A stretch of DNA of 36,674 bases from Macrostomum lignano (taxonomy: Eukaryota). How positions within the stretch are numbered: position 1 is the first letter of the stretch; every line of letters begins with the position of its first letter. The position numbers were made by a program, and so were the translations under genes. Shown piece after piece: positions 1 through 36,674 of this stretch. The notes under the pieces are model-generated. The model did no database searches and was not told where the DNA came from. It saw only the letters and a list, made by a program, of their open reading frames with translations. The stretch is from the NCBI GenBank assembly GCA_002269645.1, contig NIVC01004079.1, positions 1 through 36,674 on the forward strand, given 5' to 3'.

Positions 1-231
1 CTCGAACTGAATCAGCGAAACACCTGTGAGTACGATTGGTTGCTTTGCATGAAAGAAAATACTGATCCAGGAGTCTGGAGCGTGAAATCACACACGTACC
101 TATGGGTACTTCCTCTAGGATGTAGATAATGAAAGAGGCTGTGTTGCTGCACGCGTTGCCACCTGACAGAGTGACATAGCTGGTATTGAGGTTGCTGCAC
201 AGGTACATGTCCGGGGCACTGTTTGAAGCAC
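1..231 (-). CDS. Two exons (231-100 and 23-<1) of a probable cadherin-family gene continuing off the left edge
   Basis: Acceptor tttcag|G at 232/231, donor G|GTACGT at 100/99, 76-nt intron, acceptor ctcacag| at 24/23; all phase 1. Spliced product GASNSAPDMYLCSNLNTSYVTLSGGNACSNTASFIIYILEEVPIG-VSLIQFE resembles the start of a cadherin repeat (Y-x-x-x-EE-x-P-x-G...). Not in the ORF track. Confidence 0.55.
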
Positions 232-3200
232 CTGAAATTAGATGTTTTAAATTAACACTGTGGTGTCCGTCTGATAGATGTCTTCTACTTAGGTAAGGAT
301 AACCTGCTTTGCCTTTACGTAACTCAACACAGGTTACGTTATGGTTACGAAGCTTTGAATTCACTGTTAGAATGAAGTATTTTTATTGTTCAATGGTGCT
401 TAAATAAATTTACCAGGTGCAAGAACTAAAATTAAACAAAAAATGTGTTTTAGAAAGCTGCCTTCGGTTTGTAAACAGAAAATCGCACATTCCCGTCGAA
501 TATGGAGGCACTGCTGCCATTGTCATTCATTAGAAATAGTTCGATGCAAATCAGAAACTTTATTGGCAAACCATTTGTTTAAGTACGTGCGTGCTATTGT
601 GCAGTAGGAGTTTTCTTATAAAATAAAAATTTTCTCAGTTAGAATAACTTTTAGTTAAAAAGCCGCTTTGTTAAGGCAAATATTTCACAAGGTTTAACTT
701 TTCGGCGCTACAATCAGGACGATGATGTCACACAAACATCAGCTGACCTATTATGGCTAGAATGAGGGGTGCATAAACGAACGGTTTATGTTTACAACGT
801 GCAATTCAAAGTAATTTATAGTTGATTGAAAAATATTTCGCCTTTATGTTGGTTGTAGCAGGTAATTAAATTCTGACCCGAATATTTGGGAACTATATAG
901 TCAGTTATAGTTCGCAGGGGCTTTGGGCACTGCATCAAACCAAAGCGACAGTCGCACAGTCGCACACTGAGCAATCGAACCCACAGACTTTGGCGTGAGA
1001 TTAGGACGCATTTTGGACGCTGGTCTACTCTGCTGCCTAGTAAATTCTGGTACAGGGAATACAGTAGATACTCTATACAAATATTTAGTGAAATTCATGC
1101 AACAGTGAAAGCACACGATAATGTTTGGTGTCTGCAGTGACAATAACTATGCTTGCACTGAGGAGAACCTCTGAACCACAAGCAAGCTCGCGGAGGTTTT
1201 GCGGGGCTTGGCGACCAAAAAACTACAACACATGCTTAAGGGAGCAAACAAGTTCATTCAGGCTAGTAACCAGATAAGCACTTTAATTATAAGGTAACTA
1301 ATAAGGTAATTATTAGTTGTAACTTAGTCTAATTAAGGCATCGTACCTGGCTTCACGCTGGCTCCAAGCAGCAGACAGGCGAGCTGCACGAACAGTACGG
1401 CGATTCGGCGATGACTCACAGATTCCATGGCTGCCGAGACTAGCTGTGGGCGGACTAGTAGACACGGCTCACTATTTTTGCTAAGGTTTTTGCGTCGACG
1501 TGATTATATTTACTTTGTCAACCCCCACTTTGCGTGGCCCAGCATCTCTATTGGTCAGGTCTGACATCCAATGGGATCTACATGTTCGTATAGATTTTTT
1601 ACGAGCTAAGCAGGAGAGGTTGACCAACTCAAATTAAGATTAAGATTATTTAGATAAGAAGCAAGGTGTAATAATGCGCGCCTGTTGACTTTAAAAACAA
1701 TTGATTGTCAACCAGAAACACAACAATAATACGAGCTTTGGAGTTTGGTGGCTCTCTTGGGTCACTCAGGAAGCTTAGCTAAAACTAAACCGTCAAGTAT
1801 CAACACCAAAACTGTGCACAGGCCTCAGAGTTAAAGCACTACACAGGAAGGCAAGTCACATTGCGCTGCATAGTTAATCTGTCTCTGTAGAGCTTACCGT
1901 TGCGAACGTGTAAACAGACTGCAAACGCGAGTCTGAGTTCCGGGATCAGAGCCTTGTAAATTATTCAGGACGGGTGCTCGGATCCGACCAGACAGGGAAC
2001 TTTGCATCCAGCAGTTTTCAGACACTAAAGTGGGGGTATGTAGTATATTTGGCTCTCGCAGACCAGTCGTACGAGGTTTTAAAGGCAAGGGAACCGCCTT
2101 GTTCTGTCGAGAGGGGAACGGCCGTATATTACGGCGATTCCCAATGAAATCCTCCTCCTTACGGGGAAGGGGCAAGAGCTGAGCCATGCATGGTCTAGAG
2201 CTGGCCGGCAGAGGTTGTGGACAGCTGCTCTCAGTGTGTGTGTTGACTTTCTCAAGCCCCTGAATTGGCACGGATCCGCCTCGCCCGTTGCGCCTGCCCG
2301 ACGCACACCAGAGGATTAGGGCGGTGGCACCGATCGTTGCCCCGCTTCACCCTCCTCGCCCCCACTAAAATTCTGGGTCCGCTGCAGCTGACTCACGAAA
2401 GCAAGGGGAGTGAGGGGAGGTAGCTATGAGGACTAAAAAACTGTTTGCTGAAGGGGAAGACTTCTCCCGGATCAAGTAACCATATTGGCGAGAAATTGGC
2501 AGTCAAAAAGACTGTTAAAATCGAAGAATTCAAGGGTTAATTTTGTCTGTTAAAGCAAATGATTTATGATTGGACGCAGTTGCAATTTGCATTGGTTCTG
2601 ATCAGTGCCTTACTTAGCACTCGACGTTTTACGAGCGTACTAAAGTAACTAAAGTCAAGCAGGCTCGAACTTCCCAGGTTACATTTTTTGACATTACAAT
2701 GGACTCCTTTCGAGGCATTTCTCCATCATTGCGCAAAATTTTGAATAGGAAAGGATAGCATTTCATCTGGTGCTTGTTGAACTGACAAGCATACAGAAAC
2801 TAGAAAAATGAATTTTGTTAGCTTCTTAATTCAAATTTTAATAAAACACCTCACTCCACGACACAGCGTTGTGACAGTTTTAAGTGCAGCGTTAAAAAAT
2901 CCTAAAAAACTATTTTACAAGTGAAATACGAGTGCTTACTATCGTCCGCGGTTGTTATAGGCTCACTAGTTTTCCATTATAAACGCGTTTTATTGACAAA
3001 AATAAAATTTTACTAATACAACATATGCTTTACGATTTACTCATATGATTTACTCATTTTGTTAATTAGGCTATTTAGTGAGCTCTTACTAAACCCTATT
3101 TGCCAACTAACAAGGACATAACATGAAGGACACCACTACAAAACTATTGGTCCATGTATACTACTATTAGTAATTGTGAAGTGACTGCAATTTATCGTAA

Positions 3201-3299
3201 GATTAGTTTCGAATGTTATTCACTGATTCACAGTTGCAGTTGTTCACAACAAACTGCTCATTTCCAAGTCCGATGATGAGGCTCAACCCCCGCAGAGAA

Positions 3300-5684
3300 T
3301 CAGGCGGTGCCGTTGTCACCCTGACAGTTAGGACTGCAGCCCAGCGATTCTTCGTAGCCTTTCTTTGTCTTCAGTTCGTGCACGCGTACCGTCTCACCCT
3401 CCTGCTGTAACGATTAAAGATTATGTTGTCATTGGATTGGATTGAAAAAGAAAAAATTGGTACTGAACCAGTACCGCATGGTTGAAGGTTTATTTTCTTA
3501 AAAATGATAGAAACTTTCTTACGTTATCCTAACGGTTCGTAACGCAGTCGCTAAGCATTATTGAAGCATCACCTGACGGTTACGACTTACCCCCACCTCG
3601 ACAGTCTTCTTGTAGTCAGCTACAAAAGTGCTATCGAAGGCTATGAGGTTGCGAGTGGCCTCGGAAATCAGCACAGTGCCCTGTTCGCATTGGGCCTCGA
3701 TGCTCTGAGTGGCAAACAACGTCGTACCAAATAGGCAATATCGCGGAAAAATCACGCCCACAACGGCAGCTACAACAGGGCCTGCAATGTTGCGACTATT
3801 GTTTCGAGCAAAGTTCTGATAACCTTCAAATTCGCAAACAACTACAAATTGGTATGGCCTAAAACTCACCTGAATGGATTGCAATCTGAAGGTGCATCGA
3901 AACGCCTGGCATGTGGGCGACCCGGATGTGCAGGGCGTGGTGCCTCAAGTCGATGCTTAGAACAGCTAGCTCGTGAGCATGTCGCCTGCCATTGCGAATG
4001 GGTACTCCGCTGACTATGAGCAACCAATCGCCACTTGTCTGCAGCTTGTGGCAGTCGAATTTCTCGATTCGTTCGTCGAACATGTTGTACAAACCGTTCA
4101 GAATCTCGATCACCTGTCCTGGCTGGCTGTTGTTGGCGACAAAAGCAAAGTTGGCGAGCCGGACCAGCATGATGCTGGCCTCGGTGAAAGTCTCAGCGGA
4201 CACCTTTTTCCTCAGGCGCAGTTGCTCAATAATAGACTGCGGCATCATGCCGTAGAGCAGGCGGTCGGCTCGCTCTCGGTCCTTAGTCATGGCGCAAGCC
4301 TGAGTCATTAGGGCTCCAGAGTACTGGCTAATGTCATCCATCATGGCGTGAACTATGAAAATGACGATCGGACTGGATATTAGTGCGATGAGGAAGAAAC
4401 CCAGGTTGAGCATTAAAGAATTATAATCGTCCAACTTGTCTGTTGCAATCGAGTTTAATGCGAATTCGCCTAGACTGACAAGCAATCCTTGCTGACCTTC
4501 CATGTAGATGGACATGTTGTTCAACCACAGCGTGGATGCCTCCAGGCCTCCCATGTTTTGCGGCTCAGAGCGAGAAAGAATCTCTGATCGCATTGTCTCA
4601 ATGCTGGATACGACCGGGGCGAGTTCCACTGCCGTCTGGTTGGTCAATTCGCGAACAATATCACTGTACTCCTTGGAATCTTTGATCTGCGCTCGACCCT
4701 GGAAGTAAGTGCGCAAGTACCACTGGTATTCGCTGTCCATGCGGAAGCCACCCTGGGCGTAGAATATTCCTCCCAGACTCCGTTCAACACCCGTGTTCTC
4801 CTTCGCCATTACTAGAAGTAAGTAGGCAACCATATTCTTCCACAGAGAGCCATCTTTACTCTGTTGAATAGTATCCGTGATCCAGTTGATGAACACTCTG
4901 ATCACGTCGTTTGTATAAAACCTGATCTCCTCCAGCGGGTTGCGAAAATCCGGGTTGAGGCTAATATCTCTCCGTCTGATGTCCAAGATCTTCTGGAAAT
5001 CGGCTTTGCTTTCAAACGCAGTCATAAAAGTGAGCTCTTCAGAGTCCTGGTTCCACGAGCGCAGCGCCGCAAGACTGAGATCTGTCTGGCGAAAGATCTC
5101 TTCGATTAGGATTCGCGTCTCGGACGACTTGCTCGAAATGAAGAGAGCGACTCGATCTCGTTCTTTCTGCAAGTTGTCAATCAGTGAGCCGGTTTCCATA
5201 GCGAAGCGCATTGCGTCTCGTATGTTCGACTTCATCTTGCTCTCGTTGCTGGAGTCGACTAAGTTGCGGATTGTCACTCCAGCCAAGGCCGCTATGGGCA
5301 GCATCAGAAGGAACATGATCTTGGCCACCTGGCGCTTTTTGCCTGCAAATGTGAAATTTGCCCATTTTAGAAAAAGTGAACCGCAACTTTTTATTATGAA
5401 ATACGTGCTGACATTATTTTGAAATTTCATGATTTCGCACCAATCTGGTCGTTGCTGCTGTAAAACCAGTTGTAGCACTTCCCCAGCACGGATGTGTAGA
5501 GCAGCCTTTCCTGCACTATGCGATTGATGCGGCTGACATTGCCGCTGGTTTCGCTGCCGGAGTTTAGCGAGTTGCTAGAGCCGCTCACCTTTCTGTTCAT
5601 AAAGGTGCTGCTCATCGATGAAACAGACGGCGTGATAGCCGGAGTGATTTTCACCTCAGGCCTGAGCATTCCCTTCTTACCCAT
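3300..5684 (-). CDS. Membrane NIT-domain guanylate-cyclase-family protein with degenerate catalytic site, about 670 aa; exons 5684-5441, 5342-3870, 3781-3591, 3404-3300
   Basis: GCCATGG start at 5684; three GT-AG introns (98, 88, 186 nt) give one continuous frame. TM1 IMFLLMLPIAALAGVTI; NIT motifs LQKERD and AKENTGVERSLG; TM2 LGFFLIALISSPIVIFIV; signalling helix RERADRLLYGMMPQSI; class III cyclase fold motifs LYNMFD, SGD-LLIVSGVP-RNG-HA, IHSGP, PRYCLFG. Confidence 0.9.
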
Positions 5685-8290
5685 GGCCGTAACGAAAACA
5701 CGGGCCAGTTTGAAACTTATCAGCTAAATTTTGAGACTGCGCCAACGTGAGCTGTCTTTATATAGGGAGGATTAGGGAGAAAACTGGCTGAGTCGTGTCT
5801 AAACATGATCAAAACGTGCTGCAGCCTTTGTAAAGTTATCTAGCTTTGTTCGTAGTCTGTTGGATTGAAGCTCTGCAGTTGTCAATTCCATGACAAACCA
5901 CTTGTGCCTCAAAGAATAAAATCTTTTTGGTTAACAAGGCTGCCATTCTCTGAGGATTGTACAATCTTTGCGGAGTACTCAGGAAGTGAATCATTAATAC
6001 TAATTAATGCTAGGGAACCTGCTTTGCTGGAAATCCCTTTGTGCTGCTTTTACCGCAGCGAAGCTCTCACATGTGCATCAAAAAGGGCTAGTAGCTTTCT
6101 GGCACGGAACAGGTAAGCTATGACTGTCTTTGTGGGATGAGTTCTCCCTAATTGGGCTGCCTATAATAATTTGGCTGCTCAGTCCTTTCGAACTCGACAA
6201 CACGGATATCAGTTATTACTGTCATCAAAGTCCTCAATAAACTGTCCTCATGCGTTTAAGACTTGTCCATCGAGGCCTGCAGTCCTCAGAGACCAGCTGT
6301 GATCATTTTGCCGTAAAACGGCTGTGTTAAATCGTGTAGCTCGTAAAGATGATGTTAAAGTCAACGAGAACCCAAGGTAAATTTTTATTCATCGTACAGA
6401 AAAATTGACAATATGCAGTTCCATCAAGGTAAATTTTCCGCTCAAACTGGGACACTGCAAAAGAAGACGATTGTCTAATAAACCTTTGTTTTTTTAATTT
6501 AACACGAGCAAAGTTAATTGAGAATGTTTCTTTTATGAATGGTCTTAAAAGTTAGATTTTTATTATTTGTTAAATATTCTGTACATTGGCACACTAAAAG
6601 TACACGTAAAAATTAAATGATTGGGGCTGTTAAAAAGAGAATGCAAAAATTACAATGATAGTGCTTGGTACCTACTTGGTTGGTACTCGTAAATAGAGTT
6701 TTCTTGATGCATCTTTCCATAAAGCCTGGTATTAAGGGAAATCTAAAAGGATGCAAAGTACTCGGGGAAATTCCGGCCCTAAAAGTACAGTGGCTCGTCC
6801 AGCCAAGAGACCATCTGAAGCAAGACTATCTAACGAACAGCTCATTGCTTCGAAGGGAAATAATGAAGGCCAGGGTTAATTAGGAGTGTTGCTCGCTGAA
6901 AAAATGCTTGAGTAACTTATTGCTTCAATTAATTGGTGTCTTCAAAACTTCAGAAATCAAAGCACAAGCCGCACTTAGCTTTTATTGTCGTTTACCCAGG
7001 GGAAATCCCGACTTGTTCCAAATTCCGACATTGAAATACCACCGACTGTATAGGACAAGTCATCGGGACAAAACTTCCACTCAGAAGTTTTTTAATAGCT
7101 ACATGTAGCTAGCTGACTTTTTCGGGTAGTCGGAGGGCTACTAAAGTTGTTCCCGAAGGCAAAAAGGAAAAATAAATAGTTTAAGACCAAAATATTCAAG
7201 ATTTTTCTCAAATAGAAATGGCTTAATTGCTAGCTATGTAGATAAGAAGTTGTTCGGAAGCCTGTAGCCCTTAAAGCCGACAGGATGCAGTAGAGTAGTA
7301 CATGTAGTCCTTGTAATTTTGGAAGCTCTGGTAACAATGGTCAAATCCCGTCCATGCAGAGATCCCGTCCCCGACCCCAAGAAAGCTTTTCCCGACCGAA
7401 TGCTAGAGCATTGGTTCATTGCCGGGATAGCACAGGACGCGACAATGGGAAACAGTTGCGGGGTTACGTCGTATCCGTGATTGGAATCGGGTTCAATCGA
7501 TAAAGCAACTTTTGTTGCACATTGGCAGCCACTTGCTAAATTGGAAACGAACTCAAACGGAAATGGAACCTACGAGCTACAAAGCGCATTTGAAAAAAAA
7601 TGATTTACAAGCGAATTGCGATTTGCAAAGCAAACGTTTGATAAACAACGGCATTCATGAATTGAGGGTTGGGCAAAAACACGTGAATGAAAGCATGCAG
7701 TCTTGTACATGTACGCTTTTGGACTCCCCCGGAAGACAGCAAGTCATATTTAGGGCTTCAATTTCAAGTTAGCCATTTTTAAGCCGAACTGATGTGCTTG
7801 TGGTTCGCGTTATAGCTAGCCATTAAATTATAGCTTAATTATTGATTTAGTTAATCCAAAATTTTAGGCACTTATCAAGCCACTCGAACGCACCCATAAT
7901 ACCAATGGAATAGCTGCAATCCATTCTCAGATCGAATCTCAGATCGAAACTCCTACCGAGGCTTATAAGCTAAATTTCTCCGCCTAGACAGGAAAATGCT
8001 AATTATTTTCAGTTTGAGAACAGGATCTCAACCTTGCTGCTACACTTAGATGTGGCAAAATGAAATATGAATGCCTCAGAATTACATGATGCAACATATA
8101 TTAATGATTGTTTGGGTTTCTAATATTACGTATAAAAATATTTGAGACTTTAATTTGGCTCAGGTGAAAACTGAGCTCAACTTTCCCACTGTCTACCTTT
8201 CCCAGTGAATGAAATAAGCAAGTTGTGAGCTAGGCTCAGTAGGTGAGCATCTGATCAGAACTATCCGATACCAACCGGCTAGCTGGACTG

Positions 8291-9887
8291 TCACACTGCC
8301 GCTGAGCCCCTCAGATTGAACACCTCCACCAGTAGAGGATCGAGATGATCGCCCAGGGAGCCGACGCTGTGGCAGAGGTTGCTGAAGTCGGTGGCGAGCC
8401 TGTCCAGGTCGGACAGTCGATTTAGCAGGTCGAAGAACACAGCCCGCGAACGGGCCATTGGCCACGTGTGCTCCACGTGGCGCCAAAGCAGCTGGATGTA
8501 GCCTTTCTGCAGCCGGTCGATGAGCCGCATATTGCGCAGCAGAGGTCGCGATGGGTTGTAGAAGTCAACCAGCTGCAGCAGGGTCAGAGCCAGCCTGTCG
8601 CCTTCGCTGGCGGCTGAAGAAGAGCGCAGGAATTGCCGATAGCGGCTTAGCAACTGCGTCCCAGCAGGCCAGGAGGACAGCGACATGGACAGGCTGTCCA
8701 ACGGCATTCGATGCAGGCCGCCCAGTTGGTTTGACTCGAATTGAAAGCTGTCCTCCTCCGAGCTGTAGGTGCAGGCGCCCCGCATCAAGGTGAAGTGGAA
8801 CACACCGCCCTTGATGAGTTCTATCATGTCCGCCTGGTCGATCATACTGTGCTCGGGCAGAAGCTTAACAAATTTCACGAACCGCGTTACAAAAGACAGG
8901 GTGATGGCGAACGGGGTCTCCAGAGCGGAGCTGTTGCTAGAGCGGATCTTCTCTGAGTCGTCGCTGCCTACGTTGTCCATGACATCGTTGATAGCGGAGC
9001 GCACAGCATCGAGCAGCCAGCGGCAGGACTGCGACAAAGGTCGCCTGTCAGACCAGGCCAGTGTTTCGGATTCATCCTCCTCCGGGGCCAGTAGCTGCAG
9101 CACCGTGGATTGCTGCAAACTCGTGCTGCATGGGCTACGGTGGGCTCGCTCGCGCCGCTTCTGCAGCTGCTCAGCGCCTAAGAAGTTGACGTCGATGCAA
9201 TGTACGATTCAAAAACACAACACTCGTACGAAAAAATGTTGAAATAAGCTCACTCAAATTTGACTCACCCAGAATCCATTCCTTCTTCATCCCAACCCGG
9301 AAGCATTTGCTTAGTCGACAGGCTGGACAGAATTTCCTCGTGGCGACGGTCACTTCGCAGTTGTTGTCAAAGTTGCACTGGTGCGGCTAAAAATGGCATT
9401 AAAAGCTTTAGCAATGGTGCTCTAATTACCTGTAAAATACTAAGTTAGACCTTCTCACCCTTTCCTTCACTGCATTTCTGCGAAAGAACGCCTTGCAGGA
9501 CTCGCAAGTGACGGCGTCAAAGTTAAAGCCCAGAGCCTTGTCGCCGCAAACGCTGCACTGCTGCTGCGACTGTTGCTGCTGCTGGAGCTGCTGCTTCTGT
9601 AGGTGCTGTGACAGTTGTGCCTGCTCAACTGTCGGGTTAGCTGTGAGCAGAATTTTACTTCGTCTTTTGCGACGCTGTGGCATCATCTGCGCTTGCGACT
9701 CCCATGTGGCTGTTTCCGCTGAAGACAGCAGTGTTGTTGCTGACGAGTCGCTCGGCGGTGATTGGCACATGCCAGGGCCCGGGTTCGACTCCTGTTTGAC
9801 CGGTGCCGCTGCAGCAGACAGTTGGGCGGAATCGCTCGTCAGATAGTAGTCCAGAACGGAGTGCTGGGTATGAATGAGGAAAGGCAT
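8291..9887 (-). CDS. HR96: Nuclear hormone receptor, NR1J (HR96/DAF-12-like) group, about 477 aa; exons 9887-9459, 9386-9269, 9177-8291
   Basis: C4 zinc finger 1 [29 protein letters not shown] with the NR1J-type P-box ESCKA; finger 2 [36 protein letters not shown]; LBD with ..D..L.KGG and AF-2 [14 protein letters not shown] introns of 72 and 91 nt are phase-consistent. Start Met is uncertain (9887 or 9950; an acceptor at 9907 suggests an upstream exon). Exact orthologue not determinable. Confidence 0.9.
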
Positions 9888-12140
9888 GTTAGTCAGAAAA
9901 CTGGAACTGTTAAAATCCCAGTGGATGACTTCAAGTCCTCTAGCTAGCATTAATTTTGATCTTTGGAACTTTTGAAGACTCAAAGTCCCGAGAGCAAGTC
10001 CACGATAAGAAAGATACAAGAAACCGAAGCGCAGAAACACTCAGTAGCCTCGGTATTTGCTTTGATACCTTCCAGTCAGGCTGAGGAGAAACAAGAGATA
10101 AAGAATAAATGCAGAAACTTTGGTGCCTCAGCGGAGAGCAATCAAGTGCAATTGTACCGCACGAGTGCGCGTTGGCTTGTTTACCACACGCGTTAAATCG
10201 CTCAGACAGGCGGCCTGCTGCCGTATGTGCGTGTTCTACGCCTGCCTGCCAGACCGCACGGGCTAGTTGCATCTGGGCCCCTCTAATCGGCTGCTAATAG
10301 GCTTTTAGTCAATTCAATTGTGGCTTTGATGCCTTCACAACCAGAAGTTTGCATGCCAAGGCTGGTTGTAGCTCGTACAAGCGTATTAGGCACTAATGAG
10401 CTGCGAATGCTAGCACAGGACAGGACGTACCGTTATATAACGAAAGACCAACTGCATGAACTTACACTGCTTGGATACATTTTTTATAATATTTCTCTGC
10501 AGTTCCTTCGACTCGCAGTTAGTCGAACTGGCTGCCCAGTAGCTTCTATCATTCGGCGACTGTTGACTTCTTCGAACTCGAATTCTCGGACCTGTTCGGA
10601 AGAGTGCTTATTGAAAGTTTCAATCGAAGCGACTACACTCGAAGCAGAAAATCTTCAACTAACAACTGGTTGGTCGAGATAATTTTTCTCTTTACTGCCA
10701 TTGACTGTCTTAATGCTTTGTGTGCATTAGCTTATATATTCATGCAAGCGTACAAACTACTATTTTCTGGACATGCGAGCGAAAACTGGTGCACAGATAG
10801 GCAAAAGAAGAGTTACAATACACGCGTCCTGCACAGGCACTTGCTTGCGGCCTGCCTGCCTGCCCGTCTGCTTGTCTGGCTGCCCAACCTAAGCCGGCGC
10901 AAGTGTACTTTGCTGTCGGTAGGCGGCCCGCCCCAGAATTCAATTTTGATAAGCGGGGCAACTCCGGGTGCCCGCTCGGGCTCGCATAGCAGAGAGCTCA
11001 TCGCAGATCGCGGCACAAGCAGATTGCATGCACTCGCGGGATCGTGGCATTTTTTTGCGCATTCAATTTTACATGTTTCACGGGGTTAGCATTATAAATG
11101 TAACTGGATTCGCAGTGTCTGCAGTTTCTCACGAGCCCGGATTTTAGTTGCTAAAATGCGATCATTCAAGGGAGACTTCAAACATGTTGACGCAACGCCT
11201 TCCGCCAGATCCAATAACGGTTGGCTGTACCAATTTCCTGATCCAAATGCAAACGAACTTCTAAACATCTTGTTTTAAACATCTTGTTTTACTCCGACAA
11301 CTCCCATTCCATACATGTATTTCGACGCAACAGAATTTCGATTGCAACCTACAGCGTCTGTAACAGTTAAGGCTAGTCAACACTGCCATCAAGTGTGGCT
11401 ATTTGTCACCTGCAGATCGCACGGCTTGCGTATAGTTTTTTGTCGCTTTGTACATCAGCATCAATTGTGCGATTTGACGGCTCAATTAACGACTGTATTA
11501 ACGAGCCTTTCAAAGCACCTATGCACTGATGGCGTCATCCAACTCTGTTGGTGACCTTACGAGCGCACGAGCGTCAGCATCAGTGCACGCCATCAATTCG
11601 CCATTATTTCACAATCCAGATTCATTTTTTGCCCGACACGACACTGAAAAGTGAAACTGCGCAGCGGATGCGGCAGCTCGGAGCGAATTTAGCACAGAGT
11701 TTACAAGCAAGTGGCAAGAGAAGCCCTGGCTTTGGTTACAGCAGGGTGCCGCATTGTGGCTTGCTTTGCCACTGCCAGATGCTAGCGGTTCTGAGGCTTA
11801 AAAATCAGTGATGACGACAGCGTACAAGTTTCATTGGCTGAATTCAGTTTGGCAAATTTGCTAAAAAGCAAATCTTGTCGCGGGTAAATGCAAGCTCTTG
11901 TTATTAACTTGAGTCTGCCGGGTTTGAAAAACAATATCTGCGCTCGTAGTGCATTCAAACTAAAACCAAGAGAATTTTATGCTGCTTTTGTTTTTCTGAC
12001 AACTGACATCTAATTAGTGTGCTCTCCGCTCCAAGTTCTTTGGCTAAAGATTAAAGTCTTGATGATATGTATTTTCTAACAGTAACAGCCTTCAGTCTTC
12101 CTCACCGAACAGCCGGAAGATTTTATGGTAGTTGCTTAAA

Positions 12141-12437
12141 ATGCAGTCTCTTTTCTTGGCTTGTGCACTGGGATTCCTACTTTCAGTAGTGAAAGTGGGC
12201 CTGCAGTTTCAAAAATGGTTTAAAGTTGCTTTCACAAATTTTAAAAAAAAATCAGCTTCAAGTCAAGAGTTCTTAACCAGTGTCACCTCCAGGTATGGAA
12301 GAGAGTCCTTAACCAGTGTCACCTCCAGGTATGGAAGAGAGTCCTTAACCAGTGTCACCTCCAGGTATGGAAGAGAGTCCTTAACCAGTGTCACCTCCAG
12401 GTATGGAAGAGAATCCTTAACCAGTGTCACCAGATAA
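12141..12437 (+). CDS. Candidate secreted repeat-peptide (RYamide-like neuropeptide) precursor ORF, truncated by a LINE insertion
   Basis: aaaATG, hydrophobic N-terminus [17 protein letters not shown], then KKK, then four (ES/EF)[10 protein letters not shown] repeats. The frame continues for two more copies after the LINE. Could equally be a non-coding minisatellite. Confidence 0.25.
12272..12433. repeat. 36-bp tandem repeat, left part (unit ttaaccagtgtcacctccaggtatggaagagagtcc, about 4.5 copies)
   Basis: Near-identical units read directly from the sequence. Confidence 0.95.
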
Positions 12438-13976
12438 CGTCATCGGTCGGGCAAAACGCTGCTTTGCCCAGCTGCGCAGAGCCATCGGGCCGACTTGGGG
12501 CCTCTCGCCTAGAACGGTCCGTTGGATTTATACCGGCATCATCCGGCCCAGTATCACATACGCGAGTCTCATCTGGACTAGCGTGCTGGAGCAGAAGGCC
12601 GCCCGTCAGCGGCTGTACCAGCTTCAGGGCAGCATTTGCCGTGCCATCACAGGTGCGTACCCGTCCACCCCTTACGAGGGGCTGAACACTATCCTTAACC
12701 TACCTCCGCTTCACCTATTTATTAGGGCGGAGGCTATGAAGTCTGCCTCCCGGCTTATCAGAGATAAAACGTTAAATAACGCGCCCTCTGGCTTTATGCC
12801 AATGAAAACATTAATCCCGCATATGGACTTTGTCCGCCGCGACCTTAACAACATCCACATGGACCTGGGCAATGTGGATAGTCGACCTCCCGCCCTCAAC
12901 ATCAGGAGGGGCTTCAAGACCGCCATCCCTGGCCGAGACAACATTCCGCTGGATGTCGGTGTGAACCGGCGCAGCCAGGGCATTCACTGCTTCACCGACG
13001 GCTCGCTGTTCAACGGCCGCGCTGGAGCGGGTATTGCCATTTTCCACGAGGGTAAGATGCTTCTCCAGGAAAGTCTGCACCTCGGTGAGAACACCTCAGT
13101 TTTCCAAGCTGAAATTTGCGCCATTGAGCAGTGTGCCCAGCAACTGTTTCAGGCGAACATTAATAATTTTGACATTAATTTCTACACTGATAGCCAAGCT
13201 GCTATTAAGGCCTTAACCACTGAGAATATCTCCGCTGCTACAGTATCTCAATGCCACCGCAGTGTGCAATCTCTCTCAGTCCTTAACAGGATTAGAATTA
13301 TCTGGACACCTGGTCACAGCAACATCCTGGGCAACGAGCTCGCGGACTCTCTCGCCAAGGAGGGCAGCAACCCAGACGGCAACCACCGTCTGATGAGGCT
13401 ACCCACCCCCAGGTCGCAAGTCACCCGCCATATCAACAGGTGGCTCCATCAGCAGCACCAGCTCCACTGGAACAGCTGCACCGAGTACAGGCAGAGCCGC
13501 TCTGCCATGCCTAACCTGAACAGGAAAGTCTCTGATTATCTGATTTCGCTTAACAGAACCGACCTCAGGGAGATGTGCATGGTCCTAACCGGCCACGGAT
13601 TCTTCCAGAGACATATATCGTTGCAAACCGGTTGCCCTCCCACCTGTCCCTTCTGTGGCATAGGAGAGGAGACCGCGGAGCATCACGTCACCTTCTGCCC
13701 TTACTTCAACAAGGCGCGGCACAAATACCTCGGCCACCCCCAGCGGATGGACGAGCTGACCACCGCGGACAATATCCGAGACCTCCGCGCCTTCGTCCGG
13801 GACTCCGGCCGGATGAGGGTCGCCGATGCCTCCACTGCGGACCTGCCGACTACTGGCGGGGACTGGGCGCACCCCCAAGGCTAATCCTTGTGCTCTTTTA
13901 CCTTGGGGTTGCGATAGGGGCCTCGCGGCCTATTCGCGGCGCCTGCGCCCCCCGTCAGTAGTAAGTAAGTAAGTAA
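12434..13976 (+). mobile_element. 5'-truncated non-LTR retrotransposon (LOA/Lian-like, I group): RT C-terminus, RNase H and Cys/His knuckle, (GTAA)n tail
   Basis: [21 protein letters not shown] (post-RT region typical of LOA-type elements); RNase H with FTDGS, FQAEI, YTDSQ, WTPGHS, GNELAD; CPFC...ETAEH...CP; stop at 13884; tail gtagtaagtaagtaagtaa; identical 16-bp flanks taaccagtgtcaccag at 12418-12433 and 13974-13989. Confidence 0.92.
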
Positions 13977-14092
13977 CCAGTGTCACCAGGTATGGAAGAG
14001 AGTCCTTAACCAGTGTCACCAGGTATGGAAGATTTCTTAACCAGTGTCACCTCCAGGTATGGAAGATTCCCTAGCCAGTTTCACCTCCAGGT
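13974..14092. repeat. Continuation of the tandem array right of the LINE (33-bp and 34-bp variant units, then decay)
   Basis: The same ttaaccagtgtcacc(tcc)aggtatggaaga core recurs 3-4 times with increasing divergence. Confidence 0.9.
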
Positions 14093-14316
14093 ATGAGAGA
14101 CTCCTTCGCCAGGACCAGTCACCTTCAGATATGGAGGACACCTTGTATGAGCGCAATAAATAAGGATTCTTTGAATTCTGCAGTCCCCCTGTCTGCAACA
14201 GCTGTATAGAAAAATTACCCTTTGACTCTTGCACTGAAATGGGACTTTAAGATCGTCCAGATATCCCATTTGGTGATTAATAAAAAAACTTTTTGCTCAG
14301 TTGTGTCTGTCTAAGG

Positions 14317-14684
14317 CAGGGGGTAAACAAACTCCGGCCTCTCTATCTGGCCCTTGGTTCCTTTGAAGCTTCACGATAGCAACCCTGATTTATAGATATT
14401 CTCTACTCTCTTCTCTCTAGTCTCGTTTTCCCATATTCTCTCATCTCTCTCATCTCTTCTCTCATTTCATCTTTAATTTCATATATCCTCTCATCTACAA
14501 GCTACTCTCTCTTCTCTCCTCTCAGTCTCATCTCCTCTCTTGCCTCTCCTATTTATTCACTTCTCTCACCTCCCATCGCCTCTTCTCCCTCCTCTATTCC
14601 CTCTCCCTCTCTTTTCCTCACTCATCTGGCCCGGAGCAGATTATTTATCTGGTCCTTGAGGTAAAAAAAGTTTTCCGACCCCTG
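14317..14684. mobile_element. Probable old hAT-type MITE with a CT-rich interior
   Basis: Left end cagggggtaaacaaact; right end reverse-complements to caggggtcggaaaact (imperfect TIRs resembling hAT CAGGGGTC..AAACT). Flanking 8-mers gtctaagg and atccagag match at only 4 of 8. Interior 14400-14625 is almost pure pyrimidine. Confidence 0.5.
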
Positions 14685-16262
14685 ATCCAGAGCTTTTGAG
14701 CCTAAAACTGACCCTGACGACAGAATATACAGAATACTCTGTGGACCCTGACAGTGCCGGGAACAAAGACTAAAACATAATTATTAAGCACAAGCGCTTC
14801 TTTAGCACAAGCAATCAAGCGCCGAGTCTTCAAACCCTTAGAACCCTTAGTAACTGGGTAGCATATCAATCAGTACGGAACCCTCGCTTGTGTCTGGCTT
14901 GTTCGGTCATGGCTAGACAAAAGCTTGCCAATTAGTCAGTGCAATTTTTTAAGCTTGTAATCAGGCACTTTGTACTCGTATCTCTAGGCCATAGTAGTAA
15001 GAAAGAAATGTTCGGCGTTTGAGTCAGACTTTATCATTTGCAATCTTGTACTATGTGCTGGTACGTGTTTTACAGACTAAAAATAGTGACTTTGCGACCC
15101 AGCGAGGGCTTTGACTCAGCCGGAAAATGTGAACTTCTCTCTTGATTCGGGGAGAGGAGGCGGGGAGCCAAAAGTTTTTTCTCTACTCCCAGTGCCCGAA
15201 AGCTGCCTGCTATCTCCAGATCATTCTGTGCATGCAATGCACTGTCAAATCAAGAAGAAGTACCATTAATTCCTGATCCAGTATTTAGTGCGCCCAGCTT
15301 TTACCGCTCAGTCAAGAGAAGAGAGAAAGGTAGAAAGAAATTACGGCTGGCTACTCAATTCCGATTTCGTGAGCCAGCTCTCGGGGCGGGTAGAGGTGGG
15401 TCAACTGACCTGATGCGACCCTCACCCTTTGTTAGCTAACTTACATTAGATTTCCTAGTCTATGTCCAATTTTCCATGGAGTTTCAATGCCGGCAAGATA
15501 AATAGACTGCATCTGACTTCCAGGGTACACTGGCAAGGTGAACATATTAGGCCGCTCCCCAAGATTCTCCGCGCATTCCTAGATGGGCGGGCAGCTCCCA
15601 GTCATGGGAATCAGGACGAACCCTCCTAGGGCAGGGGACTATCGTGTGTACTTTTTTCGGGAGACTTCTTTCGCTTTCCTAATCCCCTCCGAGCAAGGGG
15701 CTAGAAAGGAAGACCTTTTCCACGCATAGCGGACACTGGGCTCACGTCCTCCTGATGGACAGGAAAGAAAGAAGAGGGGAAATGAAATATCATTACGGAA
15801 AGGCTTGTAAAAGTTCAGATTTGAACCCAGGTTGGGCTACAATGCGGGCTGCAGGAAGGAAACGGTGCGGGTCTTCTTAGGGTTGCAGATGGCGGCACCA
15901 GTCAGGATGCGGGATCGGGATCTTTTCAGGAGGGCGGGATAGTGGGCTAAACGCGCTGGAAAGGATCGAGCTATAGGCGAAGAAGCATTGGTTCAAATTT
16001 CGGGGGGCACAGAGTAGTCTGGATGGACAGATTTGGCCAAGCAGAGAAGCCGCACCCCCCCTCCACCCCCGCGTCTTCTAATGCAAATCGATTTTGCGGG
16101 CTTTCTCTTAATGCGGACTGGGTATATCGGATTCCGTGTAATGTGCCCTGTCTCCAAGCTCAGACTGACACGTGCCTTTGCAAATATTCTCCTCTACCTT
16201 TACTTTTATAAGCTGCTATAGTGCATAGAGAGCTGCCCTGCCCCAGAGGTCAAGGCTGCTGG

Positions 16263-16913
16263 AACACAGATCGAGTCTCTGCAACACAGAGACGCTGAAA
16301 CACAGATCGAGTCTCTGCAACACAGAGACGCTGCAACACAGATCGAGTCTCTGCAACACAGAGACGCTGAAACACAGATCGAGTCTCTGCAACACAGAGA
16401 CGCTGCAACACAGATCGAGTCTCTGCAACACAGAGACGCTGCAACACAGATCGAGTCTCTGCAACACAGAGACGCTGCAACACAGATCGAGTCTCTGCAA
16501 CACAGATCGAGTCTCTGCAACACAGAGACGCTGCAACACAGATCGAGTCTGCAACACAGATCGAGTCTGAAACACAGAGACGCTGCAACACAGATCGAGT
16601 CTGAAACACAGAGACGCTGCAACACAGATCGAGTCTCTGCAACACAGATCGAGTCTCTGCAACACAGAGACGCTGCAACACAGATCGAGTCTGCAACACA
16701 GATCGAGTCTGAAACACAGAGACGCTGCAACACAGATCGAGTCTCTGCAACACAGATCGAGTCTCTGCAACACAGAGACGCTGCAACACAGATCGAGTCT
16801 GCAACACAGATCGAGTCTGAAACACAGAGACGCTGCAACACAGATCGAGTCTGAAACACAGAGACGCTGCAACACAGATCGAGTCTCTGCAACACAGATC
16901 GAGTCTGCAACAC
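16263..16913. repeat. Compound minisatellite of 16/18/20-bp subunits (gcaacacagatcgagtct(ct), gcaacacagagacgct)
   Basis: Direct inspection; it explains the three repetitive minus-strand ORFs at 16206-16982. Confidence 0.97.
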
Positions 16914-17868
16914 AAGTAACACTCTAACGCAAGAAGTCAAAACAATACAGCAGCTTTGCGCAGCTTCTATGCCAGTAGGCATTCTGTAGCTTTCTGGCGT
17001 AACTTGTACTGCTTTTAGCCCCCAGTTTTTTAAATGCAGACATTAGTTGCAGTTGCAGTCGACTGTGTGGCTTAATATCGAAGCTGCAGTCAAGACATCA
17101 AAATATCAAGCAAAAAAACACTGTAGCTTCCAACCCTAGCCTACTGCGGCAGATGCTGGAATGGCAATGGCGAACGGTCGATCTGTGGTAGAAGAGTATT
17201 TCAAGCGAATTGGCCTTACACAGTTTCCCAGAAGGCAAATCACAAAGTACTAGCAGTCTAAGAGTGTATCGAAATTGCAGCATTTGCAGGCGTCAGAATT
17301 ATATTTAATCGATTTCTTGCACTGCGAATTCACGAAATAATTTTCTTTTGACAACGACGGTGATTACAAAAAATGCTACCTGCCATTGGCGAAACTGTAG
17401 CGCGACTAAACTTCAGGTGGGGACGCCAGAGACAGAGAGACCGAAATCCACAGGTGATGTGTGACCATTGACTATTCAGCCAAGATCAAAACGACTTTGA
17501 GAAGCAACGACAAAAGAATATTGATTGCAACATTTTGCACATAGTAAATTTAATTGCACAGATTAACTGGTCTCTCACTGGTTGGCGCCAGGCAATTTGG
17601 AAACTGGGAAATTTGTACACGTCAAAGAGATGCAGAGAGAGTCGATAAATGAAAACAAATGCCTAGCAGACGGTCGGATCGGTTGGGTGAAGGAATGCGA
17701 CTGGTTGATACCAATTATTACTCGAACAGTATGTACACCTGCTGGGAAGGAGTGTATTGAATACTAGATGCGCGTATTGAGGTGCTGAGTTAGGGTCATT
17801 GGAGAGCTCATTACAAACTAGCGAATGTTGATACCAGCGTATCTATATATCTGTACTAAAATTTAAAT

Positions 17869-17897
17869 TTTAGTCCAGCCCAAACGGCTGGACTAAA
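17869..17897. other. Perfect 12-bp inverted repeat with a 5-nt loop
   Basis: tttagtccagcc-caaac-ggctggactaaa. Confidence 0.9.
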
Positions 17898-18050
17898 GCT
17901 AAATGGGCGTTACAAGCTATAAAAATGAATAAATATAAAGACAAGACGAACAATAACTAAACATTTTATCACCTAAACTAAACACAGCAAAAGTGAGGGA
18001 GTCTCAGTCGTACTTGGGCCGTGCTGCGATTCGTCTGACTTTAATTTCAC

Positions 18051-18200
18051 CGGTGAGAACGCCGTCAAAGTAGGCGCTCTTGGTCTCCTTGTACTCGGCC
18101 AGGTAGGAGGACATCGACTTTGCCGAGATGGCGTTGCTGCGGGTGCGCACCTGCTGAGACTGGCGCGGTCTCATCCCGCCGCGGCCAAGCGCTGGGAATA

Positions 18201-18253
<53 letters not shown>

Positions 18254-18657
18254 GGCTGCTGCTGCTGCTTTTGGTTTTGCTGCTGCTGTTTCTGTTGCTG
18301 CTGCACCAGCTGCTGTTGGTGCTGCAGACTGAGACTGAGTGAACTGCAGGCTCTGTCTCGGCTGCACGCCGGGCCCATGAGTACAGCCTGACCGGAGTCG
18401 AAAGCTAGCGACAGTCGAGCGGTGGCCATCACCGGCGACTCCTCGAAGCCGGCGCCTTCGCCGCCGCTGCTGCTGAAATCGGCGCAGGTGCTGGTGCTGG
18501 CGCTGGTGCTACAGCTGCAGCTGCTGCTGGCGGCCAGGGACTGGGCCGACTCAGCCTGCTGCAGGGCCGAAGCCTGGCAGTTTAGCATCAGGCTGGCGCT
18601 GTCGTCTGGCGCGGCGGCCAGCGCCAGCTGGGCCTCCTCGCAGCTGGTGAATTCCAT
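18051..18657 (-). CDS. Probable first coding exon of an unidentified gene with Ser/Ala-rich N-terminus and polyQ tract
   Basis: GC-rich open frame from ATG 18657 in AT-richer surroundings; polyQ followed by ordered-looking RSNAISAKSMSSYLAEYKETKSAYFDGVLTG; phase-1 donor G|GTGAAA at 18051/18050 (otherwise the frame stops at 18004). Confidence 0.55.
18202..18312. repeat. (CAG)n microsatellite on the minus strand; 17 pure triplets at 18202-18252 plus interrupted repeats
   Basis: Counted from the sequence. Confidence 0.97.
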
Positions 18658-19647
18658 CTCGTCCGGCTGCTTTCACTGCGCGTCGGATCTTGCTAGATGA
18701 CCGCTTAACTAAAGCTTAGTGGGAGTGGCCTGGGGGCAGGCAAGGCGGCTGGGACTGTCTGGACGTGACGGTCTGAACTCACTCACTCTTTCTTTCTTTC
18801 TTTCTCTGGCTCTTTCTTCTTCTTGTCTTTCCCTTATTCTTGCGATTGCGCCGGCTTGGGGTCTTTTTGTACTTCAACGAGGTGGAGTCCGGGCGGCTGA
18901 GGTGCGGGTGTTGTGGAGGGGGAAACGACAGGTGAGGAGGGGTCCGCGGGACTCTCTGTCCGTCCAGCCAACCCCACATAGTCTCTCTTTCTGTCCCTCC
19001 CCCTCTGCCCCCTGATTGCACAGTTCCCGCGTCAACTGCGCAGGGGCTGCAGACAGAGAAAGAGAGGAATGGCAAATGGCAAAGAGGCAGCGATAAGCAA
19101 AGCGGGGGGGGGGGGTTGTGGGTAAGAAAAAATTGAAAGGTGGACCAGTTTAGTAAGAGTGCTGAATTTTCTGTACGCCTGCCTATTATGAAAGTCATGG
19201 GCTTTGGGGCTGGCGGGCAAAGATATAGAGATGCGATATTATCCATTAAGCTTCTGAGTGCGCGTACTTCGGACGTACGTGAACTTAGTAGCAGCACTTT
19301 TTCTCAATTGCATTGGCTCCGCTCTATTCTTTAAAAAAATGCAGCAATTTTATAAAAAAGCAGATGGAATGCTTCAATTCCAACCGCATTCATCCGGATG
19401 AAATGAGATGAATTGCTGAGTCTATTGTTGGAATTTTTTTAAATTGAATGCACGCAAAGCTACGCTCATATAATATAAAGGTGCTTGGAATTCTGGCTGG
19501 AGTGGCAATTTGGAGGGGTGCAGGAAAAGAAGCAGTTCAACTGGGATTGCGGCGGTAAGGATCCCCTTGTCTTGAAAGCAATCCAACACCAAGGACTACT
19601 TTTATCAGCAATAGCGCCTGTTGAATTAAAGTGAATTGAAGTGCGAC

Positions 19648-20245
19648 ACAGTGAGTGACTGAGGAGAGTGAGTCGCAGAGAGTGACAGTGTGACTGAGGG
19701 ACAGTGTGACTGAGGACAGTGAGTCACAGAGAGTGACAGTGTAAATGAGGAGAGTGAGTCACAGCGAGTGACAGTGTGACTGAGGGACAGTGTGACTGAG
19801 GGACAGTGTGACTGAGGGACAGTGTGACTGAGGGACAGTGTGACTGAGGGACAGTGTGACTGAAAAAAATGAGTCACAGAGAGTGACAGTGTGAATGAGG
19901 AGAGTGAGTCATAGAGAGTGACAGTGTGACTGAGAAGAGTGAGTCACAGAGAGTGACAGTTTGACTGAGGAGAGTGAGTCACAGAGAGTAACTGAGGACA
20001 GTGAGTCACAGAGAGTAACTGAGGACAGTGAGTCACAGAGAGTAACTGAGGACAGTGAGTCACAGAGAGTAACTGAGGACAGTGAGTCACAGAGAGTAAC
20101 TGAGGAGTAACTGAGGACAGTGAGTCACAGAGAGTGACTGAGGAGAGTAAGTCACAGAGAGTGACAGTATGACTAAGGAGAGTGAGTCACAAAGAGTGAC
20201 TGAGGATAGTGAGTCACAGAGTGACTGAGAGTGATGCAGAGTGAC
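19648..20245. repeat. Minisatellite built on 16-bp gacagtgtgactgagg and related gagtcacagagagt subunits
   Basis: Direct inspection. Confidence 0.95.
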
Positions 20246-20607
20246 AGGACAGGTAGTGGTGGCAGAAGACTAGTTAATTCAGAAGCTGTAGCAAAGCAGC
20301 AGTAACGCAGGAAAGAAACTAAAAGGTTTCATAGGCCCGTAAAAACGCGCGCAGCGATCGCCCCCGCGCTTGCATTTGTTATGCACGCTTTCTGCAAGAT
20401 TCTGCAGTATCTGAGTTTGCCAGTGCAACGGTTTTTTATCAGATCCCAGGTGCAGCTCGTTTCCGCTCCTGAATGAAGGCTGCATTCCGAACTGGAATAC
20501 ATTTAGCTACTCTGGTGCTGATGCCTTGCCTAAACTTGATAACCTTGTGGCGTAACAGGATGGGTATTTACCTAGCAACAGACTTCACCTTTGAATTAAA
20601 TAACCTA

Positions 20608-21150
20608 TAACCATAAACCCCACCAACCATAAACCCCTAACAACCATAAACCCCTACCAACCATAAACCCCCACCAACGCTAAACTCCCAGCAACCATAA
20701 ACCTTAACAACCATTAACCCCCAACAACCATAAACTCCCACCAACCATAAACCCCTAACAACCATAAACCCCTACCAACCATAAACCCCCACCAACGCTA
20801 AACTCCCAGCAACCATAAACCTTAACAACCATTAACCCCAACAACCATAAACCCCAACCAACCATAAACCCCCACCAACCATAAACCCCCACCAACCATA
20901 AACCCCCACCAACCATAAACCCCTAACAACCATAAACCCCCACCAATCATAAACCCCACCAACCATAAACTCCCACCAACCATAAACCCCACCAACCATA
21001 AACCCCCACCAACAATAAACCCCACCAACGCTAAACTCCCACCAACCATAAACCCCCAACAACCATAAACCCCCACCAACCATAAACCCCTAACAACCAT
21101 AAACCCCCACCAACCATAAGCCTTAACAACCATAAACTCCAGAAACCATA
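20608..21150. repeat. C/A-rich minisatellite, 16-17-bp unit accaaccataaacccc (G-rich on the minus strand)
   Basis: Direct inspection. Confidence 0.96.
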
Positions 21151-21528
21151 AACTTCACGAGTCACAAACCCCAACTCCAATAACAATAAGCAAACCTTCT
21201 CTGGGGCACAGGTGTCGAGGCTTTTTATTTAAATTACCAAGGCATCTTCAGTCGCCAGATACACAGGTATGCAACACCCAGTAAGTTGCACTAAATAGTT
21301 TATATGCATGAAAGCGCCACGAAAGTCCGTTTCATTTTTGAACCGATTGATCTGCGCAGCGGCTACACTCTGCATTTTTACTTTCTGTCAACGCGGGTTT
21401 TCATTTGTTTAACTGCGAAAAACTGTATGCCATAAATTGAGCAGAAACATCTCTTGGATGGCAACAGGCTGTGGGATCAAGTTTAAGTACAGTTCAACCT
21501 CAACTACAGTGCAACTTCAAGGTTCGGG

Positions 21529-22053
21529 CGCTAGAGAGGGGGTTAGACTGGGCGTCAGAGAGGGGGTTAGACTGGGCGTCAGAGAGGGGGCTAGACTGGG
21601 CGTCAGAGAAGGAGTTAGACTGGGCGTCAGAGAGGGAGCTGGAATGGGTGTAAGGGAGGGGCTAGAATGGGTGTAAGGGAGGGGCTAGAATGGGTGTAAG
21701 GGAGGGGCTAGAATGGGTGTAAGGGAGGGGCTAGAATGGGTGTAAGGGAGGGGCTAGAATGGGTGTAAGGGAGGGGCCTAGGATGGGTGTCAGAGAGGAG
21801 GCTAGGAGGGGCGTCAGAGAGGGGGCTAGAATGGGTGTCAGGTAGGGGGCTAGGATGGGTGTCAGGGAGGGACCTAGGATGGGTGTCGGAGAGGGGGCTA
21901 GGAGGGGCGTCAGAGAGGGGGCTAGGAGGGGCGTCAGAGAGGGGGCTAGGAGGGGCGTCAGAGAGGGGGCTAGGAGGGGCGTCAGAGAGGGGCTAGGAGG
22001 GGCGTCAGAGAGGGGCTAGGAGGGGCGTCAGAGAGGGGCTAGGAGGGGCGTCA
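21529..22053. repeat. G-rich 23-24-bp minisatellite with three successive unit variants
   Basis: Units gagagggggttagactgggcgtca, then gggaggggctagaatgggtgtaa, then gagagggggctaggaggggcgtca. Confidence 0.96.
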
Positions 22054-22686
22054 GCAAGTACGCCAACTATAATGAGGCCGCGCTATCAAATGCCCGATAG
22101 TCATGTCAACCCAGCCAGTTTCCGTTCGCGGAAGCACCCTATTGATGATGGGTGTGATGTTATTTTTCTGGTTTCTAGGGAAAATAGAGGTCAGGCAATC
22201 CAGCTCCATAGTCAGAGCTTGTCACACATGTTGCCGGAATCGATCAGTCTATCGCTACTCCTGATCCGAAATATGGACATAAATCTAAAACCGGATTAAT
22301 AAAGCTGAATGGGGTTGACCCTTAGGGCCGTATGCAGAAAGCTCTGTCTAGGGTAGTCCGGTCTTGAAAAGCTAGTCTGGACTTGGATTTGGTATGCAGA
22401 AACACAAAGTTAGACCAGTCTACTATAGACCACAGATTGTATAAACACTAGATGGCTCACTCTCGATTCCTTCAGTGGAGGCCAAATTCTCACTGTCTAT
22501 GGTTGGAATCCCTCGCTCGCGAGACTTCGCCCCCCCCCGCGCCAGCAGCTTATAACTAGCGTAGAGCCAGCAAAAAACTTTTCTCTCACTGATTCTAGCA
22601 CACCCAGTTCTTTCTCCTGCAACAACTAGATAGAATTATATATTTGACACTGAACACCGAAGGCGAAGACCAACAAGCTTCTGGTA

Positions 22687-23778
22687 ATGAACTCAAAAAT
22701 CTGCTGTGCTGCAGGCTGCAAAAATAAGGCAGTTACCTCTCCGCCTCAAAACACCCCTATCAAGCTGCACCAATTTCCTCAAGATATGGCAACCGCTACG
22801 CGATGGATGCAGATTCTGGAGCTGCCGTTCCCGCTCGAGGAAGTTCGATGCAGACTTAAAAGTGTGCAGCGATCATTTTGTGGAAGAGGCGTACTCTTGC
22901 CCAGCTGCCATGCGACATGAACCAGGCTCTCGGCTGAAGTGGAACGCTCTTCCCGATCTGCAGCTAGTGATGCCTCGATTGCTGCCAGAGAATCTGGAGT
23001 CTGTCATCTTGCGGAGTGATGAGGAGGCGGACAACATGTACCCGCCACAGCTAACCAGGGAGACACAGCTAGTCACATCCGAGCAGGACGCAGCAGAACT
23101 GCAGCTTCAACAGCCTGCCGGCGCGTCCAAGATTGCGGCAGCGGTTCCCTCGCCCTTGTTGAGCAACGAAAAGACTCGACAGAAGAAAAAGCTAGATCAG
23201 AAACGGCGACAGAAAGCAAAGCAGAAGCAGCTGAGGCGTCAGAAGTCAATAGTGAAGAAGCTACGGCGTCAAGCCCTAAAGCTAAAGGCCCAAGCTGCTC
23301 TCAAGAACAACCTGGTCGGTCGGCTGCTGACCAAAGAGTATCGTCAGCGAAGACTCAAGCCTCTTCGGATGTGCTGGTCAGCAGAGGACATGGCCGCTGC
23401 TATTCAACTGCATCACAAGAGCCCTGCTGCGTATCGAATGCTGCGAGAAGATTGGGAGCTACCGCTACCATCGCACTCTTCATTGAAGCGACGGATCAAA
23501 ACGTACTTTGCGTCAACCGGGCTCTGCCCTGTAACTCTCAGTGGGCTATCCAAACACATGCAAAGTGGCGACAGTCGTGACCGAGTCTACCTTGTGCTAC
23601 CTTGCGCTTTGATGGTATGAGCATTTCCCGCTCGGTTCGTTACTATCAATACCAGGACGTGATCACTGGGCTTGCCACAATACCAGGAGTGCCAGGCGCA
23701 GCCAACCCTGTAGATGAGGTTGTTGTGGCTGTACTGCGCGGTGTTGGATCAAACTGGAAGCAGCCGATTGCGTACTAC
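22687..23778 (+). pseudogene. THAP-domain P-element-superfamily (THAP9-like) transposase, frameshifted twice and 3'-truncated
   Basis: THAP C2CH motif CAAGC...LHQFP...RW...VCSDHF split by a +1 shift near 22858-22861; basic coiled coil; WSAEDMAAAIQL...SPAAYRML...LPLPSHSSL (P-transposase HTH region); FDGMSI (first catalytic Asp) and VLRGVGSNWKQPIAYY after a second shift at about 23590. Similarity ends at 23778. Confidence 0.88.
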
Positions 23779-25495
23779 CCGGTGTTCAGATCCCTCGGAC
23801 AAATTATAAACTTTATCGCCCAAACAATTTGGTTTCTGCTTAAATATTTTTGCAACCCATATAAAATATATATCTTAAATATACTGTATACAACAAAGTG
23901 CCTTTATATCTCCTATTTGTTCAATGCTTAATGTTTTCGCCTCGAAAGTGCCGAAATTTCGCTATAAATTTTGATTCAACAAATTCGGAGGCTTCCAGTT
24001 TTACCCAGCCACCTCCACAAATGATGGCACCAGGTTGTGAAAATCTGAAGGCAGTAGGATTTTCCAATCAGAATTTATGCGACAATTATCGGCACTTTGA
24101 GAGACTTCTTTACGATATGCCTTTGTTTTAAAGTGCCGATAATTGTGGTATAACGTGTGACAAGCAGGTCCTATTGACGTCAGCTTTTCACAGTATGCTG
24201 CTTTTATCTAAACGAAGGACAGTGTGAAATTTGAGACATCTTCGATTTTTCTATCAAACGTTATGGCAAAAAGTTCGGCAATTTTGATCTCGAGCCCTGG
24301 ATCTCGATCAGCAACTTGTTTTCATTATGCAGCACAAGAATTGTACTTTTGTACTTTTGCTCCACACTAATCTGGCATGAGCTGCGGGGGCTTACCAAAC
24401 TCTAGTCTGTAATGAAGAAGCAGTCACGTTTGAGGTAATTCTCAATTCGAATAGCAAGAAATTGCAGCGATGTGCATCGGCATTGAGTCTCTAATACGCT
24501 CTTGATAAGCTCGCCTTCATCATTAAGCCGGCGCGCCTGAAGCTAGTCGAGAGGGATCAGAGACAGCACTGGGCGACACTCAACGCTTATTTTTGCGCCT
24601 AAGAATCATCAAACAGGTGGCTACAGTTGCAGATGCTACTGCGCTAAACAACAACTGAAATTTTAATACATTGTCTAAACGATGCTCAGTAGAAAGTACT
24701 CAACATTTGAGTCGGATGTTTTGTCGCAAAGACAGATACAGTACTAGTACAAACAGCTTTAGTGTTGTGTTTTTACTTTGATCGGCTTTGTGTAGAAAGC
24801 ATGTTTCTCCTTCCTTAAAGAACTCTTTTAGGGTGAATGAGTTTCCAAATCTGACAGCAGACCATAGCATTGATTTGTGTCCCGAATTTGGCATTTGCGT
24901 CACTTATTTGTAATATTACCTCCAATTGGGGGCGATAAGCAGCATCGCATGACAACCAGAGTCAGACGAACCTGCAGTCAGAACTGACAGATAACCAATG
25001 TCTACAGAGTATCCATCAGCCAGTCCAGCATCAAATGCATCAACTGACAAGGTTAAGTACTTTCTGGATTATTTTAAATGCAAAACTTCGCAGGAAAATG
25101 GGAAAACTTCAGAGATAAGAAAACTGCCGACGCGAAGACGCCCTCTCTTGGCGTCATAGCTCATAGCTCGTTATTTTCTGTCACTAATTAAAGCTTTGCG
25201 TAGCCTTGAGAGTGAGTTTCTGGCCAGCCGCCGCCTTTTCGCTTCCTTGGATTTGCACTTTTCTCTCTGGCACGCTCCTGCCGGCTCACGTGACTGCACG
25301 CGACGGGCGGAGTAATTATGCTTATTAAAGCAACTGCAGCTGACGACTTAGAAATCTAATAGTTGAGCATTAATAGAATTAGAAATATAAGACGCATCTT
25401 CGTCCACATACTAAAAATGGTTCATATGCGTGCTGGTGAGGCTGCGCGAGTTCACTCTGACGTGCTTTCAAAGCTTCTCCATCCGCATGGCACAA

Positions 25496-25956
25496 TGCGA
25501 ATGGGCGGTGGTCGAAACCGTCCTGCTCTACAACGCCGAGACTTGGACGCTGACGGCTACGCTGGAGCGGCAGCTGGACTCAGCGCACTCAGGGCTGCTC
25601 CGTGCGGCCTTTCGAGCTGACGAGAGTGTCGGGACCGAGGCCCTGTACGATCGGGCCAAGCTGCAGCGCCCGTCCATCATCCTGCGCCGGCGGCGACTTT
25701 AACTGGCGGGCCACGTGATCCAGGCCGAAGGCTAGCCCCCAACCTGTTCAGGACGTCCTGCTGCTCACCCTGCAGGGCCCGCTCAGGCGGGGTCAAGCCC
25801 AAACCCCTAGATACGTGGACTGCCTCCTACGCGACGCCGGGGCGCCCGACACTGCCAAAGGCGCGACTTCGTTCGCTCTCAGGCTCTGCGGCGCGCAATC
25901 TGACGCACCCTGCTCTGTGACTTTGCTTCCGGGGCTGCGTAATTTGTTGTTTTTGT
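25496..25956 (+). mobile_element. Degenerate 3' fragment of an RTE-like LINE
   Basis: AVVETVLLYNAETWTLT...LD...LLRA...RRRRL*LAGHV matches the RTE-clade post-RT region; internal stops and frameshift; ttgttgtttttgt tail; candidate 9-bp TSD atggcacaa at 25487-25495 and 25957-25965. Confidence 0.75.
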
Positions 25957-27327
25957 ATGGCACAAGTTAAAATATCAAGTACATGTAATATCAGCGGTGC
26001 ACAGTTAGAGTACATTCTGTCTCAGCCAGTGCGCCTGGGCGAGAGTTGGAAAAACTTGCGCCATCACAGTGTAGTGAGCTGAAGTCGTGCAATCGCTCTC
26101 GCCAAGGCTCTGAGACGGCGATTTTCAATGTTGCTGAGTGCAGATGCAGCTGGTGAAAATTGGAAGGATTTAATAAAAATATTTCAAACACCTTACTGTG
26201 AGTAGTAAAATGCATCACACAATAGTTTTCATACAATTAAGATGTTTATATTTGCTGGTTAATATTTCGAATTAACACCTGGAAGAAAGATGCTGGTTTA
26301 TGATGTTTTTAAACAAGCTCCTCCATCAGCAACAGGCCGACCATAAATGAAACAGATGCCCGAATGCTTTCTGTGGTGTTTTTGACGCATTTTTACCTAC
26401 TATCCGAGTACGATAATTAGCCTAGACAGCCTGAGATGCCATAAAGCAGATGAGCGCACTCAATTGTATGTACAGTAGTTGATGTCACTATTAGAGTCGT
26501 ATTTATCTGTCCATGACTCAGACGCGCCACTGCTTCAGCATGAACCGCGAGCTGTCACGCATATTTACCCCTAGTCAGCTCAGTATTGCCCCAATTTGGC
26601 TAAATCTTATAATTATTTGCTCGGCTCGGACAGCAAAAAGCAAACTGGCAAACTATGAGAGCCTGAATGCGAAACGGAAGCTCACAGCAGGCAGCTAAAT
26701 AAATAGAATTAGAACTGGGCACTTTGCGATGGACGTCAAAATATTTTTTCCTAGTTATATTTTCTAGCCTCACAGTAATTCAGTACACGGTATAATTTCA
26801 AACAAAATTTGTACCACCGACAGGACAGTAAGCAGCCTTACTTGACGCACTGAGTTCAGCATTCAACTTTCATTACATGGTAGTTGCGTTCAATATGAAT
26901 ATATAAAATCATTATAACAAAGCACGCAAATGACTTGATTTTTATTAAAAACTGCAGCAGTGTTAGATGGTGACATTGACCAGTTTAAAAAGACTGCACA
27001 GAGAGTAATGGTGCTCATTATTGAGGTGCTGTATTGTGAGCGGCTGTTACAGTATTATCATAAAGAAAAATGAATGGCGCAATTATAACTCTAATTGGAT
27101 AAAAGACGTCAACTGTACGACATCAAGAAACTGATAGTGACTTATTTTCATGACTGTCTGTGCCGTTAAAGCCGCTGATAATTTGGAATCTGAGTAAAAC
27201 ATTTCCTTAGATAGTGAAGGAAATCCAACTGAAACAACTATGTACTAGTTTTCCTGTGGACTGATGCAAACTCGAGACTGATCTCTCTCTCTTGATTAGC
27301 ATGGCGTATATCGAATCAGAGTCTTAC

Positions 27328-30256
27328 GTGCCCTCTCTTCTATCCACTTCAATCTAAAAACTCTGCACAGTATGAAACCAAGTAGCAGTAGCATTGAGAT
27401 TGAAATGTCCTGCAATAGTTCGCTAGAATAGCGGATTAAGCTTTCTGCTGTACAAAATGAAAGCACAGGCTGGGCAGAAGTCTCAATTCGAATGACAAAC
27501 CATTTACACTGGCCGCTGTTGCGGAACCCACCTCTGACTGGCCTGGGGCAGCCGCCCCGGGCGGTGGCGGTAAACGCGATAGGGCTTGGACCCTTCGTCT
27601 GCGCTGCCGAATCTTGGTTAGCAAGTCGGTCAGCAGGTCGTGGAGCGCCGGCTCCATCTCGCCACTCTCCAGCAGGTCGCCAGCGTGCGCTTCAAAGAAG
27701 TCCGCATTGACGGCGATGAAGCGCTCTACGCTGCCTCGAACTGCGTCCGGTGAGGCGAACACGCGGCTGGTCCGGCGGAGAACGGCAACTGCTGACACGA
27801 CCGAGCGGAACCAGGCCCACAGAAGGCATGCCTGATGGTAGGAGCCATGATCGGGGCAGGCAGGTTGGTGCTGCTGCGGTTTCGCGGTGATTGCGCTGAA
27901 GCTACAGTTGGACGACGCGTCGAACGATTCGAGTCGATTCCACAGTTCCGTGTTGTGCTGCAGTCTCGCGAAGAACTGTACGGGGTTGAGCTCTCGGACC
28001 AGGCGTTTCAGCGCCTCTTCCGTGCACAGAATTTGCCGACCCTCTGACGCCTGGTTGACTTCAGACGCGAGCAGCTTCTCAATATTATGTTGAGAGGCAG
28101 CGGTGTCGCTCAGCAAAGCTACGGTTTGTGCAACCAACCGCATGCGCGGCATGCGTACTGTTGAGTACGAAGCGTAGGCGATGCTTCTCATGTCGCGTGC
28201 GCTCACATTGGCAACAGCCTGTTGTAACTGCTCGACGCCTCGGGCCAGAGTTTGATATCCTACGATGTCGGATAGTTCGGAGCTGCTCAGCTCTTTGTAA
28301 AATCCGTTCAGCAGATCGAGATCGATATCAGTAAAGTCGGCAGAGCCCGAATGCCTTAGACGCTTCGTTAGATGAATGATTGCTTGGGCGGAAGATACTG
28401 CAAATCTGAAGTGCACGAGTACCAATTCGAGTCCTCTCTGTTTGCTCGCGGTGGCTACCGGATTCCAAAATGTGTTGTCAGGCATATTGTGGTGCCTAAT
28501 AAGACTCAGATGGGACTGAAAGGCGACTCGCTTAGAAAATCTGGCGTTGTGAATCAGCAAAACCTCGCTGAAGTTTAGCACAATCTGGTCGCATAAAAGC
28601 AGCATCAATGTGTCTAGCACGTGAGTTAGAAAGCTTTGAAAACTGGAAACGCTGCCAGAACAAGTTGGGCCCAAGAGGCACAAAATTCCCGCGACACATC
28701 GCAGATCCCGAGTCGCCTTTATCATCGCTTCAGATTTATTAATCTCGTACAAATCTACGAGATCGGACAGATAAGCTTGCAGACTTGCTTCCAATGTGGT
28801 TAGACCTCCGTTTTCTACCGGCTGGAGGCGCAGTACCTGATTTTTAAAGAGATTAACCGCCACGTCCAGATAAATGCAGTCGCCTTCGTGCAGCGCTCCG
28901 GCTGGTGAAGTCGCCGCAAGATCGAAACATCTGCGACACCGTCCTCTAGACGGGCTTTCGCTTCCGAGTACAACCTGCCAAGTAACTTCTGTCGGAGCTC
29001 ATCAAACAGGCGATTCACTCGGAACAGACTGACCATGTCGGGAATCAGCTGACAGAGCGCTGGGTCTGAAAAATCTAATCGCCGAACCAGTCGATCGAGC
29101 AGCACAATGAGGTTTGTAAGGAGGCCAGGAATGTCAACAAGGTGCCTGCAGATTGATCTAGGCTCCCCTGTGAAATGCTGCACTACCGACTTCAGCAAAG
29201 TGAATGTCTGACTTGTGATCTCCTCTGCGCTGAGGTTGATTATGTATCCGTAAGCCGAGTATAATACAAACTGGAGAATCTCTAACGAGTAATACTTGTA
29301 GTTGAGCTGAAGTATAAGCTTTCCATTCTCCTTTAGCAGCTGGCTTTTGCTGTCCTGTGGCCAGGAGCGATGCTTATATAGTCGAATAAAGTCATGGAGC
29401 AGAAACGAATGGCACGGAATGAGCGAGGCTGAGTTTGATAGTCTCAAATGAACGTCGACGCCAACCGCAAACGACTGGGCCAGCAGCAGGCAGGCTGCTT
29501 CCACATTTGACGGCTGCCATCTCAGGCCCCAGTAGCCGAACGCAAACGGGCATAGACAGGGATCGTACCGGACAGTCTTCCAGTCAATTGGAGCGGCGAG
29601 GATGTGCACCCAACAGTTGACCACGGAGTTGTGCTGGGCTAGCTCTTTCAGAGCCTTGGCACGCCAGTCAGAAAAGTCGCGCACCTCGCCAATCAACCGA
29701 CAGTGCTGACACTGCTCGGACCGGCAGAAAGCCTCGTTGAGCTGGTCGACGGCGCTAGTGTCACACTGGGCTGCCAGACGCTCCTGCGCAGCTAACCGCT
29801 CTTGACTATCGCTGGAGGCGTTCTTTCGTCCATTCAAGTGCACTCCGAGAAAGTCTTGATAGTACAGATGCAGCATTTCGTTCGGCAGACTATAGAGAGC
29901 ACTGCTGTACCATGCTCTAAGGTGCGTGCTTACCGTGCGGAGCTACTCTCGCCCCTACTTGCATTTTGTCGAGGGTTTTAAACTCTCCCTGATGAATGGT
30001 TTTAAGGCGTCTATTGCCACGCCTAAGGGGTAATTTAAAGCACACGTTGCACAAGCACTCGTCTGTTCTCGTCCTAGATTGCAGAATTTCTTTTGTGACA
30101 GTGTTGCGGCTTCGCTTCACAGTGAGTCACACCAGACGCGAGGTTAAAATTCCTGAGCAGTTGAAAATTCTGTCTGATTTGGACACTGTCTGCTGCTGCG
30201 CAGCGTTTGTACCGTATTATTCTATCGGTGAGAACAACAGCACGCTTCGGGCAAGA
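27328..30256 (-). CDS. Large multi-exon gene for an unrecognised, mostly alpha-helical protein (at least about 860 aa); exons 30256-30133, 30022-29959, 29889-28884, 28836-27532, 27409-27328; both ends open
   Basis: Two long overlapping ORFs (353 and 475 aa) with protein-like Leu-rich composition. Flanking small exons join in phase through GT-AG introns (110, 69, 122 nt). The junction between the two big ORFs needs a 47-nt GC-AG intron or a frameshift. Confidence 0.7.
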
Positions 30257-32271
30257 CTATATTCTTGAAGATTGTTGTACAAGCTTGTCCTCGGTTCTTA
30301 CAATTGTCAGCTCTACTTTGCGAATGGAAAAGCTAGACGAGTGCGACAGTTGATGAGTGGAAGAATAACTTTCCAGACGAAAGTTGGGGTGGGTCGTCGC
30401 TTTACATAGTCGTGCGGCTGCCAACCCCATGCAGTGCTAACCAATAGGCGCCGAAAGGCAGCACAGCACAGAGAGGGCGAAGCGCAAGGGTTCACACAAA
30501 TTGTCCGCGGGCTTGAGCTTGGCCCCTTACTTTTAATCGCCAACCCCCCTGAGCTTTAAACCTTACCTATAGATCGTGCGTGCGCAAATACAGACAGACA
30601 GAAGACACGGAAAGACGGCCAGAATAGAAGGCAGGGCCAGGAAGCCAAAAATCTCAGACAACCAGGCCAAGTATGCAATGATTGTGCGCTCAGGGCTGAA
30701 ACAGTGGGCAGAGCAAATCGCCTTAGAAATTGGACCAGAATTTTCTCTTTCACTGGCCGCTCATTTCGATAGCATGCGTGTGCGCAAGAGAGCCCAACGC
30801 ATAAGACTGCATCGAAACGTTATGCTGCATATGCAAAAGAAGCGATTTCCGCTCTCGCGTTTCAACCTTCAAGCCGAACCTTGCGGTCCCGAGTCTACAT
30901 GTAAAACGCTAGCCGGTCCCCGTGACCAGGAAGCTCAGCCGAATTCCTCAGAACAGCTTTGTATTTTTTCGCGAATTGCAACTGCTTCTGACTATTGAGG
31001 CGTTAACTTTAAAGAGAGAATTTGCATAAATGCAACCAAAAGAAATAAAAAATATTAACCCCAGCAGGCACTGAGTATTGGCCTTACGCTTCGCATAAAA
31101 CAAACTGTATCAGTGCACTTACATGCTTGACTATATACCTTGCTGCAGCTAAACTGCGCACATGGAAATAGGGCAAACGAGAAACTCAATCGATTGCAAT
31201 ATACAGTACGAATAGAAGGCCGCTGGTTAAATGACTGCCGGTGGAGTCAATAATGCAGGGAGAGCAGTTGCTATGCGCAAAGCCTCTATAGTTCTACCAA
31301 GCGCGATTGTTCATTGCAAAATGCAGCAGTGAAACTTGAATCTTTCGAGTGAAATCATTTTACTTGAGCAAGCGCATTAGTTACTCCTTATTTAGTAATT
31401 AATCGGGCAGCTTCAGATTGTTGTTTGTTGACCACCTGTCTACGCCCCTGAGTACAGCATAGCGGACCAATGCAGATTAAATTGATTGCAGCTAAATGGT
31501 CACAGGGCAGCTGACAGTATGCAAACTGCTTACAACAGCAGGCAACGGCGAAGACGAAGCTGTGTCACCCTTTGGGATCGGTTTGGGATCAGTTCCTTTT
31601 TGCCGCTTCATGGACTAACAACGACCACTCGAAGTTACACCATTGCATCTGGACGTGTCAGGATCGCTTTCAATGGACAGTTGAATATTTATTTCAAAAG
31701 CTTATTTCTAATAAAAGTTTTTCGACTAGATAGGAACCTTAATTGTCTGGTCTTCGCAAAAATTCATCTCTGAGATCAGCCCTTAGGAATATCCAACCTC
31801 TGCTGCTTTGTTATAACCTCGGCATGCTTTTAGATGAAGAACTTGCGTAAGCACTACTTAGAGTAGGAAAATGATCGTTGATTCTCTGTGCTACCGGTAT
31901 CAACTCGCAAATTTCATTTCTACACGCAGTAGAAAATGAAGGATATTGTGCCGAGTCTCATAGGCATTCTCAAAACTGTTGCCTAGAATTTAATTGTTTT
32001 AAGACTGATGGTCTCTGAGAAATCTCAGATTTGTTAGAGTTGCTTGCGTTTATCACAATTTTAATGAATACATGCGACTCGGTTTTCTTGCAGCTACAAA
32101 TTGCATGTCTCTCAGCATGCGGCCACATGAAGAATAGATTGTCGCCGATAATGAAAAATTGATCTGAAATTTAATCAGCCACGGTCACGCCATGGCAAAC
32201 CCGAAATCGAAATGATTTCACTTCTGACGACCGACCTGATGAGACAAGAGTGAATCAGAATTCAGCAGCTT

Positions 32272-32423
32272 TTAGTTGCAGCTCGGTCTCACGTTGGCTG
32301 CGTTGACGTTGAGGGCCAGGACCAGGTGGCTTCTGTTGAAGGTCCAGAAGCTCCGCGGCATATAGTTGGAAGGCCAGTGACCACCGAAGTGCATGCGGTC
32401 GATGTGCGGATGAAATTTGAAGG
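32272..32423 (-). CDS. Possible terminal exon of an unidentified gene
   Basis: After acceptor gctaag| the frame reads FKFHPHIDRMHFGGHWPSNYMPRSFWTFNRSHLVLALNVNAANVRPSCN*; locally GC-richer; in phase with a donor A|GTGAAT about 45 nt upstream. No family recognised. Confidence 0.3.
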
Positions 32424-34633
32424 CTTAGCAGGGCTGTACTGAGGCGCACAGAGTGGTACTAAATTCACTAGCTTGTAAAAGATATTCTGGCGGAATCGTT
32501 GAATATCTTGAAGGTCGACTGGAGGGGTGCTTGAGAAGGAACACAACAATATAAGTTAGCTTGGCCCGTCTTTTCTTGAATTTCGTGTTTGCCTGAGTCG
32601 CTGCATGCATTCTGCTGGCTCAGCAATTCAGGAGAATCGTTTTACATGCTACGTCATGCTACATGTATTGCCGGGGGGGAATGACAGCGATATTTAGACA
32701 CGAATGTCCATGGCAAAAGTCTAAATATAAGTGCGTAAGCATAAAGAGGTAGAGATAGTAGAAGTTCATGCTAATTGCCAAAGCGAGAAAGGTTTCAAGG
32801 TTTGAGACACTATAGCTCCATCGTTCTAAAATGATATTTTGGAACACTGAAAATGACAGCAAGAATAACCTGCACCGGTCTTCAACGAGGCGGAGAACAG
32901 GAGAAAGATTGCGCCTGCCTACCGGAGTTCGGGTAAGAACTGCAGTGTTTGGCCTGTCTTAAAGCTATTCAAAAGGATATTTGAGAAATAAATGCAACGG
33001 GGACGGACTATCTGGTCTGCATGTCCAACGCACGTACATGTACATGTACATGCACACCGTAGCTACAGCTGTAGCCGATCGCTAGGCCTTGAGCCTGCGA
33101 GGTTGAGAGTCTTCAAGTCTTGTAATCAAAGCTACTAGCTGACAGATGCAGTGCCAGATTAAATCCGGATTTTCGTTGGATTATTTTTAGTGCATACATC
33201 GAATGTACATGCATATATGTTAAGAGATATAACAGTAGCTAAAAGATTAATCAATTACAAATTTTCTTGACAAGTCACGAATATCTAAATCTCTCTATAT
33301 TGCTCTGTTTTTTTCTCAAGAAAATCTCAAAAACGATCAGAAGGACAGGATTAAATAATAAACGCCATGTAAAAAATGCATCACTTAGTGAATTTCTGCA
33401 GTGTAGTTCGACTTTATGCGAAAATTTAAGAGCACAATTTCAGTTACATCATTTCATTACAAAAAATTATGTACTATATAGAAAATTTCACTTATTTTAG
33501 TTTTTTTAAAGAAATTGTAAAATACAAAAGAGCCAAACGTTGTGTGGAATTATACTTTTGTCGTTATTTTTAGTTGAATAATAACAAAGTAAAGATCACA
33601 ACTTTTTAAAAAATCTGTGCAACTCTATGTGAAGTCATTCAAAGAATCTTTACTCTTTAGCTTTACTAAAATATGAATTTGAAAGCTTTTATTCGAAGTT
33701 TCGAACCACGGTTAATAATTTAGCTATTTTAAATTTGGGTGAAACCGTTCTCACTTCACTGAGTCCAAGGAAAAATCCAAAGATAAAAATTTAAACTTAT
33801 ACGAAACGGAGATCGAAGGTAGAACTTAGTATACGGAAGTGACTTAACATTTTAATTAATTTAGCAATTAAGTGATACTAATTAACTTCGACTCTATTCT
33901 CTTCATCCCTGTCTTCCTAAAGGAATCTCAAGCTCACTCTTTAGTCTTTGCACTACTGAATCTTGTAAGTCTATAAATAATCTATCGAAAAATGCTGGAG
34001 ATCAAAAAAAAATAATTTCAGAATAATGGATAGGCAGGTTTTTTGTTTGTTTAAACTGTAGTTTCTGTGTTAAATAGGCCTAGTTTATTTGAAGTTATCA
34101 TTAATTTGCAACCCCAAAAGTAACTGGTGTGATTGTTAAAGAAGCAAAGTTTTTTATTTTATCCTAAATTTATACTGTAATAATAAATAGGTATAGAAAT
34201 GCAATAATTGTGTCGCTTAAAAAGTATTCATTTGTCTGCTGGCACATTTTATTGCAGTCAGCACTTTCAGAATTTTATAATCATAGCCTATAGCATTTGA
34301 CAAAGTACAAAAAATTAACTTTTTTCAATTTTGGCAGCATTAATTTTTACAATTTAAAATGAAATGTTACATCTAAATTTAACTGCTTGAATTGGAATTG
34401 CCATTTAATTTGAAATAAACTAAAATATTTTAGAATATTTTTTGATTAATGAATTATCAATTTGTTATTATTTTTTATAAAATGCAGCTTTAGTACAAAT
34501 TGAGTGAACAACCTTTTCAGCGAATTAAATAATCAGTGAATATTATAAACTAAAAAGGACAACAAGATAAAAATGCTTGCGCGCGGCCACAAGTGTCCAG
34601 ACTTCCCCATCTGGGAGCCAGCTGATCCAGCAA

Positions 34634-36075
34634 ATGAACAACTTGCAGTTCACTAGCGATGGAGCCGACTGGCAGCCGGAGTCGCCGAAGGAGCAAAAGA
34701 GAAATTTAGCTGAAGAAAATCCCATAGCCATTATAGAAGCCTTGTACCAGCGATACATATCGCCAGATAATGAGCCAAAGGTCAAAAGCGTTGAGGCAAT
34801 CGAAAAACAGCTATGGGATGTTGTCAATAGTGAAAAGAGCGAAGAACTGCAAGTGAAGGAGAAAAGAAATGGTAAGGAGACTGGCTGGGTGCATTTTCCA
34901 ACTCTAACAAAGGAAAAAAGTACCTTTAGTGCTTAATTCATTCTTACACTATAGCTAAAAATTCGGAAATGGAAATAGAAAAAATTTCTTCCGAAAATAC
35001 ATTACAGTCTTCTGCAATGTTTTGTGCATATCTCCGATCAAACATTACAGATCCGAGTCCTGGCCCCACCGCTGATGAGCAGCCTGCATTGTAAGTCAGA
35101 TTTTTTTTCTTACACTCTTGATCAACTGCTGACTCTTGATCAACTGCTGACTCTTGATCAACTGCTGACTCTTGATTAACTGCTGACTCTTGATCAACAG
35201 CTGACTCTTGATCAACTGCCGACTCTTGATCAACTGCTGACTCTTGATCAACTGCTGACTCTTGATCAACAGCTGACTCTTGATCAACTGCCGACTCTTG
35301 ATCAACTGCTGACTCTTGATCAACTGCTGACTCTTGATTAACTGCTGACTCTTGATCAACAGCTGACTCTTGATCAACTGCCGACTCTTGATCAACTGCT
35401 GACTCTTGATCAACTGCCGACTCTTGATCAACTGCTGACTCTTGATCAACTGCTGACTCTTGATCAACAGCTGACTCTTGATCAACTGCCGACTCTTGAT
35501 CAACTGCTGACTCTTGATCAACTGCTGACTCTTGATTAACTGCTGACTCTTGATCAACAGCTGACTCTTGATCAACTGCCGACTCTTGATCAACTGCTGA
35601 CTCTTGATCAACTGCCGACTCTTGATCAACTGCTGACTCTTGATCAACTGCCGACTTTTGATCAACTGCTGACTCTTGACTAAACTTTTGATCTACTGCC
35701 GACACCTTAGCCCACAACAATAAAACTTATTGCAATAATTCCCTCTCACAAATGAACGCAGGCAAATCTCTTTCCCTGAGATGGCTTTGAAACCAAACGG
35801 TGGAGACGCAGTGACGGCAGCCCACGTCAACCTATTGCGCAATGACAGCCTGTGCGACATATTCACGTGCAGTGGGCTGTTCCAGCCGAATTGCGACAAC
35901 CAAACAGCCCTAATGATTCTGGCGAGCCGACAAGACCTCTCGGGTGTTGAATATTGCTGTTTGTTTCTAAAAGATGGCGACGGCGACTCGCTATTCGGAC
36001 CTCTAGTCGAGTCCGCTCTGCTACAATCCGAGCAGATATTTCGACACCTGTTAGAGAAGCTCTGTCGCAATGGAT
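34634..36075 (+). CDS. Ankyrin-repeat-like protein; exons 34634-34871, 34955-35090, 35762-36075; probably continues downstream
   Basis: Donors G|GTAAGG, TT|GTAAGT, T|GTGAGT and acceptors actatag|, aacgcag| give phases 1, 2, 1 in one open frame. Exon 3 contains PNCDNQTALMILAS...ESALLQSEQIFRHLLE (ankyrin-like helix pairs). The start codon is uncertain. Confidence 0.6.
35114..35703. repeat. Intronic 18-bp minisatellite tcttgatcaactgctgac, about 32 copies
   Basis: Direct inspection; lies inside predicted intron 35091-35761. Confidence 0.97.
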
Positions 36076-36626
36076 GTGAGTAAAATATGTTGCTAAAACA
36101 CAATTCTAAACTTTTTTTAAACTATTTTTTTAACTAAGAATTCAGCGCATGCAAAAAACACAACAAAAACTGTGTATCAGAGCAGCCTTGTAGAGTTTCA
36201 CAGTGGCTGTTTATTGTTTATGACAACATACAGAGCAATACTCAAGAGCACTGTAGGTCAGCTCTCAAGACTCGGCTGCACTGTTGCGTTTTTGCTGCTC
36301 AAAAAAGGCTACGTCCCTATTCCGGCTCTCTAACCCTATCTTTAACGCTGCTATTGTGTAGTCTTGTCGCCTTAAAAAACAAATCTTAAGAAAGAATGAT
36401 GAGAATTTCTGTCTTCATAGTGCTGCTAGGCAGAAAGGCTCACGCTTTCGTTCGGGGCTTTAACCGCTCTTATTATCCGATCTCGCTGAGCATTATACGT
36501 TCAACTAATGATGCTAATTACTTGCAGTTGGCTTAGTCTGAAATAACCTAGTTGAAAGTCTAGAGCCATAAGCAATTAAATTAGGGGACTGCGAAACACA
36601 AGTTCAGAGCAATGACGAGTCAAGGA

Positions 36627-36674
36627 AGTGCCGGATTGTGTTTGATAGAGTGCCGGATTGTGTTGATAGAGTGC
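36627..36674. repeat. Start of a 21-22-bp tandem repeat (agtgccggattgtg(t)ttgatag) running off the window
   Basis: Two copies plus a partial copy. Confidence 0.75.

What the first reader, a model, noticed from the sequence alone, without database searches (positions are those of the whole stretch)
3591..4200. NIT-domain guanylate cyclase with both halves of the active site lost: candidate pseudo-cyclase
Seen: against the class III GC consensus, the first metal-binding Asp (IYFSDI) is Arg (MLVRL, codon about 4159-4161). The guanine-specifying Glu of KVETIGD is Gln (KLQTSGD). The Asn/Arg of DTVNTASRMES are Phe/Ser (TTLFATQSIEA). Only the second Asp and RYCLFG remain. Established: cyclase dimers need the two Asp from one subunit and Asn/Arg from the other, so this chain completes neither half-site. 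Inference: the gene is intact (no stops over 670 codons, clean splicing), so it may be a maintained catalytically dead receptor acting as a decoy, dominant-negative or scaffold subunit for nitrate/nitrite/NO signalling. NIT-GCs are known from invertebrates such as Platynereis; I do not know of a described dead member.
Basis: partly seen in the sequence, partly recalled or inferred. Interest (0 to 1): 0.78.

Follow-up and report, generated by a model that had tools for sequence, protein, structure and literature searches.

The report
Catalytically dead flatworm NIT receptor cyclase
This flatworm (Macrostomum lignano) gene encodes an intact membrane receptor with a normal-looking nitrate/nitrite-type sensor domain, but its guanylate-cyclase domain has lost most residues needed for catalysis, so it is probably a maintained "pseudo-enzyme" subunit, a type not yet described for this receptor family.

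Summary
A four-exon minus-strand gene (5684-3300) encodes a 670-aa TM-NIT-TM-cyclase protein. It is 100% identical to Macrostomum lignano UniProt A0A1I8HH80.

Aligned to human GC-A and about 140 relatives, it has Arg for the first metal Asp (R476), Gln for the guanine-specifying Glu (Q516), and Thr/Phe/Ser in place of D/N/R of FGDTVNxxSR. It also lacks the RIGIH Arg and the KGKG Lys. Only the second Asp, the PRYCLFG Arg and the Cys remain.

The gene is not decaying. The ORF and splice sites are intact, and a neutral simulation gave no intact ORF in 300 runs. Its NIT domain is as conserved as the family median. Non-catalytic cyclase changes are conservative, and AlphaFold2 predicts a GC-A-like fold.

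It is the fast-evolving sister of a canonical M. lignano NIT-GC paralogue.

It is not unique. Of 82 NIT-GC representatives, 13 keep only the metal half, 10 keep only the N/R half and 10 keep neither. No paper found describes this.

Most likely it is a sensor-competent, catalytically dead subunit that modulates active NIT-GCs by dimerisation. Expression, orthologue constraint and activity could not be tested. Flatworms reportedly lack NOS, so endogenous NO signalling is doubtful.

The parts
5441..5684 (-). Exon 1. Start codon at 5684-5682. Encodes a Ser-rich, predicted-disordered cytosolic N-terminus (aa 1-81).
   Evidence: The UniProt model P0001 begins just after the in-frame upstream stop. 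pLDDT is below 50 here.
3870..5342 (-). Exon 2 (aa 82-572): TM1, NIT domain, TM2, signalling helix and the first two-thirds of the cyclase-homology domain.
   Evidence: tblastn of relatives covers 5391-3868.
3591..3781 (-). Exon 3 (aa 573-636): PRYCLFG and the degenerate TTLFATQSIEA segment.
3300..3404 (-). Exon 4 (aa 637-670 plus the TGA stop). The tandem NAGNAG acceptor (3404 or 3401) gives isoforms with or without Gln637.
5269..5325 (-). Predicted transmembrane helix 1 (aa 88-106).
   Evidence: Hydropathy. Helix in the AF2 model.
4495..5184 (-). NIT (nitrate/nitrite-sensing type) domain, aa 135-364, lying between the two TM helices and so predicted to be extracellular. Keeps LQxER (R143), R205 and GxER (R269).
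   Evidence: Pfam PF08376, E=2.4e-20. 26 of 32 family-conserved columns are kept, rank 41 of 82.
4333..4416 (-). Predicted transmembrane helix 2 (aa 391-418).
   Evidence: Part of one continuous predicted helix running from the NIT domain to the cyclase domain.
4201..4332 (-). Signalling or dimerisation helix (aa 419-462) carrying the conserved ...ERxRxxxLLYxMxP... pattern.
3402..4200 (-). Cyclase-homology domain (aa 463-637), interrupted by introns 3869-3782 and 3590-3405. The fold is retained but the catalytic residues are degenerate.
   Evidence: Pfam PF00211, E=1.1e-29. GC-A match, E=7e-41. AF2 model against 9bcv_B: TM 0.92, rmsd 2.0 A. Only 39 of 69 family-conserved columns are kept, the lowest of 132 domains.
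4159..4161 (-). Codon for R476, at the position of the first metal-binding Asp.
4039..4041 (-). Codon for Q516, at the position of the guanine-specifying Glu.
4027..4029 (-). Codon for D520, the retained second metal-binding Asp.
3886..3888 (-). Codon for Q567, at the position of the conserved Arg of 'RIGIH' (93% Arg in the family).
3702..3725 (-). Codons for T592...F595...S599, replacing D...N...R of FGDTVNxxSR (the transition-state Asn and Arg).
3324..3359 (-). C-terminal motif GYEESLGCSPNC. It is shared, as GFxxSLxCMPGC, with the canonical M. lignano paralogue and with nemertean and abalone orthologues.

Best explanation
The gene encodes a selectively maintained NIT-domain membrane receptor whose cyclase-homology domain can no longer make cGMP, that is, a pseudo-cyclase.

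Origin (shown). It arose by duplication of a canonical Macrostomum NIT-GC (UniProt A0A1I8GKN0). It then evolved faster than that paralogue, most of all in the linker and cyclase domain.

What is retained (shown). The sensor fold and its ligand-site arginines, the two TM helices, the long signalling helix, the cyclase fold and a clade-specific C-terminal motif are all kept. The residues lost are those for metal binding, guanine recognition and transition-state stabilisation.

Inferred mechanism. Class III cyclase domains act as head-to-tail dimers, so this chain most likely pairs with an active NIT-GC subunit. Its closest paralogue is the obvious candidate. Both composite sites of such a heterodimer would be defective. 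The protein would therefore act as a ligand-sensing attenuator or modulator of cGMP output, or alternatively as a non-catalytic scaffold.

Ligand (inferred). The ligand is more likely environmental nitrate or nitrite, or something unknown, than endogenous NO, because flatworms are reported to lack NOS.
For: Catalytic loss:
- Residue calls from the GC-A alignment and the 143-domain alignment.
- Key columns read R,Q,D,Q,R,C,F,S against the canonical D,E,D,R,R,C,N,R.
- Residue roles follow Tesmer-type structures as summarised in PMC4174876, and ODR-1/DAF-11 in PMC5225109.

Maintenance:
- 670 codons with no stop and canonical splice sites.
- In a neutral simulation to the minimum lineage-specific divergence (21% of residues), the mean was 6.7 stops and 0 of 300 ORFs stayed intact.
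- 26 of 32 conserved NIT columns are kept, at the family median.
- The 26 changed non-catalytic conserved cyclase positions are conservative: mean BLOSUM62 +0.81 against -1.29 for random replacement, with 0 of 5000 random sets as high. The 7 catalytic positions average -0.86.
- The AF2 model has pLDDT 82.7, and its cyclase domain superposes on GC-A with TM 0.92.
- The C-terminal motif is conserved.

Origin:
- Sister to P0005 in 197 of 200 neighbour-joining bootstraps.
- Tajima relative-rate test in the cyclase domain: 39 query-unique against 7 paralogue-unique changes, p=2e-6.

Precedent for subunit specialisation in the family:
- 33 of 82 NIT-GC representatives lack one or both half-sites. 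They include amphioxus, bivalve and annelid proteins.
Against: - There is no direct evidence of transcription or protein. The UniProt entry is a prediction.
- No orthologue from another species is available, so constraint after the catalytic losses cannot be timed. A recent loss of function cannot be excluded.
- Heterodimerisation is inferred only from family behaviour.
- The query is accelerated in all domains, including NIT. That also fits generally relaxed constraint.
- The random-replacement null ignores genetic-code bias.
- AF2 confidence partly reflects the family alignment, not this sequence alone.
- I could not survey all M. lignano NIT-GC paralogues.
Confidence: 0.6

Rival explanations
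1. The gene is a recently inactivated or unexpressed duplicate on its way to becoming a pseudogene. Its open reading frame is a leftover of earlier selection, and the catalytic losses reflect relaxed constraint rather than a new role.
For: - It evolves faster than its paralogue in every region, including the NIT domain: 43-53 against 21-24 unique changes.
- Its cyclase conservation is the lowest of 132 domains.
- There are no expression data and no orthologues in the databases.
Against: - The ORF and all splice sites are intact.
- Neutral drift to even 10% residue divergence leaves an intact ORF in under 3% of simulations, and to 21% in none of 300.
- Replacements outside the catalytic residues are strongly conservative.
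- The NIT ligand-site residues and the C-terminal motif are retained.
Confidence: 0.15
2. It is still an enzyme subunit. Paired with a complementary partner it would contribute to one weakly active or unconventional site, using the retained D520, R586 and C588. Alternatively it catalyses by a non-canonical mechanism.
For: - The second Asp, the PRYCLFG Arg and the specificity Cys are kept.
- The family contains many apparent alpha-like and beta-like half-site subunits, which suggests heteromeric enzymes.
- Heterodimeric receptor cyclases are known, for example ODR-1/DAF-11 (PMC5225109).
Against: - Neither half-site is complete. The metal half lacks Asp1 and the RIGIH Arg. The other half lacks Asn, Arg, Glu and the KGKG Lys.
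- The phosphate-binding turn 'DIVGFT' reads 'RLANFA'.
- A C2-C2 dimer that lacks only the metal residues is already inactive (PMC4174876).
Confidence: 0.1
3. It is a stand-alone non-catalytic receptor. The dead cyclase domain would have been repurposed as a protein-interaction or nucleotide-binding output module, signalling independently of other guanylate cyclases as a scaffold rather than a dominant-negative subunit.
For: - The fold, signalling helix and C-terminal motif are retained while the chemistry is lost.
- Arg at the Asp1 position next to the retained D520 could fill the metal site (inference).
- NIT-GCs with a similar profile, an intact sensor and a degenerate cyclase domain, recur in amphioxus, bivalves and annelids.
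Against: - No interaction partner or motif has been identified.
- No known precedent was found for class III cyclase domains acting as scaffolds.
- The data here cannot separate this from the heterodimer-attenuator model.
Confidence: 0.15

Closest known systems
Platynereis dumerilii NIT-GC1 (Jokura et al., bioRxiv 10.1101/2023.08.02.551600 / eLife RP91258)
   Same: It has the same TM-NIT-TM-cyclase architecture and belongs to the same family, the NIT-GCs first noted by Moroz et al. 2020 (PMC7400543). The sensor domain carries conserved arginines.
   Different: NIT-GC1 has 'a highly conserved cyclase domain' and makes cGMP after an NO donor is added. The Macrostomum protein lacks Asp1, Glu, Asn, Arg and further catalytic residues. 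Its host reportedly has no NOS.
Macrostomum lignano paralogue A0A1I8GKN0 (P0005)
   Same: It is the sister gene (197 of 200 bootstraps) with the same architecture. Identity is 38% in the NIT region, and both carry the C-terminal G[FY]xxSLxC(M/S)P(G/N)C motif.
   Different: The paralogue keeps the canonical FSD, KVETIGD and FGDTVNTSSRME motifs. It evolves 2-5 times more slowly. It is the candidate active partner.
Half-site heterodimeric cyclases: sGC alpha/beta, mammalian AC C1/C2, C. elegans ODR-1/DAF-11
   Same: They have the same fold and head-to-tail dimer logic. They show loss of catalytic residues in a subunit that is nevertheless maintained (PMC4174876, PMC5225109).
   Different: Each of those subunits retains one complete half-site, so the heterodimer has one working site. 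This chain retains neither, so no partner can complete a canonical site with it.
Uncharacterised degenerate NIT-GCs in Branchiostoma (P0064, P0076, P0088, P0094), Dreissena (P0116), Mya (P0096) and Owenia (P0087)
   Same: They have a NIT domain of normal conservation combined with a cyclase domain lacking both half-sites.
   Different: They are in different clades of the neighbour-joining tree (P0064 is the only one of them in it) and carry different replacement residues, so the losses look independent. None has been characterised. Only the query combines Arg at Asp1, Gln at Glu and Gln at the RIGIH Arg.

Membership tests
NIT-GC (NIT-domain membrane guanylate cyclases) | TM - NIT - TM - class III cyclase domain architecture without a kinase-homology domain | tested here: met
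   Pfam finds NIT at 135-364 and Guanylate_cyc at 463-637. Hydrophobic helices lie at 88-106 and 391-418. The AF2 secondary structure agrees.
NIT-GC (NIT-domain membrane guanylate cyclases) | NIT domain with the conserved helix motifs and arginines thought to bind the ligand | tested here: met
   LQxER (E142/R143), R205 and GxER (G266/R269/G272) are kept. 26 of 32 conserved columns are retained. The role of the arginines is taken from PMC7400543.
NIT-GC (NIT-domain membrane guanylate cyclases) | Phylogenetic placement inside the animal NIT-GC clade | tested here: met
   The best non-self hits are all NIT-GCs. It is sister to an M. lignano NIT-GC, inside a clade with nemertean and abalone sequences.
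NIT-GC (NIT-domain membrane guanylate cyclases) | Catalytically competent guanylate cyclase domain (two metal Asp, Glu/Cys for guanine, Asn/Arg for the transition state) | tested here: not met
   The columns read R476, Q516, D520, C588, F595 and S599, plus Q567 and the loss of KGKG.
NIT-GC (NIT-domain membrane guanylate cyclases) | NO-, nitrite- or nitrate-dependent cGMP production | not testable with these tools
   This needs a cell-based cGMP assay like the one used for Platynereis NIT-GC1.
Class III nucleotidyl cyclase fold (PF00211) | Sequence and fold similarity to solved cyclase catalytic domains | tested here: met
   phmmer against PDB matches GC-A at E=7e-41. Foldseek matches 9bcv_B at E=5e-20, TM 0.92, rmsd 2.0 A.
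Obligate heterodimeric cyclase subunit (sGC alpha/beta, ODR-1/DAF-11, AC C1/C2 type) | Retains one complete half-site, either both metal Asp or Asn+Arg plus the base-specifying residues | tested here: not met
   It falls in the 'neither' class: Asp1 is lost, and Asn, Arg and Glu are lost.
Obligate heterodimeric cyclase subunit (sGC alpha/beta, ODR-1/DAF-11, AC C1/C2 type) | Physical pairing with a co-expressed partner | not testable with these tools
   No expression or interaction data are available, and no multimer modelling tool is offered.
Pseudogene | Disrupted reading frame or splice sites | tested here: not met
   The CDS has 670 codons without a stop and GT..AG introns. An intact ORF is improbable under neutrality.
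Pseudogene | No expression and dN/dS near 1 | not testable with these tools
   No RNA-seq data and no orthologous DNA are accessible.

The most novel reading that the evidence does not exclude
NIT-GCs may be, as a family, combinatorial heteromeric receptors like soluble guanylate cyclase. They would have alpha-like, beta-like and fully dead regulatory subunits. On this reading the Macrostomum protein is a dedicated ligand-sensing inhibitory subunit. It would turn detection of nitrate, nitrite or another NIT ligand into suppression of cGMP synthesis by its active paralogue. That would be a naturally evolved, ligand-gated dominant-negative cyclase, in an animal that lacks NOS.
Probability: 0.25. 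Interest if true: 0.7.

Novelty: new variant of a known kind. Interest (0 to 1): 0.55.

Why it matters
NIT-GCs were recognised only in 2020, and just one member (Platynereis NIT-GC1) has been assayed. The few papers on them treat the family as ordinary cyclases.

A maintained member with an intact sensor and a dead catalytic domain changes that picture, especially alongside the finding that about 40% of sampled family representatives have lost one or both half-sites. It implies that subunit pairing, and not just ligand binding, shapes the output. In that case single-gene expression assays and knock-downs could mislead.

Macrostomum lignano is a tractable model with RNAi and transgenesis, and it reportedly lacks NOS. 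It would therefore be a clean system for asking two questions: what animal NIT domains sense, and what a pseudo-cyclase does.

It also adds a concrete case to pseudoenzyme biology in a fold where fully dead receptor subunits appear not to have been described.

Tried and rejected
- Alignment artefact. Rejected: two independent alignments (HMMER to GC-A; MAFFT of 143 domains) and the residue spacing relative to Rv1625c agree. No acidic residue or Asn/Arg lies nearby.
- Alternative or mutually exclusive exon with canonical residues. Rejected: tblastn with canonical cyclases finds only the three known coding blocks in the 36.7-kb window.
- Finding orthologues or close paralogues:
  - The k-mer-prefiltered protein search returned only self and one sea-cucumber protein.
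  - A NIT-only profile search returned 5 distant hits.
  - A search with the paralogue returned no other flatworm sequence.
  - The exhaustive HMMER search found nothing closer than 35% identity.
  - The metagenome scan found nothing.
  - As a result, dN/dS and shared-substitution tests could not be run.
- Evidence of expression. The exact-protein contig look-up found no record, and the spliced model was not accepted. UniProt accessions appear in no paper.
- Literature on dead cyclases. 'Pseudo-cyclase' gave 0 papers. My recollection of the GC-A D893A dominant-negative work (Thompson and Garbers 1995) could not be verified in the library, so I do not use it as evidence.
- Specificity switch to adenylate cyclase. 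Rejected: the base-specifying pair is Gln/Cys, not Lys/Asp, and the metal site is gone anyway.
Full report
**What is there**

The finding lies in a minus-strand eukaryotic gene. I rebuilt it from the sequence.
- The exons are 5684-5441, 5342-3870, 3781-3591 and 3404-3300, and all introns are GT..AG.
- The CDS is 2013 nt, 670 codons with no internal stop.
- The protein is 100% identical to UniProt A0A1I8HH80 of the free-living flatworm Macrostomum lignano, annotated 'Guanylate cyclase domain-containing protein' (P0001).
- That model differs only by one Gln at a NAGNAG acceptor (3404 vs 3401), and by translating the 5' leader back to the upstream stop.
- Pfam finds a NIT domain (aa 135-364, E=2.4e-20) and a class III cyclase domain (aa 463-637, E=1.1e-29).
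- Hydropathy gives two TM helices, 88-106 and 391-418, flanking the NIT domain.
- The architecture is therefore TM-NIT-TM-cyclase with no kinase-homology domain, which is the NIT-GC architecture of Moroz et al. 2020 (PMC7400543) and Jokura et al..
- tblastn shows this is the only cyclase gene in the window, with no hidden alternative exons.

**Check of the observation**

- In the HMMER alignment to human GC-A (E=7e-41), IMLVRLANF lies under IYFSDIVGF. Asp1 is therefore R476, codon 4161-4159.
- KLQTSGD lies under KVETIGD. Glu is therefore Q516, and Asp2 (D520) is kept.
- RYCLFGTTLFATQSIEA lies under RYCLFGDTVNTASRMES. This gives D>T592, N>F595 and R>S599.
- A MAFFT alignment of 143 related cyclase domains gives the same columns.
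- The spacing matches the numbered catalytic residues of Rv1625c.

I found further losses.
- The Arg of 'RIGIH' (93% conserved in the family) is Q567.
- 'KGKG' is 'GQEG'.
- The phosphate-binding turn 'DIVGFT' is 'RLANFA'.

The division of labour is summarised in PMC4174876. One subunit supplies the metal Asp residues. The other supplies the base-specifying and transition-state residues. PMC5225109 describes the same logic for the obligate heterodimer ODR-1/DAF-11. By those rules this chain completes neither half-site. A homodimer, or a heterodimer with any partner, would lack a canonical active site.

**Is it a decaying gene?**

Four indirect tests argue that it is not.
1. *Intact ORF.* I applied random substitutions to the CDS up to the minimum lineage-specific divergence observed (21% of residues). 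This gave a mean of 6.7 stop codons, and 0 of 300 runs kept an intact ORF. Even at 10% divergence only 2.7% stayed open.
2. *Normal sensor.* 26 of 32 family-conserved NIT columns are kept, including LQxER, R205 and GxER. That ranks 41st of 82, which is the family median.
3. *Selective degeneration of the cyclase domain.* Only 39 of 69 conserved cyclase columns are kept, the lowest of 132 domains.
   - The 26 changed non-catalytic positions carry conservative replacements. Mean BLOSUM62 is +0.81 against -1.29 for random replacement, and 0 of 5000 random sets scored as high.
   - The seven catalytic positions average -0.86.
4. *Predicted fold.* AlphaFold2 with a 50-sequence alignment gives mean pLDDT 82.7, with both domains mostly above 90.
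   - One continuous helix runs from the NIT domain through TM2 into the cyclase domain.
   - The cyclase domain superposes on the cryo-EM GC-A cyclase domain with TM 0.92 and rmsd 2.0 A.

A short C-terminal motif, GYEESLGCSPNC, is also shared with the canonical paralogue and with nemertean and abalone orthologues.

There are caveats. The null model ignores genetic-code bias. AF2 confidence leans on the family alignment. None of these tests shows expression.

**Origin**

- The exhaustive HMMER search found no relative above 35% identity other than the protein itself.
- The nearest is a second M. lignano NIT-GC, A0A1I8GKN0 (P0005), which keeps all canonical motifs.
- On a neighbour-joining tree the two are sisters in 197 of 200 bootstraps. 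They sit inside a clade with Tubulanus and Haliotis sequences.
- Tajima relative-rate tests show the query is faster everywhere, but most of all in the cyclase domain (39 vs 7 unique changes, p=2e-6) and the linker (24 vs 5). The NIT region gives 43 vs 24.
- Canonical members share 50-67% identity in the cyclase domain across phyla. The query shares 35-42% with any of them.

This is the signature of a lineage-specific duplicate released from catalytic constraint but not from structural constraint.

**Family context (beyond the finding)**

I classified 82 NIT-containing representatives that have all key columns:

| Half-site state | Number |
|---|---|
| Canonical | 49 |
| Metal Asp pair only ('alpha-like') | 13 |
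| Asn/Arg only ('beta-like') | 10 |
| Neither (including this protein) | 10 |

- Other proteins with a conserved sensor and a degenerate cyclase domain come from Branchiostoma, Dreissena, Mya and Owenia.
- The sample is the top 150 hits to this query, so the proportions are indicative only.
- The six papers that mention NIT-GCs do not discuss dimers, heterodimers or inactive members.
- 'Pseudo-cyclase' retrieves no paper.

**Mechanism**

*Shown:* loss of the catalytic residues, and retention of the sensor, helices, fold and tail motif.

*Inferred:* class III domains work as head-to-tail dimers, and the dimerisation helix pattern (ERxRxxxLLYxMxP) is kept. The protein therefore most plausibly dimerises with an active NIT-GC, with A0A1I8GKN0 as the first candidate. 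In such a heterodimer one site would lack the metal ligand. The other would lack Asn, Arg and Glu. The chain would then attenuate or reshape cGMP output in a ligand-dependent way.

A stand-alone scaffold role, residual activity or recent pseudogenisation remain possible. I rate them at about 0.15, 0.10 and 0.15.

Platyhelminthes including M. lignano are reported to lack NOS (PMC10728431). The ligand is therefore more likely exogenous nitrate or nitrite, or something unknown.

**Comparison and novelty**

By architecture, NIT motifs and phylogeny it is a member of the NIT-GC family. It fails the catalytic criterion, and it also fails the criterion for a half-site heterodimer subunit of the sGC or ODR-1/DAF-11 type. 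I therefore file it as a new variant of a known kind, a pseudo-cyclase NIT receptor.

The sequence itself is already in UniProt, uncharacterised.

I set interest at a moderate 0.55. Pseudoenzymes are common in general. This one is well defined, sits in a barely studied receptor family and in a tractable model animal, and points to unrecognised subunit specialisation across the family.

**Not testable here**

Expression, orthologue dN/dS, dimer partners and enzyme activity could not be tested (see the next steps).

Noticed in passing
Relatives P0004-P0119 (not in the window); Across 82 NIT-GC representatives, 13 keep only the metal Asp pair, 10 keep only Asn/Arg and 10 keep neither. The degenerate forms include proteins from Branchiostoma, Dreissena, Mya, Owenia, Tubulanus, Mytilus, Diadema and Glandiceps. 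This suggests widespread sGC-like heteromeric design in the family, which the NIT-GC literature I could search does not mention.
   Followed up: partly
window 3324-3359 (-); also P0005, P0003, P0006: A short C-terminal motif, G[FY]xxSLxC(M/S)P(G/N)C, is conserved just after the cyclase domain in this clade (flatworm, nemertean, abalone). Its function is unknown. The two Cys residues hint at lipidation or metal or disulphide chemistry.
   Followed up: no
window 3399-3404 (-): A tandem NAGNAG acceptor (cagcag) sits at the start of exon 4. UniProt's model uses the downstream AG, which removes Gln637. Both choices are in frame.
   Followed up: partly
P0005 (M. lignano A0A1I8GKN0), aa ~526/527: The database model of the canonical paralogue lacks about 46 residues of the cyclase domain, corresponding to VPIRNG...IAIHSG in the query. 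This is probably a missed exon in the annotation rather than a real deletion.
   Followed up: no
window 8291-10040 (-): A neighbouring gene encodes a nuclear hormone receptor. It has a C4 zinc finger (PF00105, E=1e-10) in ORF 9426-10040 and a weak ligand-binding-domain match (E=0.003) in ORF 8291-9118, with a poly-Gln tract.
   Followed up: partly
window 12266-13884 (+): A retroelement fragment: a 486-aa ORF with an RNase H domain (E=2.6e-13) and a weak reverse-transcriptase-like match. It is preceded by a 36-bp x 4.6 tandem repeat at 12266-12431.
   Followed up: no
window 16258-16914, 19680-20221, 20609-21153, 21526-22054, 35114-35679: Five satellite-like tandem arrays with periods of 36/250, 16-27, 17, 24 and 18 bp, up to 32 copies at 80-93% match. 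They create long spurious ORFs on several frames and strong local GC/AT skew.
   Followed up: no
window 27436-29876 (-) and 22706-23620 (+): Long ORFs of 475, 353 and 304 aa with no Pfam match. They are probably exons of uncharacterised flatworm genes.
   Followed up: no
Literature (PMC10728431): All surveyed Platyhelminthes, including M. lignano, are reported to lack nitric oxide synthase. Yet M. lignano keeps at least two NIT-domain cyclase-family genes. This is a hint that animal NIT domains need not be tied to endogenous NO.
   Followed up: partly
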